This document shows positions 1 through 64,000 of a stretch of DNA of 64,000 nt, piece by piece; positions within the stretch are counted from its first letter, which is position 1; each line of letters begins with the position of its first letter. Origin of the DNA: Octopus vulgaris (taxonomy: Eukaryota); NCBI GenBank assembly GCA_951406725.2, contig OX597831.1, positions 65,782,001 to 65,846,000 on the forward strand, in the 5' to 3' direction. The notes under the pieces were generated by a model, which had not been told where the DNA came from, searched no databases, and saw nothing but the letters and a program-made list of their open reading frames with translations. A program made the position numbers and the translations under genes.

Positions 1-342
1 TCAACAGATATCCTGGCCCTTTGTCATTTCTTCAGCGGGGATCAGAGTCCCAAAATTGGCCTTTTCATCCTTTCAATCTATGTCTTCTTGGATCTTCCTC
101 ATCTGCAAATTCCAGCCATGTTAAATGGTCAACACTTCCTTATACAGTAGTCCTCATCCACACGCAACATCATCATCATCATCATTATCATCGTTTAACG
201 TCCGTTTTCCATGCTAGCATGGGTTGGACGGTTCGACCGGGGTCTGGGAAGCCACAAGGCTGCACCAGGCTCCAGTCAGATCTAGCAGTGTTTCTACAGC
301 TGGATGTCCTTCCTAACGCCAACCACTCTGTGAGTGTAGTGG

Positions 343-636
343 GTGCTTTTTACGTGCCACCGGCACAGAAGCCAGTCAAGGTGGTGCTGGCATTGGCCTC
401 GTTCGGATGGTGCTTTTTACGTACCACCGGCACAGAAGCCAGTCAAGGTGGAGCTGGCATCGGCCTCGTTCGGGTGGTGCTTTTTACGTGCCACTGGCAC
501 AGAAGCCAGTCAAGGCGGTGCTGGCATCGGCCTCGTTCGGATGGTGCTTTTTTCGTGCCACCGGCACAGAAGCCAGTCAAGGCGGCGCTGGCATCGGCCT
601 CGTTCGGATGGTGCTTTTTGCGTGCCACTGGCACAG
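343..636. repeat. 67-bp tandem array (about 4.4 copies) inside the RTE 3'UTR
   Basis: GTGCTTTTT..GTGCCACCGGCAC module starts at 343, 410, 477, 544, 611. Confidence 0.9.
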
Positions 637-1440
637 GTATCGCAACTACTATTTCCATTTGATATTTATTTCGATGTTCATGTACTTGACACTCAATAGG
701 TCTCCTCAAGCACAGCAGGTTGTTCTGCAATCCAAGGTACTTTGAATGGGCTGGGGCTATGCGGAACTGGTGCAGGAAGCAGCCTGGGTCTTTGCAGTCA
801 CAGCATATCTCCAGAGATCTTGGTCCTTCGTCATTGCCTCTGTGAGGCCCAATGCTCGGAAGTCGTGCTTGACTACCTCATCCCATGTCTTCCTGGGTCT
901 ACCGCTCCCCTTGATACCTTAAACTGTTTGGGAGCGGCACTTACAATTTTCTTTCTTGCTCACTACATCAAATTTCTCCGATGCTGAATTTGTCTCTCAG
1001 CACATTTATATATACCTGCTTGCATTTGCACATCCAGGAGCATGCTTGCTTCATTTTTTGTCAGTCTTCTAATGTTCTCTGATTTTAGTGACCATGTCTC
1101 ACAACCATGCAACTTTGCAGTTCTATCTCAAGTATTATACAATCTGCCTTTCATTCTGTGGGGAAAGACCTTTGTTGCCAGCTGCTGTAATAGCTCCCAA
1201 AACTTTTCCTAACCTCTTCTTACTTTGACTGCTATACTTTCAGAACAATCACCTCCCTTGCTGACTACATCTCCAAGGTAGAAAAAGCTATCAATTATTT
1301 CTAGTAAGCAATCCAGGTATTCAAAGGAGTCTGTTTCTGGTTTGTTTGTAGAGTGTACCCCTCCAGTGCATCTATCAATTATGAAGTTTGTGTTCTCTGT
1401 TAGTCTACCTTTGATTTTGCTACATTGCTTGTGTATCAGT

Positions 1441-1720
1441 TGCTTGTTCCTCCTCGAGCTTCGCCTGGCTCATAAGGGCCGATCTTCCGGTTTCCTTGGC
1501 ATATAGATTCCCTACCTGGACGGGACGCCAGTCCGTCGCAGGTGAGCTGCAAGATGAAAGAGGAAAAAGAGAGAGCAGAAGTTCGCCATTACCTTCTGCC
1601 TGAGCCGCGTGGAGCTTAGGTGTTTTGCTCATAAACACACACATCGCCCAGTCTGAGATTCAAACCTGTGATCCCTCGACTGCAAGTCTGCTGCTCTAAC
1701 CACTAGGCCATGTGCCTCCA
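1441..1720 (-). mobile_element. tRNA-derived SINE, family A
   Basis: Head GGAGGCACATGGCCTAGTGGTTAGAGC (A box) and GGTTTGAATC (B box); near-identical copies at 7006, 9895, 48541, 51421. Confidence 0.9.
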
Positions 1721-1736
1721 CCAAAATTTAAATAAG

Positions 1737-1808
1737 TTCCCATGCTAGGAATCGAACCCGGGCCACCTGGGTGAGAGCCAGGAATCCCAACCACTAGACC
1801 AAATGGGA
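1737..1808 (-). tRNA. tRNA-Glu(CTC)-like copy, probably a pseudogene
   Basis: TCCCATT TG GTCTAGTGGTTGGGAT T CCTGG-CTCTCAC-CCAGG TGGC CCGGG-TTCGATT-CCTAG CATGGGA A; 72-nt cloverleaf with one acceptor-stem and one T-stem mismatch. Confidence 0.8.
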
Positions 1809-2201
1809 AATACTTTGTGTATTTGTAACTTACACTGAATACAGCATTTGGATTTTATACCTACACCTTTTTATGCATATTGAGCAAAGCCATTTCCTGC
1901 CTTCCTCCATACTTACTAAGACCTTCATTTTTATTAAGTTTACCTTAAGAGCTTTCAATTCTAGGCTTAGCTTCTATACCTAAAGTTTCCTCTCTGATTC
2001 CCCAGAGTCAGAGTTCCCCTGGACATCCATCTCAAACTTCTCTGTGGTGGCCTGCAGAACTATGATGAGTAGAAGAGATTGAGGACTGAGCTTTAACAAG
2101 CTCTAACACTCATGCTATATTCCTTACTGAGCTCATTGTTGACTGTCACTGTACTTCCTGTCTTTGTACATAGCTTGTACAGTTCTCAAACTATTTGTCA
2201 A

Positions 2202-2430
2202 GGCGGCGAGCTGGCAGAAACATTAGCATGCCGGGCGACATGCGTAGCCGTATTTCGTCTGCCGTTACATTCTGAGTTCAAATTCCGCCGAGGTCGATTT
2301 TGCCTTTCATCCTTTCAGGGTCGATAAATTAAGTACCAGTTACACATTGGGGTTGATGTAATCGACAATCCGTTTGTCTGTCCTTGTTTGTCCCCTCTAT
2401 GTTTAGCCCCTTGTGGGTAGTAAAGAAATA
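2202..2430 (+). mobile_element. SINE family D (Meta-domain-like core)
   Basis: Core TTTGCCTTTCATCCTTTCAGGGTCGATAAATTAAGTACCAG; 10-bp TSD TATTTGTCAA at 2192-2201 and 2431-2440. Confidence 0.85.
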
Positions 2431-2906
2431 TATTTGTCAATGCCTAATTTTCTTAGTTTAGTTACTGTAAGTAATACCCTGTCAAATGATTTCTCCAAGT
2501 TAGCAAAGGCCAGAAATTATGTTTACTCTTAATTAAGTATTCCTGCTGTTGCCTCACAAGAAAAATTGCATTTGTGACATCGCTTCCAGGTACAAAACCA
2601 AACTGTATCTCACCTAGGTCTATCCTATCATGAGCCAATTGTCTAATGACTCTTTCTGTGACCTTTAATACCTGATCCAGTAAATTTGATTCTCCAACAA
2701 CTACTTCTCTCTAATGTATCTCGTTTGCCTTTGTAGTTGTTTATGATGCTGCTGCTATGCCAGTCATTGGGTTTAACTCCTTGATTAACTATCCAAGTGG
2801 TGATCCCGAATATCCTTCCTCACTGGATATTTTGAACATGTACGTGAGCATATGTAATGTGTGTGTGTATATGTGTGTGCATAAATAGTATACATACATA
2901 TATATA

Positions 2907-3290
2907 GGCGCAGGAGTGGCTGTGTGGTAAGTAGCTTGCTTACCAACCACATGGTTCCGGGTTCAGTCCCACTGCGTGGCACATTGGGCAAGTGTCTTCT
3001 GCTATAGCCTCGAGCCAACCAAAGCCTTGTGAGTGGATTTGGTAGATGGAAACTGAAAGAAGCCTGTCGTGTATATGTATATATATATGTGTGTGTTTGT
3101 GTGTCTGTGTTTGTCCTCCCAACATCGCTTGACAACCGATGCTGGTGTGTTCATGTCCCCGTAACTTAGCGGTTCGGCAAAAAGAGACCAATAGAATAAG
3201 CACTAGGCTTACAAAGAATAAGTCCTGGGGTCGATTTGCTCGACTAAAGGCGGCAGTCAAATGACAAACAAGTAAAAGAGTAAAAGAAAA
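2907..3290 (+). mobile_element. tRNA-derived SINE family B (CORE-like TTGGGCAAGTG, internal TA/TG microsatellite)
   Basis: Head GGCGCAGGAGTGGCTGTGTGGTAAG...GGTTCAGTCCC; more than 10 copies in the window. Confidence 0.9.
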
Positions 3291-3291
3291 G

Positions 3292-3326
<35 letters not shown>

Positions 3327-5672
3327 ATACTTATCATCATCATCATCATCATTTAATGTCCACTTTCCCATGCCTGTATGGGTCAGATGGAATTTGTTGA
3401 TGCAGGTTTTTCTATGATCAGATACCCTTCCAGTTACCATCCCTTGTCTGTTTTGAAGCAAGGTAATATTTTTTCCGAAATTAGACATATTTTCACAGAA
3501 GACTAGAAACAACCGATCTAGCTTCCATGCTAAGGAGGCTCATTTACAGCTATCATGTGATGTCCAGGCAAGAGAACATACAAATATACATAATATAAAA
3601 AGAGAGGGAGAGATAGATAGAGAGAGAGAGAGAACTGGGTCCTTTCAGTTTCTATTTACCAAATCCACTCACAAGGCTTTATTAGCCAGGAGCTATAAGA
3701 AAAGATACTTGCCTAAGGTGCTACTTAGTTGGGAAGCAAGCTTCTGTACACAGTCCCGCCTGCACTTGCTCTGTGTGTGTGTGTGTGTGTGCGTTCGCGT
3801 GTACAAGTGAAAGCTGGAAATATTTTGGTGTTGATCAGTAAATTATAAAATTACACAAATCTTTTCTTTTTCTTAAACAAAAATTGTCAAAATACAGTCC
3901 ACAAGACGGGAACAATACATGTAAAATGTTTGCATACGTTCGATTCTCTCCTTAAGCAGTCAAAAAGGCGAGTATTAACTCGGAAGATAATAAAAGAAAC
4001 AAAACATCTTTAATATGGATACATTGGACGATGTATTAAGGGAAATAACTCTAAATATTATCCAAGACTTTTCCCCCTTCCAACAACAGATTTGTGTCGT
4101 TAGCATATTAATTAAGATAAGTGTAAGTGGAAATAAAGAATTGGGAGAACGACAAAATCCATTTCTATCAAACAGCAACACACATAAAAACAATTCCTTT
4201 ATAATTACGTCCTTAAAGTCTCCTAAGTCGAGTCTCCAAAGTATTAGATATCCGATTAAATCCATTATTGGTGATATTGACTGTATTTTGTTTATTTCCA
4301 GCAAAAATATTTCCAGAAAAGATAGCAAGCAAGCAGCTGTAGTTTTGAGCGTATCTATTTACTTCCCTTCCTTAGAGATCTCTCCATTTTAATAAAAGAA
4401 TAGAAAGAAAGAAACAAAATGCCTTTCTTTAAACATATTTAGCTGCTATTTTAAATTGAAGTAAATTCAAATTTGGGCAATTAGGCCAGCAATTTTTAAT
4501 GGGAGGGTAAGTTGATTACATTGACCATCAGTTGCTACTTTATTTTCTCAGCCTCAAAAGAATGGAAGGCAAAGGTGTATTTGAACTCTAGTGTAAAAGA
4601 GCCAGAAGAACTACCACTTACCATTTTGACCGACTCCTAATCCTAAATCCTTGAGCTCAGCTGCCTTCAATTTAAGTGAAATATAAAATCAGCAACAACC
4701 CTGTATCACATTGTAAGGAATTCATTAACACTTATGAGAAAAATATTGGTAAAATCTTTCTCTCAGGTCCCTTGGCAGATTATATTTCATATTAAAGATA
4801 TTTTATAGGCTGTGGATTCTGATCTAAATCCTGACATTACATACTTTGCTTTCCATTCTTCTGACCTAAAGTACCAGTAATGCACACAGGTTGATTATTT
4901 AGCTATACTCTCATCCTCAAAGTGAATGGCTTTGTACTGCTGTTATTATCCAACGGACAATAGACACCTGCTTTTCACCTTTCTGAAATACAGTTCTAGT
5001 CATGCACTGCAATCACCTAAATTGACTGTCCTCGAGTCAGAATTGTGGAAATTTCACTACATCCTCTCACAAAGTGCATTGTCTTGTAACATAATAAGAA
5101 ATCAATATTATGAAGGATATGAAAAATGGTAGAAGAGCAGATCAGTAGAGTACCCAGTCAAAATAACATGGACTAGATTCGGAAACTGGCAAAGGTTCAC
5201 TTAGTCTTTTATTACCCCCAAAACAGTATGATAAGTACCAATAGTATAACTGGCAATGATTCAATCATTTATACTCTTCTCTCTACAAATCTATGGCATT
5301 GCGCCATTGTTTGAGATCAATATTATTATTGTCAACACTTCAGATGATGAAGGAGTTAGCACTTTTCCTTAAATTAATATCAAATTATCGACTGTGCTCC
5401 CTTCCTCTATCCATATTACGGGTCTATCAAAGTTTCTACATTAACTTCTACTTTAAGAAATCAATTCTTACATTTGAGATGCTATAAAATTTAATTTTTG
5501 TTTTCTCAAAACTTCTTTGAAGTTACAAAGTTTGTCTAATGAAATATTTCTGCAAAACACAATAAAAAGCATTTTTCAAAATTATTCAAATGAACTTTGA
5601 ATTTGTTCTTTGCTCATTCCAGCATTACACACATTTCTGATAAAATCTATTTATGCTCTACAATACCTTATA

Positions 5673-5925
5673 TAATGAAATTATTGTATACAGTGCTCAG
5701 GTGCACCACAACTTGTCAAATGTGCATATAAAGTATATGCAGTAATGCACAAATGTCTGGAAAGCGAACAGTGAATGAGTGAGATACATGCTTGCGTGTG
5801 TATGGAGGGGAGAAAATCAGGTGTAGTGTTGGCGTATCTCAGGAAGCATGGAAGTTCTGAAGGATGCAGTGCTCCGACAACTAACAACTGATGCCGGCAG
5901 TCTGTTCCATGCTTCAGCAACTCTT
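5673..5925 (-). mobile_element. 3' end of a CR1/L2-group LINE
   Basis: Minus frame VAEAWNRLPASVVSCRSTASFRTSMLPEIRQHYT* (WNxLP motif) followed by a short 3'UTR. Confidence 0.75.
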
Positions 5926-6155
5926 ACTTACTTTCAGGACATCAGATATTTAGTACGATCACCATGAACTCCATGTTTCCAAACATGACCTTGATATTAT
6001 TGAATCATAGAACTATCAAAGAACACGGGAGATGACCTCCAGTAGGTGTTATTCAGGTGTCATTGTCATATGTTTCATCTATTCACAAGCTTATGATGTT
6101 TAGAGTAAAACAGCTCATCATTTTGTCATAACTGATATATGTTAAACATTTTCTT

Positions 6156-6567
6156 GGATCTTTTCGATTTGAACGGCAGTTTTTTACATAATTTCTAGGT
6201 AACTAAAAAATTTTAAACTTCGTATACTGGTAGAATGTGTTTATAAAACATATTTTTCTCTTGGCTTTATCGAGAAAATTCTATAGTTTGTAAGATATTT
6301 GTTGTTGTTTTTCTTCAATTTCTGCAATTTCAACCAATCACTGACGTCCATTGAGGCAAAAAAACATTCTGTGCCGCATGAATATGTCCCTCGTTTAAGA
6401 AACAGAATAGGTTTATTTACATTTGTGAAGAAAAAAAGATACCCTTCCCCCCACTCCTAACCCTAAAACAGATTGAAATGCAATAGATCGATACTAGGGT
6501 CATAATTATGGGTAACAATTTCATATGACACCGCTAGAAAAAACTGCCGTTCAAACCGAAAAGATCC
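6156..6567. mobile_element. MITE with GGATC...GATCC TIRs and 8-bp TSD
   Basis: About 29-bp TIR GGATCTTTTCGATTTGAACGGCAGTTTTT; TSD ATTTTCTT on both sides; internal CCTAACCCTAA. Confidence 0.9.
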
Positions 6568-7005
6568 ATTTTCTTTGCTAGTGTTTCAGCTAAATGTGAA
6601 GATTGGAAGAAACAGTAGAGCATCTGACAAAATACCTTACAGTATTCAGATAAGTTCTTTTATATTCTGAGTTCAAATCCTTCATGTTGGGAATGTCAAT
6701 GAAATGAGTACTGGTTAAATACTGAGGGTTGATATAATTGATTCTATTCCATCATCAATTTTGTGGCCTTTGTGCTATATGAGAAATCCTTATTATAGTT
6801 ATATGTGTCTACTTACAGTCGCTGATTTATTGCTAATTGTTGAACTTTCTATGTTCTAATGATATTCTTTTATACCTAGCCTACCCAAATTGTACGTCTT
6901 CATTTCATTGAAGATCAGAGATCACTTGTAATGAGACAAGTCCCACTACCAGTTTTGATTAGAAAGTGGAGTTAAAAGATTCCTCAAACATCTGATATCT
7001 AGATG

Positions 7006-7303
7006 TTTGTCCCTTCTCGAGCCATACCTGGCTCATAAGGGTGGTTTCCTGGTTTCTTGGCATATAGGTTCCCTACCTGGACGGGAAATTGGTCTGTCAC
7101 AGGTGAGCTGCAAGATTCAGGAGGAAAGAGTGAGAGGAATTTGTGGCGAAAGAGTCAGCAGAAGTTTCGCCATTACCTTCTGCCGGAGCCGTGTGGAGTT
7201 TAGGTGTTTCGCTCATAAACACACACATCGCCCGGTCTGAGATTCAAACCCGCGATCCCTCGACCGCAAGTCTGCTGCTCTAACCACTAGGCCATGTGCC
7301 TCC
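7006..7303 (-). mobile_element. SINE family A
   Basis: Matches the 1441 copy; TSD ACATCTGATATCTAGATG at 6988-7005 and 7304-7321. Confidence 0.9.
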
Positions 7304-7534
7304 ACATCTGATATCTAGATGGTTATCATCAGTTGGACTCATACTACCACCAATTTTGGGGACAAAGTCTGCTGAATGGTCAAATGTAATTTCTATGTTT
7401 CTTTTTGGAGTTTCTGTAATAATATGTACCTTTCACAAAGTGTCATAGTTAATATTAGAGAACTGCTAATCTAGAACACTGCTTTATTGTAAAGTTTCAA
7501 CTGTGAATTATTCTAAAGTTGTTACAGAGAATAA

Positions 7535-7818
7535 CAAATATATGGGAAACTACCACCTGTATCATCTCTTGTGAAAGGTAGAAGAGTCCAGTTTGCTGGA
7601 CATTGTTGTAGAGCTGAAAACGAGGTAATTTCTGCTCTTCTCCTCTGGAAGCCATCTACTCGCGATACCAGAGGGCATACACTCTCCTACCCTGATGTAA
7701 TCTCCAGAGATACAGGCATCCAGCAACAGGGCCTCCGTAATGCTATGATGGACCGTGAAGTCTGGCGTAGCATAGTAAATTCCATTGTCTTGACCACGGT
7801 CGAACAATGATGATGATG
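7535..7818 (+). mobile_element. 5'-truncated RTE-X-like LINE 3' end
   Basis: KGRRVQFAGHCCRAENE...MMDREVWR, (TGA)n tail, TSD ACAGAGAATAA at 7524-7534 and 7819-7829. Confidence 0.8.
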
Positions 7819-8279
7819 ACAGAGAATAAACATAAAAATTACAGTAAAGAAATTAGTGAATTAAAGTTTTCCTTTTTGGATAAAAGCTTACAGAAAAGTG
7901 ACAACAACAAAATTAACTTGACCTTAAGCCTAAGCCGATGACTTTTAATCTATTTTTATAAACGTTGCTAAATGCAGTTTCTCCATAGCCAGAGGTAGTG
8001 TTGTTCGCAGAATTGACAATGAATTAATGACCTGGAATTATTGATTTTGGTTTCACATGGATTGTTTTTTCAACTATGTAAATTAATGTTTATGTTGTGG
8101 TAGAAAAAATTGTTAGTTCAGAAAGATTCTTCTATTAAGAATCTCTATCAGATTCTGATTAAATATTTGGAGGGTTTTCATACTTCTTCAAGTTGTTGCA
8201 ACCAAGATGGGTCTTACAATGCAGTGCCAAAAATATCTGAAACCCATTAGCTTTGCTAGATCTTCAATTTCATGTTGTT

Positions 8280-8665
8280 GAATGACCAGAAGAGAATTAA
8301 TGCATTCGAGCTTTGGTATTGGAGAAGACTTTTACGGATTCCATGGACAGCGAGGCTCACCAATGGAGAAGTTCTTAAGCAGATCAGGCCGAAAATGTCG
8401 CTAGAAGCTAGGATCACCAAGCATCGATTGGCATATTTCGGTCATATTATGCAGAGAAAATCCCTGGAGAAGGACATCATGCTCGGAATGGTCAGTGGCA
8501 AGAGAGGAAGAGGCCGACCAAGAACCTGCTGGCTTGACACCATCAAGAGGGATACCAGAATGGACATAGCCAATCTGAAGAAGCGGCCCAGGATAGAACT
8601 GACTGGAGGACACTGATCCAATGAATGACTGAGAGTCGACTTCGACTGAGCGGATAGATAGATAG
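8280..8665 (+). mobile_element. RTE (BovB-like) LINE 3' fragment
   Basis: KRINAFELWYWRRLLRIPWTAR...RLAYFGHIM...GKRGRGRPRTCWLD; terminal GAGTCGACTTCGACTGAG and (GATA)n tail. Confidence 0.85.
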
Positions 8666-8990
8666 AGTGATCTTCATCCTCTGTTAGCATATGAAAGTTT
8701 CTAAACTATTCCATCTGATTTAGCCTGTTGTTTAGCATGGTATCCAATTGAATTATGATTTGCCAAATGAGGTTGTCAAAGCCAAGACCATCACATGAAA
8801 GCCCAACAAGCTTTGAGCAAAGCACAGATGATTCGATTAAGATATGTCCAGCAACCATAGGAATCCTACAGGAATACATAAGAGCTCCTTTTTCCCTTGT
8901 GATTGTAGTGAACTGCATCCTTAGGCAAGGCCTTAATCCCACCCAAGGTTTCACTATTAAGCAGAAACAATCAAGATGTTAGCAAAGTAT

Positions 8991-9660
8991 GTCGTCGGCA
9001 TCCGTCCGTCTCGAGAGACGATGGTGTAGCTCGGAAAAGGTGGTGGGGTTATCTGCACTTCCTGGTGTGGAAGTGCAGACCAATCCTCTCCGGTCCTCTT
9101 CCTGTTGAGCTACAAGGCCTGGGTAGGTTTGTATGAGGGATCAGCTGTTGCCCATGCAGTTTGATCCCCCCCTCTCCACGTAGCTGGTAACTCCAAGGGA
9201 ACAACGGGTCAATACAGCTAGGAGAGGGAAACTCCGATTTCAAACCTCCGCTGCCTTGCGGTAAAACCCCCTCCTGGGGAAGGCTAAGGGAGTAAACCCC
9301 TACAGAAAATCCAGAGCTGGAGTCCCTAAGGTGGCCTGACACAACACGTCATCACCGGCAACTCCTGCGACGCATCTGGTACCAAGCTGTATTGACCCGT
9401 CGTTCCCTTGGAGCTAGCAAAGTACGTACCTCTTTAATAGAGATGCCACTGACAATCTTGCCCTCACAATTCATTAACTGTGTGATGTGCAAGTACTCGT
9501 TATCAACCCTTGCAGCTAAAGTTTCTCTGTTTCTCAATGCAACAGATACTGGATACATGAACAACAATGAAAATATAAACTCCCTGCAAATTTGCTGTAA
9601 TGATGGCTCACATCTCAAGGAGGTCAGGGACTTCAAGTTCCAGACACACAAGTGACAAAT
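8991..9660 (+). mobile_element. GC-rich RTE-type 5'UTR-like segment followed by a decayed RT fragment
   Basis: GGAGAGGGAAACTCCGATTTCAAACC motif resembling RTE 5'UTRs; then AAKVSLFLNATDTGYM...HLKEVRDFKF resembling the RT C-terminus. Confidence 0.5.
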
Positions 9661-9894
9661 CTGAAACACCTATAACAACCCTAAAGTACCTGCAACAAGC
9701 TTCACAATATCAGGTAGTCAGGTATTTCCACGTCAACTATGCTGATCTTCCTAAGAACATATGTAAAGAACATTTTTCTTTCAGGGGCCCAAACCTGGAC
9801 CATGAGGAAAGAGCTTCATGATTGCCTTGATGTACGTACGCTAGGCCTTTCATGAGGGCTGGAACATCTCTTGGCATCAGTGTAAAACCAAGGT

Positions 9895-10195
9895 TGTTTG
9901 TTCCTTCTCGAGCCATGCCTGGCTCATAAGGGCCGGTTTCCTGGTTTCATGGCATATAGGTTCCCCACCTGGATGGGACGCCGGTCTGTCACAGGTGAGC
10001 TGCAAGATGCAGGAGGAAAGAGTGAGAGAAAGTTGTGGCGAAAGAGTCAGCAGAGGTTCGCCATTATCTTCTGCTGGAGCCGCGTGAAGCTTAGGTGTTT
10101 CACTCATAAACATACACACCGCCCAGTCTGAGATTCGAACCCGTGATCCCTCGACCACGAGTCTGCTGCTCTAACCACTAGGCTATGTGCCTCCA
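9895..10195 (-). mobile_element. SINE family A
   Basis: Full-length match to the other family A copies. Confidence 0.9.
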
Positions 10196-10869
10196 CAGTA
10201 AAAACAAGGTGAACACTTATGGACATATTATACCAATCTCTACGATTGTTACTCAATGCAGGACAGGCTTTGCTGACCACTGCTATCTTACTGACCAACA
10301 GACCACATTAGATTTTATATTGTAGAGACTTTTAAAGACCAGTTTCCTTGATGATATTGGCAGAGACACACATGAAATAGAGGACCTACCAAAGTTGAAG
10401 CGGCTAAGAAATTCTTAACACAGTTGGATATAATTGTTCTTAGGTTTGACAGCTTGAAGAAGGAAACTTGTGACAATTGGTCTCAGATATACACCTTTGA
10501 AATTCTCCAATGACTTAAAAGTTTGATATTAGCAGATATTAAATATTGAATGTGATGTTGACATTGAAATGGAGTAGTATTTTCATAAAATTATGGTTCC
10601 TTCAGCTCTATTTTGAAATTAGTTTATTATTGATGATATCCTTTCTAATTCTGTCAATATATTCTCATGGTGTATTTCAAGGTTCAATTTTGGAGTCCTT
10701 CATTAAATAGAGCAAGGTTTTATAATAACTAATCATGAGAGCATCTGTGTAGGATTAACAGGGAGTTGAAATACTTATTTTCTTTTATTTGATGTAACCA
10801 AAAAACTAAAAGAAAAAGGCATGTTTATATTTAAACCAGCCATTTGTACAGACAGTAGAGAGCTAAGAG

Positions 10870-11308
10870 TACCATACGAGCGTGATCATTGCCAGAGCAA
10901 CAAGCTGGCCTCCGTGCCGATGGCATGTAAAAAAGCACCATTCGAGCATGATCGTTGCCTATGTCGCCTTACTGGCACATGTGCTGGTGGCACATGAAAA
11001 AACATTCGAATGATGTTGTTGCCAGTACCGCTGGACTGGCTCCTGTGCAGGTGGCACATAAAGAGCACCATTTGAGTGTGGCCACTGCCAGTACCGCCTG
11101 ACTGGCCCTCGTGCCGGTGGCACATAAAAGCACCCACTACACTCTCGGAGTGGTTGGCGTTAGGAAGGGCATCCAGCCGTAGAAACTCTGCCAGATCAGA
11201 TTGGAGTCTGGTGCAGCCATCTGGTTTGCCAGACCTCAGTCAAATCGTCCAACCAATGCTAGCATGGAAAGCAGACGTTAAACGACGATGACAACGACGA
11301 CGACGATG
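10870..11308 (+). mobile_element. RTE 3'UTR/tail-derived repeat (family C)
   Basis: ...GCTAGCATGGAAAGCAGACGTTAAACGACGATGAC tail with internal GTGCCGGTGGCAC modules. Confidence 0.8.
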
Positions 11309-11924
11309 TAAAAAGGAATAAAAATGTGAGCAAGCAGTGAGACTTGGACCTATATCTTATTACTTTAGTGTAATTACCAATAAGTTATGAGTCCCTACTT
11401 TTTACACTGAGGTTGTTTGAGAACTTTTATTAATCTTTGCACATGCACAATTTGTATATATGGCAATATGTTACATCTGGCATTTTGATTGAAACTGTAC
11501 TGAATCTCTACATATGTTAGATTTAACGTAATCACTGAAAACAACATTGCAAGATTTCTTTGAAGACACTAACCGAAGTAATTAAACTGGCGCTACAGCA
11601 ATGGAATATTCTTAGCCATCCTTTCATAATCCCATAATTTTTTTATACACATTAATTTGTTGAAATGTAAATAGGTACTTACTGTTCAATTCTCTTTTTT
11701 TTTTTTTAATAAATTTAATTTAACATCAAATAAATAAAAAACGCAAGTCTTTCCAAAACTTGTTTTTTTTTTTTAAACTAAAAATGCTAATTTTATAATT
11801 TGCAGTTGTACATTTTCGGGCAATGTATATATATGCATAAAAATTTTCACAGCCACTATTTGCTATCTTAGAAAATTCTCTCTGTCCAACCCATGCCGAC
11901 ATGGAAAGCATATGTAAATTGATA

Positions 11925-12295
11925 ACAATGATGAAGATGCTAATGATAGTGGTAGTGGTGGTAGTGGTGGTGATGATGATGAGGAGGAGGAGGAGGAAGA
12001 TGATGATGATGAGGAGAAAGAGGAAGAGGAGGAGGAGGAAGATGATGATGATTATGATGAGGAAGAGGAAGATATGATGATGATGGTGATGATGATGAGA
12101 AGGATGATGATGAGGATGAGGAGGAGGAGGAGGATATGATGATGATGAGGAGGAGGAGAAGGAGGATATGATGATGATGATGATGATGAGGGGGGTATAT
12201 GATGAGATGATGATGAGGAGGACGAAGAGGATATGATGAGATGGTTATGATGAGGAGGAGGATATGATATGATGATGATGATGATGATGATGATT
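11925..12295. repeat. Compound (GAT)/(GAG) microsatellite
   Basis: Direct inspection. Confidence 0.95.
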
Positions 12296-13371
12296 ATTCA
12301 AACATTCTTGTTCTAATCTTACCATGAAATTACTTTTTCCATATATTGATGTCTTGGGGACATGAATTCACATTGAGAATCTTGTAAATCAAATACAAAA
12401 ATGTAATGTAATTTTTCATATAATTTCTTTCGTTCATAAGTAAACATTGTTTATGAATTCAGTTGAGTAAATAAAATACAACTACAATAATGCACATCGC
12501 CCTGGACTAACTGCAAAAAGTTATCTGAAGAAAAAGAGATTTACTTCAAAATCACTTTGTGATACCCATATAAATTCACTAATCTTGATCTTGGGGTATT
12601 AGCAACACTTCATTTCTTAAAGGGTTACATGGCAACCCTGATAAAGTTCTAAATTTCCAGATACAAATACATGTCACTATAAAGTTGTAAGCCTCTAATC
12701 ATCTCATCTACTTTACTATTGTTCACTATTGAATGATATATGGGACAAGAGTAGCACCAGATGGCAGATGGCAATAAACGCATGTATGTCAATTGAATTT
12801 TTATGTAAACAGTATTTACCAATTATTTATTTTTTTTATGTCATATTTTAAATTCATTTTCTGTCTATATCATTTAATGTTGTAAGTAGGCCCTTAAAGT
12901 AGGGCAACATACAAACTTAATATTTTCGCCTGATATTCAATGTTTTATGATATTATTTTTTAAACAAATGGTGGCAAGCTGATAGAATTATTACTGCGCC
13001 GGACAAAGTGATTAGCGGCTTTTTTTTGTCCATTTTTATATTCTGAGTTCAAATCCCACCTAGGTCAATTTTTTTCTTTCATCCTTTTGAAGTTGATAGA
13101 ATAAAGTGCTGAGAGTGATGTAATTTACCAAACTTCTTTGCCTAGAATTGTGGTCCTTGTGCCAAATATTGAAACAATTGTTGTTGTTGTTGTTATTATT
13201 ATTATTATTATTATTATTAAGGGCAGGAAATTGCAAACACACACACACACACTGATTAATATAAATATTTACTTGTGAATCTGTGTGTGTACATACATAC
13301 ATACATGCATGCATGCATACATACATACATACATACATATATTTATATATGTGTATATATATATTTATATA

Positions 13372-13553
13372 TCATCATCATCATTTAGCGTCCGCTTTCC
13401 ATGCTAGCATGGGTTGGACGGTTCAACTGGGGTCTGTGAAGCTGGAAGGCTTCGTCAGGCCCAGTCAGATCTGGCAGTGTTTCTACGGATGGATGCCCTT
13501 CCTAACGCCAACCACTCCGTGAGTGTAGTGGGTGCTTTTTACGTGCCATCTGC
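13372..13553 (-). mobile_element. Family C (RTE tail) fragment
   Basis: CATCATCAT...CCATGCTAGCATGGGTTGGACGG. Confidence 0.8.
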
Positions 13554-13570
13554 ACATATATATATATATA

Positions 13571-14541
13571 TTAGGAGAGAGTCAGTCTAGATGACATGCA
13601 GTTTGGGTTTGTGCCAGAGAAAAGCACCACTAATGCTATATTTCTGGTAAGACAGCTGTAGGAGAAATACCTAGACAAAGATAAACCTCTGTACCTAGCT
13701 CTCTTTGACATGGAGAAAGCCTTATCTGGTGGTCAATGAGGAAACTAGGGATAGATGAGAGATTAGAGGGTTGGCAATGAGTACAGTGATGAATTCTAGT
13801 TAGGGTCCACCAAGGATAAGTCCTCAGCCCCCTCTTAGTCATCATAGTCCTCCAGGCAATAAAAGAGGAATTCAAGACAGGATGCCCCTGGGAACTTCTC
13901 TGTGCTGATGACCTTGCTCTAATAGCTGAGTCACTATCAGAACTAGAGGAGAAGTTTCAGGTGTGGAAGCAAGGTCTAAAACCGAAGGGCCTTAGAGTCA
14001 ACCTAGCAAAAACCAAAGTCCTAATAAGTAGGAAGGCAGATAAACCACAAATCCTTTTGGGTTGATGGCCCAGCTCGATCTGTAGAAAAGGCGTAGGTAG
14101 AAACTCCATAAGATGTACCTAGTGTAAGCTATGGACACATAAAAGGTGCAGCAATGCCAAAGGAAGGCTAACTGAGAAGATAGTTTTTGCGTGTGGCAAA
14201 TGCTCAGGAGCTTTTGTCACATTCCAGGGGAAAAAACTACAAGTAGTTGATAGCTTCCATTACCTAGGGGACCAAGTTAGTAGCGGGAGTGGATGCTCTG
14301 AAAGTGTAGCTGCTTGAATAAAAATAACCTGAGCAAAGTTCAGAGAGCTCCTCCTACCTCTGCTGGTGACAAAGGGCTTCTTGCTCAGAGTAAAAGGTAG
14401 ACTGTATGATGCATGTGTGTGAACAGCCATGCTACATGGCAGTGAAACATGGGCCGTGACAGCTGAGGACATGCATAAGCTTGCAAGGAATGAAGCCAGT
14501 ATGCTCCGCTGGATATGTAATGTCAGTGTGCATACACGACA
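13571..14541 (+). mobile_element. Decayed RTE LINE RT region with internal PHD-like finger
   Basis: RVSLDDMQFGFVPEKSTTNAIFLVRQL*EKY, WELLCADDLALIAES, KTKVL, C4HC3-like segment, FHYLGD, MLHGSETW. Confidence 0.88.
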
Positions 14542-14544
14542 GAT

Positions 14545-15251
14545 CATCGCTACATCATCAATGTTGAGTACTATGCCCACTTGCTGATGCAGTTACAAAA
14601 GGCTATCAAGACCAAATACCCAGGAAAACTGACAAATGGGTCTTGTTTCATCAGGACATTGCTCCAGCACACAAATCCTTGGTTTCAATGGTTGCTGTGT
14701 GTGACCATGGCTTCCCACTGGTTGATCGCCTTTTTTACTTTCCTGATTTGGCACCATGTGGCTGTTTGCCAGCCTCGTCTGGCACCTGTGCTGGTGGCAC
14801 GTAAAAAGCACCCACTACACTCACGGAGTGGTTGACATTAGGAAGGGCATCTAGCTGTAAAAACACTGCCAGATCGGACTGGGCCTGGTGCAGCCTTCTG
14901 GCTTCCTAGACCCCAGTTGAACCGTCCAACCCATGCTAGCATGGAAAATGGACGTTAAACGTTGATGATGATGATGATGATGATGATGATGTGACTATTA
15001 TGTGTTTCCCAACTTGAAGAAACACTTGGCTGGGGACCAGTGTCACAGTGATGATGACAGCGTATCTGCTGTTGATGACTTTTTTGACCAATAGGATGAA
15101 AGCTTCTTCACCAATGGAATCCAAACACTGCAACACTGATGGAAGAATGTATGGACTGTAAGGAGGGTACTACGTTGAAAAATAAACCTCATTTGGTCAC
15201 ATTCTATGAGACGATCTTGGTCAGCCTATGAATTTTCAGCCAGTGCTCATA
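14545..15251 (+). mobile_element. Mariner transposase C-terminal remnant with putative 3' end, interrupted by a family C insertion
   Basis: YYAHLLMQLQKAIKTKYPGKL..LFHQDIAPAH, PDLAP|DYYVFPNLKKHLAG, YVEK*; ends near a TA. Confidence 0.85.
14761..14990 (+). mobile_element. Family C (RTE tail) insertion inside the mariner
   Basis: (GAT)n tail; ATGTG repeated at both junctions; splits the PDLAP-DY motif. Confidence 0.8.
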
Positions 15252-15490
15252 CTTTGAGAATCAATTACAAAATTACAAAAAAGAAATTATTCTACATTTT
15301 CACAAAAGTTTATAAATTCTCATGATTTTAACAAACCTACAATTCTTGCTAGTAAGAATATAGTTTCTAAGATGGAGAGAGAAATAAGAAGGATTACTTT
15401 GGTACAATGATAAAACACCTGTCATGTCTATTGGAGATGTGGGTTCAAGTCCCATTAAGCAAATATTTGACTTTTTCTATCCAAAAGGGG

Positions 15491-15907
15491 GGATCCTTTT
15501 GGTTTGAACGGCAGTTTTTTCTAGCGGTGTCATATGAAATTGTCACCCATAATTATGACCCTAGTATCGATCTATTGCATTTCAATCTGTTTTAGGGTTA
15601 GGGTTAAGGGTGGGGGGAAGGGTATCTTTTTTCTTCACAAATGTAAATAAGCCCAATATGTTTCTTAAACGAGGGACATATTCATATGGCACAGAATGCG
15701 TTTTAACTCAATGGACGTCAGTGATTGGTTGAAATTGCAGAAATTGAAGAAAAAAAAACAACAAATATCTTACAAACTATAGAATTTTCTCAATAAAGCC
15801 AAGAGAAAAAGATGTTTTATAAACACATTCTACCAGTATACAAAGTTTAAAATTTTTCAGTTACCTAGAAATTATGTTAAAAACTCCCGTTCAAACCGAA
15901 AATATCC
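15491..15907. mobile_element. GGATC-TIR MITE
   Basis: Inverted copy of the 6156 element; TSD AAAAGGGG; internal TTAGGGTTAGGGTTAAGGG. Confidence 0.9.
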
Positions 15908-16129
15908 AAAAGGGGTTTTCCAATCCAATATTTATATGCTATTATTTATAGCTTTATATGTGCTTCAAGATCCAATTCCAAAAAGGAAGTATTCCATGTT
16001 ATCTTGAAAGTTTATAAATTCCTATGACTTCAACAATGTATGTATGAATGTATGTTTGTGTATATGTATGTATGCTACTCGTGTTTCGAGTTCTATTTTC
16101 CTGCTAGTATCACCAAAACTACATAAATT

Positions 16130-16362
16130 CTCTTTTACTCTTTTACTCTTTTACTCTTTTACTTGTTTCAGTCATTTGACTGCGGCCATGCTGGAGCACC
16201 ACATTTAGTCGAGCAAATCGACCCCGGGACTTATTCTTTGTAAGCCCAGTACTTATTCTATCGGTCTCTTTTGCTGAACCGCTAAGTGATGGGGACGTAA
16301 ACACACCAGCATTGGTTGTCAAGCAATGCTAGGGGGACAAACACAGACACACAAACACACAC

Positions 16363-16397
<35 letters not shown>

Positions 16398-16577
16398 TAT
16401 ATATACATATATACGACAGGCTTCTTTCAGTTTCCGTCTACCAAATCCACTCACAAGGCATTGGTCGGCCCGGGGCTATAGCAGAAGACACTTGCCCAAG
16501 ATGCCACGCAGTGGGACTGAACCCGGAATCATGTGGTTGGTTAGCAAGCTACTTACCACACAGCCACTCCTACGCCT
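16130..16577 (-). mobile_element. SINE family B
   Basis: Full-length copy with CTCTTTTA tail repeats. Confidence 0.9.
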
Positions 16578-18896
16578 ATGTTTATATATATATATATAAA
16601 TATTATTCATATATTTTACATTTGTTTTTCCATTGATTAAGTAAATATATTGAGACACTGTTTTACAACTGAAGACCTTTGTTGTTACAAACCCTTACTT
16701 TCTTTTCAAGTAAGGGGTCTCTTATTTCAACAAGCAAAGTGGCTAGTTAGAAAATCTCTATAAGAGATGAAAGTGGTAACGAAACTGAGAAGAAATGTTT
16801 ATCACCACATCAATATGGCTGTTTGATGTTACTACCATTTTAACACTTGTCTTTGAAGGGGCTAAACTTGTGGAGGATTTGTTGAAAGGAGAAAAGACCA
16901 TGTTCACTGACTTTACCTTCTCTATTACACAAGAGTTCAATAATAAAATATTTAGAGTCAGGGAAAAAAAAATCTTAGAACAGGATATTTAGAATCTAGT
17001 CAGTTTTTGTACAACTGTGAGACATTACACTTACTTTTATTCTGATGAAACTTCTATAAGAAAAGTACTTGCTGAGCAACAAACTGCTCTTAATATGTGC
17101 TTACTGACCTAGATATTTCTTTTTATGTTGCCCCCTTCCCACTATTATTTATTCTGTTTACTATGAAAAAAAAAAAAAAAGAAAGAAAATGCTCATATTT
17201 TCTTTTCAGACCATATGTGATGAAGTTAACAGTATATTCAGAAATCAATTGAAATCAATTCTGAGATGTTAGTTGTTTATTTTATCTTGTGCGGTGGGGT
17301 GGTGAGCTATGATAATAAATGTGAGGAAAGGTGTAGAAACTGCTGTATGCAGAAGAATTTTGAAACTTAGAAAGGTAACTTTGAAAAAGTTACATGGTAT
17401 CAAAAATATTATGAGTGCGATCTTGTTTGATGATGTTCAAAAACGTAGAAATCCTGAACTTATGTGTTCATGACAAACAGTAAATTCACAAAAAAGTCTT
17501 TTGATGATTGGCTTGTACAGTTATGAACTAGTTCTTGTAAGTAGTTGGCAATGTCCTCTACTAAGTTAAATAGATTTGTTCTAAAGGTCAAACTAATGAT
17601 AGGGCAGTGATTAGGAGCCAAAGTTAAGAAAATTATTATTTTGTGATTGAATTCTCTGAAGTAACTTAACTATTTAGAGCTGACAAAATGCAAAGTGATA
17701 TTTCTTCTAGCTCTACACTCTTGGCTCAAATCCTATCAAGATCGACTTTACCCATCGTCCTTTTTGGAGTCAATAAAATAAAGTATCACCTACATACTGA
17801 GGTTGATATAGTTTGTCTTAACGTATCCCTAAAATTGCTAGCCTTGTGCCAAAATTTGAAACTATTATAATTCTATTCATGTCTGGGAAGTGTTATAGGA
17901 ATATAAATTGACCTGGTAGTTGATTTGCAAGTTTACATTATTTCCCAGTAACAATGAAAGGCAAAGTTGACTTCAGCTGGATTTAAACCGAGAGCTTACA
18001 AATGACCAGACCCAGCAATTTGTTAAGTATACATTATAGACAGATGTTAAGTGGCCATGCATGTCAAGATGAAAGATGCTGATTGAAATGAGAGATTATT
18101 ATGAAACTAGTTATCTTTGAAAATTTTGCAGTAATTATTTTCCATAATTTTCATAGTTTAGTAATTCAGCTGCAATGGTCAAACTAGTCACATGTTTGCA
18201 TAGCATTCTATGTGTTTTAAGCTTATATTTCTCTTCATGCTGTCTCCCAACTCTCTCTCTATTATTTATTCTGCTTGGTTAGAAAAAAAATTGCTCATAC
18301 TTTAGGCCATGTGTAATGAAGTTAATAGTACATTCAGAGATCAATTGAGATCAATTATTAGTAGAAAGTTGTCTGTTTTAACTCACGGGACCGTCACAGT
18401 AGTTGTGAGGAAAGTTGTAGCAACTGCTGTTCTATAACATATCAAGTTTTATTGAATAACAGTCACCAGTTCACATTGTAGGTAAAAATATGGTTACATT
18501 TTATATCTTAATATTCTTTGTGAGATATTTGAAAACTCTGTAAGGGCTGGTTGAGTAGACTTATGGTCAAAGGTTGCCCTTTCATCTTTAATTTCTTATA
18601 TTTGTTTCATTACATAGTTAGCTAGGAAAACTTTATACAGTTACTTCCTATTTTTTGGAAGATGGTTGAGTGTCATTTGAGGGAGATACAACCACTATTT
18701 ATAGCAGGTCAAGACATCATGTGAGAGCTCCCTCATTCACTCATGGAAAAAGGTAGATGCTACTAGCATCTCACCTTCAGTTCTGTACTAATCAAGCAGA
18801 CCTAATAGTAAATTAGTTTAGCATTTCGATCCCATATTTTCTTCCATATACGATAAACCTAGAAGCAGTTTATCCAATTTATCTTTCCTTTCTTAA

Positions 18897-19117
18897 TCCT
18901 TCCATTACTAACCTGGCTGAAACCAGCTCTGGCTCTGAGTACAAATGTCTTATTTTCATAAGTTTTGAATTAAAAATCTTCCACTAAACCTTAGTCAAAA
19001 TTTACATTCCTAATACTAGCTTAATGATTACTAAGTTATTTTACTAAATTCTTTGTTATATTTAAAGAAATTGAAAGAAACACTGAGCATCTCAAAATAA
19101 ATACAGTAACGAAAGGG
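18897..19117. mobile_element. piggyBac-type MITE
   Basis: TTAA|TCCTTCCATTAC...GTAACGAAAGGG|TTAA; second copy at 52489. Confidence 0.8.
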
Positions 19118-19996
19118 TTAAGATAGTAAGGTATGGCTTAAGGAGGTTTGACTGTTATTTTGAACAGATTAAGCAATTACATGGTGATTCCTTCATTATA
19201 GTTATGCTTGTGATTATTATTGTGGATGATGTGGAAATTGTTAGGAATATTTTTATATAAGGGTTTGTTGTAGAACGTGTTAAATCATTTCTTGAGAAAA
19301 CCAATGACATAATCACAAATATTTTGGAACAATCTCAGATAATGATATATGTGATGTTTTCTATATTGTCCAAGTTTTTCTTCATAGTTTGATCAACATT
19401 ACCTCGTCAGAGATTCTCTCCTTACAATCTACAACTTTATGAAAAAAAAAACGTTGTCTCAAAAGATAAAAGGCTAAGATATGACTCCTAAATTGAATAT
19501 AGCTTAGAGAACTATTTTGCTGCCATGTTTGCTACTAAAATTATGGTTTACTAAAAAATAGTATTAAGCATCCAACCACCTGAATTTGTAATACAATTTT
19601 GGCTTCCAATAATGCTATTTTCATCTCACACATTGTATAGGCTATTCCAGCTATAATTAATATCCTGGAAACATAAGCTCTACAAATCTGATTTAATAAA
19701 CCACTTGTAAAGAAAGTTTATTGTGATATTACACAGACACACTACTAAATAAAGTCTTCTTTAATCCTATCTTGATATAATGGAACATACACCCACAAGG
19801 ACACAAGTGATCTGAATGGAGTCTACACTCATGTCCCACTGATGTGCTATAAATCTGTTGTTTGTATCTTCTCTTTGTGTCATGATTGAGAATACTAACA
19901 ACAGATTTAGTCTCTCATCTGGTTTAATGTTGTTGCTTGTCTATTAGGTGCCTTTAACATTACTAATGAAAAGTTAGCTGCCTCCTACAAGTCATG

Positions 19997-20214
19997 AGAT
20001 GGCAGAAACGTTAGCATGCTGGGCAAAATGCGTAGCCGTATTTCATCTGCCGTTACATTCTGAATTCCGCCGAGGTTGACTTTGCCTTTCATCCTTTCAG
20101 GGTCGATAAATTAAGTACCAGTTACACACTGGGGTCAATGTAATCGGCTTAATACCTATGTCTGTCCTAGTTTGTCCCCTCTATGTTTAGCCCCTTGCAG
20201 GTAATAAAGAAACA
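19997..20214 (+). mobile_element. SINE family D
   Basis: Match to the 2202 copy; TSD TACAAGTCATG. Confidence 0.85.
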
Positions 20215-20469
20215 TACAAGTCATGGAGGTCTCAAAAGAAGCTATGGACATTACTTTTCCTCCTCTGAATAAACAATAAAGAAAAGAGGTGTAAAATAGC
20301 TGACCTCCCAATAGCACAAATTAACTTCTTGATCAGATAGGGCCCTGGGACAATGGGATTCTGTGGGTGCAATGTTCACTAAGTCCTGCAATTTTCATCA
20401 GTTCTTGCAGACAGCCATGCTCTTCATTGACAGACTGGCTGAGTGATCTCCTAAGTGAAGGCATGTAGT

Positions 20470-20790
20470 AGGCATGTGACTTACAGGTGTTTAGGGTATT
20501 CAGCTCATAGTTGTAAGGTCATAAATCATGTCCCTTGGCAAAAGAGCAAAACACTTTATTTCACATTTCACCAGTCCACTCAGCTGGAGCAAAAATGAAA
20601 GATGTACTTGTAATTCAAAGGATCAGCCTTGTCACATTCTGTGTCATATTGAATCTCCCTGAGAACTATGTTAAGGGTACACGGGTGTCTGTGGAGTACC
20701 CAGCTGCTTGCATGTTAATTTCACAGGCAGGCTGTTCTTGTTGATCAGATCAACTGAAACCCTTATTGTCATAACTGATGGAGTGCCAAT
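20470..20790 (+). mobile_element. Older SINE-like element
   Basis: Degenerate tRNA-like head and CCAGTCCACTCAGCTG core; single copy in the window. Confidence 0.45.
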
Positions 20791-20938
20791 TAAGTTAGTA
20801 CAAGTTATTAGGATAATTTTGTGGTAGCAAATTTTAATTAGAAAGGATTCAGTTTATTTACATTGACAGGAAGGTATATCATCAGTGTATTTACAAGTGG
20901 CCTCAAGTTGATATCTGAGTTAATCATCAGCTGGCCTT

Positions 20939-21093
20939 CAGTTTACGAGTATGAGTGCAGTTTACGAGTATGAGTGCAGTTTACAAGTATGACTGCAGTT
21001 TACGAGTATGAGTGCAGTTTACGAGTATGAGTGCAGTTTACAAGTATGAGTGCAGTTTACGAGTATGAGTGCAGTTTAAGAGTATGAGTGCAG
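20939..21093. repeat. 19-bp minisatellite x8 (CAGTTTACGAGTATGAGTG)
   Basis: Eight near-identical contiguous units with no spacers. Confidence 0.95.
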
Positions 21094-21922
21094 AATTCAT
21101 GAAGAGTAGTTATTTTGATAAAATAACATCTGATGATGGGGAGAGTATTTCTTTTCTCTTAACGATGGATTATTTCACTGGATATCTATTATTTATTGAG
21201 AATATTCTTTACTTTTAAATAAAGTCTGATATTCTTTATCACTGTTTCCAGTTAATTAAGCTCTGTCCATACTGAAATAGCAGTTACTAAATACTTTGGT
21301 AGTTTTAGAACTAGCAAACTATCAATGTTGTATTAGTTACTAGACAAAACCACAAGAATGCACCTTGGCTAGATTGAACTGTTGAAGGTAATTTCAGTAA
21401 CTGAGGAGTTTATCAAAATGAAAGTGTTAAAATTTCTAAAGCTTCACTTACATTTTATTACACATGAATGAACAGAAACTAGAGGTAGAAGAGTAACAAT
21501 CAAATTTGGTAAGCAAAGGCTAGCAGAGAGCCAGCCCAGATCATGGAGCTGTTTCCACTATGCTTCATACAATCACTGCAGTAATAATGTAGTTTGTATG
21601 GTTTGAGGAGTGTATGAGAATGAGGCCAGTTATTGAAATTATTTTATTCAAAACAACACATCTTGTCTCACTGTAATCGCCCTTTCTCATGAATATCACA
21701 CATGTTACTAAATTGCATTCTACAGTTTTCCTCTCTTGACAAAATACTAAAAATAGTTGGATGTTCAAGCTAAGATAAAGTGAAATTACCTGCAACAGAA
21801 AAATATATTTCTGTAGTGGTCATTACAGCAGTTTTCTTTGCTTGCACGTGAGATATCAATTGGAACTGAACCTGATTTTTAAATCACACTTCAACTCATG
21901 CACTAAATCATAAAAATGTGTA

Positions 21923-22079
21923 AGGAGTGGCTGTGTGGTAAGTAGCTTGCCTACCAACCACATGGTTCTGGGTTCAGTCCCATTGCGTGGCACCTTGGGC
22001 AAGTGTCTTCTACTATAGCCTCGGGCCGACCAAAGCCTTGTGAGTGGATTTGGTAGACGGAAACTGAAAGAAGCCCGTC

Positions 22080-22118
<39 letters not shown>

Positions 22119-22336
22119 CGTGTATGTTTGTGTGTCTGTGTCTGTCCCCCTAGCATTGCTTGACAACCGATGCTGGTGTGTTTATATCCCCGTCACTTAG
22201 CGGTTCGGCAAAAAGAGATTGGTAGAATAAGTACTGGGCTTACAAAGAATAAGTCCCGGGGTCGAGTTGCTCGACTAAAGGCGGTGCTCCAGCATGGCTG
22301 CATTCAAATGACTGAAACAAGTAAAAGAGTAAGAGT
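21923..22336 (+). mobile_element. SINE family B
   Basis: Match to family consensus. Confidence 0.9.
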
Positions 22337-23689
22337 ATGACCCCAATTTTGAATAAAAAAACATTAATATCAACAGTTGTCATGTGTGGTAATAAGACTT
22401 ACTGTTGGGCGACTCTATACACCTATATACTATATCCCTTATTATCTACAAGTCTATTCCTTACTATCTCTCTGCCAATGTGTTCTGTATCACTTGCTGG
22501 CCTGTCTATCCTATGGTAATTGCTTGTGTACTAAACATATCTACCGTACCATACTCTATCATCTGTTGTCTTATACTTTATCATCAGCAGGTCTATACTC
22601 CCGCATCTGCTAATCTATCCACTGAGGAGGGGAATGCAGTCTATTCACTATTATCCATGTGTATATTCTAACCATTAATTACAATTATGTGATGTTTAGT
22701 TATATATTTCCTGCTTCTGCTAGCATATATCTCCACACCTACACTATGTCATGATGAAGCAATAGAAAGATTATTGATTTTCTTCTCTCTTTATGTGTCA
22801 TAGCAAATTCAGATAAATATATGTCTGTGAGTTTAAGCTTATTTGTTTCAATTCAAAATCTTCCCTATTCACCTGAAAAATATTGACCAGCTTCTGTGTA
22901 GGTTTCTCTAATTTTACCTAATTGAATTTGACTTTTTAATAGAAAATATATTGAACATAATTTGTTGTGAACTAAATCTGATACTAATTTAGAGAAATAT
23001 AGCAATGAATTATTATTCCTAATTTAGAGACAATTAGCTAAATAAACTTCTGCTCCAATCACAGAACATAAAAACCAGCCTTTGGCTGTGAAAAGACGGT
23101 TGCTGTAAATTTGCTCACTTTTGCTTTACTATGAGAATCCAAAATTGATATCATGATCCCAGTAATTAAGAAAGCATGAGTTTAGAAACGGCAATTCCAA
23201 AGAATTATCATAACTTCAAATCTTGGAATATTTATGATATTTATCTAAAAGAATTGAAAAAATAAAACTCATAAAATTTACAAGTCGTAAAAAATATCGA
23301 AGCAAATGCTGTAAAGTGTTATGTCAAATGAGTCAGTCGATGGGACTGTAATACATGTGGAGATATAAATATGATTCTTACTTCGGCACCAGTGTTTAGA
23401 TAGACTGAAGAAAAGTGTTAGGATGTTATAGTAATCATAAATTTTCTGAAAGCATTAGTGATATAAACAGAGTGAAATAGCTGTAACTGGGACAACTTCT
23501 TGGTTGCAAATTAACTTTACTTCGTTTATGTGGTGCATTTATTACTGAGATGTAGATATTAACTCAGTAAAGAATGTTTAATGGATTGAAGCATGAGTAA
23601 TTGAAAGGATGCATACAGATTCATAACAAATTTCTTTCAAAAATAATATAAATATTTTAAATTGTTAGATAAGGTACAGAACTTTCAAT

Positions 23690-23847
23690 ATACATGCATG
23701 CATACATACATACACATACATACACACACACACACATACATACACACACACACATACTTACATACATACATACACACACACACATACATACATACATACA
23801 TACACACACACACATACATACACACACATACATACACACACATACAT

Positions 23848-23878
<31 letters not shown>

Positions 23879-23926
23879 TACATACATACAAACACATACA
23901 TACATACATACATACATACATACACA
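23690..23926. repeat. (CA)/(TACA) microsatellite
   Basis: Direct inspection. Confidence 0.95.
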
Positions 23927-24224
23927 AGTGTGTGTGTTAGTGTAATATCATTACCATCATCATGATGATGATGATCATTTTTCCGTCTACTATTTTACAT
24001 GTTGGGACAAGTTTGATGGTTTGAAAAGATGCAACAGGCTGGTGGAGACCGGCTTGCTCCAATGTCTCAGATTTAGAATGGTTTCTACAAATTATGGGTG
24101 GAATGATGCTAGAAAGTGATATATAAAGATGATAGTACCGATGTGTGAGTGAGTATGTGTATATACTACGCATGCATATAAATACGTGGATGTTTGTATA
24201 AACAATATATATATATATATATAT

Positions 24225-24622
24225 ACTCTTTACTCTTTTACTTGTTTCAGTCATTTTGACTGCGGCCATGCTGGAGCACCGCCTTCAGTCGAGCAAATCG
24301 ACCCCGGGACTTATTCTTTGTAAGCCCAGTACTTATTCTATCAGTCTCTTTTGCTGAACCGCTAAGTGATGGGGACGCAAACACAACAGCATCGGTTGTC
24401 AAGCAATGCTAGGGGGACAGACACACAAACACACACACATACATATATATACATATATACGACAGGCTTCTTTCAGTTTCCGTCTACCAAATCCACTCAC
24501 AAGGCATTGATCGGCCCGGAGCTATAGCAGAAGACACTTGCCCAAGATGCCACGCTGTGGGACTGAACCCGGAACCATGTGGTTGGTTAGCAAGCTACTT
24601 ACCACACAGCCACTCCTGCACC
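24225..24622 (-). mobile_element. SINE family B
   Basis: Match to family consensus. Confidence 0.9.
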
Positions 24623-24711
24623 TATATATATATATATATATATATAATATTATTAGGGAGTAAATCCAAACTTACAGGGGAAAATTAGATTTAGGTTTTA
24701 TCTCTAATATA

Positions 24712-24756
<45 letters not shown>

Positions 24757-25719
24757 CACAGCTATGTGGTTAAGAAGTAGGCTTCTCAATCTTGTAGTTT
24801 TGGGTTCAGTGTCACACCTTGAGCAATTGTTTTGTGCTATTGTTCAGGGTAGACCAAAGTCTTGTAAGTAGATTTGGTAGGCAGAAATAGAAAGTAGCCC
24901 ATTGTATGCATGCATATGTATGCACATCCTGGGTATGCATTCAGTTGTGGGGTTCTGGTTTTGGAGCTCCTTGGTTTTGAGGAATGTGGAATCACCACTT
25001 TGCCACTATTCACTGTTATTCCCGGGTCAACTGTCACCTAGAGTAGTAGCATCTGTCAGGTGCCAACATTGGGTTAATTAGCATATTAGGGGTCACCTCA
25101 TATGCAGTCTCTGCAAAAAGAAACCTTTGTTGTTGAATGGAGGGGAAGGCAGCTGCAGTAACACATTGTGAAGTGGAGAGAGAGCAAGATGAGGCAAGTA
25201 GGACACCTTGGTCATCTGCTGCATCCATTTCCCTCCCCAGTCATCTTAACCTGGTCTTGCTTCTGAATTGAAGAGGGTCATGGTGCACGACATTTTTCTT
25301 CAGTTTAAACAAAGTCCCCACAGAAGTCAGCAGTCATCCTCATGAAGGACTGGATGGTCCAAGTCACTCAGACAGATGAACATTTATGTATGTATGCCTG
25401 TCCATCTGCGTGCATGTGTGTGTTTACTTATGTTTATGGGTTTCCAAAAAATGTAAATATTACTAATATTACTAAGTATCTTCTAGTATTTATCAATCCA
25501 CACACACACACACATTTTCATAAGTAGTAAAAACAGCGCTAGTGTAGTAGATATTATTAACATATGTACTAACGTATATGCTTTGTGTATTTTCCAGTGG
25601 ATGCAATGGCACATTGGAGTATATAAACTCTCATTCAGAGTATATAAACACCAGTGACAATGAGAGTTTCTATACTCTGATACACCAGAAAATACACACA
25701 GCATATACATTAGTATATG

Positions 25720-25755
25720 TATTTAGTTATATATATGTACAATATACATACATAC

Positions 25756-25804
<49 letters not shown>

Positions 25805-25809
25805 TACAT

Positions 25810-25844
<35 letters not shown>

Positions 25845-25916
25845 GTACATATATATATGTATATGTATATATATATATATTGTACATATATATATGTATA
25901 TATATATATATTGTAC

Positions 25917-25978
<62 letters not shown>
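25720..25978. repeat. (TA)n-rich microsatellite
   Basis: Direct inspection. Confidence 0.95.
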
Positions 25979-25979
<1 letters not shown>

Positions 25980-26190
25980 AAGTTAATCCAAACATGAAAG
26001 CACAAAAAAACACAACAACGCGAGGACATGGAACAAATATAGTATTATTGGACGCTCAGGAAAGAAGTTAAGAAGGAGGGTTTAACGTTTCGAACGGGGC
26101 TCTTTGTCGGAAACATAGGAGAAGGAAAGATCCAGAGAAGGGAAGACGGAGGAAAAAAATCGCCAACGGTACACACGCGGTCACATTTTG
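25979..26190 (-). mobile_element. Penelope-like terminal-repeat fragment (tentative)
   Basis: Flanked by TA repeats; minus strand CCGACAA-AGAGC-CCC-GTTC-GAAAC resembles a degenerate minimal hammerhead core. Confidence 0.4.
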
Positions 26191-26921
26191 TATATATATA
26201 TATATGTGTGTGGAAGTGATAAATACTAGAAGATACTTAGTAATATTAGTAACATTTCCTAACTTACTTGGCTTAATATTCTGTTTAGCCCAGTGCTGAT
26301 CTCTACATCCCTCAACTGTTTCTGTTTGCTAAAACTTGCTAATCCACATAAACCATACCCCTTTGTTCCTCTTATCATGGCTTCCTTCTTTATCTCTACT
26401 CTCCATATTACACACTTGGTTTAATCTTTTTCTTTTCCCCAGAAATGAATCCATCTTCATTTCCTCTTCTAAATTTTAGCTTCTGAGAATTTTGCTTTAT
26501 TATTACGTAATAGACTAAAAGTTTGGTGGAATGAGATATACTGCATCTGGTAGGTATCTAATTTCTCTTGACTGTTACTTATAGATAAGTAGTCAAAGCA
26601 CACCTTAAGATATATAGTAGTTGTTGTAGTTCCTGGTTATATCTGATCAAACATACCCATGATCAAAGCCTTCCAGCCAAGACCATTACGACTTATTTTC
26701 AAATAATGTCTCCAGGATCACATTGTCCAGTGTGTTCCTCCTTTTATATATGTGTAGCTTGTGTGGAAATTCAGCCACTTTTCTAACAGGTTCTGCAATC
26801 ACAGAGGTTCTTACCTGTTGGCCTGGGATAACACACCTGATATTCTTGGTCTCTGGTTAATAGTTCAAATAACACTGTATGCTGCAGTTTTAAATAATAA
26901 TAATAATGAAATTATTGTATA

Positions 26922-27110
26922 CTGTGCTCAGGTGCACCACAACAGTGCTCAGGTGCACCACAATAGTGCTCAGGTGCACCACAACAGTGCTCAGGTGCAC
27001 CACAGCAGTGCTCAGGTGCACCACAACAGTGCTCAGGTGCACCACAACAGTGCTCAGGTGCACCACAACAGTGCTCAGGTGCACCACAATAGTGCTCAGG
27101 TGCACCACAA
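26922..27110. repeat. 21-bp minisatellite x9 (CAGTGCTCAGGTGCACCACAA) derived from the CR1-like LINE 3' end
   Basis: Unit and its left flank AATGAAATTATTGTATA match 5674-5711. Confidence 0.92.
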
Positions 27111-28899
27111 CACTATATATCGATACTATAGTTAGTAAACAGCACCATATATTATAGTTAATAACACCATATAATATGATTAACAATGCAATATACTACA
27201 ATTAACAGTTGAAACGACTCCATATTACAGTTAACAACACTATGTACTATTAGTTTACAGTTCAAACAATGCTGTATACTATACTTAACAGTTGAAACAG
27301 CTTTATATACTTTAGTTAACATTATATGCATTGTTAATTACTCTACATACTGAAGTTAACAGTTCAAACAACACTACAGATAGCAGTCCAAAGAATATTA
27401 CATACCATTGTTAACAGTTATATACTATAGTTAACAGTTCAAACAATATTATGTACTACTCTTTCCTTCAGTCTGTCTTGTTATAAAGTATAAACATAAT
27501 CCAAAAGTGCATAAAAGTCTGTGAGGTTTTAGATCCTTTCAAAGTTGATGGAAAAACAGTAAAGAACTGACATTAGCAGTTAGTTTCTTTTACTTTTAAT
27601 CATATATAGTATAGTAGACTCTCCCATTCCGGTGCCCTGGTTAACTTACAGAAGAAACATTTTGTCTGGTGCTTTACACTGTTTGGCTATCTACTCTCTT
27701 AGTACAAGTGTAAAAATATTTCAGTCAACCAGTTTGTTAATAATAGTTCTAGTTTACCTGAGTCATCACATGACCTTCATGTATCCAGTTATTTTCTTGA
27801 TTCTAATTAGCCATTCAACATATGATTAAAATTTTTTATTTTATTGTGATATCATCAATTTCCTGTGAATTTACCACATGCAACCTACTACAAGTGTGAA
27901 GTTAAGTGGAGGTCTTCAGCTGTTGATGGCTGTGGCTAATATACTACAGCATGCTCAAGTAATGCACTTTAGTAACGATGACCAGGTAATTATAAGTTAT
28001 GAGTTCAAACACTGTTGTTGGTGTTGCACTAACCCTAACCTTGTCAACATACTGAACTGTCCTATTCCATGGAACCGACAAGAAAAGATGGTATGCCTAG
28101 ATTTATTATTTGCTTATACCTGTCATATAAAAATAAGTAGGATGCATATGTAATAGGGTACTTGTGGACATCTTGTGTCCCTAGCAGCAGATGACAGGTA
28201 AAAGCTAAATAATCTTTGAGGCTTCAGACACTACACCCACTACTACTAGGTATTGGTCAGCTCAACTGCTGGAATTTGGTGGCATCCATGTTTAAATTTA
28301 GATTATCACTTCCTGCATTAATAATTTAGATCACTAGCTTCAATAAAATAAGAAAATAAATCAATAAAATAAATGCTAGTATTATGTTAGAACAAAGACT
28401 ATAAACAAAAACCATTTGGAAAATGAGGAGATGGATGTTGAAAGATTAGCTTAAGCTTGTCATTGTTTTTGCCTGTTCAGAAAAATGTCCAAGTTTCCAG
28501 ACAAGGAATATCAAACACAGAAATAAAGATTAAACAATATTGAGCAGTTCCTAACTATTTGAACCGTCAACAAAAGAGGAAAAAAATTAGTAATTTTTAA
28601 AGAATAATTTTTGTTTTCATATTCTTTTTAGAATAACTTTTATTATTATATTTTATAATGTAATTATTACAGGTAATGTGATCATGATTCAGTAAATTTA
28701 TGCAATATCAATGAGATATCAAGTAAGTTAATGTATTATATTGTTATAGTGTTGAACAAAGCTTTACTTTGTTTCAAGTTAGGAAATATGTATATAGATT
28801 AACCACTGTCAACAACTATACAGCAAAAAAATATAATTTCTCACTATATGGATTCCCAATCCCCCCCCTCTCTCTCTCTCTATCTACCTCTCCATCTCT

Positions 28900-30230
28900 C
28901 AAACATACACACATACATAAAAGCATGTATATTCACATACTCTTACATATACTTACTTTCAATCACACACATATTCACACACACATACTCACATGGAAAT
29001 ACACACGTGCTTATAAAAGCTATTCTTGTACATCACACCTCTCCACTCACAACACACACACACACACACATACGTCCACCTACCACACTACACAAACACA
29101 TATACATCGCACACACACACACACACGTCCACCAACCACACTACACAAACACAAATACATTACACACACACACACACACACATCCACCAACCACACTACA
29201 CAAACACATATACATCACACACACACACACACACACACGTCCACCAACCACACTACACAAACACATATACATCACACACACACACACACACACGTCCACC
29301 AACCACACTACACAAACACATATACATCACACACACACACACACACACACATGGACACGTGCATACACACACATACACACAGACATTCTGCAGACAAGCA
29401 CCTGCCACACCAGACAGACACATGCATATTACACTCAACACAACACACACACACATACATCTACTGCACACAAACATATGCACAGAATACTGTTTTCCGT
29501 GTATATGTGTATATGTATATTTATGGTTGGTGTATGTTATTGAGGAGTGTATGTGTTGTGTGTGTTATGTGTTTGAGTGGCATGGGAGATGTGTGTATCT
29601 GTGCAGGATGGGATGATGTGAGCGGAATGTGTATGTCTGTGTGAGCGTGTGGACTGAGTGTATATGTGTGTGTGGAGTGGTGTGTACAAGGAGTGGTGTG
29701 CGTGTGTGAGTGTGTGTGTGTGTGTGGAGTGGTGTAATGTGTGTGATAAGTGTATGTGTGTGTTTGGAGTGTGAAGTATATAGATGGAGTAAGATGGTAT
29801 GTATATGTATGTATATGTGTATGTCTGTGTGAGCGTGTGGACTGAGTGTATATGTGTGTGGAGTGGTGTGTACAAGGAGTGGTGTGTGTGTGGGGTGGTG
29901 GAATATTGTGTGTGGTAAGTGTATGTGTGTGTTTGGAGTGTGAAGTGTATAGCTGGAGTAAGATGGTATGTATATGTGTGTATATATGGAATGCTGTGTG
30001 TTTGTGTGTGGTTTAGAGTGCGCAGTATGAATGTGTGTGTGTGCATGGTGTGTGTGTGTGTGTGTGTATGTGTGTGTGTGGAGTGGTGAAATATTGTGTG
30101 TTTGGAGTGTGAAGTATATAGATGGAGTAGTTGGTATGTATATGTGTGTATATGTGGAATGCTGTGTGTTTGTGTATGGTTTAGAGTGCGCAGTGTGCAT
30201 GGAGTGCGTGTGTGTCTGTGTGTGTGTTTA
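28900..30230. repeat. Bipartite complex repeat: CA-rich half (about 55-bp units) then TG-rich half (about 190-bp units)
   Basis: CGTCCACCAACCACACTACACAAACAC units at 29072-29340; GTGAGCGTGTGGACTGAGTG units near 29641 and 29829; polarity switches near 29490. Confidence 0.9.
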
Positions 30231-30450
30231 GTGGTGTAAAACTGATCATATATTTTCGAAACACCTACTGGTACAACAAACAGTGTAGTTGGCTATTGGC
30301 TGACACAGCTGTGAGAGACTACATATATTAGTATGTGAATGTCCTATGTCAGCCACACACAGAATATTTTTGTAGCACATGTGACACAGTCACTTTGTCT
30401 CTGATGGACAAATGATTGCTTTGTTCATTTCATTCAGGTCCAATGGATCA

Positions 30451-30621
30451 ATGAATAGGTTGTGGGATTCTACGCTAAGGAGAATGGGGCACAATTATAG
30501 CATCCATCAAAGCACTACTGCTGCAGCTACTGTTGTTAGTGCTGCTGTTACTGCTGCTGTTGCTGCTGCTGCTGCTGCTGCCACTACCACTGCTGCTGCT
30601 GCTGCTGCTGCCGAGCATTGA
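30451..30621 (+). other. Upstream ORF with (GCT)n poly-Ala tract in the putative 5'UTR
   Basis: MNRLWDSTLRRMGHNYSIHQSTTAAA...AEH*; lies after a possible acceptor TTTCATTCAG at 30437. Confidence 0.35.
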
Positions 30622-30754
30622 TTGCCTGCACAAAACTAGACCACTACTCATATTTCAGAATTTCACTGAGATTAGGTGGTTTTTTTTCATGCACAAATAG
30701 TAATTATTCAACTCCCCCTCCCCAACCCCTGATTTCTAAGAGGATTTACTATCA

Positions 30755-30846
30755 ATGGCCCAACCAAAAATGCCTCTACGGACAGCGATGTTATCCGTGC
30801 CAGGTAACGAGTCCTTGAGTGCCCGAAGAAGACATTCCTGGATTTG
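30755..30846 (+). CDS. PDE4: Alternative first coding exon of a cAMP phosphodiesterase 4 (dunce-like) long isoform
   Basis: ATG preceded by in-frame TAA (30737); MAQPKMPLRTAMLSVPGNESLSARRRHSWI then TG|GTAAGT strong donor, phase 2; matches PDE4D3 ...RRHSWIC-FDVDNG. The downstream exon is not seen in the window. Confidence 0.72.
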
Positions 30847-33800
30847 GTAAGTTTTTTCCTCTTCATCGATCACTTTTCTGAAGATACCATGCTTTTGCAA
30901 TATCATACAAGTATACTATGTTATAGCTACACACTCTCTCTCTCTCTCTCTCTCTCTGCTACCCTCTCTTTGTTCCTCTTTTCTTTCTTCCTCTCTCTCT
31001 CTCTTCCTTGCTCCCCTTTCCATTTTCTCTCTCTCTCTCTCGCTTCCCTTTCCATTCTCTCTTCCTTTCTCCCCTTTTCATTCTTCATCACTCTCCCTTT
31101 TCCATTCTGTCTCCTTCCAAAGATGCCTGCTGCTAAGTGCAAGCTTCCAAATTATCACTTGACAGTGCATCAGCATGCAGCCGAGGTCTAAATGCCACTG
31201 TCACACCTTACTCCAGCATTGTTTACTTTCATTTACAAACATTACATCTCCCACTTTCATCCTATTACATAAATAACACCACAATGAAGACCCCTGCTTA
31301 TTATATACATCACCTGAATGACAAAGACCCCTATAAGATTCACCCCTCCCCCACTGACACAGCGAAACACTCCAATCCATGCATCACCATCACTACTATA
31401 ACAAAGGACCCTATATATGCCTGCCGCTACCAGAATGACAGACCCTAACAATATACCAACATAATAAAGGAGAAAAATTGAAGCTTTCATTTATTCATAG
31501 TTTGTTTTTATTTTACAAATATCTTGTTCCTCAACATTTCTCCCATTCTGCATATTTGTATGGTTGTGTGTGTGTGTGTCTGTGTGTGAGAATATTCACA
31601 CACACACACACACACATGTTCATGTATGTAGTATGTATGCATAATGTTGTATATAATAAATGCCCGCATATCTATAGACATATACAACACACAAATATAC
31701 AAGATCATTCAGAAGTCCCTTCAGCATTTAAATTTGAATAATATATAAAATTGAAATGTTAAAGGGACATTCTGATCACTGTGTATTACTCATAGACATT
31801 GATTCCTACATACTTTTAGAGATTACACAAAGAATATGCACAGGTAAATGGAAGTATGTACCTTTACCCATGCACACACATACATACACACATCTATACA
31901 CATATGTACATTCATATATATACATATATACATATATATATATATTTATATATATGAAGTATTTGTAAAAATTATCTTTCTGAAACAGTATGTATGCATT
32001 GTTATATATAGTAATTTCTAAAAATATATTCTATGTAAAGTTCAATCAACAGCTACAAACAAGCTGCTGGGTCACCATTAAAATCTTATTGTCATCCATT
32101 GTGAGGAGGAGAGCAAGGCACTCTAGTTGGTCCCACAACTCTCTAAGTTATTGATCATGCTTGACATTTAATAGTAGCACAAGTAAAGTAAGAATTGAAC
32201 CCATGATGTCTTACTAGGAGTTTGCTGTACTTTGTAGCAGTTGCATTTCTTTGCATGTTGCATATATGTACATACAGAAATAATTAAATGTAGGAATGTG
32301 CGCCTGTGTATGCGTATGGGTTTAAGTCTGTATTATGATGTGTGTGTCAAAGCATGCGAGTATGTATGTGTGTGTGTGTGTGTCTGTGTATACATGTGTA
32401 TGTGTGTGTGTATTTGCTTGAGAAAAAATGCTTTTTACTTGTTTATTTAAACAACAATAACTATATAGAGCCGCATGTTGAACTTAGAAAAATGTTGCAT
32501 TTTTTTATATATCCTGTCACAAATTGACTTTAGAGAATATATTTGAAGTACATCACTTCATCCTTGTCCCCAAAACTCCAACTGTACCTATAATTATAAG
32601 TATAAATATGAAACTATAATCCAGTTATTGTAGTTGTATATTGTTAACTAACTATCCATAATTCTTCTTTTTGGTGGCGTTGATTGAGAAGTTTACATCT
32701 GCAGGACATCTGACATTCCCAAGAGTTCGACTTCTTTAGATATTTATTTAGGTTTATGGAATTTAATTTTGTATTATAGGAATGTTCTACAAATGACTTT
32801 GTATTGAAAGTTCCTGATATATTCCATATCGGACATATTTTTGAAACTTCAGGACTATATTTTCTACAGAGCGCATTGCATGTAGTCTCTCTCTTTCTCC
32901 CCGCTCCCCACCACACACATGTATGATACACTTAATTTGGTCCCATAGTTAGATGATGTTCACTGAGTGTAGAACTAGAGCAGCTGAATATATATATAGC
33001 GTTAGATAACTAGTTTTAAAGTCTTGAGTTCAAATTCATTGCAGGTATTTTTTTTTGTACATTTGGACATTTGTGTATTTGTCTTTCAGTTCTTCTAGTT
33101 GTTGGGAATAGATATCAGCTCTTCTGAGAATTCTATGCAAATGAAATTTGTCTTCCGGCTGCTTGACATTTGAAAGTAGTCATAAAGCAGTGATTCTTAT
33201 AAAAGCTCCCTAGGGTTCAGAAAATAATGTTATTTTATATGTTATGATTTCCATAACAAACATGCTGTTGTGAGAATTTCTTTTTAATATTAGATGCATT
33301 CAGGTTTTAATCATTCTGTCTTTCATTAATAATAAATTTTCTAACTACCTCTTGTTCTTGAATTTAAAACCAAAGCTTACAAAAGGTGACTAGCTAAACC
33401 AATTTGAAGACAGAAACAAACTGTCCAGCTTATAGAATATACATCTATTTTTGGTTGGTGCTATGCATTTCTCTTCTAAATCTCAATAAAAACAGATATG
33501 TTTAGCAGTTCTCTGGTTGAATAGCACATCATTATACTTTGAGTGCATTTTTAGGAATTTACTCCTGACTTCTATATGATTCTCTCGTTTTCAAACACCT
33601 CCTCATTGCATTGATTCTCTCCCACCTTGTTGCTTAACTGGTGATATCCAAATAATACCATATGGCACTCAAAACTATCATGATTGGTATGAAGCCTTTT
33701 CTCATTATTTTCTTCTGAAATAGTCTGTCATTATTTCCATGTAAGTTTCCAATTGATGTTAGAATCTTTTGATATCAGAATCCACCATTTGAACATATCC

Positions 33801-33987
33801 TTTATTGTCCACTCAAGCAGGCTGAATACTGATATTAAATGCATTTGGAGAACAGGGTCTTTTTGTAAAAGGAAAGCTTTGGTTACTGTTTTGCTTAGTA
33901 TGGTAACTGTTTATTTATTGATTGAGTAATTGGTTGTATAATAATAATCTAACTCATGCCAGCTTAGGAAATGATGTATGTAAAAAT

Positions 33988-34345
33988 TATGATGATGATG
34001 ATGATGATGGAGGAGGTGGTTGTAATGTTGATGATGATGATGATGATGATAGTAATGGTGGTGTTGGCAGCAGCAGTGATGGTAGTCATGGCAATGATGA
34101 TAATGATGATGGTGTCAATGATGATGATGACGATGATGATGATGACGGTGAGGATGATGATGATGATGACGATGATGATGATGACGACGACGACGACGAT
34201 GATGGTGATGATGATGATCATGATGATGATGATCATGATGATCATGATGATGATGATCATGATCATGATCATGATCATGATCATGATGATGATCATGATG
34301 ATGACGACGATGATGATGATGATGATGATGATGTCAATGATGAAA
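33988..34345. repeat. (GAT)n-rich microsatellite
   Basis: Direct inspection; explains the poly-Asp/Met/Ile ORFs. Confidence 0.95.
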
Positions 34346-34630
34346 TATAGTCTTGTGTGTTCCCACTTATTTCTATATATTTCATTATTGAGAACAAAGA
34401 TTATGGAAAGTCCATAGGCTTTCAGATATTCCTTCATGGCTTGTAGTCCTTCCTCAATTACTCATATGAACATTTGTTACAGCTGAATTCCATTCTAATA
34501 TTATGTGAATTGGTTGTAGATAGCTCAATTGGCTACATTGATGTTTTTGGCATAGATTTCCAGGTCTTCAACAAATAAGCTATGGAGAAAATTGATTTTG
34601 CTTGCCATTTTGGACCCAAGCATATATCCA

Positions 34631-34681
<51 letters not shown>

Positions 34682-34839
34682 GTATATATATATTATATAT
34701 ACTAATGATAAGAGATTTATTGCTAGAACAAGCTGCACCACAAGCAGGCCATATTCTCCTGCAATATTCCTCAAGAGAAGTTTAAAAAGATAAACTGGTT
34801 AGATATCCTTATAAAATGATGACCTCCTATACTACTGGC

Positions 34840-35370
34840 AGATCTTTTCGGTTTGAACGGCAGTTTTTAACATAATTTCTAGGTAACTAAAAAATTTTAA
34901 ACTTCGTATACTGGTAGAATGTGTTTATAAAACATCTTTTTCTCTTACAAACTATAGAAAATTCTATAGTTTGTAAGATATTTGTTGTTTTTTTTCTTCA
35001 ATTTCTGCAATTTCAACCAATCAATGATGTCTATTGAGTTAAAAAACATTCTGTGCCGTATGAATATGTCCCTTGTTTAAGAAACAGATTGGGTTTATTT
35101 ACATTTGTGAAGAAAAAAAGATACCCTTTCCCCCACCCTTAACCCTAACCCTAAAACAGATTGAAATGCAATAGATCGATACTAGGGTCATAATCATGGG
35201 TGACAATTTCATATGACACCGCTAGAAAAAAACTGTACCATTTTCCCCACCCCTAACCCTAACCCTAAAACAGATTGAAATGCAATAGATCGATACTAGG
35301 GTCATAATCATGGGTGACAATTTCATATGACACCGCTAGAAAAAAACTGCTGTTCAAACCGAAAAGATCC
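34840..35370. mobile_element. GGATC-TIR MITE with internal duplication of about 110 bp
   Basis: TSD CTACTGGC at 34832-34839 and 35371-35378; segment CCCCACCC..TAACCCTAACCC..CCGCTAGAAAAAAACTG present twice. Confidence 0.9.
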
Positions 35371-35677
35371 CTACTGGCTTATTATAAAGTCTTTAGTCTA
35401 TTTTCTTGTTAAGTTTCTGTCAATCCTTCCTTAGTAATGGTTTGTACTTTAGCTGGTGATACACTGAGTTGCTATGTGTTGCACTGAAAGTTTTATCATC
35501 AACTGCCTTATTGAATTGACCGTAATACATGAGTAAGTTGTGAAACTATTTCAGAAAACAGATTATTATTTGCATATTCCTTGTACATTAATTTTCCATG
35601 AATTTTCTTTTAAATTTATACTAATTTAATATTCTTTAAATTCATTTTAGTTTTAGATCCATAGTTTGCAATTCATT

Positions 35678-35915
35678 ATTCTTTTATTCTTTTACTTGTT
35701 TCAGTCATTTGACTGCGGCCATGCTGGAGCCCCGCCTTTAGTCGAGCAAATCGACCCCAAGACTTATTCTTTTGTAAGCCTAGTACTTATTCTATCGGTC
35801 TCTTTTGCCGAACCGCTAAGTTACGGGGATGTAAACACACCAGCATCGGTTGTCAAGCAAGTCAAAGGGAGAAACACATACACACACATACATATGCACA
35901 CACACACACACACAT

Positions 35916-35952
<37 letters not shown>

Positions 35953-36113
35953 CGACGGGCTTCTTTTAATTTCCGTCTACCAAATCCACTCACAAGGCTT
36001 TGGCCAGCACGAGGCTATAGTAAAAGACACTTGCCCAAGGTGCCACGCAGTGGGACTGAACCCAGAACCATGTCGTTTGTAAGCAAGCTACTTACCACAC
36101 AGCCACTCCTGCG
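35678..36113 (-). mobile_element. SINE family B
   Basis: Match to family consensus. Confidence 0.9.
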
Positions 36114-36514
36114 CTTTGATGAATTTTTTTATCGAGTATGAGCCAGTATGTGTGTGTAGGTATATGTGAACATGTGTGAACTCACACACACAAAGCTATA
36201 CTCATCATACTCTCTTCTAATTCTTGGCCTTACTCTCTCTCTGATGATCTTATATGACATTTACGCTGAACAAACGTGGCACCACAAAAACTGTATTTCT
36301 TTTATTAGGTCCACAAAATACTTGAACTCTGATCATTTTTACACTGGAATACTGTTCCACTACTGACACTCACCACTCATATTCCCGTTAAATCTTCACT
36401 CAGCAATATTCTTTGATCATTTCCCTCTGTTCTCCCTGTTTCATCTACTCTTCAATGTTCACTTACTGAATACTTATTTCTTTACTACCCACAAGGGGCT
36501 AAACACAGAGTGGA

Positions 36515-36890
36515 TACCAACCACATGGTTCCGGGTTCAGTCCCACTGCGTGGCACCTTGGGCAAGTGTCTTCTACTATAACCTTGGGCTGACCAAAGCC
36601 TTGTGAGTGGATTTGGTAGACAGAAACTGAAAGAAGCCCGTCATATATATGTATATATATATATGTATGTGTATGTATATGTTTGTGTGTCTGTGTTTGT
36701 CCCCCTAGCATTGCTTGACCACCAATGCTGGTGTGTTTATGTCCCCGTAACTTAGCGGTTCGGCAAAAGAGACCGATACAATAAGTACTGGGCTTACAAA
36801 GAATAAGTCCCGGGGTCAATTTGCTCGACTAAAGGCGGTGCTCCAGCATGGCCGCAGTCAAATGACTGAAACAAGTAAAAGAGTAAAAGA
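36515..36890 (+). mobile_element. SINE family B, head missing, preceded by a family D tail fragment
   Basis: Begins at TACCAACCACATGG; 36474-36512 is ATTTCTTTACTACCCACAAGGGGCTAAAC (family D 3' end, minus strand). Confidence 0.85.
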
Positions 36891-37651
36891 GAGAGAGATG
36901 ATCTCTTACATTCAGTCCATCTCCACATTCAGGTGAAACTGCTTATTATTACAGAACTAAGTACATTGTGTGTGTGTGTGTTGGTGGTGGTGGTGGGGAC
37001 TGTACGTGTGTGTGTGTGTGTGTGGCCAAAACTTGAAACACCAAAACAATTCGCTGACAATACTAGATTATGGGTGGGTGCAGACATGGCTATGTTGTTA
37101 AAGAAACTTGCTTCCCAGCCATGTGGTTTCAGTCTCACGGAGCAACACCTTAGGCAAGTATCTTCTGCTGTAGCCACACATTGACCAAAACCTTGTAACT
37201 GAATTTGGTACACAGAAACTGAAAAGAAGCCTATCGTATATGACTGTGTGTATATACCATGTATGTATGTTTGAGTATATAGATATTTATATACATATAT
37301 ATTGTGTACATATATGTATGTATATATGTATATATATATATATGCATGTCTGTGTCTGTGTGTGTATATATATATAGTATATGAATGTATGTGTGTGTAT
37401 TTGTATATATATATATATATAAATATATATATATATAGTATGTGAATATATGTGTGTGTGTTTGTATGTATATATATATATAGTGAAGGGAAGAAATGGA
37501 ACCGAACGAAGATTTTACAAAATTCCTTTATATTATTTTCTACACATGGTCGTAACCTCAACCGTGTCTTTTCTGGTGTGATTTTTGCTACACAGGTATC
37601 GGTTAAATTTTGAATAATCCGTAACAAGATAATTCATTTATCCATTTCATA

Positions 37652-37695
<44 letters not shown>

Positions 37696-37696
<1 letters not shown>

Positions 37697-37755
37697 TTTA
37701 TTTTAAGCAGCAGAAAATTCAACAATTGTTGAATTTTCTGCTGCTTAAAATAAAG
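37696..37755. repeat. Perfect 60-bp palindrome
   Basis: CTTTATTTTAAGCAGCAGAAAATTCAACAA|TTGTTGAATTTTCTGCTGCTTAAAATAAAG. Confidence 0.95.
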
Positions 37756-37979
37756 CATATTACTCTACCACTGGTATTTGAGTACTTTTTTTTCCACCTT
37801 GTTTCACATTTATGTGTTTACTCCGGTATATATATATATATATATATATATATAGCATGATGATGATGATGATATATATATATGTATATACAAACACACA
37901 CACATACATTCATATACTAAATATATATATATATATATATACACAGACACATACATGCATATATATACATATATATATA

Positions 37980-38030
<51 letters not shown>

Positions 38031-38399
38031 ATATAGATTTCCTCATGTTCTCGTCTAACGACCTGCAATGTTTGTTTTCATTTAGTTTCCTTGTACGTCT
38101 CCAGTGTCTTGTTTTCATTCCCAACTTTGACCCTCCATAAATCCCAAATTCTTTGACCCTCCATAAATCCCAAATTCTATTTTAGAGTTTATGGGAGCAA
38201 CTGTCTTTGAAGACTCATATTGTCATTGAATGCTCGAAATGAGGAGTAGATAGGCAACCAAAAACTGATGAAGGGTCGTTTCTCTGTGTTTACTTGTCCT
38301 GTTTGCAATTATTTTGTTCTCGTTGTTTGCATATTTAACTCGTTTGCTTTCATATTTCCCATTGTTTACATAGTTGGTAACATCCTGTACCCATATATG

Positions 38400-38401
38400 C
38401 A

Positions 38402-38453
<52 letters not shown>

Positions 38454-38615
38454 TATATATATATACACACACACACACACATATATATACATTATTTATA
38501 TATATACATATATATATTTTATTTAAATATATACATACATATATATGTATATATATATATGTATGTATATGATATGTAAATATATGTATGTATATGTATA
38601 TAATAATATAAATAT

Positions 38616-38650
<35 letters not shown>

Positions 38651-38810
38651 ATGATATGTATATGTATGTATGTATATGATATGTATATATATGTGTGTAT
38701 GTATATGATATGTATATATATGTATGTATATGTATATAATAATATAAATATTATATATATACACACACATATATGTATATATATACACATATATATACAT
38801 ATATATATGT
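38400..38810. repeat. TA/TATG-rich microsatellite field
   Basis: Direct inspection. Confidence 0.95.
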
Positions 38811-39325
38811 ATTTTTTAGGATTAAATAACAAAACAATAATATATATATGTATCTATATATATGAAGACATCATAAAGAAGAACGTAGAATTATACATCT
38901 TCAAACTATGTCTATTACAATATCAATCTCATTAAATTCACATTAGATTCCAATCTGACACATATTCCTGCTGCATAGGTGTCCTAATGTCCTTTCATGC
39001 AGCATTTATGTCTATTTGGTTGTTTCTGTTGCAGTACAAATTCATCCAGGGTAGATATTCCTATGCTGCTTTGCTCGAGGTTTGACCTGAGCAGGTGAGT
39101 GGAGCAAACTGAGGAATCCAGTGTTAGGGAGTCCTTCTTAAGCTATTTTCTAGATGAAGGATCATAAAATCCTAGGGGTTTCATGATAACAGTGATTGCT
39201 TTGAAGTATGATATGGTTATAGTTTTGGTGCTAATTTTTCGAATTTACCACGCAGATGCGCAACTCAATCAGCACTAAATAAATAAATTGCCGATTTTCT
39301 TCCAGAATTAGCTAAAAAACATTTA

Positions 39326-39360
<35 letters not shown>

Positions 39361-39362
<2 letters not shown>

Positions 39363-39650
39363 TCATCATCATCATTGTCGTTTAACGTCTGCTTTCCATG
39401 CTAGCAAGAGTTAGACAGTTTGATTGAGAACTGGCAAACCAGGAGGCTGCACCAGGCTCCAATCTGATTTGGCAAGGTCTCTACAGCTGGATGCCCTTCC
39501 AAATGCCAACCACTCCAAGAGTGTAGTGGGCACTTTTTATGTGCCACCGGTACAGGAGCCAGTGAGCTGGCACTGGCATTGGCCATGCTCATAAGGTGCT
39601 TTTTATGTGCCACCAGCATGGGTACCAGTCAGGTGGCACTGGCATCAGCT
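39361..39650 (-). mobile_element. Family C (RTE tail)
   Basis: CATCATCAT...CCATGCTAGCA and GTGCCACC modules. Confidence 0.8.
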
Positions 39651-39684
39651 ACATATTTTATATCTATCTTTTATATATATGTGT

Positions 39685-39840
39685 CCCATGCTGAGGCACC
39701 ACCTTGCTCTAGTCAAATGTATCAACCCCAGTGCTTATTTTTTAAAGCCTGGTAGTTATTCCATCACACTCTTTTGCTGAACTGCTATGTTATCGGGACA
39801 TAAATACAGCAACACCGGTTGTCAAGTGGTGTGGGGGAGA

Positions 39841-39883
<43 letters not shown>

Positions 39884-40043
39884 GTATATATGTATACATA
39901 CATATATAGTATGAGCTTCATTCGGTTTCCATTTACCAAATTCACTCACAAGAAGACACTTGCCCAAGATGCTATGCAGTAGGACTGAACCTGGAACCAT
40001 GCAGTTGGGAAGCAAGCTTCCTACCACACAACCATGCCTGCAC
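39685..40043 (-). mobile_element. Diverged SINE family B
   Basis: GAAGACACTTGCCCAAG and GGACTGAACC motifs. Confidence 0.75.
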
Positions 40044-40913
40044 CTATATATATATATATTTATTCTTTTATTTGTTTCAATCATTTAACTGCAGCCAGGA
40101 CTTATTCTTTGTAAGCCTAGTATATGTGTGTGTGTGTGTGTATGTGTATATATATATATGAGGTTTGTATCAAATGAAGAGAGGAGGTGATGTTGGTGTC
40201 AGCTGAAGAGCAGAGGTGAGTTGAGCCCATGTGGTGCAAGGGAATGAAGTGAGAAGATAAATACCTGTTCACAGTGAAGGCGTGAATCCGGATGGCCCCT
40301 GTGCAAAGACAGTCCGAACACAAACAGATGTTGTAGCAGAGCGGAAATGGCACAAGACCTGGGTGTCATTGCTAAGTCTGATGTCTCAGAGGTGCTCTAT
40401 AAACTGGTCAGTCAAGCAGTGCAAAATGAGTTAGAATAAAGAAATAGATGTGTCAGCTTTCTAACAGAAAATAAAGATGGTCAAAAAATAATAATAATGA
40501 TGCAAAATGAGCAGCTGTCAAAGTTTATCTTACTACAAATTTCAACAAATTTGTAGTACAAAGTTTACCTTACTACAAATTTCATACTTGACGATTTAAT
40601 ATATATAATGGGCCTCCACACAGTTTCCATCAACAAAATTCACTTACAAGGTAGCATAGCCTAGGGCTATGCTAGAAGACACTTGCTCAAAGTGCTGCAT
40701 AGTGGGACTGAACCCAAAACCATGTGGTTGCAAAGCAAACTTCCTGACCACATATATTGCCAGGCTTTTACAATTCTGGGCTGGACAAGCTACCACTAAA
40801 ATGACAAAAGTGTTTTGACAATATGAGTGCATATTTTGATGAATAAAACTATTCCTTGCATTTAAAAATATTGGCAAACTTTTTTCTTCTCTACAAATTT
40901 CATACTTGACAAC

Positions 40914-40949
<36 letters not shown>

Positions 40950-40976
40950 TGCATTATATATAAATATATATATATG

Positions 40977-41151
40977 TGCAGGCATGACTGTGTATTGAGT
41001 AGGTTGCTTACCAAACACATGGCTCTAGTTTCAGTTCCACTGTGTGGCACCTTGGGCAAGTGTCTTCTACTATAGTCTCAGGGTGATCAAAGCCTTGTGA
41101 GTGGATTTGGTAGATGGAAGCTGAAAGAAGCCCGTTGTGTGTGTGTGTGTT

Positions 41152-41199
<48 letters not shown>

Positions 41200-41363
41200 T
41201 GTGTCTGTGTTTGTCCCTGCCCCATTGCTTGACAGCCAATGTTGGTGTGTTTACATCACTGTAACTTAGTGGTTTGGCAAAAAGAGACTGATAGAATAAG
41301 TACTAGGCTTACAAAGAATAAGTCCTGGCTGCAGTTAAATGATTGAAACAAATAAAAGAATAA
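40977..41363 (+). mobile_element. SINE family B
   Basis: Match to family consensus. Confidence 0.88.
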
Positions 41364-41719
41364 ATATATATATATATATATATATTTAAAAAAGGAGATG
41401 TGGAACACGAGTTGTGATATATAAAAAAGGAAATGAAGAAAATGCTGACAAAATAATTTAAGTAATTTAAGTAATTTAATTAGGTGATAGTTCTTTTTAC
41501 CGGTTGCGCATTTGTTATGCTTATCAAAAGATTAGAGTTCCTTTCTGATAGATTTTTTTCTTCTTATCTGACTTTATGTTGGGTTTGCTCTCTCTTATAT
41601 GTGAAAAAAGAGGCTCCAGAGTTGTTTAAGATTTGCTTGGGTTCGCGCCTAAAATTTCTTGTGGACAATGGTCAATTATATTGATTGGTCATTATGAAGG
41701 GGTCACGATGCGCTTTGCG

Positions 41720-41940
41720 TTGTTTTTTAGCTTCCAAACGACGCCACCCAGCTGGCTAAGCGAGCAGGCCAACAGAAGAAAGAGTGAGAGAAGGTTGTGG
41801 CGAAAGAGTACAGCAAGGATCGCCACCACCCCCTGCCGGAGTCCTCCTCAAGCTTTAGGTGTTTTTCGCTCAATAAACACTCACAACGCCTGGTCTGGGA
41901 ATCGAAACCGCGATCCTATGACTGTGAGACTGCTGCCTTA

Positions 41941-41943
<3 letters not shown>
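41720..41943 (-). mobile_element. SINE family A variant
   Basis: GAAAGAGTGAGAGAAGGTTGTGGCGAAAGAGT...AGCTTTAGGTGTTTTTCGCTC shared with family A. Confidence 0.7.
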
Positions 41944-42037
<94 letters not shown>

Positions 42038-43104
42038 GCAATGTTAGGATTTTTTGTGAAATTTAAAATAATCAAGTGCCTATCAGGACTTCTGTAAAAC
42101 TCAGTGTGTTTAGAGATTAGCAAAATATTAGATTGTTGGTTGATTTCTGTCTAAATCCCCTTATGATTCAACGAACGAAAGAATAAGGACCAGATTTGAA
42201 AGTAAGTACAAATGTTGATTTGCTCAAAGTGGTGATCTAATATAGCCATGGTCCAATGGTTGTAACAAGTAAAAGAAAAGAAAAAAATATACGTGTGTGT
42301 GTGTGTGTTTGTGTGTGTATACAAGTGTCACTACATAAACCTGATGATTGCATAACACATGAAAGTACTAGTTTATTCCAATATAATAAGATTGTAAAAT
42401 TGCAAATAATAAAACATGAAAATCAGACAAGTTCCAAAAGTTGGAATTTTATTGATTAATATATATATATGATCAGATTGGAGCCTGGTGCAGCCATCTG
42501 GTTTGCCAGTCCTCAGTCAAATCATCCAAACCATGCTAGCATGGAAACCGGACATCAAACGATGATGGTGATGATGATATCAACACATACTTTTGTGTTT
42601 ACTCCTGGTGCATGTGGACAAGTGTCTTCTATTATTGCCCTGGATTGACCAAAGTCTTGCGAGTGGATTTGGTGGACAGAAACTGAAACCCGTTTGTGTG
42701 TGTGTGTGTGCGCGTGTACGTGCAAGCACATGTGTGTGTGTGTAAGGGGTGTTTATATGCTATTGTCTGTAAGCAAGCGTCACTGTAATACAAGTGGTAT
42801 GATTTGCTTCTAGTTCTCAAGGAAAATATTTCTGGCCATAGGAAAATATTCTCTAGCTCGGAAATAGGTGAGGGTTAGCAGCAAAAAGGGCATCCACTCA
42901 TGGAATATCTGCCTTAACAAATTCTGTCTGACCCATGCAAGCATGAAAAAGTAGATGTTAAAATGACAATGAAGATACACACAAGCATCATATCTATATA
43001 TATTCTTGTATTTATATATGTATGTCTGTATTAATTTGTATACATATACCTGTATTTATATATGGGCATATTTGTGTATTCATATATATATATATATACA
43101 TGAT

Positions 43105-43280
43105 AGATCGTTAGCCATTACACATATTTTTTCTCTCCTTGTTTTTTCTGTGTCCCTTTCTGTAGAAGAGCATAGGCTCGAAATGTAAAAGACTTTTTCT
43201 ATTCCTGAGCATTATACTAATACATCGGTTTGTTTTGTACACCACCTGTCTTCGTCTTTTGTTTTTTTTGTAAACTCTCC

Positions 43281-43285
<5 letters not shown>
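43105..43285 (+). mobile_element. Penelope-like terminal-repeat fragment (tentative)
   Basis: TA-flanked; CTGTAGA-AGAGC-ATAG-GCTC-GAAA hammerhead-like core at 43160-43183. Confidence 0.4.
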
Positions 43286-43332
<47 letters not shown>

Positions 43333-45037
43333 TATATGTCTATGTATATGTCCACACTTTTTAGTCCTTAAAAGGAAGAAACTGGTTGCAGCTATGTGAT
43401 ATTTAAATGACACTAAAGAACTTTTGAAAAGATATTTTACTATTCTCTGAACACATTGAGTTTTACAAACGTCCTGATAAGCACTTTTTTTTGATTATTT
43501 TAAATTTTACTAAATATCCAAATTGTCCAAGAGCATTACGGAATTATTTATTAATATAACCAACTTACAAACAGAAAACTATTATGAAGATATAGAAGTT
43601 GTACAGTTTTGAGACAACTATTTGTAAATAGACTCCTTTTCACTAACTTTTCATGAGACATTCACATCTGATAGTCAACTAAGTTCTGCAACAATATTGT
43701 GCTTTTTTTCTGGCTTTAAATGGTTTTGTTATGTTGGAATTTGGAGGGAACTTAGATTGGAATGTCCTATCAATATCTTTTATGTAGGTGTGAGTATTCT
43801 CTAATCAGCTGCATTGTTTATATTTATTCCCAAGGCAATCATTCCCACAGACGGAACTGTGTATTGTTTTCATTAGAACATCATGTAGTATAAGAATATA
43901 ATACATGAAGCAACTGCTGATTATAATGTAATGTCCGCCATAGAAAAGGAGGTACAGTGTTAGTTTGTACATATCTGTATGGTTTGTAGTTATATTGCTA
44001 AATTTTATTCTTCCTTTGAAACACAATGAAAGCCAGGTGAATATTTTCACAAAGTGAAAATTTTCTCTCGTATGACTTTAGACAATGCCAGACATTTCTG
44101 TGCATTAGTATATCAGAGTGTCTCTGTGTGTGTATGGTGTATATATGTGTGATTGTATCTGTATATATACATGCATGTATGTCTGTATGTGTGTGCATAT
44201 GCATGTGTATGTATTTATATATATATCTTTACATGTATGTATTTGTTTGCATGTAGGTATGTTACTTTTCTTTCTAATTCTTTTGAATTGCTCTAACAAA
44301 GAAACAAATCTCCACCATTAAAATTTAGATAACAACATCAGTAAAGAATCGCACGTTCAATTTTAGAAAAGTCTGGCATATTCTGTTATTAAAAATCAAA
44401 AATTTTCCAAGTATAAGTGAAAGTATCATTTTCTGCACTTGTGAACCACAGACTGTTATTTAGACACTGTGTAATGCAACCAACCAATGCCTATAATTAC
44501 AGGTACAAATTACCATCATCTTTGTTTAATATCAACTTGCCCATATATGCATTCGTTAGATGGAATTTATTGAAGCAGATTTTCTATAACCAGTTACCAC
44601 TCCTGTCACCAATCATTACCTGTTTCCAAGCAAGATAATATTTTCCCATAACTAGATATGTTTTTCATAGATCTATATGATGACTGGCTTCTTTCAGTTT
44701 CCTTCTACCAAATCCACTAACAAGGCTTTGATTGGCCAGAGAAAAAGCAGAAGACATTTACCTGAGGTGCTGTACAGTGGGACTGAATGCAGGACAATGT
44801 GGTTGGGAAGCAAACTTCTTAACCACACATCCTTATAAACTGATTAGAGAAGTGTACAGATTTTAAAGCAGCTGACTCTGAATCATTTTCTTTCTTGATT
44901 TTGAGTGAAATGTTCAAATCCATTGGTCATCCAAACTCCACAACATTATGTAATTCTGTTTTCTCTCTCAAGTAATTATATCAAGTCTGTTGTGTTTGTC
45001 TATAGTTGAAGTTTTGAAGGGAATGCTCCATCAATAT

Positions 45038-45353
45038 ATCATCATCATCATCGTTTAACGTCCGCTTTCCATGCTAGCATGGGTTGGACGATTTTGACTG
45101 AGGGCTGATGAACCAGATGGCTGCACCAGGCTCCAATCTTGATCTGGCAGAGTTTCTACAGCAGGATGCACTTCCTAACGCCAACCACTCCGAGAGTGTA
45201 GTGGGTGCTTTTTACGTGCTACCGTACACGGGGGCCAGTCAGGCGGTACAGGCAACGACCTCACTCGAATCTTTTTACAAGTGCCACTGGGACAGGTGCC
45301 AGTGAAGCGACGTTGGTAACGATCACGCTCAAATGGTGCCCTTTTACGTGCCC
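45038..45353 (-). mobile_element. Family C (RTE tail)
   Basis: Match to family consensus. Confidence 0.82.
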
Positions 45354-45566
45354 TAAATACATGTCTCTTTTTCTGCAATTCTTCTTTCACCTCTACTTTC
45401 ACAATCATGGCAAAGACTATGTTTTGCTGAAACAGTGTAATGAGATTGCATTATGTTTGGAACTTGTCTTTTGTCTTCACCAAAAGCAATGCAAGAATAT
45501 TAGTCATTGAGCTATCATTTCCCAACTACATAAGTATTTCTAATTAGATATTTGACATCTCTTACA

Positions 45567-45965
45567 TCTTTATATATAAAAGAGAAGTTGTGTGCTGTCT
45601 GTCTCCTACGATTTAGATTCCTAACTACTCCCACATTTTGCGGTGCAGTTTAACCAAAACCGGGTATCTTATATTCGTGATTCATATCGAGCCCTTCTGG
45701 GTATTAGTGCGCGTCTACGATGAGTCTACGATTTAAAAAAAAATTTACCATCAATTTTTCTCATTTTTAATGCATTTTTGGCATATATAAGGGAAGTAAC
45801 TCTCTAAAAATTTATTATTAAATCTCAGAACGTAAAAAGCTACAGTAACACCTCCCCCCCTTTGTGGTTAGCCATATTGAGATGGCTATTATACTTTACA
45901 TCTCTAAAAATGCTTATATAGTTATTTCCCTTACAAACCCGAGCAATGCTGGGCGATACTACTAG
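45567..45965 (+). mobile_element. Non-autonomous Helitron
   Basis: A|TCTTTATATATAAA 5' end; subterminal hairpin CCCGAGCAATGCTGGG (45938-45953); CTAG|T 3' end; no TSD. Confidence 0.8.
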
Positions 45966-46482
45966 TTAAATATATTACACTCAATTATTGTTTTAAATGG
46001 AGGAATTAACCTCAGTGATTTATATTTTTATATATCTAGGCATGATTGCCTTGAGATTTATTGAAATTCCTCTTCACGAAATTCGAACTGGTTACTATAT
46101 CTTTGTGTTATTTTGGAATAATTGTAAGGTAACTAACTCCCAAATTGGTACTCTGAATGTATTAGCTTATGATCCAATAAGTACCTCAATAATTACAAGT
46201 ATAAATCTAAAGTTAATAGTCTCAGTGGGGTATCCCTATTTCGCATTTGTTCAGCATAAAAATCTATACAATCTGAGAAGCTCCTTCCCAATTCTCAGGA
46301 TGGTTTTTTCCCTCATACATAGATACTTGACCATGGATGCTTGGTGGTTTGTACATGATAACAAAGAGATATGTTGGGATATTCAAAGCAGTTTGAATCT
46401 AAAGCCATATTTAGTCTTGAAGAGACCGTTTGGATATAGAGAAGCCATATAAATAGTACACATTTATAAAATTGAAGGGACA

Positions 46483-46941
46483 TTCTTCTCTGCTCTAGGC
46501 ACAAGGCCCGAAATTTTGGGGGAGGGGGCCAGTCAATTAGATTGACTCCAGTACACAACTGGTACTTAATTTATCGACCTAGAAAGGATGAAAGGCAAAG
46601 TAGACCTTGGCGGAATTTGAACTCAGAACATAAAGACAGACGAAATACTGCTAAGCATTTTGCCCAGCATGCTAACGTTTCTGCCAAGGAACATTATTGT
46701 AAATATATATTTCTTTACTACCCACAAGGGGCTAAACATAGAGGGGACAAACAAAGACAAATGAACGGATTAAGTTGATTACATCGACCCCAGTGCGTAA
46801 CTGGTACTTAATTTATCGACCCCGAAAGGATGAAAGGCAAAGTCGATCTCGGTGGAATTCGAACCCAGAACACGTAACGGCAGACGAAATACGGCTATGC
46901 ATTTCGCCCAGCGTGCTAACGATTCTGGCAGCTTGCCGCTT
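46483..46941 (-). mobile_element. Two tandem SINE family D copies
   Basis: Meta-like core twice; target repeat AAGG(G/A)ACATT at about 46475, 46686 and 46943. Confidence 0.85.
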
Positions 46942-47239
46942 TAAGGGACATTATTGTAAATATATTCTGCTTAAATATCACTGTCAAAATAACTCAATAG
47001 ATCTCTTACCAACACTAGTTAAGAACGATCTGCCTTATGTACTTTTAAAAGTGAAATAATCTTTAATGGAATAAATTTCAGTTGCTTACATTACTCACAC
47101 TCCCAGCTCATAATACACTTACATTGGCTGTTGCTATATATAATCTCTGACAGTTCGATGTGGATGGTCAGTCTTACTGCACATCAACATCATAACAGTT
47201 GCTGTCAGGTCTTTTGCCTCCACATGGTGTTGGCATGTT

Positions 47240-47600
47240 TATTTGAGAAACATGTTAATTTCTGTTATTTGTGCACTGTTCACTCTGCGGGGAATAAAAT
47301 TATAATCAGCAATTCTTTGCTTGCGTTCAACAAATGTTGCTTGTTGGTGTAATTGCTTTGTTGTGAAATAATTTAGCTTTGTGTGAAATATGTTTCTGTA
47401 TACTTTCACTCTGTTCATGTAATTCACTGAGGGACGTTTCTTTTTTGCAATTACATAAGCATTATTGGGTTCATAACTCCAAGAAAAATATACTTTATAG
47501 TTCTGGTTTCTACTGTGACTACATCTAACAGAATTTTGTTTACCTTTTCCAATATTGTTTCTCTTTGGTTTATCTGCAGTTTTGTTGATGTTATTATCAG
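47240..47600 (-). mobile_element. Decayed R4/Dong-like LINE N-terminal region (tentative)
   Basis: YVIAKKKRPSVNYMNRVK...FTTKQLHQQATFV resembles the R4-clade ORF N-terminus. Confidence 0.4.
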
Positions 47601-48540
47601 CCATATCGTTTATAGCAAATTGCTACATGCCATATTCAAGTTTGAGATGAGTCTTGAGGAAAAGGTTTCTTTAATATATAATCAGAACGACCAGTTATAC
47701 AACATATCTAACAGTTGTGGCCATAATATTGGGGATAACATTAATTGGAATCTCAATCAACCATGTCAAGAATATGTCTATTCACATCAAGTGTGTGAAT
47801 GACTGTGTGTGTGTGTGCTTGTGAATGTATGTATGTTTGTGTGTGTATGCATGCATGCTTCTATCATATATGTAAACATGCAAGTTTCTATGCATGTATC
47901 AACAAAGAGTGTGGAGCAGCTCTCTACACCTTGCACCACATTTTGACTGGAATTCCCTGGGAGAGGCTGATACAAATAGTCCTTACAGAAATTACTAAGT
48001 GGCTGGACCTGCATAGAGCTAACCCAACAAGTTACCAAAAAGCCTCACCCACCAAAAGCTATCAAATTCATAATAGGTGATAAGGTACCTAAGGCAAAAA
48101 TAGCTGTGGGAACTCATTGTTCATTTTGCATCAGGCTGCTGAGTGGAATAGGCAAGTGGATCTAAAAGACAGACTCATCTTTTTAGGGAAGGTGTTGATA
48201 GAATTGCTCTGATCAGACATGTTTCTTTTATGAAAATGGTCATTATGGCTGTATTCACAATACTCTGGGAGGACAGACTTGACATTTCTCAAATGTTGAC
48301 GGAAGCCAACTGGGAAACATGCATGTCAGATGAGGCCAACAATGGAAGTTGTGGTTACCAAGAGGTTGCAGACGTAAGACTTCAGTAAGTGAATGTAAAG
48401 CATATAGGCTGTGGGGCAAAACGAGTTTAAGACGCCTACTGATGATACAAAAAGGTTCCCAATATTGCAATAGCAATAGTTACCATCAAAAGAAGAGTTT
48501 GCAGTATCTTTAAGTAGCTTCTACATGTATGTATGTACGT

Positions 48541-48848
48541 GGTGGTGGTTGTTCCTTCTTGAGCCATGCCTGGCTCATAAGGGCCGGTTTCCCGGCTTCA
48601 TGGCATATAGGTTCCCCATCTAGACGGGACGCCGGTCCATCGCAGGTGAGCTGCAAGATGCAGGAGGAAAGAGTGAGAGAAAGTTGTGGCGAAAGAGTCA
48701 GCAGAAGTTTCGCCATTACCTTCTGCCATAACTGCGTGGAGCTTAAGTGTTTCACTCATAAACACACACATCGCCCGGTCTGAGATTCAAACCCACGATT
48801 CCTCAACCGCAAGTCCGCTGCTCTAACCACTGGGCCATGTGCCTCCAC
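48541..48848 (-). mobile_element. SINE family A
   Basis: Full-length copy inserted in a TATG repeat. Confidence 0.9.
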
Positions 48849-49269
48849 TATGTATGTATGTATGTATGTATGTATGTGTGCATGCATGTATGTATGTATG
48901 TATGTATGTATGTATGTATGTATGTATGTATGTATTTATGTATGTGTGCATGCATGTATGTGTTTGTATCTATGTATCAGTTCATGTATTTGTGTAGAGT
49001 TACGTATTTGGTATGTGTACATACTACAGACTAAACTCCTGGAATGTTTCACATATTTTTCACAATTCCATTAATGGCAGGTAACTGTAATTTCTACCCC
49101 TAACCCTAGCCTTCTTTTTGGTTTTGTGAGAGATTTTATAATTGGTAATGTGCCAATTAGTTACATAACTAAGTACCCCACTAATCATTTATAGAAATCT
49201 AAAGTTATAGCAAGTCTGGATGTAGCATCTACAAATTTCTCATAAGGTCATAAAGGCTTTCTTTTTCTT

Positions 49270-49470
49270 TTCTCTGTCTGTCTGTCAGTATGTCTGTCTG
49301 TCTGTATGTATATATGTATATTTGTTTGTATGTATGAATACATGTATGTATGTATGTATGTATGTATGTATGTATGTATGTATGTTTGTATGTATGTATG
49401 TATGTATGTTTGTATGTATGTATGTATGTATGTATGTATGTATGTATGTATGTATGCATGTATGTATGTA

Positions 49471-49501
<31 letters not shown>

Positions 49502-49822
49502 TGCATGCATGCATGCATGTATGTTTGTATGTATGTTTGTATGTATGTATGTATGTATGTATGTATGTATGTATGCATGCATGCATGTATGTATGTATGT
49601 TTGTTTGTATGTATGAATGCATGTATATATGTATGTATGCATGTATGCATGTATGTGTATATGTATGTATGTTTGTTTGTTTGTATGTATGTATGTATGC
49701 ATGCATGCATGTATGTATATATGTTTGTTTGTATGTATAATTATGTATGTCTAGTGTGTATGTATGCATGCAATGTATGTGTGCGTAAGTATGTATACAT
49801 ACATACATGTGTACATACATGT
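49270..49822. repeat. (TATG)n microsatellite field
   Basis: Direct inspection. Confidence 0.95.
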
Positions 49823-50261
49823 AAGCCTTCTCTTTTTGATAGGAGTTTTAGAGCATATTTAGACAAGCAACCTGCATAGCAGCAAGATCATAAAGAAAGA
49901 TTGTTTTCCCAATTTGAAAAAAAAAAGAAAAAAAAAAATGAGAGATTATTTATTCTCAGAAAGCCAAATATAGGTGTCAGGATATGCACTGAAAATGTGG
50001 TCTGAATGATATTAAGTTGTTATGGGCTGAGAGTTCTGACAAGTATATTTTTTTCACCTAAGTTTTCATTTTTTGACCCCTGCTAATTAATCAGAGTAGC
50101 TATCATAACTGATAGCTTGAACCTGTCCAAGATTCTTTTGAGTCCTCACCTAAAATGTACCGGCTATATTTACAAGCTATTCAAGTTTAACTTTGTTGGG
50201 GTCGGGAAGCAAAAAGAAATGCATTTTATCTCAACTTATCTTACAAAATGTACATTTGGAT

Positions 50262-50482
50262 TACTCTTTTAGTTGTTTCAGTCATTTGACTGTGACCATG
50301 CTGGAGCACCGCCTTTAGTCAAGCAAATCAACCCCAGGACTTATTCTTTGTAGGCCTAGTACTTATACTATTGGTCTCTTTTGCCGAACCGCTAAGTGAC
50401 GGGGACATAAACACACCAGCATCGGTTGTCAAGCGATGTTGGGAGGACAAACACAGACACACAAACATATACACACACATAC

Positions 50483-50572
<90 letters not shown>

Positions 50573-50963
50573 TATATATTTGGTAGTAATGACTTTGTCC
50601 CTCTTAGTGTGAGGCATTTATGTGTAATAATGCCCTCTATACAATATAGATATAATTAATTTGTTCAAAGGAAAAAAATTATTTTCGAATTCTTTTCTTT
50701 TATGAGGTTTTCACGCTAACTACCCGATAATTTCTTGTTAAGATTCCTTATTAAGAGGTTATCCTCAATTGTTAAACTTATATATATATATACATATATA
50801 CAACAGGCTTCTTTCAGTTTCTGTCTACCAAATCTACTCACAAGGCTTTGGTCAGCCCGAGGCTATAGTAGAAGACACTTGCCCAAGGTGCCACGCAGTG
50901 GGATTGAACCCAGAACCATGTGGTTGGCAAGCAAGCTACTTACCGCACAGCCACCCCTGCGCC
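50262..50963 (-). mobile_element. SINE family B split by an insert of about 215 bp in its central TA tract
   Basis: 3' half 50262-50470, 5' half 50800-50963, unrelated sequence at 50570-50785. Confidence 0.82.
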
Positions 50964-51420
50964 TTCCTCAAATTTTATTCCAGTCTCCTATAATATTGGA
51001 TAATAAGATACAATTACTTTTTGATATGGCTGATATTTGGCCCAAAGCAGCTGCAAGTTGTCTACAAAGAAATAATGAAAAATATTTTTAGATCCATTCC
51101 TGACTTACTACATTTTGTGATAAGGAATTTAATAAAAAGATACAAAAGCATTGTGACAAGCCATCATCTTGCTGACTGCTTTATTATTAATATATAGCAT
51201 CATCTTTGATTTGTTTGTTGCCACCTTTGAGAAGTAAATCATTAAACCAAATTTTGCAGGATTTTGGCTAATTGTGATTCTTTAATAATCCACCCACATT
51301 GTAAACTATCAAATGCTTTCCCGTAGTCCAGCTATACCACAGCTAAGTCCCTCGTCTTCTAAAGAATGTTTCTTCCTGTTGTATCATTTAATTGGTATAT
51401 AGCTATCCTATATAGTCCCA

Positions 51421-51710
51421 TGGAGGCACATGGCCTAGTGGTTAGAGCAGCAGACTCACGGTCATGGGATCGCGGGTTTGAATCTCAGACCGGGCGATGT
51501 GTGTGTTTATGAGCTTCATACGGCTCCGGCAGGAGGTAATGGCAAAACTTCTGCTGACTCTTTTGCCACAACTTTCTCTCATTCTTTCCTCCTGCATCTT
51601 GCAGCTCACCTGCGACGGACCGGCGTACCGTCCAGTTGGGGAACCTATACGCCAAGAAACCGGTAAACCGGCCTTTATGAGCCAGGCATGGCTCGAGAAG
51701 GAATAAACAA
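51421..51710 (+). mobile_element. SINE family A
   Basis: TSD ATATAGTCCCA at 51410-51420 and 51711-51721. Confidence 0.9.
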
Positions 51711-51769
51711 ATATAGTCCCACACTGCTTTCTTTGTCCCAATTTGCTTGGGCCTTATAATACTGTTGAT

Positions 51770-51960
51770 GACACATTTGTCTTGTAAAAAAGCAGACTGA
51801 GTTACCAGTGTTTATCTTGCACATGATGTTCTCACAAACCATTGGGCAGTATGTTTGAGTTAAGTGATTTGGCTAAATTTTTCGAATAAGAACAGTAATA
51901 TCAGTCAACAGCCATTTCAGTACATTAAATGCACTCTTGATATCCTTTCCCTATGATGCT
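51770..51960 (-). mobile_element. Decayed R4/Dong-like RT fragment
   Basis: LKWLLTDITVLIRK...TYCPMVCENIMCKINTG resembles the WL..G.T.LIPK...YRPI.C.N..YK motif. Confidence 0.5.
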
Positions 51961-52488
51961 ATAAATAAAAAATCAGAATCTTGTATCAATGTTACGAGAT
52001 ACGGTTCTGAAGAGTTGCCGTTTGTTATTTTCCTTCGTATTGTTTCCAGTCCTGTGCTATTAATTAATATTGTTTTATTCAACGTATTTATAGCAGTTCT
52101 GCTCTAGTTATTCTATCTACATTGTATACTTGCTGAACTTATTTTTTTAACCACAAATAGACTTCCAGTAACTTTCAACTTGTCCTTTTGATGAGTTGTC
52201 TTTTACAGAGATTTTATAGTTCACATTCACTGACAAATGATGTATTCAACATTTTGTATGTGTAATATGTAGACTTATATTTTTATATTTAAACATTGAT
52301 GGTTAATTCTTTTTTCAGCTGATGTAGTTTAAAGTTTCAAATTTTGTGCATCTAAACTACTTGGCTAAATTCTGTTTTACACACTTTTATACACTTTTCT
52401 GTTTTATGACTGGCTTGTCTATGTTAAATTTTGTAACAATGAGAATTTGTGAAAAGCTATTTCACAGAAATATAATTTTACTTTTTAA

Positions 52489-52735
52489 CCCTTTCATTAC
52501 CGTATTTATTTTGAGATGTTCTGTGTTTCTTTCAATTACTTATAACAAAGAATTTAGTAAAATATAACAAAGAATTTAGTGAAATAACTTAGTTATCATT
52601 AAGCTAGTGTTAGGAACATAAATTGTGATTAAGATGGAAGGAAGATGGTGGAAGATTTTAATTCAAAACTTATGAAAACAAAACATTTGTATTATAGAGC
52701 CAGAGCTGGTTTCAGCCGGGCTGGTAATGAAAGGG
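52489..52735. mobile_element. piggyBac-type MITE
   Basis: TTAA|CCCTTTCATTAC...GTAATGAAAGGG|TTAA. Confidence 0.88.
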
Positions 52736-53440
52736 TTAAGCTATGGGTCCAATCTTGAACAAGACATCTGCTTGTATCATGATTATACAGCTTCAGACCC
52801 TTCCAATGAGTTAGCATTGTAGTTGCTGACACATATACCAACAGATTTACAGCCTTTTTAATACCCCTTGACTGGACATCATTTAGTTAATCTCCTGCTA
52901 TTTCATCTACTAAATCCAGTTTAAGCTGAGAGAATTTTCTTACATTTGAATGGTCTGTCTTTGAAGTGGCTGTTTAGTGCTTGTTACAGCATATCCCAAC
53001 TCATTTTTGGGGTGTTAAAGACAGTCCAGGATTTATCTGTTTAGTCTTCTATGGATTAGTCTGAATACGGATTAGTTTTCAACAGTGTATTCAGGGATAT
53101 GACTCCAGCCAGACTCTATTGTTATTGGTTCTGAATTTGTCATTGTAGCATGTATCACTATTTGATAGTTTGGTTACACCTTTGTTGGTATGCTTTCGTC
53201 CAGAAATTAGTTATCTGATAATTCATTTAGCCAAATCATAAAGTTTTTTGGACTTAAATTTAGTTGTGGTTGTTTGATATACCACAGTTGTTTCAGCCCT
53301 TCTATAACATGTACCCCAACACCCAATGTTTAGGTTCAGATTGTACATGTGTTGTCATAACTCTTTGTTACTGTAATAACTCCACAGATTACTGTGGCTA
53401 CTAGCACAATTGGGACAACAGAAACTTGCATGTTTTTAGC

Positions 53441-53578
53441 TATGTATGTATGTATGTATGTATATATGTATGTATGTATGTATGTATGCATGTATGTATG
53501 TATGTATGGATGGATATATGTATATATGTATGTATGCATGTATATATGTATGGATGGATGGATGTATATGTATGTATG

Positions 53579-53612
<34 letters not shown>

Positions 53613-53842
53613 TGTATGGATGGATGGGTGGAGGGATATATATGTATGTATGCATGTATATATGGATGTATATGTATGTATGTATATATGTATGTATGCA
53701 TGTATGTATGGATGGATGGATATATATGTATATATGTATGTATGCATGTATATATGTATGGATGGATGGATGTATATGTATGTATGTATATATGTATGCA
53801 TGTATGTATGTATGCATGTATATATGTATGGATGGATGGATG

Positions 53843-53874
<32 letters not shown>

Positions 53875-53940
53875 TGTATGTATGCATGCATGGATGGATG
53901 GATGGATGGATGGATGGATGGATGGCTATATATGTATGTA
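53441..53940. repeat. (TATG)/(GATG) microsatellite field
   Basis: Direct inspection. Confidence 0.95.
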
Positions 53941-54702
53941 GTGTATCTATTACATTTATTTATGTACATAGTGTATGGCTGCTGTCAACAGGCTTCAGCA
54001 AAGTTGTAGTATTTCCTTAGAGGAAGCTTTGTTGATGAGGAGCTCCTTTGGCATAACTCCTAAGTCTTTTCTTTCTCCTTGCCTGATCATCAGCCACAAC
54101 ATTTGTTTTAGAGTGACCTTGGAGAAACACATTCACACAACTTCTGAACAGTTTATAACATAACATTTAAACGTGCTGTTGACCTGTGTTTTTTTTTTTA
54201 TATATTCCATGTGTTTCTTAATTTATATGCACAAGTGCTGTCTGTTCAAATGTTACCCAATCTGACTCGACACATCAAGTTAAGTAGCTATTGTTTTTTT
54301 AACAGGTTAATCAGAGCTTTCCTGTAAAACATGAGCTTTATACACCAATTATTTGACTATCAGGTCTCTCCAAGGTGATTTTCCATTCAGTAGTTTTGCG
54401 ACAGCTGTTTACAGGGTTTCATTGGAGATGTATTAGGAGAAACATTTACACTCTGTTGCTTTTTCACATTCCCGAGTGTTTTCAGATCCTTTCAGTGATG
54501 ATCATTTAGAAAGAAGCTTGATGATATGGCCTTTCAAGATGTGGTCCATAGTTTCTAGGTTTAATTCAAATGTTACAGTTTAATTCTATGTTCTTGTGAT
54601 TTCCTAGAAAAAATTTGACTTACCACTCATAGTTGTTGTTTATAGGTACGTATTTCGTTTACCTATGCATGTCTCAAGTCAACTGTACCTGTGGGGTTTA
54701 AA

Positions 54703-55200
54703 CATTATCATCATTATCATCGTCCACTTTCCATGCTAGCATGGGTTGGACAATTTTGACTGAGGGCTGGCGAGCCAGATGGCTGCACCAGGCTCCAATC
54801 AGGATTTGGCAGAGTTCTACAGCTGGGTGCCCTTCCTAATGCCAACCACTCCTAGAGTGTAGTGGATGCTTTTTACATGCCACCGGCACAGGGGCCAGTC
54901 AGGCGGCACTGGCAATGACCGCGCTCGAATCTTTTTACACGTGCCACCAGCACAGGTCCCAGTGAAGCGACGTTGGTAACGATCACGCTCGAATGGTACC
55001 CTTTTACATGCCACGGGTACGGAAGCCAGTCGGCTGCTCTGGCAACGATCACACTCGGATGGTGCTCTTGGCACCCTACTAGCACAGGCATAAGAGCCAG
55101 TAAGGCGACGCTGGTAATGATCATACTCGAATAGCTGCTCTGTCAATGATCACACTCATATGGTGCTCTTTGCACCCCGCTAGCATGGATGCCAGTCATC
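54703..55200 (-). mobile_element. Family C (RTE tail) with expanded internal modules
   Basis: Match to family consensus; repeated GATCAC.CTCG.ATGGTGC modules. Confidence 0.82.
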
Positions 55201-55368
55201 GAAATCATAAAGCTGTAGCTGGTGATTTGTGAATTCATGATTCACTTTGCATTTAATAATTGTATTTAATTGCCCAATGTTATTCAATAAACTAATAATT
55301 GTTTTATTGAGAGATGCCATCCATTTTGGTTGTGTGTGGTACTCTGCATATGGCAACTGTAACTCAAC

Positions 55369-55842
55369 TTAGATTTGATGACCAGATCTTATGGATATCA
55401 TTACAGGCTGACCAGGCCATACCCTTTCTAGTTAGAAAATCTTTTCCAGATGATGATATGTATGACCCAAGATATTTGTAATCAGAAACCATATTTAAGG
55501 GCGTATTGTTGAGAGTATGGATGATGAAATCACTGTTGGACAGGCACTTGTTTACAAATATATGGGAAACTACCACCTGTATCATCTCTTGTGAAAGGTA
55601 GGAGAGTCCAGTTTGCTGGACATTGTTGTAGAGCGGAAAACGAAGCAATTTCTACTCTTCTCCTCTGGAAGCCATCTACTCACGATACCAGAGGGCGCAC
55701 ACTCTCCCACCCTGATGTAATCTCCAGGGATACAGGCATCCAGCAACAGGACCTCCGTAATGCTATGATGGACCGTGAAGTCTGGCGTAGCATAGTAAAT
55801 TCCATTGTCTCGACCACGGTTGAACAATGATGATGATGATGA
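55369..55842 (+). mobile_element. RTE-X-like LINE insertion with an inverted 5' segment
   Basis: 55369-55550 reads DYKYLGSYISSSGKDFLTRKGMAWSACN on minus; 55554-55842 is the plus-strand 3' end; TSD TGTAACTCAAC at 55358-55368 and 55843-55853. Confidence 0.85.
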
Positions 55843-56614
55843 TGTAACTCAACAGAGTAAGATACCCAGTGTCTCAAAACTGGAAGTTTCAGTTTATGCA
55901 AGGTATTTTTTAGTCGATCAATCATTGATCAACTTAATTAAACCAGGACAGGTTTTCTGTCAACTCATGTCGTAATCATTTTTTTCTTTTAGTGGCTGAT
56001 TGATATCAACAGGAAAATTATCCTTAAATCATGCTGTGTGTTGTGTTTTGATGTTTGCCTCCCGTATTTATTTCTGTTTGTTTATAAATGGCAACTACAT
56101 GTTGTTGTCATGGCAGCAGTTTGCATGTCACAATCACTTTTGTTTTGGTTGCGGTTTCATAGATTTAACAATTTCTCGAAGGTAAAATCTATTGGGCTGT
56201 TTATATTGTTATTTATTGTTCATTATTGGCCAGTCAATATTTATCAATTTTGCTAGATAGAGTAGCCTATTTCCTCTTAATGTAACTTGATGGCACAGCT
56301 GCATTGCACTGAATTATAAGTAGTTGGCATATTTTACCTCTCATGAGCCTTTCACTTCCTTCACATAACTGATTGAGGGATCTTCTCTAACCTGTTACAA
56401 AGCATTGATACAGGCCTTGATTCATTCAATTCAAAATCTCTGGAAATTTTTCTCGGTACTTCCATTACTAGCAATATTCTTAGTAATATTTAAACTGTCA
56501 AACCATGGCATATGCAGAAAATTCCAGTCTAATTTCACCATTTGATTATTGCTACAAACTTCTGCAAACAGGCATTTCCTTGTATTTATCCAGAGAAGAT
56601 AATCAGTTACATAT

Positions 56615-57680
56615 TTCATCATCAACATCATCATTTAATATCTGCTTTCAATGCTGGCATGGGTTAGATGGTTTGACTGGAACTGGTCATCATCATCATT
56701 GTTCGACTGTGGTTGAGACAATGGAATTTACTATGCAACGCCAGACTTCATGGTCCATCATAGCATTACAGAGGTCCTGTTGCTGGATGCCTGTATCCCT
56801 GGAGATTACATCAGGGTAGGAGAGTGTGCGCCCTCTGGTATTGCGAGTAGATGGCTTCCAGAGGAGAAGAGTAGAAATTACCTCGTTTTCAGCTCTACAA
56901 CAATGTCCAGCAAACTGGACAAGCCAGAGAGCTGCACCAGGCCCCAGGCTGATTTGGCATGGTTTATATGGCTGGATGCCCTTTCTAATGCCAACTACTC
57001 AAGAGTGTAACAAATGCTTTTTACGTGCCACCAGCATGGGTACCATTTACATGACACCAACAATGACCACACCTATGATTCCATGGCTACCATTTACTTT
57101 ACTTGGCATTGGCAATGGCCAGTACTGTGATTTCACTTGGCTTGGTGAGTCTTCCCAAGCACAGCATATTGCCAACGGCCATGGTTATGATTTCATGGGT
57201 GCCGTTTAAATGACACTAGCAACGGCCATGGCTACAATGTCACTTGGCTTGATGAGTTCTCAAGTACAGTGTATTTCCAAAGGTCCCAGGTACTAGTCAT
57301 CCTCTCTGTGTAGCTCAATTTTCAAAGATCATATTTTATCACCTCATCCCATGTCTTCCTGGGTTTGCTTCTTCCACAGGTTCCCAACACAGCACATTTT
57401 TATGCAACTGTCCTCATCCAAATGCATCACATGACCATACCAGCACATTACATCTGATGCTCAGTTTTTCTCTAAGCTCACTGACATTGCACATTCAGCA
57501 AAGCATACTAGCTTCATTTCTTTCAAGCCATCACATCTCCTTTGCAGCCGCAGCCCACATTTCACTGCTGTGGAGCATGGCTGTTTGCACACAAGCAATA
57601 TGCACTCTGCATTTCATTCTGAGGAGAAGACCCTTTGTTACCAACAGAGGTAGAAGCTATTTGAACATTGCCCAGCCTAT
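56615..57680 (-). mobile_element. Decayed 5'-truncated RTE LINE with a nested RTE-X-like 3' fragment (56688-56920)
   Basis: GLLLRMKCRVHIACVQTAMLHSSEMWA on minus near 57550-57635; family C tail; nested copy matches the 7535 element. Confidence 0.8.
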
Positions 57681-59309
57681 ATTTTTATATTGTATTAATA
57701 GAAAAAAATTTAGGGAACAGCATTCAGTGTCTGGGTCAGATTATGGTAACATATTACAAAAATACTTGAAATTAAAAACATGCATCAATATTAAAACAAT
57801 ATTTTACTTGTATAATAATCTACAATTTAAAAGTTGCATTTTTCTAGATTTAAGACGAACAAGTCTTCTTTTTATGATACTAGAAATATCTATTTTTGTA
57901 TAAAATTTCAGGCTAAGTTTAATTTAACCTATGGTGTTGCTTACTTTATTTTTTAATGTTTGCAGTTTTGAAAGCGAATATTTTCTATGACAGTTGGTAA
58001 TTATGAATGACAAAAGCGTTTACATTTGAAAAATAAAACGCCAAAGAATTGTTAGTTAGCAAAAAACTGTAATACTACAAAAACTTATTTGGCACCATTA
58101 TTAGAAGGAAGTTCATGAGGAATATTTATTTATTCTTATGGATTGAACTGCATATTTGAAGAATCAATGATTCTAGATCAACTGGTGCATATTGGGAAAA
58201 GCTAAATGAAACAAATACATAGATTTCATGATTTATTATTTTACCTAAAGCTTTCCTTTTAGCCAATATCTCTGAAATATTTAGAAGTTTAATTCTGGAG
58301 GGTGATGACTTAAACCTGGTAAAATTATGTTTGTGTTTCCTCCCTCATCATAAATTTTGTCCTCAGGAAATCCAAAGACTCCTACTCCTCAAAGATCCAG
58401 GTGGAATGGCTTTAAGTAATAACCACCTAGAAGCAACCACAAACACCCCTCTTATAAAACTTATGATCAATCCTTACCAGCCATTTCTTTTTTCTATATT
58501 GACATAAATAACCTTTGCCTGTTGAACTTTCTGAATTGAGAAATGTCACAAGCCCATTTGAGAGAAGAAGCTTATATTAAGCATAATATTACACGAGGTG
58601 ACTAATACAGAGCATTGTTACTTCAGCTAAGATATACAAGATAAATATTCTCTCCTAATATACAACCTTAATATTATGTAAATTTGTTTTTGTCTACTGA
58701 CATTGAAACTCTGGTTATGTTGAATCAAACTTGTTATTTGCACTATAGCTTAGTTTGATTAAAAGAGAAATTCTACAAAATAAAATGTAAAATTCCAATT
58801 TAATTTAATGAGGCTGGTTAGCATTTCAGAATCTATAATATATTAGTAATAATCTGATTCAATTTACCGATCCTATTTATGAGAAAAAATAATTAACCTC
58901 AATTATTGCATGACAAGTTTAATGTATTGAGAGAGATAGAAATATCATGGCAAATCTATTAATTAGCATCCATCCAAAATGAAGCAGGCCTGCCCATTTA
59001 CCATTGCCATTTATTTTGATTATTGTAATTAAGTGTAAAGTTTATTGGATCTTGGCTATATTTTGAATACCCATTTATCTATTAAATGTGGGTGGGTGGT
59101 ATTATACAATAGTAATGGAGCATGTGCAGAATCATTGAATCAGAATTGATAGTTTAAGTATTTGGTACCTGGCCCCTGAAAATGCAGTGTCTGTAGCATA
59201 TGTTATACTTGTCATGAGGTTAATCTGGCCTTGTTCATTAAACAGCAGAATGATTACTCCACCATGCCAATCAACATAACTGATTTTGATTATGCATGCA
59301 TGTATAGTT

Positions 59310-59624
59310 GTGATACCTGTGCCAGTGGCACATAAAAAGCACCATCCGAACCAGCACTGCCTTGACTGGCTTCTGTACCGGTGGCATGTAAATAGCACCA
59401 ACCGATCATGGCCGCTGCCAGCCTGTCCTGGCATCAGTGCTGGTGGCACATAAAAAGCACCCACTACACTCATGGAGTGGTTGGCGTTAGGAAGGGCATC
59501 TAGCTGTAGAAACACTGCCAGATCAGACTGGAGCCTGATGCAGCCTCCTGGCTTCCCAGACCCCGGTCGAACCATCCAACCCATGCTAGCACGGAAAAAC
59601 GGACGTTAAACGATGATGATGATG
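59310..59624 (+). mobile_element. Family C (RTE tail)
   Basis: Match to family consensus with (GAT)n tail. Confidence 0.82.
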
Positions 59625-59977
59625 TATGTATGTATGTATGTATGTAGGTTTTCTTCTATTTTTAATCATTTGAAGTCTTCCTGTAAGGAAGGAGCTAATT
59701 TCTTACAAAGATACGAAGCTCTATCATTGGAATGGAGATAGCAAAAACAATATCCAATGTCACATGCACTTAAGAAAAGTCTTGTATATTTCTATTTTTC
59801 TGCTTACAAATTGTATTTGTAATGTGTGTATTAGCTGATTGATTTCTTTATCTGAAATCTCTAACTTTTCCAGATTGTCCCTCAGGCATTTGCTAAGAAA
59901 ACCAAGTGCGCCAATTATTATTAGTATTAGTGTAAATTTATAATCTGCGTATAGAATCTGAAGGTTTCAAAATAGTT

Positions 59978-60378
59978 ACTCTTTTATTCTTTTACTTGTT
60001 TCAGTCATTTGACTGTAGCCATGCTGGAGCATCACCTTTAATCGAGCAAATCGACCCCAGGACTTATTCTTTGCAAGCCTAGTACTTATTCTATCAGTCT
60101 CTTTTGCCGAACCGCTAAGTTACAGGGGACGTAAACACACCAGCATCGGTTGTCAAGCGACGTTGGGAGGACAAACACAGACACACAAACACACACACAC
60201 ACATACATACATATATATACATATATACATAACGGGCTTCTTTCAGTTTCCGTCTACCAAATTCACTCACAAGGCTTTGGTCGGCCCGAGGCTATAGTAG
60301 AAGACACTTGCCCAAGGTGCCACATAGTGGGACTGAACCCTGAACCATGTGGTCGGTAAGCAAGCTACTTACCACACT
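59978..60378 (-). mobile_element. SINE family B
   Basis: Match to family consensus. Confidence 0.88.
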
Positions 60379-61031
60379 GTTCAAAGTTATCCTCTTTCCG
60401 TTGGATTTTTGTTGAGATATTTATATCAGCAAATGCATTTCCCTTCACAGAGACCATATATATATCCTTGTCTTTCCCAAATAACTATATCCAGCTTGTC
60501 GTATTTGCATTTGGTAGAAGCTTTGATGGAAATATTCCACCATGTTGATGTTTAATGTAGTCAAAAGGAGGGAGATTCTTTTTTCAGAAGGGTATTGAAT
60601 ATTCCTTGAGTGATATCATACTGCATTGGGTGTGATATTTTCAGGCAGTTGTTTATCATATGAGTGATAACTACCATAGGAATGTGGCATAACCTACATT
60701 TCTGGTTGCACCTTGGGGCTACCTGGACTCAAGTGTTTCTTGTTTATTAAGCATTTAATAGCAATCTCCTGTCCTTGGATTGTAAATGCAGAGCCTTTGA
60801 AGTATGATGTGGTGTAACAGCCACAAATTCAAGAAAGGTTACACTTCCTTGTCAATATTATCTTCAAGTCTTTGTGAATCACACCCATGCATAATTATTT
60901 GCTTTTTTTTGGTATGCTGAGTGTTTCATATTCAGTATTCCTTTATATTTGGGGATTGTATGAGAGATTATTAGGAAGAGAGTATTTCCTGAGTAGCTCA
61001 CTGTCAATTCATAGTATGTTCTTCTCTTTTT

Positions 61032-61459
61032 GGATCTTTTCAGTTTGAATGGCAGTTTTTTCTAGCAGTGTCATATGAAATTGTCACCCATAATTATGAC
61101 CCTAGAATCAATCTATTGCATTTCAATCTGTCTTAGGGTTAGGGTTAGTTAGGTTTAGGGGCGGGGGGAAGGGTATCTTCTTTTTTCTTCAGAAATGTAA
61201 ATAAACCCAATCTGTTTCTTAAACAAGGGACATATTCATATGGCACAGAATGTTTTCACCTCAATAGACGTCATTGATTGGTTGAAATTGCAGATATTGA
61301 AGAAAAAAACAACAAATATCTTACAAACTATAGAATTTTCTCAATAAAGCCAAGAGAAAAAGATGTTTTATAAACACATTCTACCAGTATATGAAGTTTA
61401 AAAGTGTTTAGTTACGTGGAAATTATTTTAAAAAACTGCCGTTCAAACCGAAAAGATCC
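61032..61459. mobile_element. GGATC-TIR MITE
   Basis: TSD CTCTTTT(T/C); internal TTAGGGTTAGGGTTAG. Confidence 0.9.
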
Positions 61460-61695
61460 CTCTTTTCTTTTAAGCATGAGGTTTGTGTATTTATTTTTGT
61501 TGTTGTTGTTTCACAGGTGCTGTCTGAGAGATGCTAAATGATGTTTATCGGCTTTGTGCACTGATCTCAAGCCTCTACCCCCTTCATCTTTTCTTAGATA
61601 GATTCTGTTGATATCACACTGTTTACGTGAAAGTTTCCATTTGCCATAAGGGTCTTGTTGGTTTTAATGCCTAGGAAGTGAATTATCTCTATAGA

Positions 61696-62175
61696 CCGCA
61701 GGAGGGGCTGTGTGGTAAGTAGCTTGCTAACCAACCACATGGTTCCGGTTTCAGTCCCACTGTGTGGCATCTTGGGCAAGTGTCTTCTGCTATAGCCCCG
61801 GGCCGACCAATGCCTTGTGAGTGGATTTGGTAGACGGAAACTGAAAGAAGCCTGTCGTGGCCTGATGCTGCCTTCTGGCTTCACAGACCCCAGTTGAACC
61901 ATCCAACCCATGCTAGCATGGAAAGCGGATGCTAAATGATGATGATGATGATGATGTGTGTATATGTGTTTGTGTGTCTGTGTTTGTCCCCCTAGCATTG
62001 CTTGACAACTGATGCTGGTTTACGTCCCTGTCACTTAGCGGTTCGGCAAAAGAGACCAATAGAATAAGTACTGGGCTTACAAAGAATAAGTCCCGGGGTC
62101 GATTTGCTCGACTAAAAGGCAGTGCTCCAGCATGGCCGCAGTCAAATGACTGAAACAAGTAAAAGAGTAAAAAGA
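61696..62175 (+). mobile_element. SINE family B with a family C tail (61858-61955) at its central position
   Basis: B 5' half, then CCATGCTAGCATGG...(GAT)n, then B 3' half. Confidence 0.85.
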
Positions 62176-62615
62176 GAGAGTAGACCAGTCAAGTCTCTCA
62201 AATATTGGTATCAATATTGGTGTTGTAAATACATTGTGGAATATTGTCTTGTTGTAAGAAGAGAGTTCTGACTGCAAATTTTTTCTAAGTCTGGTGTAGT
62301 AGTCTCACATCACTCTATCTGTATTCACCTTCATACAATATATTTTTATCAACAGGAGAGATGGAGAAACCATTGATGCACAAATTTTGGGTTTGGGATA
62401 CTGATTTTCTACAGTCAGCAATCAAATACAAGCTCACTTCTTTTGGCCAAATTCCATTCCCGTGTTTGCTGAAAATGTTGTTATTAACTCCTGCTGTTTT
62501 TTGGCATTGTTAACATTTTCAGTATAGCTCCTCACATCATCCATGAAGAAATTAGGAGTTACACTGGTATCTCTAGCAGTTTCAGATCCTAGCATATAGC
62601 CATTGGATTTTTGTA

Positions 62616-62874
62616 ACTCTTTACTCTTTTACTCTTTTACTTGTTTCAGTCATGTGGCTGTGGCCATGCTGGAGCACCGCCTTCAGTCGATCAAATCGAC
62701 CCCAGGACTTATTCTTTGTAAGCCTAGTACTTATTTTATCAGTCTCTTTTTTTTGGCCAAACCGGTAAGTTACGGGGACGTAAACACACCAGCATCGGTT
62801 GTCAAGCGATGTTGGGGGGACAAACACAGACACACAAACATATACACACAAACATATACACACACATACATATA

Positions 62875-62917
<43 letters not shown>

Positions 62918-62928
62918 ATATATATATG

Positions 62929-62960
<32 letters not shown>

Positions 62961-63108
62961 CGACGGGCTTCTTTCAGTATCCGTCTACCAAATCCACTCA
63001 CAAGGCTTTGGTCGGCTCGAGGCTATAGTAGAAGACACTTACCCAAGGTGCCATGCAGTGGGACTGAACCTGGAACCATGTGGTTCGTAAGCAAGCTACT
63101 CACCACAC
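62616..63108 (-). mobile_element. SINE family B
   Basis: Match to family consensus. Confidence 0.9.
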
Positions 63109-63789
63109 ATAATTGATTTAATTTCAAAATAAACAGAAATACAGAAAGACTATACCTTTGGAATATTCCCTTTGAAATTTATATCACATCAGAGACGATC
63201 TTTATACTCTCAGATCTTTTTGAACCTCTGTATGGTAGCATTTACGGTAGTAAGTACTTTTGCTAAGTGAAAAAACTTCAGCAACCCTGAGTGGAATAGT
63301 CAAATGCTTTCCTCAAATTGAACTTATACTGTCACAATGTTTTTGTTGCATTTTCTTATTTTGGACAGCACAGCTTTGGTTATCAAAAGTTTTTTGGCAC
63401 ACCTCCACACTGCTTTCCTTCCACCTGCTTGCTCTTCAGTCACCATGTTGTTGGATTCATGATGATCCTGGAGGGATTGGTTGAGACAGCTGTGCAAGAC
63501 TTGTACAAAATGTTTAGGCAGGCAATAGGCCTATATTTTTCTGACAACGTAGCAGTTTCATTCTTAGCTACAAGATTCGTCTGTGCTAAAGCAAGCCAAT
63601 TTGGTATGGCAATTTGGCCTTCCATAGTTGTTTTGAATATACATATTAAAGGCTTTCTTTAGAAAGTCGATCTTCTATACCAGTATCCAACATTTACATC
63701 TTTTCCAAGTGCCTTTCAATTATGCAGTTTACCAACAGCTATGGTGGATGTTGGTACAGTATTATTTCCCGGCTATATTTAGCCATGAT

Positions 63790-63959
63790 GCACACACACA
63801 CACACACACACTCACACACACTTACACGCTCACACACATACACTCACACACTCACACACACACTTACACACACACAGACACACACACTCACTCACTCACA
63901 CACACCTACACTCACACTCACAGACACACACACTCACACATACACACTCATACACACAG

Positions 63960-63987
<28 letters not shown>
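63790..63987. repeat. (CA)n-rich microsatellite
   Basis: Direct inspection. Confidence 0.95.
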
Positions 63988-63990
<3 letters not shown>

Positions 63991-64000
63991 ACAGATGTAA

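Follow-up and report, generated by a model that had tools for sequence, protein, structure and literature searches.

PDE4 N-termini determine where in the cell cAMP is destroyed. The octopus locus described here raises the question of whether a reading frame of only 30 codons can encode such an N-terminus and, if so, how old the N-terminus is and what it does. The window (the whole 64-kb stretch of DNA that was analysed) is AT-rich with many microsatellites around this reading frame; elsewhere it contains what we take to be LINE reverse-transcriptase-like ORF remnants at 2462-2710 (minus strand), 8260-8616 (plus strand) and 13820-14065 (plus strand), and a multi-copy dispersed repeat, presumably SINE-like, e.g. 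at 21856-22149, 35713-36141 and 62784-63116. The best overall explanation, to which we assign a probability of about 0.8, is an alternative first coding exon of PDE4/dunce with the leader role proposed below. The relevant features are as follows.

30514..30612, plus strand: imperfect CTG repeat, at least part of it inside the transcript 5' UTR (loose end of contig X18 before 30614; contigs overhang here)
30613..30754, plus strand: 5' UTR part of the PDE4 leader exon, under continuous contig cover in three of four runs
30737-30739, plus strand: TAA, in frame with and 5' of the ATG, within the covered exon
30755-30757, plus strand: ATG, start of the 30-codon ORF
30755..30846, plus strand: coding part (30 codons and the TG of a split Cys codon) of an alternative N-terminal PDE4/dunce exon
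30791..30802, plus strand: L-S-V-P, residues 13-16, of the form L-x-[VI]-P, a candidate calcineurin docking motif 12 residues N-terminal of the serine
30804..30809, plus strand: GTAACG, donor-like (CCAG/GTAACG), phase 1 (49 nt), out of frame with UCR1a
30824..30846, plus strand: RRRHSWI(C), PKA consensus, with Ser28 (30836-38) corresponding to PDE4D3 Ser13; phosphorylation predicted
30847..30852, plus strand: GTAAGT, splice donor, phase 2, used (loose ends at 30846 in X2, X3 and X18)

Translated, the 30 codons read MAQPKMPLRTAMLSVPGNESLSARRRHSWI and are followed by TG (30845-46) and GTAAGT (30847-52); the distance from ATG to donor is 92 nt, which makes the donor phase 2. A preliminary description of this DNA had reported the 30-codon ORF, the upstream in-frame stop and the RRRHSWI-TG end at a GTAAGT donor, and all of these can be read in the window. 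The combination of motif and donor, a pattern picked after the site was seen, has a single occurrence in the window and none in 100 dinucleotide shuffles.

Assembled sequencing reads indicate that this donor is used. Contigs of runs X2, X3 and X18 cover the genome from 30613 or 30614 to 30846 and leave it exactly at 30846, and past this point they share the loose end TG/T-TTT-GAT-GTG-GAA-AAT-GGT, which continues the reading frame as C-F-D-V-E-N-G-Q-A-P. This is the octopus PDE4 UCR1a exon, FDVENGQAPG (P0062). Because the genome reads GTAAGT where the contigs diverge, the contigs are spliced, and the predicted splicing from 30846 into PDE4 is thereby borne out. The contigs derive from three of four runs, belonging to three studies and three coded organisms (A, B and E); the fourth run, X17, is probably DNA and gave no contig. 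The query was matched by 20 read sets from eight studies, none of them recorded as RNA. Among 14 sets guessed to be RNA, 13 contain 0.74-0.81 of the query words, the share that the exon, with 234 of 288 bases, would give by itself, and one contains 1.00.

The donor-like sequence at 30804 had been put forward as a means of skipping the motif. CCAG/GTAACG is present in the sequence, but the phase of this site is wrong for an in-frame variant and no loose end occurs there in the X2, X3 or X18 contigs, and a motif-skipping variant of this kind was rejected.

Within the 64-kb window, motif scans and tblastn with 11 octopus and argonaut PDE4 proteins found no further PDE4 exon: the leader exon was matched at E 1e-13 and everything else at E >= 0.89. 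Thus the expectation of a PDE4 gene downstream on the plus strand holds insofar as the spliced contigs reach UCR1a, but not within the window itself, and since the window holds no PDE4 exon downstream the intron to the UCR1a exon must exceed 33 kb. The window exon is an alternative first coding exon of octopus PDE4/dunce, spliced over this intron onto the common UCR1a exon. The term "first exon" used previously applies to coding sequence only. Contigs extend about 60 nt 5' of 30613, into the CTG repeat, and the exon need not be the first one transcribed.

The 5' region shows several further features. In-frame ATGs are found at 30755 (T at -3), 30770 (A at -3) and 30788 (G at -3), and a start at the last of these, Met12, would give M-L-S-V-P, comparable to MLTVP in Mytilus and MLQVP in Lingula. 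An out-of-frame upstream ORF, 30412-30621, runs through the CTG repeat and would encode 45-69 aa of poly-Ala, and a 3-codon upstream ORF lies at 30689-30700; both may restrict translation if they are transcribed with the exon. A candidate splice acceptor is located at 30436-37, 5' of the contig-covered stretch. Relative to the window, organism E carries two substitutions in the 92 coding bases (30787 and 30796), both at synonymous third positions, these being only two sites, while its approximately 140 UTR bases (30614-30754) have no substitutions and one inserted base. The 5' UTR may be conserved as well.

The weak context of the first ATG and the presence of upstream ATGs could be taken to mean that the motif arose by chance, or that the exon is non-coding or cryptic and has no role in protein. 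This is highly improbable given the in-frame splice in three studies, the exclusively synonymous substitutions, the absence of the pattern from all 100 shuffles and the conservation of the protein sequence across phyla described below.

The exon itself is not new. The window peptide is identical (30/30) to residues 1-30 of XP_014768220.1 (P0130), Octopus bimaculoides PDE4 isoform X4, which continues with C-FDVENGQAPG exactly as the spliced contigs do. The PDE4 leader isoform is therefore already in RefSeq as an automated prediction, named just "PDE4C isoform X4" with no functional note in the name. Together with the spliced contigs, this identity supports the earlier proposal of a PDE4D3-like isoform in a cephalopod. 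The product is a long-form PDE4 that opens with a 31-residue leader ending RRRHSWIC; the matching RefSeq model is 694 aa long. The presence of UCR and catalytic PDE domains was judged by proxy from P0130, the remaining gene lying beyond the window: P0130 falls in one cluster with P0062, a protein with PF18100 and PF00233, and its place in the tree described below is among molluscan PDE4. At least 15 of the 27 members of the octopus PDE4 cluster were considered, XP_014768220.1 among them. The PDE4 seed was obtained by scanning metagenomes for the UCR1 motif, which gave 92 loci, and the UCR1 region as a query gave 3344 matches, of which 120 were listed. Searches with the 30-aa peptide alone gave blanks that reflect the length of the query: no matches by phmmer among 1.84 billion representatives, none among PDB sequences, and only sub-0.8 bacterial clusters in the ESM Atlas. 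The spliced junction motif gave no matches in the metagenome scan.

Leaders ending in RRHS[WF][IVM] are widespread. A profile built from eight leaders gave 283 matches, and of the taxa named here those other than Biomphalaria, Lingula, Lineus, Tubulanus, the beetles, the bugs and the scorpion are from the 120 listed. The leader end lies directly before FDV[DE]NG in Biomphalaria, Lingula, Lineus and Tubulanus, and among molluscs it was also found in Mytilus by the profile search; the leader end followed by FDV[DE]NG was recovered from other molluscs, where a search had been suggested. In arthropods it adjoins the common exon in beetles, bugs, a wasp, a moth, copepods, an amphipod, ticks, Limulus, Pycnogonum and a scorpion, and the profile also matched fragments from krill and shrimp. 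Arthropod and nemertean leaders have one or two extra residues ahead of the junction. Chordates with this leader end at the start of the common exon include Branchiostoma, Ciona, Styela, lamprey, sharks, rays, bony fish, frogs, a turtle, birds and a bear. A comparable arrangement is present on the invertebrate metagenome contig L051, where an ATG-started exon ending RRHSWMC is followed by a phase-2 donor, a 444-nt intron and the UCR1a exon:

L051:1483-1323, minus strand: RRHSWMC exon, with the UCR1a acceptor at 879 and L-S-V-V-P in place of L-x-V-P

This contig was confirmed as a PDE4-UCR look-alike and seems nematode-like.

In a tree of the common region of 26 PDE4 proteins, motif-bearing isoforms fall in the vertebrate 4B (98/94), 4C (93/89) and 4D (97/98) clades, and octopus PDE4 falls outside the vertebrate paralogue clade; P0334 is a long branch of unsure placement. 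No motif-bearing 4A was identified among the 26 proteins. The octopus exon was first described as PDE4D3-type, which is right for the motif and its junction but not as a PDE4D-specific assignment, the motif being carried by 4B, 4C and 4D alike. Not all groups have yielded the leader. RRHS[WF] was found in 0 of 121 dipteran PDE4/dunce proteins in a sample of annotations, 89 of them long forms, and no named dipterans are among the 120 listed of the 283 profile matches, so that it is possible that the isoform was lost in Diptera. The motif was likewise absent from four Glandiceps isoforms and from the listed Haliotis and chiton isoforms, these being samples of annotation only.

The spread of the leader over Bilateria and three vertebrate paralogues makes inheritance from the bilaterian ancestor, before the vertebrate genome duplications, its most likely origin, although the block common to octopus and vertebrates amounts to only about seven residues plus exon position and phase. 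The suggestion that a regulatory N-terminus known from a vertebrate isoform may be ancient is in keeping with this, the cross-phylum leaders placing the motif far before vertebrates. A different view was taken in 2010 in PMC2929239, the available text of which considers PDE4 N-termini to be independent in origin through sequence drift, young and gene-specific, with conservation of PDE4D long-form N-termini mainly mammalian, and calls only the pair PDE4B5/4D6 homologous; that survey, in the same portion of text, sampled one invertebrate. On such a view the RRHSWIC end could be a repeated convergence on a PKA consensus beside a splice donor, and the block is indeed short and RRxS common. Convergence is nevertheless unlikely, as H-S-W-I-C holds more than a PKA consensus requires and hardly varies from molluscs, a brachiopod, nemerteans and arthropods to amphioxus, tunicates, lamprey and three vertebrate paralogue clades, and the leader end always adjoins the same junction. 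The comparison of leaders across phyla thus argues against independent, mainly mammalian N-termini. No report of cross-phylum conservation of the leader, or of its L-x-V-P motif, was found in the open-access literature; the available part of PMC6436744 does not treat N-termini.

The leader can be compared with better-known PDE4 leaders. Human PDE4D3 residues 1-14 are MMHVNN/TFPFRRHSW in the excerpt available from PMC2173774, in agreement with the residues quoted in the preliminary description. The likeness to mammalian PDE4D3 lies in RRHSW(IC) adjoining the start of the UCR1a exon, with the serine at an equal offset from the junction. The octopus leader differs in its length (31 aa versus about 16) and in having L-S-V-P, which is missing in 52 of 52 chordate versions. 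Vertebrate PDE4B and PDE4C leaders ending RRHS[WF][IV]C (P0258, P0264, P0316, P0334, P0350) share motif and junction and differ in having L-x-V followed by a non-proline residue; the PDE4B isoform with this leader is presumably the one named PDE4B4. By analogy, the octopus leader would work like that of PDE4D3 without being the orthologue of PDE4D specifically, and Ser28 is quite probably a target of PKA and the counterpart of PDE4D3 Ser13. Ser13 had been linked to mAKAP binding. A tie to AKAP targeting is supported by PMC7770493 and PMC12699188, whereas PMC7770493 doubts PDE4D3 as the native mAKAP partner in heart, in each case as far as the available text goes. In molluscs, available passages of PMC4580752 describe the long, short and supershort forms of Aplysia ApPDE4, whose alternative N-termini target the enzyme. 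The Aplysia short form begins with a different sequence, judging from a primer given in the accessible text of PMC6567041, and identity of the octopus leader with that form was ruled out.

A conserved L-x-V-P upstream of the PKA site was missed by the earlier description, and its occurrence as L-x-[VI]-P in protostome PDE4 leaders is new here. Of 93 distinct motif-bearing N-termini, 39 of the 41 from protostomes have it and none of the 52 from chordates, a tally that is biased in that part of it comes from a profile containing the LxVP columns and in which unnamed proteins were labelled chordate or protostome from sequence. The comparison free of this bias used a leader-independent set, gathered with UCR1 alone as the query and through cluster membership (300 proteins with 122 distinct 12-residue ends; ends of less than 14 residues and proteins lacking UCR1 were dropped). 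Here L-x-[VI]-P accompanies 8 of 8 RRHSW ends versus 1 of 114 other ends (Fisher P 9e-12, with the eight ends sharing descent and so not being independent events). The distance from L-x-[VI]-P to the PKA serine is 9-13 residues in 37 of the 39 leaders, and the linker sequence is not conserved. Leaders lacking the canonical core are P0268, P0356 and that of L051. Many arthropod leaders (P0017, P0107, P0240, P0243, P0244, P0246, P0294) show a second L-x-[VI]-P, often L-R/K-[VI]-P-E, 24-36 residues before the serine.

LxVP is a docking motif for active calcineurin (PMC4516873, in the text available). According to the accessible part of PMC3582496, the phosphosite follows LxVP by 9 residues in RII and 10 in RCAN1, the minimum being 9-15, and a basic residue is favourable at -3; in TAK1, LDVP occupies 422-425 and the PKA site is Ser439, 14 residues on (PMC13022171, as excerpted). 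The octopus leader resembles the PKA RII peptide and TAK1 in its LxVP core (L13-S-V-P16), a phosphosite within 9-14 residues, here 12, and a basic residue (Arg) at -3; RCAN1 is comparable for spacing only. It differs in two respects. The prefix A-M misses the strict definition [NQDESRTH]-[YTDFILV]-L-x-V-P given in the available text of PMC5156906, which 9 of 41 protostome leaders match; in 27 of 41 the Leu is preceded by a hydrophobic residue. Position -1 to the serine is His and not Arg, the residue reported to enhance calcineurin action. The link to calcineurin is a prediction, and the octopus leader is proposed to act like a calcineurin LxVP substrate, not classed as one.

The same exon, of the same age, might use L-x-V-P differently, as the N-terminal half of a bipartite hydrophobic epitope for an anchoring protein, mAKAP-like or other, comparable to the vertebrate M-[ML]-x-V. 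Such sequences stand at a similar distance in vertebrates, as in MLTVK (frog P0263), MLHVS (bear P0258) and MMHVN (PDE4D3), and resemble MLTVP of Mytilus P0248; the low share of strict calcineurin prefixes and the tie of PDE4D3 Ser13 to AKAP targeting also favour an epitope. The vertebrate M-[ML]-x-V thus appears to support homology and yet permits an epitope unrelated to calcineurin. A linker of 9-13 residues with free sequence better fits a tethered docking site plus phosphosite, and the proline is almost invariant in protostomes. An anchoring epitope is a serious possibility, if one we hold at somewhat less than even odds.

Calcineurin docking, the preferred reading, is itself given slightly less than an even chance: the protostome L-x-[VI]-P, 9-13 residues upstream, would dock Ca2+/calmodulin-activated calcineurin, which would remove the Ser28 phosphate. 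Phospho-Ser28 would set the anchoring of the enzyme, with the RRHSWIC end binding a scaffold such as an AKAP, and a separate UCR1 site would set catalytic activation, such that PKA acting on the leader and UCR1 serines would close a local negative-feedback loop on cAMP. In this scheme the leader would serve as a switch, turned on by PKA and off by calcineurin, through which Ca2+ could shift PDE4 between compartments. Chordates would have retained the PKA site but not the docking motif in its proline form. Tentatively, and with odds somewhat against it, the long PDE4 leader of the bilaterian ancestor may have been a self-contained PKA/calcineurin switch that is whole in protostomes, degenerate in its docking half in chordates and apparently lost as an isoform in flies.

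A second shared PDE4 leader, none of it in the window, ends in RRHTLANVR and occurs in octopus, abalone, snail, chiton, brachiopod, nemerteans, flies, beetle, crab and scorpion (P0134, P0137, P0143, P0156, P0172, P0188, P0193, P0206, P0045, P0112, P0232, P0422, P0116, P0123, P0004, P0453). It resembles hemichordate RRFTLANVC, amphioxus RRHTMHC and vertebrate RRRFTVAHTC, and is probably another ancient PKA-site exon, one that is kept in Drosophila.

With the RRHS leader common to molluscs, arthropods, invertebrate chordates and three paralogues of vertebrates, the Ser13 module seems to have an old partner, which may not be mAKAP, and a Ser13-type module becomes open to study in molluscan neurons. 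The protostome LxVP suggests that calcium may control where PDE4 is targeted, by a route other than the known action of calcineurin on the catalytic-domain phosphodegron of PDE4 (PMC12699188, in the text available). Since flies appear to have lost the isoform, dunce genetics, if this loss is true, could not have revealed such a switch. If the switch is real, Ca2+ would be coupled directly to cAMP at the memory phosphodiesterase of molluscs and most arthropods.
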